Below are positions 1-64,000 of a DNA stretch of 64,000 nucleotides, one piece after another. The number at the start of each line of letters is the position of its first letter. The first letter of the stretch is position 1. The notes under the pieces were generated by a model, which made no database searches, was not told the DNA's origin, and was given only the letters and a program-made list of their open reading frames with translations. The DNA is from Watersipora subatra (lineage: Eukaryota): contig NC_088716.1 of assembly GCF_963576615.1 (NCBI RefSeq), positions 43,495,910 to 43,559,909 of the forward strand, written 5' to 3'. A program made the position numbers and the translations under genes.

Positions 1-1341
1 AAAGGCTAAGTTTAGTAACATCAGTGAGTTGTAAAGTTGATATAACATATTGATTCAATTCGAGATAATCTCTGTCTCACTCATAGAAACGCAAACACTC
101 TATAACACGCGATGGTCATTTGTCTGAGCCATGATTGGAGATTAGGTTATTGGAGATGCCTGACAGCAGAGCGCACGGCGTATTATCAAATATGAGTTTT
201 ATACGCTTGCCAAAGCACACGGGATAGTAGCCCTTGCATCAAAAAATAAACTTACAGCAGAAGTAAATGTTATACTCTTAAAGTTCATACGTTGCCAAGA
301 AGGGGGCGAGCTTTATGGTTATGTTCATAGACCTATTAACCATACAGTTAACTATACCTATAAACTATACAGTATAGTTAATAAGTCTATAGTTATTTCA
401 CCCAGTTTTCTAGCGTCAGCGAACTTGATGCTACAGCATTCGATGTCAAACACAGTTGTACACAAATGTTGTCTTTCAACTCATGAGTGTAACAACACTT
501 TTGATTCATTGTAAAATAATAGCTACATTTTCTAAACTAGTCGGGCCCCCTTTTGGGCACAAATTTACATTTTACTGTCAACCATCGATGCAAATATCGT
601 CATCTATTTTGAGAAGTTTAGCTAAAAGGTACTGAAACTGGCTAGTTAGCCTAAATTTCTGACTTTTAGCACTTTCAGAGTTTGTTAGACTGTAAGGCTG
701 TGAGCCTACGATCCTGTATCATCACTTAGCTATTACATATATGATATAAACATCAGTTAACTAGTTTAACAAATTCTATCAAAATAAGGGTGGGTGAGGA
801 GTGAGACCCGTCTTTAGTTCTGCCTAGGTTCTTATCTGAGTCATCGAATCACCTAGAGTAATACATATATCCAGTTTTACTACTGTACAGCAGGAGTGCC
901 AAGCTAGCCTCCATTTTTTTATTATTAATAGAGCTACTAGCTTAATAGACACAGAGGCTAAGTCTTCAGCGATATTCCCTTAGTAATGATAAGCAGAAAT
1001 CCATGAAACAAGTACTGCATGATCTTTTTTATTCCTACCCCGGTTTTTAAACAACACTAAGAAAGCAATCGTCATTTTATAAAAATAACAGCTGACTTGA
1101 AAAACAATCAAAGAAAAAATTTTAATACACCAAGTCAAAAACTCACAAATTAAATCTTTTGAAAACACCAAAAATCCTTTGAAGCTTTTTATTTTGAATC
1201 GTATGCAAATGAGTCAATGAATAAAACGGCAGGAGGTTTCCTATAGTTATAAAGCAGCTCAGTTCATCTTTTCATAGGAACACAGGCTAGTATAAAGCAA
1301 TGCAGTAGTGTTATTAGAGTGTACTATTTCTGTCTACCAAC

Positions 1342-1461
1342 CTTTTCCTTTGCTGCCTTTTCTGCTACTTCAGCTTTACGAGCTGCTTCTTCTGCTGTCT
1401 GCCTTGCTTGAACAGACATCTGTTGAGCCTCAAGTGTGGCCAGTTCAAGGTCAGCACAGAC
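1342..1461 (-). CDS. Internal coding exon (40 codons, phase 0 to 0) of a minus-strand multi-exon gene. It is a coiled-coil segment: VCADLELATLEAQQMSVQARQTAEEAARKAEVAEKAAKEK.
   Basis: Read on the minus strand, an acceptor 'atatgtag|GTCTGTGC' and a donor 'GAAAAG|gttggtag' bound the exon. The frame is open and continuous in phase with the upstream exon at 3609-3709. The heptad-like charged/Ala composition fits a coiled coil. Confidence 0.5.
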
Positions 1462-2685
1462 CTACATATTTATAGAAAATAGAACTAACAATTGTTTCGT
1501 TGTTTTAACGGAATAGTGCAGCAAGGTTTGACACTATAGTTTAAGAACTTTTATCATTGTTGTAAAAACCTTTTTAGTATTATCCTTAGACAATTCTTGG
1601 TCCAAGCTGATGAAACGTACACAAACATTAGTTTTATAAACAACCGCAGAAAAATATTTTATACTTTGTTTTTTTTTCATAGAATCGTACATGTTAATTT
1701 TTGTTGAATAAAAAGTAGTACATTATTTTGTTTATTTACGTACTTACCAAATTCCTTATATATTTGTTATCTTGAAATAGCTTTTTACATAAACAAAAAA
1801 TATTCTTTTAAAGATTTGATTCACAACTTGCAGTAGTCCGTTGCAAAAAGTTGTGTAGTTGCTTGCATGGTATTGCCTAGCACCAGAGTCGTGGTGTAAA
1901 CAATAAAGTTATTCATAGAAGATGTATTGAACAATAGCAGAACACAAAAAGACCCGTACTGCCTACAGTACGTACTGGCAGCGTTAACTGGCAGCGTTCA
2001 CTGGCAGCGTTCACTGGCAGCATTAAAGATAAACAAATAAAAGGAAATTAAAAATAGGCTTGGCTTGCAAACATTGAAGAACAATTTCAAACTCTATTTC
2101 CTGAATTAGGCTAGAGCATCACGCCTTGTTGAACAATAACGGCGTCCAATCAACACTAAACAACGATTATACTCAGTGAACCATTGACTGTTTTGCAATG
2201 ATCAGTGTAATGGGCAGGCCATGCAACAAACCCGATTGAGTTAGCAAGATCATTTACGGTGTTCAGTCAAATGTAAACAATAAATGTTCAATGAACAACA
2301 GCAATGACAATTTGTAGCGCAGGACTTGCAAAACAACAGCCTGGTATTCCCACTTGACCAATCGTCTTCAGCTATTTACAGACTCAAAACACGCATGCAT
2401 CAAGTGCACTGTTGAGCATTTGAAGAGAGCCACGAAAAATCAGTTCTGCAAATTTTGCACAACAAGGCCAAAAAAGACTATAGAGCAAAGAAATCACCCA
2501 GAGAAGGCTTCATATGTTTTGCCACATCATGCCCCAACCTGGGGAAACAACAGTACAACAAGCAACGAGCGAGTACCAGCGACCAATGAAATTGTCACAA
2601 TGTGCTCGTAAGATCACATGGGAAAAACATCAAACTAGACATTGAAAAACTAGACATGGACACCACCACATCTAAAACCATCACA

Positions 2686-2992
2686 CAGAATAGAGAGAAG
2701 GGAAGATTGCTGATACATAGTGAATGTCCTGACTGACAGAATAGAGAGAGGGGAAGATTGCTGATACATAGTGAATGTCCTGACTGACAGAATAGAGAGA
2801 GGGGAAGATTGCTGATACATAGTGAATGTCCTGACTGACAGAATAGAGAGAGGGGAAGATTGCTGATACATAGTGAATGTCCTGACTGACAGAATAGAGA
2901 GAGGGGAAGATTGCTGATACATAGTGAATGTCCTGACTGACAGAATAGAGAGAAGGGAAGATTGCTGATACATAGTGAATGTCCTGACTGAA
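2686..2992. repeat. 51-bp tandem repeat, about 6 copies, unit cagaatagagagaggggaagattgctgatacatagtgaatgtcctgactga.
   Basis: The period of 51 is visible directly (unit starts at 2686, 2737 and so on). Because the unit is divisible by 3, it produces the artefactual ORFs 2595..3050 and 2650..3123. It sits in an intron of the minus-strand gene. Confidence 0.9.
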
Positions 2993-3608
2993 AGATGCAA
3001 GTATGAACCAACAGAACCATTTGATGATGATCTGGAGTATTGGAGGTCAATTTGGTTCCTTGCTTTGATATTACAGAACCTTTGTGATTTAAAGGTCCGG
3101 TTGGGCCATGCTAAGTGAAACAATCTGTTAACATTAAATTGTTAAACAAAGTCTCTCATTTGGAATCACTAAATCTTTAGGTATTTGAATCATCGGTTTA
3201 CATGTAACTGGCTAAGATGTGCATACTTGGCCTCGGCTTAGAAAACAACTACGGTCTCCACCAGCCATTTTATGATGAATAAAAATAATTGCTGCAGAAT
3301 TTTAGCCTAAGTTCCTAAATGCTCCGAGCAATTAGAATTTATTTTCAAAGTAAAGATTATTTACTTCCAGTTTGTGCAGAGCATTTCATTTATTTCAGTG
3401 ATAGAAGTTTAGATCAAATCAAAGGCCAAAATTGTGTTAAAATGAAGTTCACAAGCTGCCATAAAATGCTCAGAGAGTAAATCTGCAGCAGCCAATAAAG
3501 TCCGTCTGCTGTGGAAATTTTCCCATCTAATTTGATAAAAAAACAAACACTGCATCTCTTATTCCATCAAGTAGTAATAACAATAATGAGACGACATTTG
3601 ACACTCAC

Positions 3609-3709
3609 CTTTGTTACACTCGCTAACTGCTGTTCTGTGTTAGCTAAACTCTCTCTCAACTGGGCAGCCTGTAACATGAGCTCACGAGAGCCAGCCTGCT
3701 CAGTGACAT
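3609..3709 (-). CDS. Internal coding exon (phase 1 to 0) of the same gene: DVTEQAGSRELMLQAAQLRESLANTEQQLASVTK.
   Basis: Minus-strand acceptor 'cttatgcag|ATGTCACT' and canonical donor 'ACAAAG|gtgagtgt'. The phase matches the preceding exon at 4646-4975, which ends in phase 1. Confidence 0.5.
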
Positions 3710-4645
3710 CTGCATAAGATATACCAATTATTTTTATTTATAGAAGCACTATTGTAGTAGAAGCTCTAAACAAGACTCTAACTCTCTGCTACTCTTTAAT
3801 ACAGTTAGTTAACACAGCGGTTAGTTCAGGGAATGTTTAGCGCTTTCCTAATTTTCAGGTTTTTGGATGCATCAAATGTGGCAAAAATCTTAGGACCCTA
3901 GGGCTACCTTCTCAACGTTTCTGTTTAAATACTAAGTGACTAAGAAAGCATAAACAAAGCTGATTCTGTTCGGAAGTTGCTTCCCTTGCTGATTAGTAAA
4001 ACACATTTTTAATATCAGATACAACTAACATTTCTCATACCCACCAGTTGTAGGCCTACGAACCCTTGAGAAAAAAAGTGGTTGTTAGTTAACTGAGGGA
4101 GTGTCAAGGACTTTTTCATTTTGCAAGTGCTGAGTCAGGTCTCTGAATGCATCAAATATTTTCAAATAACTCAGGGCCCTAGTTTTAATTTTTTCTCAAT
4201 ATATCTGATCAAATACTCAATACCAAACTAAAAACAAACAACAATGTTGAATTTTTACTTTAAGGATATAATTCACTGCCTTGCTGATCAGTGAAATATA
4301 TTCTTTACATAACTCTATCAACAGCATGCAAAATCTATTTTCTTGAATCCTGCTTTGAAAAAAAAGTTCAGTAAGCAATTTTATCTACCTAAATAACATT
4401 GTTTACTGAGTTATTGTTATATGTATTAACAGCAACTGTACTATAACTTGTACAAATAATAAAATAGCTAAACTGTAAATGAAAGCTTACAAATAGTATA
4501 AAAAACAGCGATCATAGTCTGATCACTTCAGCAGTTATAAATCACTGTGTAATACCAAAATGTTAAATTACAAAAAATATATAAATATATCATAATATAC
4601 AAATATAAGAACATATAATTTCTTTCTGATTAGTTTTGACTTTAC

Positions 4646-4975
4646 CTTGAAGTTTGATTGGCCGGTCTAGCCAAGAATCCAAACTTTCTTCTTCTATCTT
4701 CTGCATTATGGTGCTATTTAGTCGATTCAGAGCGTCGTTTGTTTTATGAAAAGCCATAACCATCTTGGCTAAAAACTGTTCGTTATAACTCATATGAGAT
4801 GTGACATGTTTTTGCAAATCATTTAATCTAGTCATGCCTGTGTAGTTCTTAAGGTCGGTAGAGCTGAGTTCACTAGAGAGTTTGTCTATCTGCTCGATGA
4901 GACTTTCGTAGTGGTCTTTTATCAGGATATCCATGCCATCATCTGAGTAGGTTACTGACACAGATCGGCTTCTTT
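4646..4975 (-). CDS. Internal coding exon (330 bp, phase 1 to 1) of the same gene: ERSRSVSVTYSDDGMDILIKDHYESLIEQIDKLSSELSSTDLKNYTGMTRLNDLQKHVTSHMSYNEQFLAKMVMAFHKTNDALNRLNSTIMQKIEEESLDSWLDRPIKLQ.
   Basis: Lies inside ORF 4590..5021 (-). Minus-strand acceptor 'ttattatag|AAAGAAGCC' and donor 'CTTCAAG|gtaaagtc'. The length satisfies 2+3n+1, consistent with the flanking phases. Confidence 0.55.
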
Positions 4976-6435
4976 CTATAATAACATAGTATGATGATAA
5001 AAAACACTCTTCGAAGAACAAACCAAATGACTAAAAAAGCAGAAAGCGGACAGATTTATTCAGAAAATATCAATTACTTTGGCTGAAAAGGTTAAAAGCA
5101 ACAGCTTACTAACAGATTATTGAGAAAAGTATCAAAAACCTGATAATAAAATCTGAACAAGTATCTGGTTTGGTGCAATCACGGTTTTTACCAGGAATTA
5201 GGAAGATTATATAAAATGGAATTTATATATTGTTTGCTAAAATAATCATTGTATTACCTAAAAGTCTCTAAGTTGAAGCATGAAAAATAAGCTGAAGATT
5301 TATACAAACAAAAGACTATACCTTATGGCTATACCTTACCTTATAACAAAACATGCTACTTGAAATAGTATAGTGTTGGCAGTACTCAAATGGCATGTTA
5401 TTATATGTGTATAAATATATACGTAGACAACATTTTATATGATTTCAAACTTTTAAAACGATCAAAGAATGAGCGTTAAGACACATGAATATCGTAATAC
5501 ATATGACCAAGCTGTAGTGTTACAGAAGCAAACTCTTGCGATCATCGAAACAATTTTTGTCTTGTTAGCGATCGCACTTGACATCATTTCTTTAAAAATA
5601 ATTTTTTTCAATGCTTTAAAAATATAGAATGTAATTACATGACCACATGTGGACTTAGTGTACATCAATACTTTGACATACATTAAGTGTGAAAACATGA
5701 ACACATGTGAACTTCCTGTACATCAATACTTTGATGTACAGTAAACTAGAAAGCATAAGAATGAACTAAAAATGACTTTCACGATCAGTGTAGTCAGCCA
5801 TACGAGATGGTGAAAATTTCTGTGCCGAGTGAACGAGTATAAAAATTCTTGGGAGCTTATTTATACAAATCTAGTTTAACTTCCAAAGTCTTGAGTAGAT
5901 TTCTATCATCATAGCAATGACATTTCTGTTAACGTTTTTGAGCGGCTAAATGAGTTTAAAATGTTTTTTGTAGTATTGACAAAACTACTGCAGAACAAAT
6001 ATTAAATATACTATACATACAGTAACTAAGTTTATAAAATGGTTTTTCATATAATCAGGTATTTAACATATGTACTAAAAGTTTGAGTAATCTATCAAGT
6101 TCCAACAGCTTGACATAAGCAAGCCACTATATTTCATGTTTTTTTACTGTATTACATAATAGAAAATAATAAAAAATACCTTAAATGGCTGAGAAATGTG
6201 CACAAAAAAAGGTCATGGGTCATTACCACGACAGTTATTGTATTCATAACTCTGCGAAGGAAAAAGTAATCTGGGAAGACGCAGACTGAAGTACAAAGAT
6301 GTAGCAAAGGTTAACATGAAGTTGAAGGAACTAGACACAAACAGATGGCAAGAGAAGGTGGAAAACAGAGCTGCATGGAAGTCAGTGATAAAGCCTAAAC
6401 TATAAGATAGTCATTGTCAAAGCGACCAATTGCAA

Positions 6436-7336
6436 GGGAGGAGAGAGATAGAGAGAGAAGAGAGAAAGAAATAGAGAGAGAGAGAGAGGAAGAGAGATAG
6501 AGAGAAACAGAGCGCGAGAGAGGGTGAGAGAGGGAGGAAGAGAAAGAGCGATAGAGAGAAATAGAGAGAGAGGGAGGGAGAGAGAGGGAGAGAGAGGGGT
6601 AGAAAGGAAAAGCGAGAGAGATAGAGAGAAATAGAGAGAGAGAGTGAAAGAGGGAGGGAGAGAGATGGAGGGAGAGAGATGGAGGGAGAGAGAGAGAGGA
6701 AGAGAGAGAGAAAGGAAGAGAGATAGAGAGAAATAGAGAGAGAGGGTGAGAGAGAGGGAGAGAGAGATGGAGGGAGAGAGAGAGGGGTAGAAAGGAAAAG
6801 CGAGAGAGATAGAGAGAAATAAATAGAGAGAGTAAGATGGAGAGAGTGAGAGAGAGAGAAATAAAGAGAGGGAGGGAGAGAGATGGAGGGAGAGAGAGGG
6901 GTAGAAAGAAAAAGCGAGAGAGATAGAGAGAAATAAATAGAGAGAGTAAGATGGAGAGAGGGAGAGTGAAAGAGAGGAAGAGAAAGAGAGATAGAGAGAG
7001 GAAGAGCGAGAGAGAAATAGAAAGAAATAAATAGATAGAGAAAGGAAGAGAAAGAGATAGAGAGAAATAGAGAGGGAGAGAGAGTAAGATGGAGAGAGGG
7101 AGAGTGAGAGAGAGGAAGAGAGAAATAGAGAGAGGGTGAGAGAGATGGAGGGAGAAAGAGAGAGAGGAGAGAGAGGAAGAGAGAGATAGAGAGAAATAGA
7201 GAGAGAGGGTGAGAGAGGGAGGGAGAGAGATGGAGGGAGAGAGAGGGGTAGAAAGAAAAAGGGAGAGGGATAGAGAGAAATAATTAGAGAGAGTAAGATG
7301 GAGAGAGGGAGAGTGAGAGAGAGGGAAAGAAAAAAA
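6436..7336. repeat. ~900 bp polypurine (GA-rich) minisatellite with a complex (GAGAGAGATAGAGAGAAATAGAGAG)-like unit.
   Basis: Almost pure A/G on the plus strand for ~900 bp. Located in the 3 kb intron between the exons at 8045 and 4975. Confidence 0.9.
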
Positions 7337-8044
7337 GTTTTGCTACCATTCTGTACCTGAATGAATGTATTCTATTAGGCCACATGGTGTTTCACAGCAC
7401 CTAACCTAGTACAGGTATATTACTATTACTGTACCACTTCAACATCACTTCTTTTGTGGTAATGGATGTTTATCATAGTGCATTACCAGTTATTTGACAA
7501 TCATATCATAGAATGCCACTGTTGTTACACCACAATATACTACCCTGACATCTCATGGCAGTATATTATAAGATGCAGATGTCAATCATGTACCCAAGTG
7601 CCTTCTGCGCAGTTTGTACGATATCGAGCACAATCATGTAGCAGTGGAAACAGCAAGCTCGTATTTCATAGCACATATTCACAGTTGTCATTAAATATCC
7701 TAACACCACATCTCACAAGTTCTCACAACATTACGCTAGCAGATCACATAATTATGTACTCATACCACAAAAAGTCGTTCTGTATCACAGTGTATGCCTG
7801 GCTACAAATTTACATGTGAACTGACTGCAGCTATTGAACTTACGGCATCATGTCCCGATGACCTGAAGGGTATATACCATAATAATATATCGGAGCTACA
7901 TTCTATTCTACCTTTTTTATATGTTTTATTCTAAAACTAGCCTCTGACGGTTCGGCAATTGAGCACCACATACTTGAGAAGTGAACACTTGGAATATAGG
8001 CATCACCGCCTTGATCGCAGTTTATCTTACATATAGATTCTCAC

Positions 8045-8258
8045 CTTCTGTTTCTCTATTCTTGTGGTCAGCAGAGCTTAAGGATCTCTCACTCTCGTAC
8101 CTAGTTGGAGAACCAGCTTCTTCCCGATGAGAGCCCGCAGTAGTTGGACTATCTGTTAAACTCTCTCTTTCTCCATTCATCGTTGTCTCCTGCTCATGGT
8201 CCGACATGCTGAGAAAGTCAGTGGTCGAATATAACTCCTCAACAAGGCAGCAATACAA
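8045..8258 (-). CDS. Candidate first coding exon of the same gene, with an ATG at 8207 (MSDHEQETTMNGERESLTDSPTTAGSHREEAGSPTRYESERSLSSADHKNRETE) or at 8258. It is Ser/Glu-rich and low in complexity, and ends in phase 1.
   Basis: ORF 8022..8258 (-). Donor 'ACAGAAG|gtgagaatc' at 8045/8044. Phase 1 matches the phase-1 start of exon 4646-4975. Upstream exons and UTR are not resolved. Confidence 0.4.
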
Positions 8259-9223
8259 ACATGGCTAGTGTGAAAATATATGACAAGGGCTACGCAGCTT
8301 CAATCGCGGCTAATGGTATGTTTTAAATGAGCTCCCTTGTACACACACAGCATGTATGTCCTCCAGTGGCTGCTTTTCATTCAATATAGCAATACGGATT
8401 CTTTACGCTTGATAGCTGTGTACTTGTCGCTTAGTAACCAAGATTAGCCTTACGTGATTGGCCTAGTAGCCGTGTCAATAGATAACACAACTACGCAAAC
8501 AAGTCTTTAGAAATGCCAACTAGGATTTCAACTCAATCACAAACAATGCCAGCAGTGGCTACACAATTGGTAGTGCTTCGCAAATCAATTCATTAAAAGG
8601 AGAGACCGCAATGCTCTACCGCAGTGCTTGAGAGTGTTTATAACATTTTCTCGGGTATTATATAACACCTCTCTAGCACCTGTAATCTTGTGTGATGTGC
8701 TGTTCTCTCCTATTAAGTTGGAAAAAATTAGGATTGGATTGTACACAAACTTCTATGCAGCACCCGGACTGCCACTGCTTTCAATGGTTCTTCGTAAAAA
8801 CAGCCTGGAGTTGATCACCATCTTTTTTTTTGGGCTTCTCTTTTTTTTTATCCTTTTTGCTACAAAAACAAGACTAAATACCAAACTTGTACTGGGAAAC
8901 TAGAAATGCTGGCAGTTAAATTGGATGTAATGTAATTGTGTTACTCTCTTAACACTCTGAGCAAGGAAAGTAAGTTTAGAAGAAGTTGTCATTACATTTT
9001 ACGCAAAGAGGCAAATGAAAATATTGTTTGAATTACTTTATTAAAAGCAAGTGTTGACAACTTCATTAATGACTTACAATGAGGCACACACTAATATGTC
9101 GAAGTCAGTTTTATTATCAATATTATTGATTTTTGATCCAACTTTATTCAGACTAAACATTGAGTTCTGAATCGTGAACCTTCATTTGTGCATCTCGGCA
9201 ACTTGAGCAACTGACTTAACAAA

Positions 9224-9345
9224 TCTAATGTAGGTCTAATGATCAATCTAAAGTAAGTGTAATGATCAATCTAATGTAGGTCTAATGATCAATCTAATGT
9301 AGGTCTAATGATCAATGTAATGCAGGTCTAATGATCAATTAGTTT
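9224..9345. repeat. 23-bp tandem repeat (atctaatgtaggtctaatgatca), about 5 copies.
   Basis: Direct periodicity in the sequence. Confidence 0.85.
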
Positions 9346-9394
9346 TAAATGGTATTTACAGGTTTCTAATGAGTTGTTCACGGTGGATTGGTGC

Positions 9395-9800
9395 ACTTTT
9401 TTAAAGTGAGTTGGCACACTTATTTAAAGTATGTTGGCGCAATTGTTTAAAGTGTGTTGGTGCCCTCATTTAATGTTTATTGGTGCACTTATTTAAAACG
9501 TATTCGTGCACTCATTCAAAGTGTGTTAGTGCATTCATTTAAAGCGTATTGGTGCACTTGTTTAAAGTGTTTTGGTGCACATGTTTAAAGTGTGTTGGCG
9601 AACTTTTCAAACTGTGTTGGTGAACTCATTCAGAGGCTATTGCTACATTTGTTTGAAGTGTTTTGTACATTTGTTTAAAGGGTGCTGCTACACTTGTTTA
9701 AAGGGTGCTGCTACACTTGTTTAAAGGGTGCTGCTACACTTGTTTAAAGGGTGCTGCTGCACTTGTTTAAAGGGTGCTGCTACACTAATTTAAAAACAAA
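9395..9800. repeat. Two adjacent minisatellites: ~28-bp units (ttggtgcacttatttaaagtgtg-like, ~10 copies) followed by a 22-bp unit (ttaaagggtgctgctacacttg, 4-5 copies).
   Basis: Direct periodicity in the sequence. Confidence 0.85.
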
Positions 9801-11174
9801 TGTAATTTAAAACAATGGAAGTCTTTATGAAAGTTCACCTGAGCATTTCTTAATGTTAACTTCAAAAATGGCTACAATGGCACTGTTATTAAGTACTACA
9901 GATGATGCCAACCAACCAATTAATAATGGTATAGCTGTTTAGCAACTTGATAGGCACTGTTGCAGACCTGTTGCATAATAAAAACATACGCCAGATATTT
10001 AGCTAGCATAGCTCTTGCCTTTTGACAGTGAACTAGCTAGTTTACAACGCTAGTTTGTTAAAATCAGGTAAATGAGAACTCTAACAACTGCAACAGAAAC
10101 ATCTGTACATTGAGAACATGAGGACATTATGATGTTAATAACAATTAACACTGTTTCAACATGCGCACCAACAGTTTTTAACAAACTGATATGCGTCAAG
10201 TAAAATACAACTTTTATTAACAAATAACCTGGCAGCCTAGACATATAAAGCTATAAACCAACTCAATCCTTATTAGAAAGGCATCCCCATCCTCAGCTGT
10301 AACGGCACACGATTTTATCACATAGCATACTTGACATCCATAATGTAGAAAATAAAATAATTTTAACCCATCGTTTTTTTTGACGTCATCAAGTCGTTTG
10401 CACATGCGCTCGTTCACGAAAAAGCCGCCATTTTTGTAGAAAACGATCGTTTTTCTTCGATTTATTAGTAATTTTAAGTGTTGTTTTGATACTATAATAA
10501 AAAATTGCAAACAAAAACGTCGTTTTCAAATTATCATTGCAAAAGCTTCGTGTTTCTAATGAAAAAATTGTCTATAAAGATGGCCGACAACGATAAAATG
10601 ACGTCACAAAAAATGAAGGATTACCAAATTATGGAGAGCTAATAGGATCTAAGGTGTTTGGTAGAAACAGACTTGGTTTTAGACGTGTTTCACACAAATC
10701 CGTTTCACACAAGCACCTTTGACAAATATGTGTTCAAACAATGATGAACTGGGTCTACAAAAATACAATAGATTTAAGATTATTACAATAGTGGAATATA
10801 AAACCGACTACCAAAATAGACATGGCAAAAAGAAAGTATATCATAATGATATAAATCAAATAGCAAAGAAATAGAGAAATATAATATTTAATATCCCATA
10901 AACACCTCAGAGATAAGAGTTAAACACACAATTAGAGAAGCAAGAAATTATATCAATACATAATAACCAGACGTTGAGTATGACTGTTCTAGCATGATTA
11001 GATAATAGTCTCCTTTTTTTTAAGGCGGATAACTAGCTGTCGGGTGTGAGCAGTACACATCATGTTTAAGAGCAGATGACTCCAAGAGGAGCCCAACTCG
11101 AGTCGTCTCAACAAATTTGGATATTTGTCAAGAAGCCACTTGCTACTGGCAATGGTCGCATCCTCAGAACTCAC

Positions 11175-11329
11175 CATACGGAGCAACTTTTGAACATTTT
11201 CACCAGACTCCACATCCTTGCTTGTCTTTTTACCAACATCACACTCTTCAAGTATTCTCGCTACGTGTTCAAGGAATGTCGCAATCTTCCAGAGGAAAAT
11301 GCATACAATTTCTGCTGCAGCTGTTTTAC
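11175..11329 (-). CDS. Candidate internal exon encoding a P-loop (Walker A) tail: (G)KTAAAEIVCIFLWKIATFLEHVARILEECDVGKKTSKDVESGENVQKLLRM.
   Basis: Minus-strand acceptor 'cttcctgtag|GTAAAACAGCTGCAGCAGAA' and canonical donor 'CTCCGTATG|gtgagttc'. The frame is open across all 155 bp. 'GKTAAAE' directly follows the acceptor. It overlaps ORF 10998..11213, whose 'M' is a GTG. Confidence 0.3.
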
Positions 11330-13080
11330 CTACAGGAAGAAAGTAAGAACCAGATAACAGGGTTTAAATGTCTGTAGAGTCTGTCAGCTATTTATGTAGA
11401 AATAATTGCTATGAGATACGAGCTTAATGCGCTTTGGGGCTGAGCTCGTACGTAAACTCACATGTATCAGAAATAATTTTTTTTAAATAAAATAGCTAAA
11501 CACAAATTAATCCATTTCCAGCATCTAAGAAGATGCATATAAACAGGAAACTACTAGAGAAAAACATGTTTTAATTGTTCTAGTTCCCCACCTAGAATCA
11601 AAAACCAACAAATACATATCTAGTGATTATGGTCTTCCATAAAATGTAACATTATTATGTACAGTGCTGTATGGCATTCTTACTTTCGAGACAAACAGTA
11701 GCGGCTAACGACGTTGTGAGAAACTTGACAGCAATGCGTTTGGTAAACTAGATGTTTGTGACGCTACCTAACATAACATAAACTTTAAATGTAACTTACC
11801 GTATATACTCATTTATATATCGATCTCATGTATAAGTCGATAGGTATTTTAAGACAAAAACTTGCATAATTATAAGTATTACTCATGTAGAAGTCAAACT
11901 CGGTATTTCGGAATATTTCGAATAACTATTTTGAATCTGAATTGATCTTTGCTCTGCAGAATAACAACATAACTTTCAAATTTTACAGTTTCTTCCGACT
12001 CGATATGACAAAGAGTTTTTCCGCTAATTTTAAACAAACTTTACGAGGACTCGCTCACGATATTATTGGTGCAACGACTGCACACTAAAACGCGAACGTT
12101 AAAGCTGCTAGAATGCATGCTAAGAATGTTGCCTGTTTGCTACACCGTGGCTAGTAAGCAAACGAAAAGCAAACATTTATTGAATGAGGTTTATTCAAAT
12201 ATTAGACTACGCATATTAGACTACACAATTACAAATTTACAGTTATAAAAATTCACTTATCATTTTTTAAATATATTACTTCTTAAATTTACAATCAGCC
12301 GTAGGCAGCACAACAAAAGCAGCTGCCTTGTTATGATTGAAAGTGCTGTCATAAGTTTGTTTGCTGGTAACTGTGAAATTGCCCCTAATATTTTATACCA
12401 GTAATTCTGTGAAGTAGCTCACACTTGTACGATGAAGTACCGTTATTATGAGAGTTTGTTAAGGCTTCATAGAGTGATGTGCATATTGCATCTATAACAG
12501 CGGAGTTTTCTTTTCATATTCACTTTCTATTCATCTCAGCAACAGATCCATGTCCACTACTCATGTATAAATCAACCCCCAATATTTACCTTAGAATCGT
12601 CGACCAAAAACTCGACATATACGTGAGTATGTACAGCAAATGAATTTAACTTACTAAGCACACACTAAAAAATAAGTTACACCAAATTTAATTTTAATTC
12701 CATTTTAAGTTTGTATTATATTCATCCGGCTTGGCTCATTTTGCTTCACTTTTAGAGTCGCTTTCACCTTCACTTTCAACTGGCCTTTTTGAATCCTTGT
12801 GGATGGGAAAGACCGAGTGATGCTGTTCTTGTAAACGGCCTCTCGCATCAAGAGCTGTCTCATATGCTCGTATCTCAAACTTGTCTCATATCTCAAAGAA
12901 AATATTCGCTCAAAATTGTCTCGTATCTCAGAGAAAATATTTGCTCAAAATTGTCTCGTATCTCAAATTTCTCATAGGTCTGAGCATATGTATCTCAAGG
13001 TACTGTATAACAAAAGATAGGTTACAAAGAACATCAGCTATCACTGCGGTTGGTATTGCTGATAGTGCGGAAGGCATTAT

Positions 13081-13212
13081 TTAGCCATTTAGCTCACCCA
13101 GAGACAAAACACCAGCATCTATAAGCAGTTCCTCCAGTGCCTTGTAATTGAACTTTTCAACCTTCTTGGTAGCAAGTAGATAACTCTCAATAAGAGTTAT
13201 GTTGGAGTCCGT
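13081..13212 (-). CDS. Candidate 3'-terminal coding exon: TDSNITLIESYLLATKKVEKFNYKALEELLIDAGVLSLGELNG*.
   Basis: Minus-strand acceptor 'aattgttacag|ACGGACTCC', open frame for 43 codons, then TAA (plus-strand tta at 13081-13083). It belongs to a gene lying at higher coordinates. Confidence 0.3.
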   Translation of the reverse strand, partial: TDSNITLIESYLLATKKVEKFNYKALEELLIDAGVLSLGELNG

Positions 13213-14418
13213 CTGTAACAATTGGTATAAAACATTTCATTTGAAGGTTAAATGATGAAGTAAGTGCAGACCCAAAGGACATGGTCAGTTTTTAAATGAC
13301 TGATCAAAAACGAGCAGTTTTACATAATACAGTGGAAGCTCTGCTTACGAAATTATTATGTTTTGGATACCGTTTCATAAGCAGTAGGAATAACAATGAG
13401 CGCATGTTGCTCTATAAATACCCCAACTCGTTCCAAGCCACCACAAAACTCAGACATAATAATTGCATGTGTTATAAAATAATGGTTAAAACCTGTAAGA
13501 AATGCATATTAGAATCAGATTACTGCGTAAGAAATAGAAAAAATACACGTGAAAAGAAGAATGAACAGAGGAAAAAAGATTAAGTTCTCAAGATCATTAA
13601 GATTAAGATCAAGATCTCAAGTTACTAGGTTAAGTTACTCAAATTCATTGGTTAAAGAAGCTTAGTCAGTAGCAACTACGTTACCTGTCACTGTTTATAA
13701 GCTGTTTTAGATCTTATGCGAATGTGTAGCATATGAGGTAAGAAATGTTTTTCACCAATCTGTTATAGCTATGCCTTGAACCTTTGAATATTTGAATCAT
13801 GCATTGGCCGGACACGCAGAAATAAGCAAACACCTTCATTTAAAAGTTAAAATGGTAAATGTTGTATACGTTGATTAATAAAAAATAAATTTTCTGTGCA
13901 GAAACTTTTTTTTAGTACCCGCGCAACGCTAGGCATTCAGTAGTCTGCAGCCAAAAATATTTATCCTTTGGTCCTATCTTTTTATCGAGCCTACTTTTAA
14001 AAAAGATTTGTACAAAATAAATGTAAAAATTTGGCTATGCATATTAAATATCCACTAAGACATAGTTTCCCCTATTTATCTCATGTTAAAAATTGCAGTA
14101 ATCTCTCCTCTTTGCAAGAGTTACTTTGGAAAGAAAATTCTAAAGGTTGTTTATAAAAAGAAAATTTCTGCAAAATAAAAAATAAATTTTTTTGAAACAT
14201 GAGTCATAACTTTGACGCTTCCGAACACTTATACCGCTTCTACATTTTCACAATTACTCTACATGTAAGTACATACATATGTCCTTGTGCATGCAGCATA
14301 TCTGTATAGTACATGGTATATATGATACTGAAATCCATAAGGACCTCACAAGAAACAAATGGAAAAGCATGACTGGAGTGAGAACCAAAGAGGTTACGAC
14401 AACGCTGAATATTCTTGT

Positions 14419-14858
14419 GCCAATCAACATTAGAATAGCGAAATGATGAGAAGTTTTGAGCCAATCAACATTAGAATAGCAAAATGATGAGAAGTTTTGA
14501 GCCAATCAACATTAGAATAGCGAAATGATGAGAAGTTTTGAGCCAATCAACATTAGAATAGCAAAATGGTGAGAAGTTTTGAGCCAATCAACATTAGAAT
14601 AATGAAATGGTGAGAAGTTTTGAGCCAATCAACATTAGAATAGCAAAATGATGAGAAGTTTTGAGCCAATCAACATTAGAATAGCGAAATGATGAGAAGT
14701 TTTGAACCAACCAACATTAGAATAGCGAAATGGTGAGAAGTTTTGAGCCAATCAACATTAGAATAGCGAAATGGTGAGAAGTTTTGAGCCAATCAACATT
14801 AGAATAGAGAAATGATGAGAAGTTTTGGGCCAATCAACATTAGAATAGCGAAATGATA
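14419..14858. repeat. 41-bp minisatellite, about 10.7 copies (gccaatcaacattagaatagcgaaatgatgagaagttttga).
   Basis: Exact period of 41 bp (unit starts at 14419, 14460, 14501 and so on). Produces the artefactual ORFs 14240..14505. Confidence 0.9.
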
Positions 14859-17143
14859 AAAAGCGCTTTTTGGCGATCCCATGTTGACAAAGGAGAGATG
14901 GTCAAACTCTATTTAATGGTTGAAAAGCGATCTCGACCAATTGCGGGAAGATATTCTACTTTTATTGACATTGGCATTTTACTTTTCGTTGACATTGGCC
15001 AGCGCATTGCTAGGTGACATTCATATCAAGAGACTGCACTACACATTTATGCCTTAGTGACAAGACAAACAGTGTATTCCTATACATATTCAAATGAGAG
15101 CTACCAAACAACCGCGATACAGCGAAGTCGCGATCGTCGAAGCCGAGCAGTAGGATTGATTACTGTATTCATCTCAATAGTTTTAGATTATCTTTCACGG
15201 CTCAGACCAAACCACTATGAAATTTCAAGAACTTACAAACCGTTGCATACCCTAGTAGTTCAACAGTCTGCTAACAGACAGGATGTGGCATTTAGCTAAA
15301 AGCTACCTGTTGATACAGGACTGGACTGAATATAGGTGATGGAGCTGATTCGTCCAAATCGCATCCAATGAGATGCAAAGATTCATTCCACTTAAAATCA
15401 GTAAGCCTGGCGTAGCTGATTCGTAAATGCACCTCACCACCTACAAGCATAGCCACAACATGATCAAGGTAAGTATATATGACATGACTTTGGAATGAAC
15501 ATAAAGCTTTTACTATAATAAGAGCCGCTTCTGTCTGTCCATCCTTCTAAAAGTGGGGTTAGAGGCTAGGATGAAAGATTGCATCAAACGAGATTAGAAC
15601 TTCTTAGGATCCCATTCCACCTGCGCTAACCTTCCAGCATATCCAAATAACTAGGCAGATGATTATTCCCTGTGCTCGATTAACGCACTAAACACGAGGC
15701 GCTAGAACATATCATATAACTATATATCAGGGTGCTAGCACAAATTATGTTTGGCTAGTTATAACCTATCTAACCTCATTATAAAACTAAGATCTCAAAA
15801 AGCTGTGTGATTGAGCGTTTGACTAGAAACTTTGTTCTTTAAAACCTCGTCAATCACGTCTTCATAAAAAGATTCATGTTTCCCAACTATATTCGCGGAT
15901 AGACAAATGATACACTGAAAATACATGCATTTCTTCATCAAGTACATTTAAACGTTGGCAAAAACTTGGACAAAAAACTGGCTCATACATAATAGAATGC
16001 TTAGAAGAAACTCTTGTTTGTACATCTAATACTCCACACCATTTTTTTGTACATGAATAATTTACACAGACAAAGACTTATTTCTAGTTCAATGGCATTG
16101 TTTGTAATAATCGTAATATAATTCCATAAGTTTTTGGCAATTTTTGTTTTATATATATTATATACATTATTTTATATATTTATATTACCGCCAAACTTTT
16201 AACGCATGACAAAGAAAACCAAAGAATTCTTGGCAGATGAATAAGATAACAAAGACTGGGTTGGATTGTGTCAAAGGTATGACAGAAATATTAATCAGAA
16301 CATTTTAAAAATGAAAAAAATTTATTATAAGCATGGACAACTGATCACCAAGGTAGACATGCAGCAGATGTTTCAGCAACCTGAAAATGTTTTTAAGCTC
16401 TAATAGGTTAAAGTAAAAAGATAAGTTACTTTGCGCTCAAAGATTGGAGCCTGTGATAGGCATTTATATTGTTGTACTGCCATTGAAATGTCATGTACCC
16501 TAACTTCTAGCTTGTTACAGGAATCAGAGCTAACTGCGCTAACTAACTGCACTTTTGTCACGACTGTTGATCCCCTCATGAACTCTTAATATTTATTAGA
16601 TCTCAGTCTACATTGATTAACAGTAATCAATACAATAAACCTTCAGTCAAAATTTAAAACTTGTTGCTAAATATTCAAATAAGCAACAATGTTAGTTGTC
16701 CGCTCTCGTCCTTGTTTGTTTAGGTAAAAATGTTGGACTCTGTCCAAGGGAGTTCACAATTAAGATAGAAAGACAATTTTTCATAAAAATCACCTGTATT
16801 GACACAAAGTATTGACATAAAGTGTGTTAAAATACAAATAAACCATACTAGTAATCACATGACAGTCACATGAAAGATCAGCGTGTGTAAGAAGTATGTT
16901 CATAACTATTCCATAAAATACCAAGATAGCAAAGTGGTGGAGTGGTTAATGCGCTTTTCTAGAAAATTGAATAATTGAGTTCAATTCTGAAGGGGAGAAA
17001 TTTTTCCCTAATGCTTTTAGCGTGGTTACGGATGGAAAGACAGACATGGCTCTTATTATAGTAAAGATTGCGAAGCTCTGGAATCATTTCATAATTTATT
17101 ATGCTTATATTCAAAGTACCTTGATGAAACCTAAAAGTCTTAC

Positions 17144-17216
17144 CTAAGATTTTCTGATAGATTCCATAAGAATCATCAACGCAGAATTCCATTGATTCCG
17201 TTACTGGTTCTGGCTC
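17144..17216 (-). CDS. Short internal exon (phase 0 to 1): EPEPVTESMEFCVDDSYGIYQKIL. Probably the next exon downstream of the proline-rich exon of copy A.
   Basis: Minus-strand acceptor 'tttttttcaag|GAGCCAGAACC' and donor 'ATCTTAG|gtaagact'. It overlaps ORF 16959..17267 (-). It is phase-compatible with the donor at 17928, which ends in phase 0. Confidence 0.35.
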
Positions 17217-17269
17217 CTTGAAAAAAATAAATGAAAATGTGTGAAAGATGCAAGACTTAGAGAACAAAC

Positions 17270-20200
17270 AGCATCAGTAACTAACATCTCGCTGCAACAG
17301 ATCAAGCATCTGACTCTAACCACATTCTCAGACAAGTTTTAAGGGTGGTTAAAGTGAATAGGGCAATTTGACTCGGTGCTTGCTGAATGAACACGTTTTG
17401 AACAAACTTAAGCGTCCAGGAAGAGGGCTGGCAAATATATCACAAAACATCTCAAAACATACGCAATTAAGAACAGATTTTGTTGCTTTCTACGCAGCAT
17501 TAAGAAAAAAGTTAAAGACTTGCACTATGATGGAGTGATACTGTCTTTCCGTTCATTGAACTTGCCTGAAAGATTATCCAAACCAATATTATAAAAGTCA
17601 TTGAGTTCAAACATTCAGTGAACTGGCAATAAATTCTTCTTGAAACTCCAGAAAAAAACAATTGACAGCAACTTATTATTTTATCAATATTTGGGAATGT
17701 CTAAAAAATGCTATGCATACAAGAATCTACTGTATACTACATAGTACAGAAAGTACAATTCTGGTGGGTAACTGTAATTTACATGTATATGGCTTTACTG
17801 TTATTCAACTAGCCCTTGATAATGCCTGTGAGACGCGCTACTAAGCTTAGAGTATGCTACCAAATCAAAAAATATTAAACCTCTGAAGAACATGATGCCA
17901 AGTTGTAGAAATAATAACCAGATTCACCTGAAAATTTTCGTTCCTTTTCCTCTCAAGCCTTGGCACCATCCTCTTTTTCATCGTGCTTGGTAACCTCATC
18001 TCGGAATTGGATGGAAAACATTGTGACATAGCTGCTGCATCCGCTAAGGATGACATGAAGTTCATGACTTGATGTTGAACTTGTTCTGCTGGTTTTGATG
18101 CAGTATTAGTTTTTAATGTAACAGACTGCAGTGATGATGTCATACCTTGAGGCACCGACTCTGCCAACTCCATCACTTTCACCTCACTCTTCGACTCCAT
18201 CTCAGAATGGGATGAGAGACAGAGATAGGATACGTTAGAGTACTGTTTAGTTCGAGGTCGTGGTAATCCAGATGTCATACCTGCTGCTGAAGATACCCTG
18301 ATATGCTGATATGGTGGTGGTGCTTCAGATGTCACACCTTGGGGCGATGATGGTGCTAGTGAAAATACCCTGTCTTGAGGTGGTGGTGCAGATGGCACTA
18401 CTCGAGGTGGTAGTGGTGGTGGTTTACTATAGTAATTCGTGTTTCCGTAAACTGACAGCCAAGCTAAAATTTATTAAATCCAATCTCTATCTAAAAATCA
18501 GCAAGTCTTATTATCTTATACATATACTCCAACTATAATATATTATGGCAAGACAAAGCGTAGTTCTTAATTGATTAAAAATACACTAGCGTGCTTGTGC
18601 CTTTGCATACATTTTGAGTTTTAAAGAACACTTTTCTAATACATACAGTGCAACCTCAGGTTACAATTTTTATCCATTACAGAGTTGGCATCATATGGGG
18701 AGAAAATCGTATAGAGAGATATAGAAAGCATAGTAATTATATAATGCGAACATCCCCTGCTAAAAATCATCAAAACTTTATACAAGTATACTGTACATAT
18801 TAAAAATTAGCAACAATGTAGTAGAGTAACTTTGGCGCCTATAGTTATCTACATCAACTTTAGTATATTTAGAGTATTTATTGGTTATAATCTGCATTAA
18901 AATGTAACATTGGAATGCGCTGAGCAGTACATACCGTAGAAGGTTCTTACCTTCAAGACAGACATATGTATAACATAGACTTTGAATTCACTTTAAATGA
19001 GTTCAGCTTACTAAACACAAATTTAAAGCTATGTTTTTGTATGCATTTTTAAACTATTTTATTGAATTTCAACTTTTCACTACTAAAATTTTATCACCTA
19101 TCGGTTTCTGGCTCTGTTTTCAGTGTAACTTTTAGTCGACTTGATTAAAACCTTTTTAACCTAATTCGCCAGGAAGCCTGAGCTATGCTGTTCTCGAAGA
19201 TGTTCTGTTTAATATCCAATGAAGTGGACTTTTGTTAGCAGGTAAAAAGAAGTTGCCTGACCACTGAACTTCCGTTTGAAGGGATTGCAACTCTAACTTT
19301 ACTACTGGTTAGTTTTAAAGGGAAAATATTAGTATTTTTCACATGAGAAATGCTGAACTGAGAGAAATTCTAGATTCTAGAGAACTAAGAGACTGCATCG
19401 CGTCTCTTTCATGCATTGTGAAAATGTTTTCGGTGAGCAGCATTTTGGCGTCTTCGTTATTTCCATGTACGTAATAAGCATACTGACTGCCAAATTTTAA
19501 CTCAAGCAAAAAATTTGTTGAATTGGTATGGTGAAATAAGATTCGTATGGTGAGGCGGAAAAATAATCATGTTCCAGTTCGTAAGGTGTAAACTCGTATA
19601 ACAGGGTAGTCGTATCCTGAGGGTGCCAATGATATCTGTATTAACAAATCCCACACTTTCATCATAAGTCTGTCTGTTACGTTAGTCCGTGTACGCATTA
19701 TGTTTCCACATTCTTGGCTGATTTCATCCAAACTTCACATGCATATGTGACAGGTGACATATGTGACAGGTGACATATGTGACAGGTGACATATGTGACA
19801 GGTGACATATGTGACGGGTGACATATGTGAAAGGTGACATATGTGAAAGGTGACATATGTGACAGGACATATCCTTGTCAATACAAATGAGGTCAGATCA
19901 GAAACTATTTTACAGCCTTATGTAATAGAAAAATTTCTCAGCTTTCCAAAACTGTTTTCGGAATTGGAAATAGTGCCATCGGCGCACAATCGAAAAGGTG
20001 CTGTTGGTCAATATGGTCAACATCAAAAAACTGAGAAATTTGTTTCCAAAAAGAATGGATTGGATTTTAAACAGTATCATCTATTGATGTTTAGGGAGGT
20101 CATTTCAACCGCACCCTACGAACATTACGTTTTTATGAATGTTAGAAATGGCTTGGCTTCAAAAAAGTTTAAGCCACATCGTTAATTTGACTTTGAGAGC

Positions 20201-20700
20201 CTATTGTGTACTATATGAAATGCCTCATTTGTATTGAAAATGATACGACCTGTCACATATGCTTCGTGCCCTCTACCAGGTCGCTAAAAGTATTTGGCTT
20301 CAAAACTCAGTCTGGTTCCTGGAAACCGTCTGGCCGAAGAAAGTCAGTCTGGTTCCTGGGTACTGTCCTATCAAACACCCACCTGCAGGCTATCTGATTG
20401 ACAATGAAATAAATTCTGGACATAAGCGGGTCGACTGCTACAGTAAGCCAGAAGGTAGTTGATAAGTGCAGGTAATACAGTGTCAGACTGCTAGGCTGAA
20501 TGTCATGAGTTCGAATCCCGCGCAAAACAATCTTTATGAAGATAATAGAAGAACTTGAATTATTGCCTGTATTATGTATTCAGTGTGACGATTTTAAGCA
20601 AAATTAGAAGATAGTCAGAGTTTTGTAAGTAATAAGTAATAGACTGTCTTCCTGCTTAGCAGAATATCTTTACTATAATAGGAGTGGTACCCGTGATGTT
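17270..20700. repeat. Segmental duplication, copy A, in module order Y-Pro-X-Z.
   Basis: 17270-17830 matches 27395-28345; 17830-18400 matches 24720-25260; 18400-19380 matches 26430-27380; 19380-20700 matches 28560-30310. Each pair is roughly 90-95% identical by eye. Confidence 0.8.
17928..18398 (-). CDS. Proline-rich coding exon, paralogous copy A: ...PPLPPRVVPSAPPPQDRVFSLAPSSPQGVTSEAPPP...EMESKSEVKVMELAESVPQGMTS...RKRNENFQ|gtgaat.
   Basis: ORF 17865..18398 (-). Canonical donor 'AATTTTCAG|gtgaatc' at 17928/17927. It is ~85% identical to the 3' part of the exon at 24722-25976. The 5' boundary is not resolved, since the frame is still open above 18398. Confidence 0.5.
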
Positions 20701-23700
20701 AAAAATTATTGCGTGAGAAATGGGTTTTATGAGCAAACTACCAGAGGTCCATCCATTACCTTCGGCATATTTAATGTGGAAATGTAGGCCCACTCCGGGC
20801 AATGCCTGGCTCAATTCGCAGTCTTGGAACTTTCATTTTCCATATAAAAGCACCACAATCTATCTGATGAAAAATGCAAGAACGCGCCTTTCCTTGTTAA
20901 ATCACTTAAATGTCACTATTAGAATAAAAACACCTTGAAGCAAGAAATTGGGCTCAAAAATTTTAACGAACAATAAAATTATATACAGTAGTAAAACTTA
21001 CTTCTAGATGTTCCCATGATCGACCTTTAAGCTTTAAACTTTTTTAATTAACTTGTTTGAAAAATAAAAATTGAAATAGCTGAAATGTTCGATACGCAAT
21101 ATAAAACTAGAAGTCACATCATGTAATCTTTCACAAAAAAAGAAAATTGATGGTTAACCAATCTAAATCAAGTAGCAAAACATGGTCTGGGCAGATACGG
21201 CTCTAAACGTTTACACAGAACCAATAAAGTTAGGTGTCAATAAGACTAGATATTAAGTGAGACAGACAAACAAAATTTGAAGTCACCTCATAGACATCAT
21301 CTGCTTGAACAATGGTTAGGGTCAAAGACTTTTGTTAAACAAAGCATTAGAGTCATTTACTGATTGTCACATGGAACCACGAGAATCATTGCAAATTGAA
21401 AGGGCAGCCAGAAACTTTGTAAAAAGTTGTCTGAAGAGGGAAAAGATCATCTAGAGAGGAATTGCTCATTCCTAACATTAAATAATAAAACTAGTTTATT
21501 CAATGGCTGACTTGGCAGTCTGAGAATGTCAGAGACTATAAACTGGCATAATTAAGACATGAAAATTCTTGATATGCAGTTTTAAACAAAAAATAATACA
21601 TTGACACTGACCGATGTAATAAATAATTTATTTACCAAATAAAAATATACAGTTAGACTGATATAAGAGTAAATACTTATAACATGAGGTCATGTGATTG
21701 AGCAGCTCTTTGTGCTCACTGATTGGCTGGCAGTCACACTACTTATTTTAATCTAAACCATCAGTAGGCCTGGTGACGCTTGGGATGTTTCCTTATCAAT
21801 CAGATACCCTAAAGGTGAGTGTTTAGGAAGCTGGTTCATAGGAACCAGATGGAGTTTTGAGACCAAATACTTTAGTGACTTGACTAAATAAAAAAGTATA
21901 TGCCGGTGAAGTTTGGAAAACATCAGCCAGTAAACATCCACAATCTTTTCAAGAATATGATAAATAATAACAATGAATAGAGAAGTACTCTGGACAAAAA
22001 CTGAACGAACCTGTCACGGGTGCTGATCCCCGGGCCTTAGGAGGAGCATTCCAGCGCCGATCCACTAAATAGTAAGAAGACATATTATATGAGTAAAATT
22101 ATTACACAGAAGTAATTATACTCTACTAAACATAATTAGACTAACACAAAAGTAATGCATGATACAGACAGCAAAGACAGTGGCTTTATAAACACATGAA
22201 TGATGCTATAACTAGGTGGTAATAGCCTTAGGACCTCGATAGAGTCAGGTAATAATCATGCATATGATGATCACTCTCTCTTACGCTACAGATATCGAAT
22301 ACCGTTAAGTATTCGAGCAACAATAACTCGAGCTGACATTTCGGTGAAGAGTTAGTTTATTGGTTGGCTATGTGCCAAAGCTTAAGTTTATCCAAATCCT
22401 TAACAAACAAACACAACTCCCTTTCCCCATCAGCTTCTATCACGCATAAAGTTGTGTAATCAAGCAGATTATCTTCATGTCCACCAATCACCTGACTGCT
22501 GCCCCAACTCACTTCAATCTAACAATCACCTGACTGCTGCCCCTACTCACTTCAATCTAACAATCACCTGACTGTTGCCCCAACTCACTTCAATCTAACA
22601 ATCACCTGACTGTTGCCCCAACTCACTTCAATCTAACAATCACCTGACTGTTGCCCCAACTCACTTCAATCTAACAATCACCTGACTGTTGCCCCAACTC
22701 ACTTCAATCTAACAATCACCTGACTGTTGCCCCAACTCACTTCAATCTAACAATCACCTGACTGTTGCCCCAACTCACTTCAATCTAACAATCACCTGAC
22801 TGTTGCCCCAACTCACTTCAATCTAACAATCACCTGACTGTTGCCCCAACTCACTTCAATCTAACAATCACCTGACTGTTGCCCCAACTCACTTCAATCT
22901 AACAATCACCTGACTGTTGCCCCAACTCACTTCAATCTAACAATCACCTGACTGTTGCCCCAACTCACTTCAATCTAACAATCACCTGACTGTTGCCCCA
23001 ACTCACTTCAATCTAACAATCACCTGACTGTTGCCCCAACTCACTTCAATCTAACAATCACCTGACTGTTGCCCCAACTCACTTCAATCTAACAATCACC
23101 TGACTGTTGCCCCAACTCACTTCAATCTAACAATCACCTGACTGCTGCCCCAACTCACTTCAATCTGTTAATCACCTGACTGCTGCCCCAACTCACTTCA
23201 ATCTATTAATCACGTGGCTGCCTGGCTTTATGCCTGCTATGATTGATGTGTTCTATTTACATAATGTAGGAATGAATGGGTTGACAGGAACCTAATACAG
23301 GGTCAAGATGTGACAATAAATATTTTAAAATCTAAAATATCTAACAATTTCACCATTCAAGTATTTAGACGCTAAAATTCACACACCAAGTTTCTTGCCA
23401 CAACCTTTACCAAGCCGAAGATCTTTGAGATTCATGGAGGTGTTTTTCTATGACAACCACTATGATATTATTAGATCATATATGTTAACATGTTAATATG
23501 TTATATCTACATTAACTTAACAAACAGTTATAAACTTTTAACAGAAGAGTCATCTCATCAAATTTAGAAATATACCAACAAGTTATTTAACCGTTTTTGA
23601 GATGTTAACAGTTAATACCAGCACTTCCAACCAACATACATTCTTCCTTCTCTTCCATTACCCCCATAAAGATAACGTTACCAAACAATGCTGACGAATA

Positions 23701-23780
23701 TTCTTCGCAGTCCTCTACCGTTTCCTCCGCACAGTCCGTAACAGCAGCATAATACAATTCCATACCAGGAGAGAAACACA
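20680..23780 (+). repeat. Composite ~3 kb interspersed repeat, copy 1, ending in the 38-bp array and then the TATATACATACAG satellite.
   Basis: Collinear with 31930-35340 and 40125-43160. Shared landmarks: 'ggagtggtacccgtgatg', 'ttaaccaatctaaatcaagtagcaaaacatggtctgggcag' and 'caatcagataccctaaaggtgagtgtttaggaagctgg'. Confidence 0.75.
22485..23210. repeat. 38-bp tandem array, about 19 copies (aacaatcacctgactgttgccccaactcacttcaatct).
   Basis: Exact 38-bp periodicity. Shorter arrays of the same unit lie at 24538-24721, 34885-35078 and 41565-41755. Confidence 0.9.
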
Positions 23781-24062
23781 GTATATATACATACATACAA
23801 TATATATACATACAGCATATATACATACAATATATATATATAGTATATATACATACAGTATATATACATACAGTATACATACATACAGTATATATACATA
23901 CATACAATATATATATACATACAGTATATATACATATATTGTATGTATATATACATACAGTATATATACATACAGTATATATACATACAGTATATATACA
24001 TACATTATATATACATACAATATATATACATACAGTATATATACATACAGTATATATAGTAG
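23781..24062. repeat. (TATATACATACAG)n-type satellite.
   Basis: Direct repeats. The same satellite occurs at 43175-43608 and 52449-52705, each time abutting the conserved 'cgcacgggtaataaaa...ttgcacagaaaat' module. Produces the artefactual poly-Tyr/Ile/Cys ORFs. Confidence 0.9.
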
Positions 24063-24537
24063 ATTAATTTTTGGCGTCGCACGGGTAATAAAAACGTTTT
24101 TGCACAGAAAATTTACATTTAATCAGCATATGCAACATTTACCATTCTAACTTTCAAATGAAGGTTTTTGTTCATTTCCGTGTACTGTGTTTATTTATGT
24201 GTACTAAGCTTATTTCTGTGAAATTCATACTGCGCCGGCTACTGTGCCCACTACAGCTTTATACTGATTGCATTAGTTTTGTTGGTCGTGTGAGTTGAAG
24301 CAATTTTCTTCTCGTATGGGCTCGTATTGTTCTTCTGACATGGCTTCACGCATAGCGTTAGCTGAAGTGTCAAACATGAAGCCATGAAAGAGTGACACAT
24401 GTTTGTTGAACGATCCTTCAAATTTAGGCAAAAATTTAAGCACAAATTTAGGCAAAAAATGAAGTACAAAAAAATTAAATGCTGTAATAAATACAAAATT
24501 AGTATGAAATAACAGAATATTTGTAATTTTCCCAACA

Positions 24538-24721
24538 ACCACCTGAATGTTGCCCCAACTCACTTCAATCTAACAATCACCTGACTGTTGCCCCAACTCA
24601 CTTCAATCTAACAATCACCTGACTGCTGCCCCAACTCACTTCAATCTAACAATCACCTGACTGCTGCTCCAACTCACTTCAATCTAACAATCACCTGACT
24701 GCTGCCCCAACTCACTTAAAC
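24538..24721. repeat. 38-bp tandem array, about 5 copies, directly abutting the stop or donor of the proline-rich exon.
   Basis: Same unit as 22485-23210. It ends at 24721, one base before the TGA at 24722-24724. Confidence 0.85.
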
Positions 24722-25976
24722 TCACTCAATCACTTTCACCTCACTCTTCGACTCCATCTCAGAATGGAATGAGAGACTGAGATAGGATACGTTAGAGTAC
24801 TGTTCAGTTCGAGGTAGTGGTAATGCAGATGCCATACCTGCTGCTGAAGATACCCCACCTTGGGGTGGTAGCGCAGATGACACTCCTCGAGGCAGTAGTG
24901 GAGGTGCTACCGCTGCAAATGCATTTGCTTGAGATAGTAGCGGTGGTGGTGGTGGTGCTTCAGATGTCATAGCTTGAGACGATGATGGTGCTGCTGAAGA
25001 TACCCCACCTTGAGGTGTTGGTGCAGATGACAATACCCTGCCTTGAGGTGTTGATGCAAATGACCCTACCGTGCCTTGAGGTGGCAGTGGAGGTGGTATC
25101 GCAGCAAATGCATTTGCTCGAGATGGTAGTGGTGGTGGTGCTTCAGATGTCACACCTTGGGGCGATGATGGTGCTAGTGAAAATACCCTGTCTTGAGGTG
25201 GTGGTGCAGATGGCACTACTCGAGGTGGTAGTGGTGGTGGGGCGGCTCCAAATAGCATACCTTGAGTTTGCAGTGATGCTGATGCCCTATATTGAGGCCG
25301 TGCCATGGCAATGCGACAGGTTTGTCCGTAGTTTTCTACTGGGGAGTTTGGTACTGGGGATGATTTATTGGACACTTGAGAATCAAATCCGGCATCTTTT
25401 ATCTGGTTAGTTACAGAGATATCATCATCGAAACGTGCTGAGGATTGAGAAGTCATGAAGGATTTTATAGAAGATGAAGTTCGTACCTGAGGACTAAAGC
25501 CAGTCGTTTTTGAAGACCTTTTTTTCATTACTCTGCTAGGAGACAGTTTAACAGGCAAATCTAGTCCCTGGATTAACAGAGGTGCTGCTGAAGTCTTAGC
25601 ACCAAATGATTCAGACTGCTTCGCAAGATTGCACAGCTTTTGTGCAGACATTGGCAATGTGGTTTCAGACTCTTGAGTCATTCCAAAATTCTCCTCCGTA
25701 CCTCTTGTACTCGGCAGCGAATCTGTGGAGTTCATGTGAACATTTTCGTCATCCTTTGACACTGCTGAAAGAGCAGAGACACTTGAAAGGTTTGATAAAA
25801 AGTTTAGTCTAGGTCTAAACTTCTTAGCTGATCTAGGCAGAGAATATCTGGCAGAAGTTGGTGAATATTTTGGAGAAGTTGAAACATGAGCCGCTTCAAG
25901 GTCACCAGGAGGAAGTGGGAAAGAGAGAGATGAACTGAGAGGTTGAGACATTGAAGAGGTGCTCTGCATCCCATAA
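24722..25976 (-). CDS. Large proline-rich coding exon, paralogous copy B (~418 codons). It has a Ser/Thr-rich N-terminal part, followed by repeated PPPLPP / APPPQ / SSAPTPQGGVSS motifs resembling an FH1- or WASP-like proline-rich tract, and ends EMESKSEVKVIE followed by TGA.
   Basis: ORF 24722..25987 (-), whose 'M' is a TTG. Minus-strand acceptor 'tttgaatttag|GTTATGGGATG' at 25977/25976. The TGA forms part of 'ATTGA|gtgagt', so it may alternatively be a splice donor. It is immediately followed by the 38-bp tandem array. Confidence 0.55.
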
Positions 25977-27924
25977 CCTAAATTCAAACAGTACTTTTAT
26001 CATCCCAAGATCATTCAATCAAGTAGGCTTGCATACAATAGATTTTGCTAGAGTGAATGATGGTAATCAGTAACCTTAGCACAACCCATTGCCTTTAAAT
26101 GTAGCCATGCAATAATTAAATACTGTTTTTAAGGAAGTCTTCAAAAAATCACAATGTAATGACTTATTTTAATTTTGTCTTAAAAATGTTAAACGATGTA
26201 TTGTAAAAGAATTATAAAAACAAGTTTAATATACACTGGTATAGTTTAACTCAAAGTCCTTATCAATATATGGTAGAATCAATCAACTAAGCAGGCTCTA
26301 AAAATCTGTTGACGCTCGCTAACACTCTTAGGAGAAATTATAATAATTTAGTTAATTACTTTTTGTGTTTTTTTGTGTTTTATGTTTTTGTGTTTATATG
26401 TTTGTGTTGATTTTTGTGTTTACTATAGTATTTCGGGTTTCTGTAAACTGACAGCCAAGCTAAAATTTATTAAATCCAATCTCTATCTAAAAATCAGCAA
26501 GTCTTATTATCTTATACATGTACTCCAACTATAATATATTATGGCAAGACAAAGCGTAGTTCTTAATTGATTAAAATACACTAGTGTGCTTGTGCCTTTG
26601 CACGCATTTTGAGTTTTAAAGAACACTTTGCTAATCCATACAGTGCAACCTCAGGTTACAATTTTTATCCATTACAGAGTTGGCATCGTATGGGGAGAAA
26701 ATCGTATAGAGAGGTATAGAAAGCATAGTAATTATATAATGCGAACATCCCCTGCTAAAAATCATCAAAACTTTATACAAGTATACTGTACAAATTAAAA
26801 ATTAGCAACAATGTAGTAGATTAACTTTGGTGCCTATAGTTATCTACATCAACTTTAGTATATTTAGAGTATTTATTGGTTATAATCTGCATTAAAATGT
26901 AACATTGGAATGCGCTATGAGCAGTACATACCGTAGAAGGTTCTTACCTTCAAGACAGACAGATGTATAACATAGACTTTTAATTCATTTTAAATGAGTT
27001 TAGCTTACTAAACACATATTTAAAGCTAAGTTTTTGTATGTATTTTTAAACTATTTTATTGAATTTCAACTTTTCACTACTAAAATTTTATCACCTATCG
27101 GTTTCTGGCTCTGTTTTCAGTGTAACTTTTAGTCGACTTGATTAAAACCTTTTTAATCTAATTCGCCAGGAAGCCTGAGCTATGCTGTTCTCGAAGATGT
27201 TCTGTTTAATATCTAATGAAGTGGATTTTTGTTAGCAGGTTAAAAGAAGTTGCCTGACCACTGAACTTCCGTTTGAAGGGACTGCAAGTCTAACTTTGCT
27301 ACTGGTTTTTAAGGGAAAATATTAGTATTTTTCACATGAAAAATGCTGAACTGAGAGAAATTCTAGACTAATTGTCTAGAACTAGCCTAGAACAAACAGC
27401 ATCAGTAACTAAAATCTAGCTGCAACAGATCAAACATCTGACTCTAACCACATTCTCAGACAGGTTTCAAGGGTAGTTAAGGTGAATAGGGCAATTTGAC
27501 TCGGTGCTTCCTGAATGAACACATTTTGAACAAACTTAAGCGTCCAGGAAGAGGGCTGGCAAATATATTATAAAACATCTCAAAACATACGCAATTAAGA
27601 ACAGATTTTGTTGCTTTCTACGCAGCATTAAGAAAAAAGGTAAAGACTTGCATTATGATGGAGTGATATTGTCTTTCCGTTCATTGAACTTGCCTGAAAG
27701 ATTATCCAAACCAATATTATAAAAGTCATTGAGTTCAAACATTCAGTAAACTGGCAATAAATTCTTCTTGAAACTCCAGAAAAAACAATTGACAGCAACT
27801 TATTATTTTATCAATAGTTGGGAATGTCTAAAAAATGCTATGCATACAAAAATCTACTGTATACTACATAGTACAGAAAGTGCAATTCTGGTGGGTAACT
27901 GTAATTTACATGTATATGGCTTTA

Positions 27925-28305
27925 CTGTTATTATTATTATTATTATATTATATGGCTTTACTATTATTATTACTATTATATGGCTTTACTATTATTATTA
28001 TATTATATGGCTTTACTACTATTATTACTATTATATTATATGGCTTTAGGGGCCTACTATTATTATTATATTATATGGCTTTACTATTATTATTATATTA
28101 TATGGCTTTACTACTATTATTACTATTATATTATATGGCTTTACTACTATTATTATTATATTATATGGCTTTACTATTATTATTATATTATATGGCTTTA
28201 CTACTATTATTACTATTATATTATATGGCTTTACTATTATTATTATATTATATGGCTTTACTATTATTATTACTATTATATTATATGGTTTTACTATTAT
28301 TCAAC
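27925..28305. repeat. Expansion of ~50-bp units (tatatggctttactattattattat-like), present only in copy B.
   Basis: The copy A ortholog (17790-17815) has a single unit. Produces the artefactual poly-Leu/Tyr ORFs 27768..28315. Confidence 0.85.
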
Positions 28306-29406
28306 TAGCCCTTAATAATGCCTGTGAGATAATGCCTGCAGCTTGTTCCAAGCTGAATAAATTTTAGCTTGGCTTTCAGTTTACAGAAACCCGAAATACT
28401 ATAGTAAATACAAAAACCAACACAAACATATAAACACAAAAACATAAAACACAAAAGATAATTAACTAAATTATTATAATTTCTCCTAAGAATGTTAGCG
28501 AGCATCAACAGATTTTTAGAGCCTGCTTAGTTGATAGACTAGTTCTCTAGAACTAGTCTCTAAGTTCTAGAGAACTAAGAGACTGTATCGCGTCTCTTTC
28601 ATGCATGGTGAGAATGTTTTCGGTGAGCAGCATTTTGGCGTCTTCGTTATTTCCATGTACGTAATAAGCATACTGACTGCCAAATTTTAATCCAAGCAAA
28701 AAATTTGTTGAATTGGTATGGTGAAATAAGATTCGTATGGCGAGGCAGAAAAATAATCATGTTCCAGTTCGTCAGGTGTAAACTCATATAACAGGGTAAT
28801 CGTATCCTGAGGGTGCCAATGATATCTGTATTAACAAATCCCACACTTTCATCATAAGTCTGTCTGTTAGTCCGTGTAGGTATCATGTTTCCACATTCTT
28901 GGCTGATTTCATCCAAACTTCACACGCATATGTGACAGGTGACATATGTGACAGGTGACATATGTGACAGGTGACATATGTGACAGGTGACATATGTGAC
29001 AGGTGACATATGTGACAGGACATATCATTATCAATACAAATGAGGTCAGATAACAAATTATTTTACAGCCCTATGTAACAGAAAAATTTCTCAGCTTTTC
29101 AATACTGTTTTCGGAATTGGAAATAGTGCCATCGGTGCACAATTGAAAAGGTGCCGTTAGTCAATATGGTCAACATCAAAAAAACTGAGAAATTTGTTTC
29201 CAAAAAAGATGGATTGGATTTTAAATAGTATCATCTATTTATGTTTAGGGAGGTCATTTCAACCGCACCCTACGAGCATTACATTTTTATGAATGTTAGA
29301 AATGGCTTGGCTTCACACAAGTTTAAGCCACATTGTTAATTAGACTTTGAGAGGCTATCGTGCACTATATGAAATGCCTCATTTGTATTGAAAATTATAC
29401 GACCTG

Positions 29407-29914
29407 CATACATGCCAAGTCTCCCGGTTTGGCCGGGACCCTCCAGTTTTTTAAGTCAGTCTCCCTTTTGCACAAAATCTCCCGTTTTCCTCCAGCTTTT
29501 TCAAATAAAAGTAGTGGTTTAATTTTTTTCTTTGCCGTTCTCCTTTTGTTTACTAGTTGTGAGCCCTCATCATCATACAAAGTTAGCAACAATGAAACAG
29601 ATCGCTATTAAACCGTATGTTTGCCATAAAACCTGGGCTATTTAGATTTAGCAACATTGATGTCTAACGATTTGCTCTACAGTTTTTCATCAATAAACAA
29701 AGATTATACATGGAGCTGTGACATATCGTTGGCAAACGACCATGACCTCACATTGATAGTAGAGTACCTGAACATTAAATAAAATCGTGAAAGGGCCTCC
29801 TATGTAAGTACCAATGAAGAAAAAAAACTTCACAAAGAAATCTAGGCTTCAGATTCAACTACTACATTTACCGTCAATCTCATGCTTTTTTTTCTCAACT
29901 ACTTGGCAAGTATG
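29407..29914. mobile_element. Non-autonomous hAT-like MITE (508 bp) with 14-bp TIRs (catacatgccaagt ... acttggcaagtatg) and a perfect 8-bp TSD, acgacctg.
   Basis: TSD at 29399-29406 and 29915-29922. An empty site in paralogous copy A (~20235, 'gatacgacctgtcacat') carries a single acgacctg. An 8-bp TSD is characteristic of hAT elements. There is no transposase ORF. Confidence 0.75.
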
Positions 29915-31929
29915 ACGACCTGTCACATGTGCTTCGTGCCCTCTACCAGGTCGCTAAAAGTATTTAGTTTCAAAACTCAGTCTGGTTCCTGGAAACCGTC
30001 TGGCCAAAGAAAGTCAGTCTGGTTCCTGGGTACTGTCCTATCAAACACCCACCTGCAGGCTATCTGACTGATAATGAAAGAAATTCTGAGCATAAGCGGG
30101 TCGACTGCTACAGTAAGCCAGAAGGTAATCGATAAGTGCAGGTAATACAGTGTCAGACTGCTAGGCTGAATGTCATGAGTTCGAATCCCGCGCAAAACAA
30201 ACTTTTATGAAGATGATAGAAGAACTTGAATTATTGACTGTATTATGTATTCAGTGTGACGATTTTAAGCAAAATTAGAAGATAGTCAGAGTTTTGTAAG
30301 TAATAAACTGTCTTCCTGCTTAGCAGAATATCTTTACTAGCCTAGGACACTTTTGCATTCGCGTCATCTAACTTTCAAATTTTCGCGGAGTCATTCATCT
30401 CGCGAAAATTTCATGAGCGAAACTAAACTATCATAACGAACGAGCGAAAACGCGAACTTAAATAGCTTTGTTCATTGATATCCACAAGAAAATCATCTAA
30501 TTAGAAATGCAGGTAACCTTTGTGTGTGGTTGGGCTCGTTGGGCAATTTCTGCTAAACTCATTATAGCTAATACGCCGACTGAGCAGCGTGGCAAAGCAA
30601 ATTGAGATAACAAGTTCTTTTGGAAAAGCAGGCCTGTATTCTCTGGTTGCAAATTGGGGCAGCTAATGTTAGGCGACTAGTTATGAGCATCTGGGGGTTT
30701 GGAGGGGCTGTATCAGCCCCCTCAACAGGTTTCTTTCATGTAGGGCCTCAACCGGGCATCTCACGTAAAGTTTTAAAATATTTTATCGGAAAGTATAAAC
30801 ATTGTTTCTTTAATTTGAGATTTGTTTGTTTTAGGTGATGTGACTGCTAGGACGTTTTCAGATTAAAACAGGCTAAGCTTGACCGCAGTTAAAACGCTCA
30901 GAAAAAAGACATCTTTTTTCTTTTGAGTGTTTCAACAAAGATCAATTTTGCCGATTTTATTTTTAGTTCATCCAAAGGTTTTTACGCTTTCGTTGGGCCA
31001 TTGCCAAATAGATGTTTGGTAAAACTTGACCTTTTGCAAACCTTTATAAAAGTCGTTAACAAAAATATTTTGCCAATCATGATAATAATGACGCCCAAGA
31101 ACTGTTAAAAGTTAACGTTTATCTCTATGGCTTGGAATAAAGTGATATTCTACAGCGATAAAAACCGTTCCCGTTAGACAAATAACTGTTCGAGTTAATG
31201 ATGTTGAGGTCGAATTATCTAAAGCACTTTATCATTACATGGGAACAGACCACAGAAATCCATTCGTGTTAACCAAGTGTTCGTGATAAAATTTTACATT
31301 CTATCCGAAGGCGAGTTCTCCGAGTTTGACTATACTTAGCCGCCAAAAATTCCTAAAAAGTTGGGGCGGCTCAGCCGGCCAGCTGTCCCAGGGAATACGG
31401 GCCTGTGGAAAAGCCAAGACAAATGAAGAAGATGATGATATTAGTTTAGTCACTGAATTTGTAACTGATGCGGATGAAAGTCTGGTAGGGAAAGTCATAA
31501 AATTGAATAATAATTATTGTAGCGATGAATTTTATTACCAACCAAAAACAATAACAACCTTGAGCCATGGCCACCACGTGCTATAAATACTTGAGATATA
31601 ATATTGGTGCCACATCAGCCACGGCGGGCAAGGGCAATGACCTAGACGTCATTGATAGTCCAAGAAACATATAGTAGCAAGCGATCAAATTGCATTGTTG
31701 ATCTCGCCCACACATTTCTACCCGCAATTCACAAATACAAACTAGTCTCAAATTGAAAAATTCTTTTACTAGTGAACTGGACCTGAGGAATCCAATTATG
31801 TTTGTTCTACTGCATTTATTTTCACATCCCTATATCTTCGCACTCATCAGATCCGCGAAATTAAGTTGTAGCGAAATTTTACTCTGTATGCTACTCACGA
31901 AAATAAATACTAGCGAAATATAAAGTGTC

Positions 31930-34900
31930 CGGGATATAATAGGAGTGGTACCCGTGATGTTAAAAATTATTGCGTGAGGAATGAGTTATATGAGCTGACT
32001 ACCAGAGGTCCATCCATTACCTTCGGCATATTTAATGTGAAAATGTAGGCCCACTCCGAGCAGTGCCTGGCTCGATTCGCAGTCTTGGAACTTTCATTTT
32101 CCATATAAAAGCGCCACAAGAACGCGCCTTTCTTGTTAAATCGCTTAAATGTCACTATTAGAATAAACACACCTTGAAGCCAGAATTGGGCACAAAAACT
32201 TAATGAACAATAAAATTATATACAGTAGTAAAACTTACTTCTAGTTGTATCATGTTCCCTTGATCGACCTTTAAGCTTTAGGATTTTTTTAATTAACTTG
32301 TTTGAAAAATAAAGTTTGAAATAGCTGAAATGTTCAATACCCAATATAAAATTATAAATCACATCATGTAATCTTTCACAAAAAAAAGAAAATTGATTGT
32401 TAACCAATCTAAATCAAGTAGCAAAACATGGTCTGGGCAGATACGGCTCTAAACGTTTAAACAGGACCAATAAAGTTAGGTGTCAACAAGACTAGATATT
32501 AAGTGAGATAGACAAAAAAAATTTGAGTTCACCTCATTGACATCATTTGTTTAAACAACAGTTAGGGTCAAGGACTTTTGTTAAATAAAGCATTAGAATG
32601 TTTACTGATTGTCACATGGAGCTACGAGAATCCATGGAATATGAAAGGGCAGCCAGAAACTTTATAAAAAGTTGTCTGAAGAGGGAAAAGGTCATCTAGA
32701 GAGGAATTGCTCATTCCTAACATTAAATAATAAAACTAGTTCATTCAATGGCTGACTTGGCAGCCATTGAATAAATAATTTGGTAAATGATTTATTTACC
32801 AAATAAAAATATACAATTAGACTGATATAAGAGTAAATACTTATAACATGAGGTCATGTGATTGAGCAGCTCTTTGTGCTCACTGATTGGCTGGCAGTCA
32901 CACTACTTATTTTAATCTAAACCATCAGTAGGCCTGGTGACTGCTTCGAATGTTTCCTTATTAAAGAATAGAGAAAGCATAATATTATTATGCTTTATTA
33001 GTTATCTTCAGGTGTTGACTGATGTTCTAAAAAAAGAATCAAGGAGATTGACCCACTAGAAGCTGAGATATAGCCAGCCAAACACAGGTCTACCTAATAA
33101 AGAATCAGAGGAAAACCCTTCGAAAATCCCGAAAACTGTGACGTATAAAATCGACTTAATGTTCATGTGCCGGAGTTGCGCACCCTTACCGCCGTTACGT
33201 ATAATGATTGTTTTGGCTACGAGATGTGAAACGCTTCTCGCGATAGTAAATAATTTACAGACTAGCTCTGGTTTCTCAGGAAAATCAAGCAAACATTGTG
33301 TGGTAAAGGCATTTACCCACAACCCCTCGCTGTGATTTTTCAAAACAGAAGAGCATATTTTGACTATTGTGCTTCAAATTTTAACTCGGTCTCCACGGAT
33401 ATGCTCCGAAGATCCTCTGTTCAACTAACGGCGCGTGTATGGTCTATATGCGACATCCGCGATTGCAGTTTGTTTAGAATAAGAAATGGGAATGTGAATT
33501 TTTGTTCATTCATCATTTTTCTACTGTGTATCTACTGCAGCATTTAGTTGATTTTCATTATTATCGTCACTATTAACAGACTGTAAGTTCACCACGGCCA
33601 TAATCTTAAAAAGAATAACTTGACCGTGCTGCTCTTGCTGTAAGAAAAGAAAACGATAATTTTTGATTTGATTTTTCTATTGATCTATTATCTTATCTAT
33701 GATTATTTTTTATGATTGATATAATAATCATAATGCATATTATACAAAATAATAATATAACTGCGTATAGAATAAATGATGTAGGCTAACTAATATAATT
33801 TGTAAAAAGTGATAGCAGAATGTTGCGAAATAATAGATGCGTGTAATTATTTTATTCTAAAACTAATCTACACGTCAGAGGGACTGGTTCGGAATTCTCA
33901 GAGCAATGATCGTTAGGCCCAATTTGATTGTTCTATACTTCCAGGGTTTAAACCAATTAAAACGCCGTGATTGTTATAGGAGAGCGCATTAGTTGGCTTA
34001 ATTGACCAATAGCACACAAGTCGATTTCATACGTCATATATCGATGATTACCAAAACACTTATGTTTTTTGGTAGACCTGTGTTTGGCTGGCTATATCTC
34101 AGCTTCTGCTTGGTCAATCTCCTTGATTCTTTTTTTAGAACATCAGTCAACACCTCAAGATAAATAATAAAGCATAATAATATTATGCTTTCTCTATTCT
34201 TTAATCAGATACCCTAAAGGTGAGTGTTTAGGAAGCTGGTTCATAGGAACCAGATGGAGTTTTGAGACCAAATACTTTAGTGACCTGACTAAATAAAAGA
34301 GTATATGCCGGTGAAGTTTGGAAAACATCAGCCAGTAAACATCCACAATCTTTTCAAGAATATGATAATGACAATGAATAAAGAAGTACTCTGGACAAAA
34401 ACTGAACGAACCTGCCGCAGGTGCTGATCGCCGTGCCTTAGGAGGAGCATCCCAGCGCCGATCCACTAAATAGTAAGAAGACATGTTAGATGAGTCAAAT
34501 TATTACACAGAAGTAATTATACTCTACTAAATATAATTAGACTAACATAAAAGTAATACATGATACCGACAGCAAAGACAGTGGCTTTATAAACACATGA
34601 ATGATGCTATAACTAGGTGGTAATAGCCTTAGGACCTCGATAGAGTCAGGTAATAATCATGTATATGATGATCACTCTCTCTTACGCTACAGATATCGAA
34701 TACCGATGAGTATTCGAGCAACAATAACTCAAGCTGACATTTCGGTGAAGAGTTAGTTTATTGGTTGGCTATGTGCCAAAGCTTAAGTTTATCCAAATCC
34801 TTAACAAACAAACACAACTCCCTTTCCCCATCAGCTTCTATCATGCATAAAGTTGTGTAATCAAGCAGATTATCTTTATGTCCACCAATCACCTGACTGC

Positions 34901-35340
34901 TGCCCCTACTCACTTCAATCTAACAATCACCTGACTGTTGCCCCAACTCACTTCAATCTAACAATCCCCTGACTGTTGCCCCAACTCACTTCAATCTAAC
35001 AATCACCTGACTGTTACCCCAACTCACTTCAATCTAACAATCACCTGACTGCTGCCCCAACTCACTTCAATCTGTTAATCACGTGGCTGCCTGGCTTTAT
35101 GCCTGCTATGATTGATGTGTTCTATTTACATAATGTAGGAATGAAAGGGTTGACAGGAACCTAATACAGGGTCAAGATGTGACAGTAAATATCTTAAAAT
35201 CTAAAATATCTAACAATTTCCCCATTCAAGTATTTAGACGCTAAAATTCCCACATCAAGTTTTTTGCCACAACCTTTACCAAGCTGAAGATCTTTGAGAT
35301 TCATGCAGGTGTTTTTGTATGAAACACACTACGTTGTTAT
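31930..35340 (+). repeat. Composite interspersed repeat, copy 2, interrupted by a nested TIR element and 3'-truncated at ~35340.
   Basis: Collinear with copy 1, except for the insertion at 32960-34205. Confidence 0.75.
32960..34205. mobile_element. Nested non-autonomous TIR element (~1.25 kb) with ~130-bp terminal inverted repeats.
   Basis: 32960-33095 is the reverse complement of 34070-34205 ('ttaaagaatagagaaagcataatattat...ccaaacacaggtctacc'). The element is absent at the homologous point in copy 1 (21775 'ttccttatcaatcagatacc') and copy 3 (40868). Its internal ORFs show no transposase motifs. Confidence 0.7.
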
Positions 35341-37559
35341 TGGAGCATATATAGGTAAGCCCTTTTATTATGGGAAACACAGAATTTCAGAACCTCCTAT
35401 TAAGATTTGACTGAAAACATACTGTAACGTGTAAGTTTACAACAAAATTCTTTATTTTCAGAATTTTCACATTTTATGCTATCATAAACTGCAATATAAA
35501 GAATATTAACTTGAAAACGACATTTAAATAAATGTTTTGCTGGCTGGTGGGGTTGCGACCTAGTGCATCCAGAAGTATCATTCAGTTTTATTGTTGTTGT
35601 TCTCTGTATAGAGATAAAATATAATTCTAAAATGCTCTCCAATTAAAATGAGACAACTTTTGTTACAGTTAAAACATAATTCGCAAGCATTTTAATCTTC
35701 AAACACCAGTTTTACCGTTACGAACACTTTCAAAATAGCGTCACGCTAGTCATTAAAATTTGTGATGATAGTACTAGGCTCGCTTGCAAAAATTATTATA
35801 ATTACATCACTACTCCATCCAGACAAACTTTTAGTAAAATAGAAAATTTGACACTTTCAGCCATTTTTACAATAATAACACAGGCATTGCAAAAAAATTT
35901 CATCACAGATATGACATTCTAATTCAACTATGATTATCACGCCATCAGCGCTAATTTAAAATTGTTCTGATCTCCAACTTCAACAATGAATAAAAGCTTG
36001 TTTGTTTTATACTTTATTTGAAAAATGGATCATACAGATAATTGTAAAAGAGATATTTGTAAATTGCTTCCTTTTAGTTTTAATAACAGAGACTAACCTG
36101 ATGCTTTTTTAAATCTAGTAATACTGATGAGGGACTGTATGAGCATTTAATCGTCTCAGTCGTTACTCTTTAATGTATAACTAAATTTCTGTTAGCGAGT
36201 TGCGATAAGAACAAACATCTAGACTGGTAGTAAATTATCATTTAAAATAAAGTTTTACATAATATACTATAAACTAGGTGCTTGTCTTGCGCTAATGATT
36301 AGATTAATTCGCTTTTAAAATATTTTTGTCAGTTGTTATTTCTTCTAAACAACGATCATGAATAGATAGGTAAATAGTAAGATAGTAAATAATGATTAAA
36401 TTAAATTAAATTAGGCTCAGATTACAACTGCTGTTAGTAAATATTTATTGCCCCATAATCTATAAATTATTTATTGTTATCGTTTCAAATGTTAGTTATC
36501 AACAATTTAATCAGTCACAAGAAGAGTTACTAATTTTTAGTTTGTGGAATTGGTAAAAAAACATATTTACATATCATTCATTGAATATAAATAGCTTTAT
36601 TGCCTGCAGAGTCTGTATATTGATGCAATTTTATTTGAATTAAAACTCTTCTAATTTTATAATAAATATGGTGTTAATTTCTAAACATCAACTAAACAAT
36701 AAGGTTTCACTTAGATCGGTTTAAGAATAAAGCACTATAATAGCTATGTAGGCTATGATGTATAATAAGCTACTACTCCAACTAAAATATATCATTTCAA
36801 ATAACTCTTTAAGAAGACTGCCATCTAAATTGACAGAAGGCAAGAGTTATCAAAAGCTTCGCAAAGAGCAGGAAGAATAAGCCAAGAACGACAGTCAGTT
36901 GTGTCATAACTATTAATACAATATGACTGAGAAGAGACAAGCTATGAGAGATGAAGTATTCAAAACACCGTAACAATGTACTATATTCCTGCAAGTCAGT
37001 ACACACAGGGTGTCACATCACACTGTGCTACCGAGTTCATTAGTGTCTTATGACTATCATGGTGTCTTTTTGTCACATGCATTTGCATCCCAATGAGACG
37101 CCACACAATCGTCAATATATAATGGACTAACTGGCCGATTTTAAACTTTTTTGAAGTTTTAAATAGATAAGATGTTGTATTATGACATATTAAAATTAGA
37201 GAATGTTTAAAAAACTTTGAAAAATGCACCAAAAATTTTCTGCAAGAATCTCATAATAGAAAATCTTACACATGTGTTACAACATAAAGTTAATAAATAC
37301 CTTCAACTTAATAGACAGTTACAGATATTTAACAGAAGAGTCAGTATCATCAAACAATTAGATTCATCCTATCAAATTTAAACATACCAACAAACTATTT
37401 AACAGGTTTTTAACATGTTATGTTTTTAACAGGTTACGAGATGTTAACAATACATACCATTAAGTTCTTCATATTCCTCTTCAAATTCATTCATTGAGTC
37501 CCCCCAATAGGTATCACACACTTTCATGGCTGGAGAGACAGATATATAATAAGTATATA

Positions 37560-38420
37560 TATACTACAGCTGTGCCATCCGGCGTTGCCCGGGTAATAGA
37601 AAAGTCTTTGGACAGAAAATTGATTTGTATTTAACATATAACAACATTTGCCATTCTAACTATCAAACTACATATCATGAGAGAAGTGTTTTGTCTTATA
37701 AATAATGAGAAGGAGTGAAGAGTTGCTCGCTATTAGCCATTTTAATGATGTGAGCGAACAGCTTCTCATGACGTTATGCTATAACCCGCGTCATACACAA
37801 AGCAGTTAGGTATTTGCTCTCATATAATGACTTATATTGGCAGGCTAGCAATTTGATTTCTGTAGTCTAGTGGGTAAGGCGTCAGACTAGTGAGCGGCAA
37901 GGTCTGAGATCGAATCTTCTTCGCTACAGAATATTTATTCCAAGATTTTAAGATCTATAGCTGGACAATCAAACATGACAAACTTTGATTTATATATAGA
38001 CTAGCTGTGCTACCTGGCATTGCCCGGGTAATAGAAAAGTCTTTTAACAGAAAATTGATTTGTATTTAACATATAACAACATTTGCCATTCTAAAACTAC
38101 ATATGAGAAAAGTGTTTTGTCTTAGAAGTAATGAGCGTTTTTGTTATTGGCCCGCGCGCTATTAGCCAGTATGTTTAGTAATGTGAGCAAACAGCTTCTC
38201 GTGACGTTATGCTATGACCCGTATCATACGCAAAGCAGTTAGGTATTTGCTCTCATATAATGACTTATATTGGCAAGCTAGCAATTCGATTTCTGTAGTC
38301 TAGTAGGTAAGGCGTCAGATTGGTGAATGGCAGGGTCTGAGATCGAATTTTCTTCGGTACGGAATATAAATTCCAAGATTTTAAGATCTATAGCCGCACA
38401 ATCAATCCTACAAACATACG
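37560..38420 (+). repeat. Tandem duplication (2 x ~430 bp) of a unit containing the 'cccgggtaatagaaaagtc...ttaacatataacaacatttgccattctaac' module and a tRNA-like segment.
   Basis: 37560-37990 and 37990-38420 are ~90% identical. The tRNA-like parts at 37855-37940 and 38285-38370 have a T-arm-like 'gatcgaatc' and complementary ends 'tctgtag...ctacaga', but their D and anticodon stems do not pair canonically. Confidence 0.7.
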
Positions 38421-40124
38421 ACAAACTTTGAGAAATATATATAGATATATAATCCTACGACCAAACACGAGCGGAGCGATTGGTTGGGAGATTTATGATA
38501 ATGCACATGTGCACAAAACTGCTGAAAAATTATCCGTTAACGGCCGTCGCAAACCCTTGTAATGAAATCTCATCAACAAATTTAACCATTTTTCTGTAAA
38601 GTCGTTTAAGTATAGTAATGATACAAAACACGTATAAACCTATTTAAATATGTTACCAAGACTTTGAAAGGTTACCACAAATGCCTAAACCTAACCCATC
38701 TGATCGGATTATAGATAAATAGACAGATTAATTTGGCCAAAAACCACGATAAAAACTTGACAATCTTCCTCTAATCAAAATTAAGACCGGCCAACAAAAC
38801 GCCAATAAGGCCGTGCAACAAATAGTAGAACTATTAAGTCGTGCACATTTCACGAGAAAAACGTGCACATTTCACCAGTCTATAGCACTGTCTACTTGCC
38901 GGAGGTTTCGGCAATTAACATAGGAGTACAGAAATCGTTTCATTCTTGCCTATTTCAATTTTTTCATTTTCAATTTCATTTCTGTAATTAACGTAAAAGT
39001 ACACAAAACTAATCGTTGCTTTTTTGCCGATTTCAAAGTAACTGACGTTTTGGACAATTATAATGAGTACTTTGGTATTCCAACTGAAGTCCGGAGCAGT
39101 GAAAGTAAAGGGAATGACGATGATATTTTTCCAACGAATCTTATAAGATTATTACGATGTTTAATTATAAGAATAATTATTTGATTTTATAAGGTTTAAT
39201 TATAAGAATAGTCATTCGAATTTAAAAGATCGAAGTATATAGTGACCGATGTTGGGCAATATGTCACTGTTATTATTTTTTCTAAATAAGTTTGTTAAAT
39301 AAATTTTCTAAAAATCTAGATAAATATCACAACTTCTTGATATTGGTTGTTATGACGCTTTAAAATGTAAACAATTGTGCATTGGTTTTCTATTATTACT
39401 GTATTAGTATATTAACATACCTGCCAACTCTTACGCATTGGGCGTGAGACTCACGCAATCACCCCAAATAAAAAAGTGAAAATGCGTGAGATTTTTGCCC
39501 CAATTTCCACAATTTTATATATACTATCATTGATACATCAATTGCCCCAAAACCAAATCTCAAGCATTGCCCCACTCTTGGGTTGGCAGGCCTGTATAGT
39601 AATAATATTGGTTATTCTAATAATATCAGTGCATTTTACTTCTAATATTGCAGTTCTCCTATTGCAGCGGGATGATATAAACATATAATCTTTTCCTTTC
39701 ATTATTGCTGTTTGTTATACATAATAACACCCAGTGCATTACAGCTACCATTGCAGTTATCCTATTGCACCGCAGTGCCATTTGACAGCTAATATTGCAT
39801 TTCTCAACTATCAGTACCCTTTCTTTTTTCCAATATCACTTTGGTCGTGGGCTGTATGACAGGGGAATTTCTAGTACACATTTTGTATTTGTCTGTCCAT
39901 CTGCCTGAGGCCAGGAGTAGAGGTTAAAACAAAATAATGCATTGTGCTGGACTTCAGTTTGTGGCATTCCACTTCGTAGACCGGAACACTAATGCTTGCA
40001 CCAATCAAAGGCATATAAGGATAATTATGTATTTATGTACAGTAGCTAAGCTTACCTCTAGGTTTACGACGCTCCCTTGATTGACTCATTTGACTTGAAT
40101 AATTTTGAATTGGCTTGCCTGAAA

Positions 40125-43100
40125 CATGAAGTTTGAATTAGCTGAAATGTTCAATACCCAATATAAAACTAAAAGTCACATCATGTAATCTTTCATAGGA
40201 AAAGAAAATTGATTGTTAACCAATCTAAATCAAGTAGTAAAACATGGTCTGGGCAGATACGGCTCTAAACGTTTACACAGGACCAATAAAGTTAGGTGTC
40301 AACAAGACTAGATATTAAGTGAGATAGACAAACAAAATTTGAGTTCATCTCATTGACATCATTTGCTTAAACAATGGTTAGGGTCAAGACCTTTAGTTAA
40401 ACAAAGCATTAGAGTCATTTACTGATTGTCACATGGAGCCACGAGAATCATTGCAAATTGAAAGGGCAGCCAGAAACTTTGTAAAAAGTTGTCTGAAGAG
40501 GGAAAAGATCATCAAGAGAGGAATTGCTCATTCCTAACATTAAATATTAAAACTAGTTCATTCAATGGCTGATTTGGCAGTCTGAGAATGTCAGAGACTA
40601 TAAACTGGCATAATAAAGACATGAAAATTCTTGATATGCAGTTTTAAACAAAAAATAATACATTGACACTGACCGATGTAATAAATAATTTATTTACCAA
40701 ATAAAAATATACAGTTAGACTGATATAAAGAGTACAAACTTATAAAATGAGGTCATGTGATTGAGCAGCTCTTTGTGCTCATTGATTGGTTGGCAGTCGC
40801 ACTACTTATTTTAGTCACACTACTTATTTTAATCTAAACCACCAGTAGGCCTGGTGATGCTTGGGATTTTTCATTATCAATCAGATACCCTAAAGGTGAG
40901 TGTTTAGGAAGCTGGTTCATAGGAACCAGATGGAGTTTTGAGATCAAATACTTTAGTGACCTGACTAAATAAAAGAGCATATGCCGGTGAAGTTTGGAAA
41001 ACATCAGCCAGTAAACATCCACAATTTTTTCAAGAATATGATAAATAATAACAATGAATAGAGAAATACTCTGGACAAAAACTGAACGAACCTGTCGCAG
41101 GTGCTGATCGCCGGGCCTTAATAGAAGCATCCCTGCACCGATCCACTAAATAGTAAGAAAACATGTTATATGAGTCAAATTATTACACAGAAGTAATTAT
41201 ACTCTACTAAACATAATTAGACTAACACAAAAGTAATGCATGATGCCGACAGCAAAGACAGTGGCTTTATAAACACATGAATGATGCTATAACTAGGTGG
41301 TAATAACCTTAGGACCTCGATAGAGTCAGGTAATAATCATGTATATGATGATCACTCCCTCTTACGCTACAGATATCGAATACCGATAAGTATTCGAGCA
41401 CCAATAACTCGAGCTGACATTTTGCTGAAGAGTGAGCTTAATGGTTAGCTATATGCCAAAGCTTAAATTGATCCAAATCCTTAACAAGCAAACACAACTC
41501 CCTTTCCCCATCAGCTTTCTATCACGCATGAAGTTGTGTAATCAAGCAGATTATCTCTATGTCCACCAATCACCTGACTACTGCCCCAACTCACTTCAAT
41601 CTAACAATCACCTGACTGTTGCCCCAACTCACTTCAATCTAACAACCACCTGACTACTGCCCCAACTCACTTCAATCTAACAATCACCTGACTGTTGCCC
41701 CAACTCACTTCAATCTAACAATCCCCTGACTGCTGCCCCAACTCACTTCAATCTATTAATCACGTGGCTGCCTGGCTTATGCTTGCTATGATTGATGTGT
41801 TCTATTTACATAATGTAAGAATGAAGGGCTTGACAGGAACCTAATACAGGGTCAAATTGTGACAATAAATATCTGAAAATCTAAAATATCTAACAATTTC
41901 ACCATTCAAGTATTTAGGCGCTAAAATTCTCCCACCAAGTTTCTTGTCACAGACACCCTTTACCAAGCCGAAGGTCTTTGAGATTCATGTAAGTGATTTT
42001 TTGCATGACAACCACTATGATATTATTGGAGCATATATGTTATATCTACATTAACTTAACAAACAGTTATAAACTTTTAACAGAATAGTCATCTCATCAA
42101 ATTTGGAAATATGCCAACAAGTTATTTAACGGGTTTTGAGATGTTAAAGGTTGACTTGCAACAAAATTCACATTACCGTTATTTGATATGAAAAGATTCA
42201 CCATGTCTTACTCTGTTGTGTTGTAGGTGCAAAATATGTGGAAAGGTGATTACAAGCTCTTAAAAGCTCAAAAACGAACAGAAAATCGCGGCCACACGAG
42301 ACCGCCGTAGTTTGGATTCCCTTTCCAAAACGGCTCAAATGTGATGTAGTTGTGAGAGATGGTTTCCGTTTACACTTTCTTGCAACCTTAATCGTCGAAA
42401 TATTTTCACAAATATACTTCACGCATTCAATAAAACTATGTCTATTGATCTTACGCGTCTGTTTTATTGTCATCGTAATGCTGGCACTTTTAGCACTGAT
42501 ATCTTATAACTTACCGTGAAAAATTCGTTAAACTTTTTAACCTTACCTCGAATGAGTACATATCATTGTCTGATAATCGTGACGAGCCTGTTGGTCACCT
42601 GTGATAATCGAAAAGTGCTGCAAAAATTATTTGCGAAGTATTGGGTCACGTGATCAGATTACGACTTGACGATTGAATAATGCCGGAACAAAACTGTAAA
42701 GTAGCGAACATCTATATTCGATACGGGGTCTTCGGTGAAACCCGAAGTGTTTGTCATAAACTAGTACTGCGATAAGTTTTATATTGAGCTTTGTATTGGC
42801 CTTTCAATTAACGTGAGAATATACGTGACAAGACGATAACCAAATTTCGTGGTTACGTCATCGAAATAAAGAGAGTCCAATCTACGGCGGCTTTTCGTTT
42901 TTGAGCTTTTAAGAGCTTGTAATCACATTTCCACATATTTGGCACTTACAACACAGCAGAGTAAGACATGGTGAATCTTTTGATACCAAATAACTGTAAT
43001 GTGAATTTTGTTGCAAGTCAACCTTTAACAGTTAATAACAGCACTTCCACCCAGCATACATTCTTCCTTCTCTTTCATTACCTCCATACAGACAATCTTC

Positions 43101-43160
43101 GTAGTCCTCTACCGTTTCCTCCGCACAGTCCATAACAGCAGCATCATACATTTCCATATC
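40125..43160 (+). repeat. Composite interspersed repeat, copy 3, 5'-truncated and interrupted by a nested TTAA-flanked element.
   Basis: Collinear with copy 1 (21070-23770), except for the insertion at 42148-43024. Confidence 0.75.
42148..43024. mobile_element. Nested non-autonomous TIR element (877 bp) flanked by TTAA, i.e. piggyBac-type target duplication, with ~140-bp TIRs.
   Basis: TTAA at 42144-42147 and 43025-43028. The ends 'aggttgacttgcaac...gttgcaagtcaacct' are perfect reverse complements. Empty sites 'gatgttaacagttaata' are present in copy 1 (~23600) and in the homologous 37415 region. The internal ORF 42198..42473 has no transposase similarity. Confidence 0.7.
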
Positions 43161-43174
43161 TGGAGAGAAACACA

Positions 43175-43608
43175 GTATATATACATACATACATACATAC
43201 ATACAATATATATACATACAGTATATATACATACAGTATATATACATACAATATATATATACATACAGTATATATACATACAGTATATATACTGTATGTA
43301 TATATACTGTATGTATATATACATACAGTATATATACATACAATATATATAAATACAGTATGTATATATACATACAATATATATACATACAGTATATATA
43401 CATACAGTATATATACATACAATATATATATACATACAGTATATATACATACAGTATATATACTGTATGTATATATACTGTATGTATATATACATACAGT
43501 ATATATACATACAATATATATAAATACAGTATGTATATATACATACAATATATATACATACAGTATATATATATATCTACAGTATATATATAGTATATTA
43601 ATTTTCGG
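43175..43608. repeat. (TATATACATACAG)n-type satellite.
   Basis: Same family as 23781-24062. Source of the artefactual ORFs 43032..43692. Confidence 0.9.
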
Positions 43609-44569
43609 CGTCGCACAGGTAATAAAAACCTTTTTGCACAGAAAATTTACATTTAACCAACGTATGCAATATCTACCATTCCAACTTTTCAATGAAGGTT
43701 TTTGTTCATTTCCATGTACTATGTTTATGTTTGTGTACCATTACTTTTGTGTGATTCATACTGTATCGGCTGCAGTACCTACTACAGCTTTATACTGATT
43801 GCAATAGTCTTGTTGGCCATGTGAGTTGAAGCAATTTTCTTCTCGTATGGGCACATATTCTTCTTCTGGTATGGCTTCACGCATAGCGCTAGCTGAAGTG
43901 TTAAGCGTGAAGCCATGAAAGAGTGACAGATGTTTGACAAACGATCTTTCAAATTTAAGCAAAAATTTAGGCAAAAAATGAGGTACAAAAGAAGTAAATG
44001 CCGTAATAAATACAAAATTAGTATGAAATAACAGAATATTTGTAATTTTCCCAATGATCATGTAAAAAAGCTTCCACACATTTTTAGAGGGCTGCCTAAG
44101 ATATTTATATGTACGATTAGAAGGCTAATTTAGAGGAGAGGCCTGTTGTTCACGCTAAACCAAGCCAAGCTAGTCACTTAAACATCATCTTTTCTAATGG
44201 TCAACAGTCACCACGACTCAATCCGTAAAACCGACTCGGCTAAAACAATTTGCTAGTCAACAGGAAAAATCTTGACTAATTTTTAAAAATATTGTCTATA
44301 GCAATCATCTGTTCTCAAACTGATAATTCTCAGCATTTTGTGTAGAGGACAATACCCCGAGCAAAATAGTCATCACATAGTGCAAATTACTGCACATTAA
44401 AACTATGGACACCGTCAAAAACTGATAAACATCAGGTAGAACAACAGAAGGTCCTCAACAGCCAATTGCTGAGTTCAAATAATAGGTTATCCACCAGCTT
44501 ACAATTACTATCCCCATACAAAAAATTTATTTATTTATACAGAACACATCTGTGATTCACAGTAGGCTT

Positions 44570-44719
44570 TGGATATACAACATATATATATATATTTATA
44601 TATATTTACATATATATATTTATATATAATTATATATATAAATCTATATAAATATAAAAATATATATATATATAAATATCTATAAATATATATATATTTA
44701 TATATATAAATATATATAA

Positions 44720-44751
<32 letters not shown>

Positions 44752-44830
44752 ATTTATATAAATATATATATATATTTATTTACAGTGTATATAAATATAT
44801 ATAAATAAATATATATATATTTATATATAT
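44570..44830. repeat. AT-rich microsatellite (TATATATTTA/TATAAATA variants).
   Basis: Direct inspection. Confidence 0.9.
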
Positions 44831-44849
44831 ATTTCTCAAAGTTAGTGTG

Positions 44850-44960
44850 TGTCTGTGTATGTCGAGATATAACTAGTAAAATCTTAGATTAAAAGCTCCC
44901 TGCTCACTGTATTTGAACTCATGATGATTACAACCGCAGTCTTTCAATCCACACGCTTAA
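44850..44960 (-). mobile_element. tRNA-derived SINE-like head (minus strand): gtctgcatagctcagtggttaagcgtgtggattgaaagactgcggttg...catgagttcaaatac.
   Basis: It has an A-box-like 'tagctcagtggtta' and a B-box-like 'gagttcaaat', but its acceptor, D and T stems do not pair, so it is not a functional tRNA. A similar 'catgagttcgaatcc' tail occurs at 20490-20530 and 30160-30200. Confidence 0.4.
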
Positions 44961-45467
44961 CCACTGAGCTATGCAGACATAAATGTGTTGCACTTATCAT
45001 ACAGTGTATACCGTACGCACACGGTGCAAAAGTGCAGGCCAAATATGCACTTTTGATTATTAACTAATATTACCTTTTGCATTGGTTATTTTTTGAAGCT
45101 GTTGAAAAGCTAATTTTTGCTACCACTACTTATATTTTTAATTTGTAATATTTAAATGTGCCGTTTCAATTTCAAATGTTGGTTATATTTCTAGTTCCGG
45201 TTTTCCGTAATAGTGGAGAAGCAGCCCAGAGCTATCTTTCACTCTTATTTATATAAATATGGAGAATAAAGTAAGACCAGATTCTTGGCCAGAATTTTAT
45301 GCTGAGTTTAATGATATAGTTTCTACACCTATAACTGGTCACATTTAGAAGTTCTAGGACGATTTTATTTTGAGAGAGGACAACTCCTAAAATTTCGGAA
45401 AATTGGTATTTTTCTGTTTGAAATTACTGCTACGAGTCAAGTTTTCACATTTAAGAGTTATAAAAGC

Positions 45468-45758
45468 ATGGATGATAAGGAGTGTGTCTTCCATTGTGTG
45501 GAAATTTGTGGGGAAACCTTGGTTAGGGTCACAGCACAGCAGTGGAAAACTGCTCAGGAGTACACACGGAAGTGGACTGAGTTGGATGATGAACTTAACA
45601 TAGTAATTGCAGCTAACATTCTTGAACATGAGTCACACACAAACCTTGTTTGTCACTATGCATGCTACAAAAAATACTGCAATAAGTTACTCTTGGAAAG
45701 AGCTGAGGCCAGACATGGGAAGAGAAAATCAGCAGAGGATGCTGCCAGCTCTGAAGAG
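45468..45758 (+). CDS. Exon 1 (97 codons) of a large transposon-like gene: MDDKECVFHCVEICGETLVRV...HTNLVCHYACYKKYCNKLL...SSEE. It is Cys/His-rich and looks like a putative zinc finger.
   Basis: ATG in a good Kozak context (aaaagcATGG). Donor 'GAAGAG|gtgggtac'. The phase is continuous through exons 2-5. Confidence 0.6.
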
Positions 45759-46038
45759 GTGGGTACTGTGGTGTCCATCCATTTCACCACTGGGCACTGA
45801 ATAATGTTGCTCTTCATTGTTTTTATTGCCATTGTGATACACATAAATTATATATTTATTATTAATAAATCTCTATATTCATATTGTTTTACAAGTTTAG
45901 TAAGAGCAAAGCAATGTCATTTGTGCTCCATTTGTGTTAACTTATTTGAAAGTTTACATGGTGTTTGGTGACTTCCGTCCATGTTATAGTCATGCACTGT
46001 TACAATGACTGTTTATTTGTGTCATGAGTTTATTCTAG

Positions 46039-46198
46039 AAAACCACAAAAAGAACAAGGTCATTTGGCACTGTTAGAGGAACTGGTCCTCGTTTACCTCA
46101 GTTGTGCATCATATGTCAGAAGAAAGATAAATGGTTGAAGAAATCGGGAAAGAAAACTGTAAGAGATACGCTAGTCAAAGCACAAACCTTGACAGCAG
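46039..46198 (+). CDS. Exon 2 (phase 0 to 1): KTTKRTRSFGTVRGTGPRLPQLCIICQKKDKWLKKSGKKTVRDTLVKAQTLTA.
   Basis: Acceptor 'ttattctag|AAAACC' and donor 'GACAGCAG|gtgatg'. Confidence 0.55.
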
Positions 46199-46313
46199 GT
46201 GATGAATCAAGTCTTGTTACAAATAGGCTGCATGATTATGACGACCTACTTAGCCCTTTATTACTTCCAAAATAACCAATCGACATAAATTTTTGGCATT
46301 CACTTTTTTATAG

Positions 46314-46476
46314 GATTGCTGATTGACTACACCAGAAGACGGCCAGATGGACAAAAGGTATTGGATTTAATTGGTCAGGACCCAGATTTGGTAGCTATGG
46401 AAGCGAGATACCACAGAGTATGTTTCAGAGAATTCACCCGCCAAGACTTTAGGACAACACAGCCAGCCGTACAAAG
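46314..46476 (+). CDS. Exon 3 (phase 1 to 2): GLLIDYTRRRPDGQKVLDLIGQDPDLVAMEARYHRVCFREFTRQDFRTTQPAVQ.
   Basis: Acceptor 'cacttttttatag|GATTGC' and donor 'GTACAAAG|gtaagcc'. Confidence 0.55.
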
Positions 46477-46706
46477 GTAAGCCATTTTGTTTGCCTGCAA
46501 TCAATCTAACTTGAACATATACTGTATATAAGAGAATAGAGAATATATCTATATCTCTAAGATATAGATATATAGATATATACTAAGATATATATCTATA
46601 TCTTAGAATAGAGCTATCTAGCAATGGCACATTACCTTGTTAAATTCTGGGCTTTTTGGGGTCATTGGTGAAAGTTTTTCATTGCTTTTTATATTGATGC
46701 TTTCAG

Positions 46707-46865
46707 AGAATCAGATCCATACACTGAAACGTACCGGAAATACTTTATGCCATTCATCCAGAAAAAGATTGTAGAGCAAGGCAAAATATATAGATTGGTG
46801 GCACTGACCAAAGTCTTCACCAAAATGATAAACAAGTATGAGGATAAAGCCGTCAAAACATTTCA
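46707..46865 (+). CDS. Exon 4 (phase 2 to 2): RESDPYTETYRKYFMPFIQKKIVEQGKIYRLVALTKVFTKMINKYEDKAVKTF.
   Basis: Acceptor 'gatgctttcag|AGAATC' and donor 'CATTTCA|gtaagtgg'. Confidence 0.55.
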
Positions 46866-47029
46866 GTAAGTGGCGACATTGAAAAACTAATAATATTCTT
46901 TGATGGCAAAACTTATTCACAGTAGGTCTGAATAAATATGATAGCATGTGTTACGATGTGTTACTCTAGATCTGGATGTGTTTTTTTTTGCTAAAAAAGT
47001 TCAAATCATGGCTACTTTTTTATTTATAG

Positions 47030-48875
47030 GGCAGAACAACTGAAGCGCTTACTACAACGAGACTGCCCAACTTTGATTATGCATGCACAGACAAAGAAAG
47101 AAGGTATAAATGTCTACCATCCATCAGCAGTTGATCATTGCAGCGATGAAGACACTGATACATACACAACAGATGATGCTGCCTCACAGTACTCCATGAG
47201 CCCTCTCAAGTTAGGTGGGACACACAATTTACAAACTCCCCTCCAATCAGCCTACTACACTCAAATCATGTTAAGCAATTCTTTAGATGAACACTCCTAC
47301 AAGACGCCATGGCCTTTAACATCTGCCCATGTCAATCTCAAATCATTTGAAGAATCTGTACCTGAGGAAATTTTGCAATTTGTTGGTACACTCCTGCAAT
47401 CTCGCTCAGGGATGCCTATCCCACATTCTGATAAAGTCAAAGTCACTTCAGTTTGCCAGGATTTGGTTATGCTCATGTCAAAGGGTCAGCTTACTACTCC
47501 AAAAGCGTTGGCATTGGGGCTAGTTGTCAAACATTTGACTGGATCTAAAGAGCTGATAAATATTCTTCATAACATGGGGCACTGTGCATCATATGACAGC
47601 ATACAGAGGTATGAAACATCACTTGCTATGCACTCACTTGAAAACCAGTCAAAAGTGCCAGACAACTTTGAGTATGGACAACCCATAGTGGTGGTATGGG
47701 ATAACATAGACTTCTTGGAAGCGACGAGAACGGGCCACAATACTACACAACACACAAATGGGATATTACTTCAACTACGTTTCCAAAAACCCAAAACCAA
47801 AACAGACAAACAAAATCGACCACGCGGTGGAACTAGAACACTAATCCAATTTACTGAATCAATAGACCACCTGCCCACATATTCAAGAACAAACCCTGCA
47901 CATTTGAATGCAGTTGAGATCTCTCCCATACAAAGAATTCTTGACACTGACATTCTTGAGTTCCAGTTTGCCCTTGTACGCAGGCAAAACGAATACAGCA
48001 AGCCTAGCTGGACTGGTTTCAATAAGATGTTTAGGCAAGCTGAAAGCTCTCCCAAAACTGAGATTATGTACCTGCCAGTGATACAGGCTGCCCCTACTGA
48101 TATTGAGGTTGTAAATCAAGTTCTTCAGAAAAGTATCGATGACGCTGACAAGTTTGGTATAGAAACTGCAGTAGTAGTGTTTGACCAAGCTATATATTGT
48201 AAAGCACAAACTATTCGCTTCCTCAATCCCATTCTGATGTCAAGACTTGTCTCTAGATTAGGAGATTTCCACACAGTGATGGCTTTTCTTGGTGTGATAG
48301 GCAAAAGGTATGGTGATGGTGGGTGGGCTAAAATAATCACAGAATCGCAATGTATCGCTGAAGGAAGCCTGAAAGGGGTGATCAATGGTCACAGTTACAA
48401 TAGGTCCATCATGGCACACAAACTTTGCATGGAAGCACTGTATGACCTATTGTTGGATGAATTCGCTGAAAGTCTTGAATCCTCTAGTGCCCTTGACTTT
48501 TTTAGTTTGTACGTTAGTAGAGCTGTTTCCAATCACACTGAATGTAATCAATCTGAACTCGCCCACATGAATCAGGCATTCCAAGAGTTTATAGTCACCT
48601 CTTCAAAAGGCAACCCCACATTTAGATTCTGGGTAGAGTATATTGAAATGGTGACACAACTGCTAAGTTTTGTCCGCGCCACAAGGGAATCTGATTGGAA
48701 CCTCCATGTCAACTCACTACATAGACTCTTGCCATGGTTTTTTGCATACGACCACTCTAACTATGCAAGGTATGGGCACACTTTACTATATGGAGATGAC
48801 GCAGCTGGCAAAGACTCACCCCCTAATTTACCAAGCAATGACAGATCACCGTGGTTATTCTACCTTTCAATATGA
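47030..48875 (+). CDS. Exon 5, the large central domain (~600 codons) of the transposon-like protein. Motifs seen: VVVWDNIDF, AVVVFDQAIYCKAQTIRFL, LGDFHTVMAFLGVIGKRYGDGGW, HKLCMEALYDLLLDEF.
   Basis: Acceptor 'tttatttatag|GGCAGAAC' at 47030. The frame is continuous with ORF 47073..48875. The open frame ends at 48875, but homology continues in another frame, so a frameshift lies near 48780. Confidence 0.6.
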
Positions 48876-51016
48876 GCATCACCGCCCATTCTCCAGCGTT
48901 GCCTGTGATATGGCGATAGAACAGACTGTCAATCGGAATTCTAAATCACAGGGAGGTCTCATTGGATTCACAAAAACCCAATCTGCCTCACAGAGATGGA
49001 CCATGGCGCATCCACAAAGGACAGCTGTGCACACAGAAATAAAAAACCTTCTAGAATTGGACTCCACTACTCAGACAAGCACGGCTTGTCAGAATCAGCA
49101 TGGAAAGCTGACGAAGATATAAGATGTATCATCAAAGAAATCATATTAGCTCGAATCAACCTATTCAAGCACAAATGTAAAAACCTTGTCTCTATCGTCA
49201 GTAGAGTGGAGGCTTCAACTGACATTGCCTATGATTTACAAAATGCAAGACAGATCGGAGAAAAGCAGTTTCAAGATTTTGTCACCAAACGGATGGCAAC
49301 TCAAGAAGTAGAATTCAATGCACCAATAAAGGCAAAGAAACTGAAAGATTTTGCTTTGAGTCAAAGTGCTAAGAAGACTTCTAGTAAGAAAAATCTACAG
49401 TGTACAGGACGGATCTTTGATCGTCTTCTTGTAATCAGCCAGCAGAGGAACATCGATCTTAGAAAAGTACTTTCTTATTCCCTTGGCAATGTAAGCTGGA
49501 GCCTGGCAAATGCGGATGGATTGATGATGAAGACAGCTAAGTCTACCCTTATGACAGCATTGGAGAAAGAGCTAGAGCCACATCCAACATGTTACACAAA
49601 ATTTGAAAACCTTCCAAAATTTGATGCTGTGGTCATTGATGGAATGGCTGAGATTCAAGCTTTGAAACCCCCAGCAACATTCGGAATGGTTGCTAGTGTC
49701 CTATTGAAAAGGCTAGCATCAATCGCTACATCATATGGCTTTTCTCGGGTGGATTTTGTCTGTGATAGCTATCCTGAGGCCAGCATCAAATCAACAGAAT
49801 GAATGCGTCGTGGATTGAAAGGTAGTCAAAAGGTGACAATTTTTGGATCGAATCAAATGGTACCAAAATGGTCAGACTTCTTGGCAGAGAAGCTGCCAGG
49901 AAGTTAACAAAGAAGTTTTGGTGGCTTTCTTGAGTAAGGAGTGGAGCAGTGCACAGATCAAACAGGATCTTGATGTATACATAGCATTTTCTTCCAAGTG
50001 CAACAAGATCAGTTTTCAAATGGATGGGAACACTAGTAATAAAATTATAGTGAGTCTAGCATCAGATCATGAGGAAGCTGACACAAGAATGATAGCACAT
50101 ATAATGTCTATCATGGAAGACTAAGGATCGAACTGTACGGTGATGATAAAGTGTCAAGATACAGATGTGTTTATGATTTGTATATCTTTGGTACATGAGC
50201 TTCCATCAGATCGATTGTACTACTTCTGTGGGAAGAAAGAACGAATGCGATACATACACATTGGAAATGTATCAGGTATTCTAACACCGCCCTACTGCCA
50301 AGCACCTCTGGGTCTACATGCACTCAGCGGTTGTGATAGTATCAGCGCATTTCATTCAAAGGGAAAGAAATCCTTTTTGAATTTGCTCAATCAGAACCCT
50401 GAGTTCATCAACGTATTAAGCTCTTTGGGCTTAGAGTTTGAGGTTGATGATGATACTCAGCAGGCTTTATAATATTGACACAACTGAAAAGGTCAATGAA
50501 GCAAGTTATTTGGTTTATTGCTCTCCCTCAAGGATTTCCCAAGCTAACCTTCCTCCAACCCAAGATGAATTGAGGCTGCATGTAATGAGAGCTGGTTACC
50601 AAGCAGCCATATGGCGTAGAGCTGTGCAGCCAACAATTGATCCACCCCTACCCACTAATCATGGCTGGACTTTGTATAATGGAAATCTCAAAATCACATG
50701 GATGACACAGAACCCAGCGCCTTCTGATGTGATGAAAGACATGTTTTGTTGATGTAAGACAGGATGTTCATCCAATAGATGCCAGCGCCAGAAGGCTGGA
50801 CTCAAATGTACAGATATGTGCCAGTGCAAGGACTGTGGAAACAAAACTGGTGTTGAAGAAGAGAATACAGATTCTGATGAGGATGTCGGTAAAGCTAGGT
50901 TATTATACATCAAGTATCAGGTTATTTCTTTGAAAGTTTGCAGAAAATTTCCACTCATGATACCTTTCCCTGATACCAGACAGAAAAAAAATTCTACATT
51001 TTGGTCCAATCTTTAA
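48670..51016 (+). pseudogene. Degraded C-terminal half of the same gene, carrying the PIN/FEN-like 5'-nuclease motifs and the Cys-rich CXC-like tail.
   Basis: ORFs 48670..49122, 48996..49802, 49843..50124, 50140..50472, 50438..50752 and 50816..51016 form one continuous protein once frameshifts at ~48780, ~49090 and ~50470 are allowed for. There is an in-frame TAA at 50122-50124 (SIMED*GSNCTVMIKCQD) and an in-frame TGA at 50749-50751 (MFC*CKTGC). The motifs are SLASDHEEADTRMIAHI, VMIKCQDTDVFMICISL, ALSGCDSISAFHSKGKKSFLNLL and CKTGCSSNRCQRQKAGLKCTDMCQCKDCGN. Confidence 0.6.
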
Positions 51017-52448
51017 ACAGCTGTGACAGTTTTTGATTCATTTTTCCTTCTTGTAGATGTATAGGAGATAACACACAGTCATGGTGCTACATCAGACCGA
51101 CAGACAGACAAATTATGTAATCCATTATATTATATAATATCGTGTATAAGTTCAAATCTATGCAACTTAGAAAGATATAAATATTAAATCTGAAATATAC
51201 TACAAATTCTGATCTTGATTGATGTGTTGCAACCTCTTTGCTTTCCCCAAATGATGAACTGGAGAAATTTGAAATTATATCATTAAATTCATGTATTACA
51301 TAATACATTATGAAAATGTTGTGGCCAGTTGAGAGAATTGTCAATTACATACTCAGAACAAGCTTCAAATTTTAGTCCAAAAACACATGGAATTTAGTGG
51401 TATTCACAATTATATTTAATACATACTTCAAGTTACGCATCTAACTTACATAATAATATCATGTAATATAAATTCAAATCCATCCGTTTTTGAAATCTTA
51501 TAATATGATATTTGAAATCAGCTACAAATTTGGATCTAGTTTGATGTATCACAGTCCCGCTCTGTTCTGGTCGAACTTGTAAATTATAAAAATTATATTA
51601 TTAATTTATTGTATCATATAATACATTATAATTAGTCTGGTGGCTAGTTTAGAAGTGTAGAAACTAGATATTCAGAATCAGCATAAAATTCTGGTCTAGA
51701 ACATTATTTCAGCATATTGTCCATCCTAATATAAAATAAATCAATTTTTTTGAGCACTTTATGGTAGGCTGCTGCTCCGCTATAAGGTTTGATTGCTAAA
51801 TCGGTAAAGGAAAATATTTTTCACGCGGTTAATTGTATTATCTCGAGTAGGAATAGCCTTTACATTCTCTTTCCGTTCGGTCAGACAAAATACCAGACAA
51901 AGACAGTCCGATATCTCATTTTTAGATTTGTACCAGTATCAAGAGGTACCAGTATTGTCGTATTGAAAGTTTTGATAGATTGCGTCTGCTGGAACAGTAA
52001 CCTTTTTATACACACACACGCACACATTTCTATGCAATAATTGTTATTATTAATTCAACATATTCAGGACTTTTATACTACTTTCTCAGTTCGTAATAAT
52101 TGTATCATTACCAAACCATCTTTTATTGTAATCGTAGCTAAACAGGCTTAATTTAGCTATTACTAATAATTATTTCATATTTATATTTAAACACTTTTAT
52201 AGTTGTTTTATTTCGTTCCTTAATTTATTTTACCTGCACAAAATTTTTTCCTCATAATTTGAAATTTAAAAGTTACAGTTGTTTGACAAAGTTTGAAAAC
52301 CTTTACAGTTTTATTTTTTCTCTTAATTTATTTAAACTGCACAAAACACTTTTCACATGATTTGAAAGTTAGAATGTTAACTGTTGTTATATGTTAAATA
52401 AAAATGATTTTTCTGTGCAAAGAATTTTATTACCCGGGCAACAACGGA

Positions 52449-52491
52449 CATTCGTCTAGTGTATATATATATATGTATATATACATATGTA

Positions 52492-52525
<34 letters not shown>

Positions 52526-52705
52526 AGTTGCATATATATATAGTTTAGATACAGGGAATATATACAATATATGTATATTCCCTGTATATATGTTGTATAG
52601 ATACTGTGTATATATATAGTATATTCAGGGAATATATATATATTGAATATAAACACTGTATGTATACAATATATATATATACATGTACAGAGAATATACA
52701 TTTCT
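52449..52705. repeat. (TATATAC..)n satellite next to a reverse-oriented copy of the 'cccgggtaata...' module (52300-52450).
   Basis: The reverse complement of 52300-52450 matches 37575-37700 and 24060-24180. Confidence 0.8.
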
Positions 52706-54134
52706 TACGTTATTACTACAAGTAAAACAACAATAATAGTTATCATTAATTCTTTCGCAACGAAATGTTTTTACCGAAACAAATTGGCTCATATAAGTTT
52801 TCATAACATTTGACCAAATTAATTTGCACAAAATTTAACATCATCTGATCCAATAAAAAAGTCACAATTGTGTTGCAGAAAGAGTTCAGCCACCTTTTGT
52901 TCTCTTCATACTACCATGGTTGACAAGTTGAGCATGTTCTGAGTCAGACGAGTTGAGTTACCGCTATTACTATAGCTTACATCATTATCGTTATTGTTAT
53001 TATTACTTCATTGCTTACATCATTATTATTACCTACCTACTTATTACCTACCATTATTATTACCATTTCCTAGCAATTAAGAAGCGATATGATAGGCTAA
53101 TTATACACAGCGGACACTCGTCTTACAATTTTAATTCATTGTAGTGATGTCATCGTCTAGTAAAAATGTCATGTAGAGGGGTATAGAAACCCATAGTAAC
53201 TATCCAATAGAAACACCCCTGGTAAAAATCATCAAAATTCTATATACGTAGTGTACATATTAAAAATTAGTAACAAAATAGTATATTAACCTTAGTAACC
53301 ATAACTACCTACAGTTACTTTAGTGTATTTAGTGGTTATGATCAGCAATAAATTTAATATTACAATGTACAGTGCACCCTTAGGATACGGTTTTAATCCA
53401 AACTTGATACGAATTTCCACTTTTTATCACTAAAACTTAACGCAATTTGCTTATGGCTTCGTTTTCAATATAATGTTAGTCGATCTTATTAAAACTTTTC
53501 TCAACATAATGCGGCAAAAAAACCCAAACGATGCCGTTTTCGCAAGAAGTGGATTTTTGTTAGCAGGTTAAGAGAAATTGTCTGACCATTGCCCTTCTGT
53601 TTGAAGGGATCGCAACTCCAACTTTGTGATTGGTTTAATGGGAAAATATTCCCGTTTTACACGTGAGAATTGCCACACTGGAAGAAACCGGTCATTGTGT
53701 TTCTTTCAAACAACATTTACGGCAAACATCAATTTGGTGTCTTCGCTATTTTGACGTACGTAATAAGCACACCAGCTGCTAAATTTGAACTCAGGCGAAA
53801 ATTTTGTTGAATTTTTATGGTGAAATAAGATTCGTATGGTGATATGAAAAAATCATCATGTTCCAATTCGTAAGGTGACAAAATCATATATCAAGGTTAT
53901 CGTACCCTGAAGGTGCACTGTATAAAAGTATAAACAACTAACTACAAGAAGTATGACACAATAATCTCGGACATGGCAATAAGTAAGACATGCATCACAT
54001 TACACCAATGAAGATGAACAACTTGAAAACTATTTGCGGAGCTCATGTGTCGGCATTTGAAAATTGTGGGTTCTCAATGTAGCTCCAAACTTAATGGTAT
54101 GTAATCAATGCAAGAGTGTAACAGAAATGTTACG

Positions 54135-56452
54135 TTCTCCTAGCATGCTCTTACATGTATATATATGTTCTCCTAGCATGCTCTTACATGTATATATATG
54201 TTCTGCTAGCCTGCACTTACATGTATATATATGTTCTGCTAGCCTGCACTTACGTGTATATGTTCTGCTAGCATGCTCTTACATGTATATATATGTTCTG
54301 CTAGCATGCTCTTACATGTATATATATATGTTCTGCTAGCATGCTCTTACATGTATATATATGTTCTGCTAGCATGCTCTTACATGTATATATATATGTT
54401 CTGCTAGCATGCTCTTACATGTATATATATGTTCTGCTAGCATGCCCTTACATGTATATATATGTTCTGCTAGCATGCTCTTACATGTATATATATGTTC
54501 TGCTAGCATGCTCTTACATGTATATATATGTTCTGCTAGCATGCTCTTACATTTATATATATGTTCTGCTACCATGCTCTTACGTGTATATATATGTTCT
54601 GCTAGCATGCTCTTACATGTATATATATGTTCTGCTAGCATGCTCTTACATGTATATATATATGTTCTGCTAGCATGCTCTTACATGTATATATATGTTC
54701 TGCTAGCATGCTCTTACATGTATATATATATATGTTCTGCTAGCATGCTCTTACATGTATATATACGTTCTGCTAGCATGCTCTTACATGTATATATATG
54801 TTCTGCTAGCATGCTCTTACATGTATATATATGTTCTGCTAGCATGCTCTTACATGTATATATATATGTTCTGCTAGCATGCTCTTACATGTATATATAT
54901 GTTCTGCTACCATGCTCTTACATGTATATATATGTTCTGCTAGCATGCTCTTACATGTATATATATGTTCTGCTAGCATGCTCTTACATGTATATATATA
55001 TGTTCTGCTAGCATGCACTTACATGTATATATATATGTTCTGCTAGCATGCACTTACATGTATATATATGTTCTGCTGGCCTGCACTTACATGTATATAT
55101 ATGTTCTGCTAGCATGCTCTTACATGTATATATATGTTCTGCTAGCCTGCACTTACATGTATATATATGTTCTGCTAGCATGCTCTTACATGTATAAATA
55201 TGTTCTGCTAGCCTGCACTTACATGTATATATATGTTCTGCTAGCCTGCACTTACATGTATATATATGTTCTGCTAGCCTGCACTTACATGTATATATAT
55301 GTTCTGCTAGCCTGCACTTACATGTATATATATGTTCTGCTAGCATGCTCTTACATGTATATATATGTTCTCCTAGCATGCTCTTACATGTATATATATG
55401 TTCAGCTAGCATGCTCTTACATTTATATATATGTTCTGCTAGCATGCTCTTACATGTATATCTATGTTCTGCTAGCCTGCACTTACATGTATATATATGT
55501 TTTGCTAGCCTGCACTTACATGTATATATATGTTCTTCTAGCATGCTCTTACATGTATATATATGTTCTGCTAGCATGCTCTTACATGTATATATATGTT
55601 CTGCTAGCCTGCACTTACATGTATATATATGTTCTGCTAGCATGCTCTTATATGTATATATACGTTCTGCTAGCATGCACTTACATGTATATATATTTTC
55701 TGCTAGCATGCTCTTACATGTATATATACGTTCGGCTAACATGCTCTTACATGTATATATATGTTCTGCTAGCATGCTCTTACATGTATATATATGTTCT
55801 GCTAGCATGCTCTTACATGTATATATATGTTCTGCTAGCATGCTCTTACATGTATATATATGTTCTGCTAGCCTGCACTTACATGTATATATATGTTCAG
55901 CTAGCATGCTCTTACATGTATATATATGTTCTGCTAGCATGCTCTTACATGTATATATATGTTCTGCTAGCATGCTCTTACATTTATATATATGTTCTGC
56001 TAGCATGCTCTTACATGTATATATACGTTCGGCTAACATGCTCTTACATGTATATATATGTTCTGCTAGCATGCTCTTACATGTATATATATGTTCTGCT
56101 AGCATGCTCTTACATGTATATATATGTTCTGCTAGCATGCTCTTACATGTATATATATGTTCTGCTAGCCTGCACTTACATGTATATATATGTTCAGCTA
56201 GCATGCTCTTACATGTATATATATGTTCTGCTAGCATGCTCTTACATGTATATATATGTTCTGCTAGCATGCTCTTACATTTATATATATGTTCTGCTAG
56301 CATGCTCTTACATGTATATATATGTTCTCCTAGCATGCTCTTACGTGTATATATATGTTCTGCTAGCATGCTCTTACATGTATATCTATGTTCAGCTAGC
56401 ATGCTCTTACATTTATATATATGTTCTGCTAGCATGCACTTACATGTATATA
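54135..56452. repeat. 2.3 kb minisatellite of 33-35-bp units (gttctgctagcatgctcttacatgtatatatat, with variants cctgcacttac/tcctag), about 68 copies.
   Basis: Direct periodicity. The 33-bp unit has no stop codons in several frames, which creates the long artefactual ORFs 55008..56435 (-), 55013..56470 (+), 55345..56463 (+) and 54409..55011 (+). Confidence 0.95.
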
Positions 56453-56734
56453 CAGTGGTGTGAAAAATAAATGGACCACCTTATAAAACTTGGTCATTGC
56501 TAGCGCTCAGCACTCAAGGTGATTAAATCCCTCATTAAGCTCTTGTTATTGAGTAGAACCTATACATAGTATACATCAAAAGAAAGCTTAGAATGAGTAG
56601 AACTTGATGAAACTAATTTTAGCTTGAAACAACAATGTTAGATAAGTTTTAGAGAGAGTCAAAGTTAGCAATTATTTTTGGCATTTCCACTCATTTTGAA
56701 TAAAATTAAACCTTTATTTTATTTATGTTCAAAC

Positions 56735-57245
56735 TCAAAGCAGTGATGGTACTCAGATCAAAGACGTTGTGTGAAACGATCTTCACGTCGTTATGTTGTG
56801 TACAACAGAATAGTTTTCTTTGAAGTTGCTAACTTGCTATAAAAGTGAACTTCTAGCGTTGGTAGATTAATTCAGTGAAATCATTCAGTCATTTTTCCGT
56901 CCTCTACCCTTTCTTTCCTGTAAGTCACCTTGCTCACCAAACCGTTTGATGGTGTTACAAACAGTACTTTTAGCAACCTTTACTTCTTTGGTAATCTCCC
57001 GCTGTGATTTGCCTTCCTGGTAAAGGTGTACGATGACTGCTCGCTTTGCTTCTGTAAGATGACGAGGCATGATGTCGATGTTTGACTGAATGAATCTACC
57101 AACGCTAGAAGTTCACTTTTATAGCAAGTTAGCAACTTCAAAGACAAATTATTCTGTTGTGCAAAACGTAACGACATGAGGATTGTTTAACGCAACGTCT
57201 TTGATGTGAGTACCATCACTGCTCTAGTTGAACGAAGTTGAACAA
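56735..57245 (-). mobile_element. Internally deleted Tc1/mariner relic: ~140-bp TIRs flank a 61-aa remnant of the transposase N-terminal paired-like HTH.
   Basis: ORF 56885..57070 (-) is MPRHLTEAKRAVIVHLYQEGKSQREITKEVKVAKSTVCNTIKRFGEQGDLQERKGRGRKND, the classic Tc1 N-terminus. 56750-56880 is the reverse complement of 57070-57225 ('cagtgatggtactcagatcaaagacgttg'). No DDE domain remains. Confidence 0.7.
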
Positions 57246-57264
57246 AAAAGCAATGAGAGGTATT

Positions 57265-57580
57265 CCAAAAAGGAAGGGAAAATAAATGTTCCTGAAAAGA
57301 AAGGAAAATAGATGTTCCGAAAAGGGAAGATAGATGTTCCTAAAAGGAAGGGAAGATAGATTTTATTAAAAAGAAGGGAAGATAGATGTTTCTAAAAGGA
57401 AGGAAAGCTAGATGTTACTGAAATAAAGGGAAGATAGATGTACCTAACAGGAAGAAAAAATAGAAGTTCCAAAAAGGAAGGAAATATAGATGTTCCAAAA
57501 AGGAAGGAAATATAGATGTTCCAAAAAGGAAGGAAATATAGATGTTCCAAAAAGGAAGGAAATATAGATGTTTCTATTAA
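57265..57580. repeat. 26-bp tandem repeat (gatgttccaaaaaggaaggaaatata), about 12 copies with variants.
   Basis: Direct periodicity. Followed at 57600-57700 by 5 copies of an 11-bp 'tcgagctctca' repeat. Confidence 0.85.
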
Positions 57581-57949
57581 TGAAAGAAAAAATGTAACTT
57601 GAACTTACCGTCTAAAGCCATGCAATATATCGAGCTCTCAATCGAGCTCTCACTCGAGCTCTCACTCGAGCTCTCAATCGAGCTCTCACTTAAGCCTGAA
57701 ATACAAATAACAACATGGATATGCAAGTATTAGTCTATAAATTTCTCAATCGCAAAAGTCTAGTTAGGCTTTGCCTGACAGAGTACAGCGTAATCTGTAT
57801 GAGTTGATTTGATAGCGGCAGCAATTTAAAGTTAGATTATCTTCCTGTAACAAAAAGTGACATATTTTGGAAATTGTCTTCCAATCTGCTGTGCACAGGT
57901 CAGGCACTCTCAATTGTTGAAGCATGGCTGCTCATCTATGTATAGTATA

Positions 57950-58127
57950 TATATATATACATATATGTTTATATATATGAACATATGTTTATATATATAT
58001 ACATATATATGTTTATATATATACATATATGTTTATATATATACATATATGTTTATATATATACATATATGTTTATATATACATATATATATATATATTA
58101 TATATATATATATTTATATATATATAT

Positions 58128-58159
<32 letters not shown>

Positions 58160-58170
58160 CACATACAGGA
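57950..58170. repeat. TA-rich microsatellite (tatatatacatatatgtt-type units).
   Basis: Direct inspection. Produces the artefactual ORFs 57857..58212. Confidence 0.9.
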
Positions 58171-58240
58171 CAGATAGCGCAGTTGGTGAGGTATCGGGAC
58201 CGTGATCATTAGGTCCTCGGTTCAAACCCCAACAACTGCA
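58165..58240 (+). other. tRNA-like segment (gatagcgcagttggtgaggtatcgggaccgtgatcattaggtcctcggttcaaacccc), followed by nested palindromes.
   Basis: It has A-box-like 'tagcgcagttggt' and B-box-like 'ggttcaaaccc', but no acceptor stem. It is followed at 58245-58310 by the hairpins 'ctgtagctgaa..ttcagctacag' and 'cagctacaggcagc..gctgcctgtagctg'. Confidence 0.4.
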
Positions 58241-59448
58241 CTTTTCTGTAGCTGAACTGCACGTTTCAGCTACAGGCAGCTAAGCGCTGCCTGTAGCTGA
58301 ACCAGGACAAGGCAGTGAAAAATGGGTTACTGGTTCAAAACGGATGAAATGGACTCAGACTGATAACACGGTCCTCATGCAGTGCTACTTTATGAGTGAA
58401 CTTCAAAAGTGGGGCTACATGGGAAGGATGCGTCAACTGTGGATAAACATGCGCCCTGAAATTGCCACTAACCGCTAAGCAACTTGTAGCTCAGAGGAGT
58501 AACATGATCAAGCGGTACCTCATATCGGAACTTGAGGTAGATGAAATTAGAGAACAATTCACCCAAGTAACCTCAACCAACAAAAAGTGCATGTCAACAC
58601 ACACTGTCACACATACACGATCATGTGTTGACTCACAGGTTGAAGGAGACATGCCTCAACTCACCCTTGGGTCAAGGGTGAGTTGAGGCATGTCTCCTTC
58701 AACCTGTGAGTCAACACAGGTTGAAGGAGTTGTTGATGATATTTTCCGCAAGCTCTCTCACCCTTGGGTCAAGGGTGAGAGAGCTTGCGGAAAATATCAT
58801 CAACAACATGTCAGCTGCTAATGATTATGGAAGCAGGGTACCACTACGAAGAGTTAGCAAGGCCATACCTAAGAAGCTGTTAGAAGACATTAACTTGGCA
58901 CTGAAGTTGATCTCAACTGAATCGATCAGTGAGACTAATGCCTTAATCTACAGTACAGCAACCATCATCTTGGAGGAGATGGATATTAAGCCACTGCCAA
59001 CAAGGCAGTTCCATCCTGGCAGCTGAGGCTACAAAATAAGATCAAGCACTTGCGCAAGAAAGTTAGTAGGCTCAGTGAGAGATCTAACCACAGTTTGAAG
59101 CGTCCAAAAAGGGAAGCCACAGAAGAAGCTCTAGAATCTGCCAAACAGCAGCTAGTAGCACTCTCGGCACGACTGAAGCGGTACACCAAAGAGCGGGATA
59201 ACAAGAGAATGAACAAACTGTTCATCAAAAATTCGTCTAGAGTGTATTCCCAGTTCAAAGGTGAACTGCAGAGGCCAATGTCTGAGCCTCTCCGATCAAA
59301 GTTCAAACTTCAAATTTCTGGAAGGACATCTGGGAGAAAGAGACTACTCATAACACCACTGCAAACTGGCTGAAGAGGCTTAAAGAGAGCCATCAACACA
59401 CTGTGGCTCAGCAAGGACTCACCATCAGCAAATAGCATCAAGTGCAGA

Positions 59449-60567
59449 GTGCAGCGTATGAAGAACTGGGCAGCACCTGGCCATGACATGATTCAAGCCT
59501 TCTGGTTGAAGAAATTGACATCACTTCACACTAGAATGGCTAAGCAGATGGAATGCCTAATAAAACAAGGTGACCATCCAGAATGGCTGACCAAAGGACG
59601 AACTGTACTTCTGATAAAAGATCCAAAGCAGGGGCCAATTCCCAAAAACTATCGACCAATAACGTGCTTGCCCACCACTTGGAAACTGCTCTCCGGAATA
59701 GTTGCAGACAAACTGGAAGAGCACATGAGTCACTATATGACCATCGCTCAGAAAGGAATTGGGCGCAACACCCGAGGAGCCAAACATCAGTTACTGGTGG
59801 ATCGGACGATCTGTCAAGACAGCAGGAAAAGGCAAACCAATCTTGCCATGGCTTGCATTGACTACAAAAAGGTCTATGACTCAATTCCCCATAGTTGGAT
59901 ACTTGAGTGCCTCAGTATGTACAATGTTCACCCTGCTCTTGTGGCATTCATCAAGATGTCAATGACCAAATGGAAGATGGAACTGGAGGCTAATGGCAAA
60001 AAGCTGGCGAGTGTCAAAATTAAGCGAGGCATCTATCAATGTGACTCCTTATCACCGCTGCTCTTCTGCATATGCCTAAACCCTCTAAGCAATATGCTGG
60101 AGGAGACTCAATATGGGTACCAGTTTAAGAATGGCACCAAGATGAACCACCTCTTCTACATGGATGACATCAAGCTGTACGCTAACAAAGAAAGGGACAT
60201 TGATTCGCTAATACACCTCACTCAGGTATACAGCAAGGACATCGGAATGACCTTCGGTATTGAGAAATGTGGAAGGCTAACTCTTAAGAAAGGCCATTCT
60301 ATGTTCACAGATGGCCTAAGAATGCCAAATGGTACCATCAAAGATATAGAAGAAGGGTACAAGTACTTGGGGATTATGCAAAGCAACATCAACCACGAAG
60401 CCAAGGTACGTCACAAAGCCATTACAGAATACAAGAAACGCCTTCGGCAGGTCCTACGGAGCCAGCTCAATGCCAAGAACCAAGTCATGGCAATAAATAC
60501 CTACGCACTGCCAGTAATAAGATATCCATCAGGCATAATAAAGTGGACTGAGGAAGCCATCAAATAA
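59449..60567 (+). CDS. Reverse transcriptase domain of the LINE.
   Basis: PGHDMI, ITCLPTTWKLLSGIVADKL, IDYKKVYDSIPHSW, QCDSLSPLLF and FYMDDIKLYA correspond to RT motifs 0-5. The 'M' at 59449 is internal to the element ORF. Confidence 0.7.
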   Translation: MQRMKNWAAPGHDMIQAFWLKKLTSLHTRMAKQMECLIKQGDHPEWLTKGRTVLLIKDPKQGPIPKNYRPITCLPTTWKLLSGIVADKLEEHMSHYMTIAQKGIGRNTRGAKHQLLVDRTICQDSRKRQTNLAMACIDYKKVYDSIPHSWILECLSMYNVHPALVAFIKMSMTKWKMELEANGKKLASVKIKRGIYQCDSLSPLLFCICLNPLSNMLEETQYGYQFKNGTKMNHLFYMDDIKLYANKERDIDSLIHLTQVYSKDIGMTFGIEKCGRLTLKKGHSMFTDGLRMPNGTIKDIEEGYKYLGIMQSNINHEAKVRHKAITEYKKRLRQVLRSQLNAKNQVMAINTYALPVIRYPSGIIKWTEEAIK

Positions 60568-60733
60568 ACAGATATAGCAACTCGTAAACTGCTGACCATG
60601 CATGGAGCACTCCACCAAAAATCTGACACTACTAGATTGTATCTTAATAGGAAAGATGGCGGTAGGGGATTCAAAAGTGTACAGCAGACAGTGAAAGAAG
60701 AGGAGCAAAGCATCAAAAGCATATGCAGCCTCC

Positions 60734-61585
60734 ATGGCCATTTCAGATAAGTTGCTAGCTGAATTTCAATCGGCTGCTCTTACAACGGACCTACGCCCTG
60801 ATGATGAGGAAATTGACTGGCACGCGAAACCTCTTCATGGTGGTTACCACCAACAAATATCTAAGGTTGGCGATCTTCACCAGACATATATGTGGCTGAA
60901 CAAAGGACACTTAACGGCCAATACAGAGTCGCTAATCATGGCAGCCCAGGAGCAAGTGCTCCCAACAAGGCAATTCCAAACAAAAATCTATCACACTAGG
61001 GACGATCCTAGATGCAGACTGTGCAAAGATGCGCCTGAGACCATTCAACACATCATCAGTGGATGCAAGCAGCTAGCAGGAAACGCATACACTGAGCGGC
61101 ATAATCATGTCGCAGGTGTTGTGTATAGAAGTCTATGTGATGAGTATGGCCTTAATAAACCACAACACCTGTGGGAAGCTCCTGGTAAGGTCAATAAAAA
61201 TGACCGCGCTAAGATCCTCTGGGACTTCTACATCCGAACTGACAAGCATGTCCTAGCAAACCAACCAGATATAGTGGTGGTAGACAAGAAAAACGAAAGG
61301 GCTACTTTAATAGATATAGCAGTACCCAATGACTACAATATAGCCAGCAAAGAAAAAGAAAAGGTAGAGAAATATCTCCCTCTTGGAGAAGAAATTGAAA
61401 AATGCTGGAATGTAAGAACAACTGTAATACCAGTAGTCATTGGGGCATTGGGCGCAATAACACCGGCGCATAAAATGTGGCTTGCCCAAATACCAACAAA
61501 AATCAACTCAGGTGAGTTGCAGAAAAGTGCGCTATTGGGAACAGCTAAGATCTTGAGGCGAGCGCTCAAACTCCCAGGTCTCTGA
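60734..61585 (+). CDS. C-terminal CCHC zinc-finger plus restriction-enzyme-like endonuclease (RLE) domain of the LINE. It is frameshifted relative to the RT.
   Basis: C-x2-C-x8-H-x4-C followed by RHNHV, then (Q)PDIVVVDKK...ATLIDIAVP...KEKEKVEKY, as in R2/R4/NeSL/HERO endonucleases. It lies +1/-1 out of frame from the RT ORF, which ends at 60567. Confidence 0.65.
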   Translation: MAISDKLLAEFQSAALTTDLRPDDEEIDWHAKPLHGGYHQQISKVGDLHQTYMWLNKGHLTANTESLIMAAQEQVLPTRQFQTKIYHTRDDPRCRLCKDAPETIQHIISGCKQLAGNAYTERHNHVAGVVYRSLCDEYGLNKPQHLWEAPGKVNKNDRAKILWDFYIRTDKHVLANQPDIVVVDKKNERATLIDIAVPNDYNIASKEKEKVEKYLPLGEEIEKCWNVRTTVIPVVIGALGAITPAHKMWLAQIPTKINSGELQKSALLGTAKILRRALKLPGL

Positions 61586-62056
61586 TAGGAGACCCGAATT
61601 GCAGCAGAAATTACCACCCATACGGGGTATCCGAGGTGAGGAAACAGTTTTTATATATATATATATATATATATAATCAATAAAACAGACTATAACTTTA
61701 GATAAAACACTTTATTACTATTAGTTCCATGCTTGGTAAAAGCAATCTTCAGATAAATGTCAGCACCAGTTTTGGTTACTTATATACAGCTAGAACTATT
61801 AAAATTACTAAAGGTTTATAGCTGGAAGGTTATGGATTCATAGAAGCATTAGGTTTTAAAGTTGGACAGTGGAAACTTGCTAGCATGTCTGCAGGCGCTG
61901 ACGAGTTCAGTGCGTATGTTTAATGAACTAAGGTGTGGCCTGTATATAATATATAAATTTTCTTGTAGACACAAAGTACAGTTTTAGAGCCATTGGCCAG
62001 CGGCATGGACTGCTCCAGTATTCTCCAGTTGATGGAATAGTTAGTGTTTGAATCCT

Positions 62057-62317
62057 TCAACCGCCATATGTGCTTGTGAGTTCAGTGGCAGTTATTTTAT
62101 TTTGTTGTGTAATTGACGCTTTGTGATTGTTATAGCGCGTTTTAAATGAAGTTTCTGTGAAGCCGATGTAGTTAGCTTCACCATCATGGGAGGTGACAGT
62201 GGCTTGGTAAATTATAGCAGGCTGTAAACATTTCCTCTGTAGTGGGCAGTTGGCTTTTACACGACAGTTGCAAGCATTTGCTGGTGAATTTTTCCTGGTA
62301 GATTCTTTACTTTTCAA
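62057..62317 (-). pseudogene. Fragment encoding a Cys-cluster plus GIY-YIG-like nuclease motif (CNCRVKANCPLQRKCLQPAIIYQATV...ANYIGFTETSFKTRYNNHKAS). It may be a Penelope-like-element endonuclease remnant.
   Basis: ORF 62057..62317 (-). It contains 'IIYQA' (GIY-like), 'YIGFTET' (YIG) and 'RYNNHK' (R..H), preceded by C-x-C-x5-C-x6-C. No RT-coding sequence is detectable upstream on the minus strand (62320-63000 is AT-rich repeat). Confidence 0.4.
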
Positions 62318-62739
62318 GAGTTTTAGGTTGTGCGAGTCGATGATGTTTCTTTATGTTTTTCATACAGCTGTAGCTGATTTTTAGAGTGTAAAAAACAGCT
62401 ATAGCTGTATGAAAAATGTAAAAAACATCATTATTATTAAGAAATTAGTGAATGCGCATGAGCTACTGACCACAAGACCATTGATGTAATGGTCATAGCT
62501 CGACATCAGGCTGTGTAGCTGCCGCCTTAGTTTATTTATAGCAACAGATATTACTCTATAGCCAGAAATATTGCTATATTTATAGGAATGCATTAATCTT
62601 CTTATAATTATCTATCTTATTCTAGAGATGAATGTGTTATTGAAATATTTAGAGCAAACCATAATATACACCTATTATTACTGGTATTTTTAATAAAGTA
62701 AAAATATGTATCAATTTAGCATACAGGACTTTGTAGACA

Positions 62740-63045
62740 AGTTAACTATTTCTGTATGTTTTCTGTATCTGCATGTATGTCTGTACCTACATGTATTTTT
62801 GTACCTACATGTATTTCTGAACCTATGTGTAATTTTGTACCTAAACGTATTTCCGTAACTATGAATATATCTGTTATACGCATAGGTACAGATATACGTT
62901 TGATCCTCTTTTCCAACTCGTATTTTTGTACCTACATTTATTTCTGTACCTGCATTTATTTCTGTACCTGCATATATTTCTGCACCTGCATATATGTCTG
63001 TACCTGCATATATGTCTGACGAACCTCTACTGTTGTTTCTATACA
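62740..63045. repeat. ~18-19-bp minisatellite (tctgtacctgcatatatt variants) arranged around a palindromic centre.
   Basis: The arms 'tgtacctacatgtat...' surround the palindrome 'gtaactatgaatatatctgttatacgcataggtacagatatacgtt'. Produces the artefactual ORFs 62711..63046 (-) and 62756..63019 (+). Confidence 0.85.
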
Positions 63046-64000
63046 ATCAATAAATAACTTTATTAATATTTGAATGTATTCAGTCAAAACTCGGTGAGTG
63101 AATTCTAGCCAGATAAAAAGAGTGATCTGTGGTAATGGGTCTCATGTTGGTCAACGCAAGTTTTTTTCGCAATCGCATACAAGTATCCAGTAAATTAAAA
63201 TTATTTAATGGGTGAGGTGTGTGTTTCGTTAAGTTTTTCAATTTCACAAAATGTAAAAGGTTCTTAGAAAAGCATTAAAGAAAAAGAAACATTGTGTTCT
63301 CTTCTTTGTATTTAATGGCTAAACTTTTGAACCTTGTGAGAGACATCTTTAAAAATGAACTTACAGATAATGTTAGTAAGTTTTATTAAAAATCATTATT
63401 AATTTTATTAATTATTATTAATTTTTCATAATTTGCGATTGGTTTTGACGCTTGAGGTAATCCGACTTGAAGATGTTTCAAGGTTAAAAACAATTGATTT
63501 TGATCATAGGAAAAACACTCAAACTCAAGTGAAACTGTGATTATGATGTTTATAGCTGCACTTCAGCAAACAGACCGACAGAATAGAGACACATAACGAT
63601 GCAACTTGAATGCAATAGACAATATCAATTATAGCAGAGACATCATTAGGGCGCATATTTTTCTTCCGAGCATGTAACCGCAAAGTTTTGTCGATTATAA
63701 TCTTGAAACATCCTGGCAGTCAAATCACATCAAACATCAAAAACGATTGCAGACGATAGAACTATATTGATACTTTCTAATAAGATCTACTAAAATTCGG
63801 TGTAAGTTTGTCTTTAACATGGACACAAGTACATGGTAATATGGATTTTAAAAGAAGAGTTATATGTGAATTAAAATATAAAAGCGTTCCATCTTTAAAC
63901 TAAACATTTTTCAGGGTATAATGTTATCACCATTCTTATCATTTCGACACAAACTTTCCAATTAATTATAGGACAATTTAAATCTTCCATGCATAGATTT

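Follow-up and report, generated by a model that had tools for sequence, protein, structure and literature searches.

The two long perfect palindromes found in the 5' part of a retrotransposon copy are best explained, with a rough probability of about 0.68, by short-range template switching in an element that had already been inserted and was decaying, either as one complex mutation or as two closely spaced ones. Every base of the rearranged stretch is templated by adjacent sequence, a path of four switches is sufficient to generate the whole arrangement, and the relatives of the element are non-palindromic at this place and carry an ACC spacer in the core. The enzyme responsible was probably a replicative or repair DNA polymerase acting after the insertion, and the rearrangement probably took place in a single event.

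When the window, by which we mean the complete 64-kb stretch of DNA analysed here, was scanned for perfect arms with spacers of up to 12 nt, the palindromes P1 and P2 (Table 1) proved to be by far the longest outside AT-rich simple sequence; the next longest in this class measure 16 and 15 bp, and both lie within the same retrotransposon copy. By simple arithmetic, 38-46 perfect pairs are expected by chance about 1e-17 times per window. The initial annotation had recognized two long perfect palindromes with a common core, which is borne out, but it placed them about 5-9 nt away from their actual positions and gave them arms that were too short; re-measured, these span 46 and 38 nt. The common core, CTCACCCTTGGGTCAAGGGTGAG, comprises 23 nt and forms a direct repeat with a spacing of 97; with up to 3 mismatches allowed it has no further match in the 64-kb window, and shuffled sequences lead one to expect 0. 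If X denotes the left arm of P1 outside the core and Y the right arm of P2 outside the core, both of them coding-sense, the overall layout is X-core-X'-(11 nt)-Y'-core-Y, where X' belongs to the right arm of P1, Y' to the left arm of P2, and the 11-nt linker region is written GGTTGAAGGA(G). P1 and P2 are bridged by a third hairpin, and a 15-nt direct repeat, CACAGGTTGAAGGAG, is present at 58634 and 58715 (spacing 81). The RNA fold predicted for the palindrome region reaches -171 kcal/mol (z = -22), and the predicted DNA folds amount to -59.6 and -46.4 kcal/mol for the two palindromes (z about -20) and to -16.2 kcal/mol for the bridging hairpin (z = -7.1). Long palindromes with short spacers are cruciform-prone and unstable in cloning. 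Elsewhere in the window an AT-rich block occurs twice, at 43254-43342 and 43425-43513 (171 bp apart), with perfect palindromes of 31-nt and 25-nt arms that contain TATATATACATACAGT repeats; these blocks are likely to be part of a tandem or satellite-like array.

Table 1. Features of the retrotransposon copy and of the palindrome region (positions in the window).
Feature	Position (strand)	Description
Host element	58170-61660 (+), approximate boundaries	~3.5 kb; copy of a decayed non-LTR retrotransposon, treated as R2-superfamily-like
Reverse transcriptase ORF	59449-60567 (+)	PF00078 (RVT_1), E = 5.3e-26; R2 protein 9nl2, E = 1.4e-20
C-terminal ORF	60734-61585 (+)	CCHC zinc knuckle and PD..D..K-like stretch (putative restriction-like endonuclease)
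P1 palindrome	58624-58669 / 58673-58718	arms of 46 nt, 100% complementary; spacer GGT
P1 left arm	58624-58669 (+)	ancestral coding X (58624-58659) and left core arm L (CTCACCCTTG, 58660-58669)
Core copy 1	58660-58682 (+)	CTCACCCTTG-GGT-CAAGGGTGAG; itself a palindrome with 10-bp arms
Derived segment 1	58670-58718 (+)	49 nt, reverse complement of X, L and spacer: flipped GGT, right core arm, X'
TGA stop	58684-58686 (+)	made by the rearrangement; ends ORF 58462-58686
Third hairpin, bridging P1 and P2	58694-58729 (+)	15-nt arms 58694-58708 / 58715-58729; loop AGTCAA
Derived segment 2	58719-58729 (+)	11 nt, GGTTGAAGGAG; direct re-copy of 58638-58648
P2 palindrome	58729-58766 / 58770-58807	arms of 38 nt, 100% complementary; spacer GGT
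Derived segment 3	58730-58779 (+)	50 nt, reverse complement of L, spacer, R and Y: Y', core arms, flipped GGT
Core copy 2	58757-58779 (+)	identical to core copy 1, 97 nt downstream
Ancestral coding Y	58780-58807 (+)	outer part of P2 right arm; encodes ELAENIINN, then MSAANDYGSRVPLRR

The placement of the hairpins in the 5' part of a LINE, proposed from the start, is supported by the domain content of the host: this non-LTR retrotransposon carries an RVT_1 domain, and the best matches of its reverse transcriptase among solved structures (PDB) are R2 proteins (1.4e-20), ahead of L1 ORF2p (~7e-15). The C-terminal ORF exhibits a weak match to the CCHC/RLE region of R2 (E = 0.007), in which the C..C..H..C, RHN and PD...D motifs are aligned and the QPDIVVVD..ATLIDIAVP of the element is paired with KPDLIFV..ALVVDVTV of R2; zf-RVT scores 24.4 bits in this ORF, under the Pfam cutoff of 27.5. 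The reconstructed N-terminal 268 aa match no Pfam domain, that of an apurinic-type endonuclease included, and neither zinc finger nor Myb motifs were found in them. From these similarities, we treat the element as R2-superfamily-like and its restriction-like endonuclease as putative. In public data the element has its closest proteins in the bryozoan Watersipora subatra (uncharacterised gene models, 72-86% identity), so that the window most likely stems from that species or one close to it, and the N-terminus of the element is homologous to the W. subatra proteins P0001-P0003 and P0005. Its reading frame is also broken at 58466-58472, at about 59020, at 59373-59449 and at 60567-60734; in one of the several breaks, an extra A turns PELPLTAKQ into PEIATNR followed by a stop. 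We call the copy dead because its reading frame is broken several times, and as judged from its sequence it was or is non-functional independently of the palindrome rearrangement. A blastn comparison revealed no other copies of the element in the 64-kb window, only the element itself, its own palindromes and TA microsatellites.

Several features at and beyond the ends of the element were also recorded. TA-rich microsatellite sequence borders the copy on both sides (57930-58165 and 61652-61676), which points to an insertion into (TA)n or, alternatively, to a 3' tail made of (TA)n. To the eye, the 5' boundary, at 58170-58240, is reminiscent of a tRNA (GCGCAGTTGGTGAGG ... GGTTCAAACCCC, similar to box A / box B), and in this stretch ARAGORN reports no tRNA and Rfam at E <= 1 no match to a tRNA or ribozyme. 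At the 5' end of the element, positions 58245-58305 form a zig-zag of inverted copies (CTGTAGCTGAA ... TTCAGCTACAGGCAGC taagc GCTGCCTGTAGCTGAA); its perfect arms, 16 bp each, occupy 58265-58280 / 58286-58301, and the predicted fold as DNA amounts to -20.5 kcal/mol (z = -5.3). Since the homologous stretch is coding in P0001 (TGSVLLVTEPGQG), this zig-zag may be partly a feature of the family and not a second copy-specific switch event. Downstream of the element, an 86-aa ORF on the minus strand (62057-62317) contains CNC..CPL..KC followed by YIGFTETSFKTRYNNHK and by eye resembles the GIY-YIG endonuclease module of Penelope-like elements; it has no Pfam match at E <= 0.01. Just upstream of this ORF, at 62344-62427, lies an imperfect hairpin that on both strands matches mir-9 and further miRNA models below threshold; it is probably one more inverted repeat of a generic kind.

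That the N-terminal ORF is interrupted by the palindromes, as had been noted, is confirmed: its frame stops right after core copy 1, and the rearrangement brought a net gain of 97 nt, a stop codon and a shift of the frame. In the frame of ORF 58462-58686, X encodes C-VDSQVEGDMPQLTL (translation CVDSQVEGDMPQ), collinear with CVDSRVEEDMHFDL of P0002, and the ELAENIINN encoded by Y lies in the frame of the downstream ORF, collinear with P0001, P0002 and the metagenome protein P0004. At the DNA level, Y is collinear with TTGACCCAAGGGTAAGAGAGCTTGTGGAAAATATCATCAACAAAATG of L002, a contig described below. Removal of 97 nt (58683-58779) joins ORFs 58462-58686 and 58706-59026 into one frame, and the reconstructed protein aligns collinearly, with no gap of that size, to P0001 and P0002 of W. 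subatra and to P0004. These three proteins continue through X-core-Y as CVDSRVEEDM-HFDLDPRVKELAKNIINKM, compared to CVDSQVEGDMPQLTLGSRVRELAENIINNM in the reconstruction, with no inverted arms. Because they read straight through the region and are collinear with the element once the 97 nt are removed, the palindromes are, by this comparison, derived and absent from the visible relatives. The initial annotation left it to a comparison with related copies to decide if the palindromes are copy-specific, and counted a non-palindromic ORF segment in other copies as a refutation. In the relatives the same stretch is indeed an ordinary non-palindromic ORF, but this supports a copy-specific, derived origin and speaks only against the palindromes being a feature of the family. 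Metagenome scans with the protein alignment gave 286 pattern matches, 0 of them confirmed. Scans with GCTTGYGGAAAATATCATCAACAA gave 2 matches (L004 and L005), which are GC-richer and show no similarity to the element beyond the 24-nt pattern; we take them for chance matches in bacterial genes.

The single-core DNA ancestor was inferred from the protein alignments together with contig L002, which starts at the core. This contig (ENA ERZ6864376 c_000000102814) was reached by a protein search with the reverse transcriptase, which returned the ENA protein P0007 (96% identical) encoded on it, and it is 93.4% identical to positions 58770-60757 of the window. It begins with TTG-ACC-CAAGGGTAAGAGAGCTTGTGGAAAATATCATCAACAAAATG, so that its core reads TTG-ACC-CAAGGGT, compared to TTG-GGT-CAAGGGT in both cores of the window; the two spacers, ACC and GGT, are reverse complements of each other. 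The ancestral ACC agrees with the residues LDP in P0001 and P0002, for which CTT GAC CCA would fit, vs LGS in the window (CTT GGG TCA). The first letters of L002, the sole near-identical copy obtained, fall exactly on the palindromic core (TTGACCCAAGGG...), 6 nt to the left of its right arm. This start may be a coincidence, or the assembly of that genome may have broken here because of secondary structure or of a palindrome there too; a de Bruijn break at a palindrome would be expected to leave other letters in these 6 nt beyond the arm.

When the observed sequence was parsed greedily, by longest matches, against the single-core reconstruction, it fell into 5 segments on the strands + - + - +, with 0 untemplated bases: everything upstream up to and including the core, the reverse complement of X (36 nt), an 11-nt re-copy of 58638-58648, a 37-nt reverse complement of Y and the core arm, and the sequence from the spacer onward. 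Positions 58683-58718 are the exact reverse complement of 58624-58659, and 58730-58766 are the exact reverse complement of Y and the right-arm stretch; under an ancestor with ACC the inverted segments measure 49 and 50 nt. The suggestion that such structures arise from template switching or snap-back thereby gains a concrete basis, as all derived bases were copied from adjacent sequence, either directly or as its reverse complement, and the pieces join at microhomologies. The homology at the four switches amounts to 10, 4, 1 and 10 nt, the value of only about 1 nt at switch 3 being a caveat on the template-switch account. In a simulation that starts from the ACC ancestor, four switches reproduce all 301 observed nucleotides exactly, both flipped spacers included; no further event is needed for the 97-nt gain, for P1 and P2, for the hairpin that bridges them or for the 15-nt direct repeat. 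An ancestor with the GGT spacer was rejected: four switches reproduce the sequence from it as well, but an extra earlier flip of the spacer would then be needed with respect to L002, P0001 and P0002.

We propose the following course of events. The ancestor would have been X-CTCACCCTTG-ACC-CAAGGGTGAG-Y, an ordinary coding stretch with a chance palindrome of 10-bp arms, and the switches would have occurred during synthesis of the plus strand, once the left core arm L had been finished. In the first switch, nascent L would anneal to the complementary right core arm R on the plus-sense strand, and backward copying would produce GGT, the right arm and X' (58670-58718). In the second, a 4-nt homology, CACA, would bring synthesis back to the proper template, where 11 nt would be recopied (58719-58729). 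The third would be a jump to the plus-sense strand at the end of Y, yielding Y', the core arms and GGT (58730-58779), and the fourth a return through the core arm R, after which synthesis would go on into Y. The bridging hairpin would have grown, in the same process, from a small ancestral palindrome TGTG-N6-CACA in X.

Template-switch mutations (TSMs) that make perfect hairpins in one event, by intrastrand as well as interstrand switching, and inversions of spacers have been documented; in replication, copying of the nascent or the opposite strand followed by return makes long perfect stems out of inverted repeats that were short or imperfect (PMC8794818, PMC10710096, PMC7954356, PMC8604942). 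The rearrangement described here shares with the TSM in Ripley's quasipalindrome-correction and in the four-point model of Loytynoja and Goldman (PMC7954356, PMC8794818, PMC10710096) the reverse-complement copying of adjacent sequence, the nucleation at an existing short inverted repeat, the one-step formation of perfect stems, the return to the original template and the clustered multi-nucleotide change relative to homologues. It differs from them in comprising two linked switch-and-return cycles, i.e. four switches, and in producing a tandem hairpin pair with an identical 23-nt apex and a bridging third hairpin. With the inversion of spacers and homogenisation of arms by template switching (PMC8604942) it shares the change from ACC to GGT and the resulting LDP to LGS cluster; however, here the flipped spacer is the by-product of a much longer extension of the arms rather than an isolated multinucleotide substitution. 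We regard the locus as a clean multi-switch example of a known mutation process, which involves no new mechanism and no new kind of element. Stems of 46 and 38 bp appear long for TSM events.

The state of the arms suggests that the palindromes are younger than the insertion. The window differs from L002 by 118 substitutions in about 2 kb and by several frameshifts and indels, and in the reverse transcriptase ORF the substitutions are spread over the three codon positions as 13:9:20, which is close to neutral. On the other hand, there are 0 mismatches among the 84 arm pairs of P1 and P2. If about 2-3% of decay per copy had come after the formation of the palindromes, the probability of 0 mismatches in 84 pairs would be roughly 0.006-0.04, an age estimate that assumes the divergence between the window and L002 to be mostly post-insertion and symmetric and the palindromes to be free of internal gene conversion, which could likewise keep the arms identical. 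It is because the arms are perfect while the copy stands ~6% from its closest known relative, with a near-neutral spread over codon positions, that we consider the palindromes to be probably the later event.

This relative age bears on the strongest of the other explanations, according to which the palindromes arose by snap-back and template jumping of the element's own R2-like reverse transcriptase during target-primed reverse transcription. In a variant of this explanation the switches would fall into second-strand synthesis, with RNA as an alternative plus-sense template, and the same scar would be left. The host element is R2-like, R2 proteins are capable of cDNA snap-back synthesis and template jumping in cells (PMC11371274), the snap-back joining antisense to sense element sequence, and the four-switch path is indifferent to which polymerase acted. 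However, R2 snap-backs are known at the 3' end of the cDNA, which corresponds to the 5' junction of the insertion (PMC11371274), whereas the structures described here are internal and short, have come back into register twice and probably postdate the insertion. Upstream of P1 the element is collinear over at least about 320 bp (58301-58623, with homology to the N-terminus of P0001/P0002), so that the reverse transcriptase would have had to regain its template twice. Moreover, as the order of segments implies, first-strand synthesis would need plus-sense X before any minus-sense X template. Together with the perfect arms in a copy that has diverged by ~6% in a near-neutral manner, this makes an origin by reverse transcription unlikely, although it retains some weight, and we favour a replication or repair event after insertion.

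Twin priming of L1 inverts the whole 5' portion next to the junction, and the breakpoint usually bears a small deletion or duplication. Our case resembles it in that the 5' part of a LINE copy contains an inverted segment, but twin priming is not known to give hairpins with 3-nt spacers between collinear flanks. In contrast to both R2 snap-back and twin priming, the inverted segments are not at the 5' junction of the insertion, and the collinear family sequence upstream of them extends at least over 58301-58623.

The remaining explanations deserve far less credit. Switching of strands by a polymerase in vitro can make long perfect palindromes, and the initial annotation had already raised the possibility of an assembly artefact; but the structure is small, internally consistent, fully templated and embedded in otherwise collinear sequence. 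The published assembly of W. subatra was obtained from about 39x PacBio HiFi reads with hifiasm, with amplification not mentioned (PMC12902671), and if the window derives from that assembly, a molecule-specific chimera would be unlikely to win the consensus. An artefact of sequencing, library preparation or assembly thus seems very improbable. We attach still less probability to a tandem duplication of a 97-bp unit followed by inversion between the palindromic cores through recombination. Formally, such an inversion is possible, as each core is a palindrome and the two are exact direct repeats at a distance of 97 nt. However, the junction before inversion would have needed TCCTTCAACC, which is 58638-58647 in inverted form and is not provided by simple duplication; recombination in the core arms leaves the spacers intact and predicts ACC as in L002, while both are GGT; and at least 4 separate events are needed, compared to one four-switch path. 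With 10 nt unexplained and unflipped spacers predicted, we rejected this scenario.

Equally slight is the chance that the hairpins are functional, either as a selected RNA element of the retrotransposon family or as genuine genes for miRNAs or hairpin RNAs: their predicted stability as RNA is extreme, and they match miRNA precursor models in Rfam weakly and in a generic way (mir-2041, 44.3 bits; mir-552, 42.2 bits), but these values are far from the gathering scores of 70 and 100, respectively, and reflect a generic perfect stem, the relatives lack the hairpins, the hairpins destroy the ORF of the element, and the arms are devoid of the bulges or mismatches reported for matured miRNA loci (PMC10710096). 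Rfam and ARAGORN identified no ribozyme and no tRNA. It is tempting to speculate, as a pure conjecture to which we would give hardly any weight, that the remnant is transcribed and harbours a newborn cluster of Dicer-substrate, miRNA-like hairpin RNAs, whose small RNAs target sense and antisense transcripts of relatives in the same family that are still active. If true, this cluster would represent a natural case of template switching founding a transposon-silencing locus in a lophotrochozoan.

Under the template-switch reading that we prefer, the value of this locus lies in its being a legible scar: each base of the 97-nt gain can be assigned to its template, and the strand that was copied can be told from the flipped 3-nt spacers. 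The points of switching show how a 10-bp palindrome in a coding sequence may be turned into perfect hairpins of 46 and 38 bp in one step. Such loci are a trap for repeat annotation and assembly and potential fragile or cruciform-forming sites, and they provide raw material for hairpin RNA genes.
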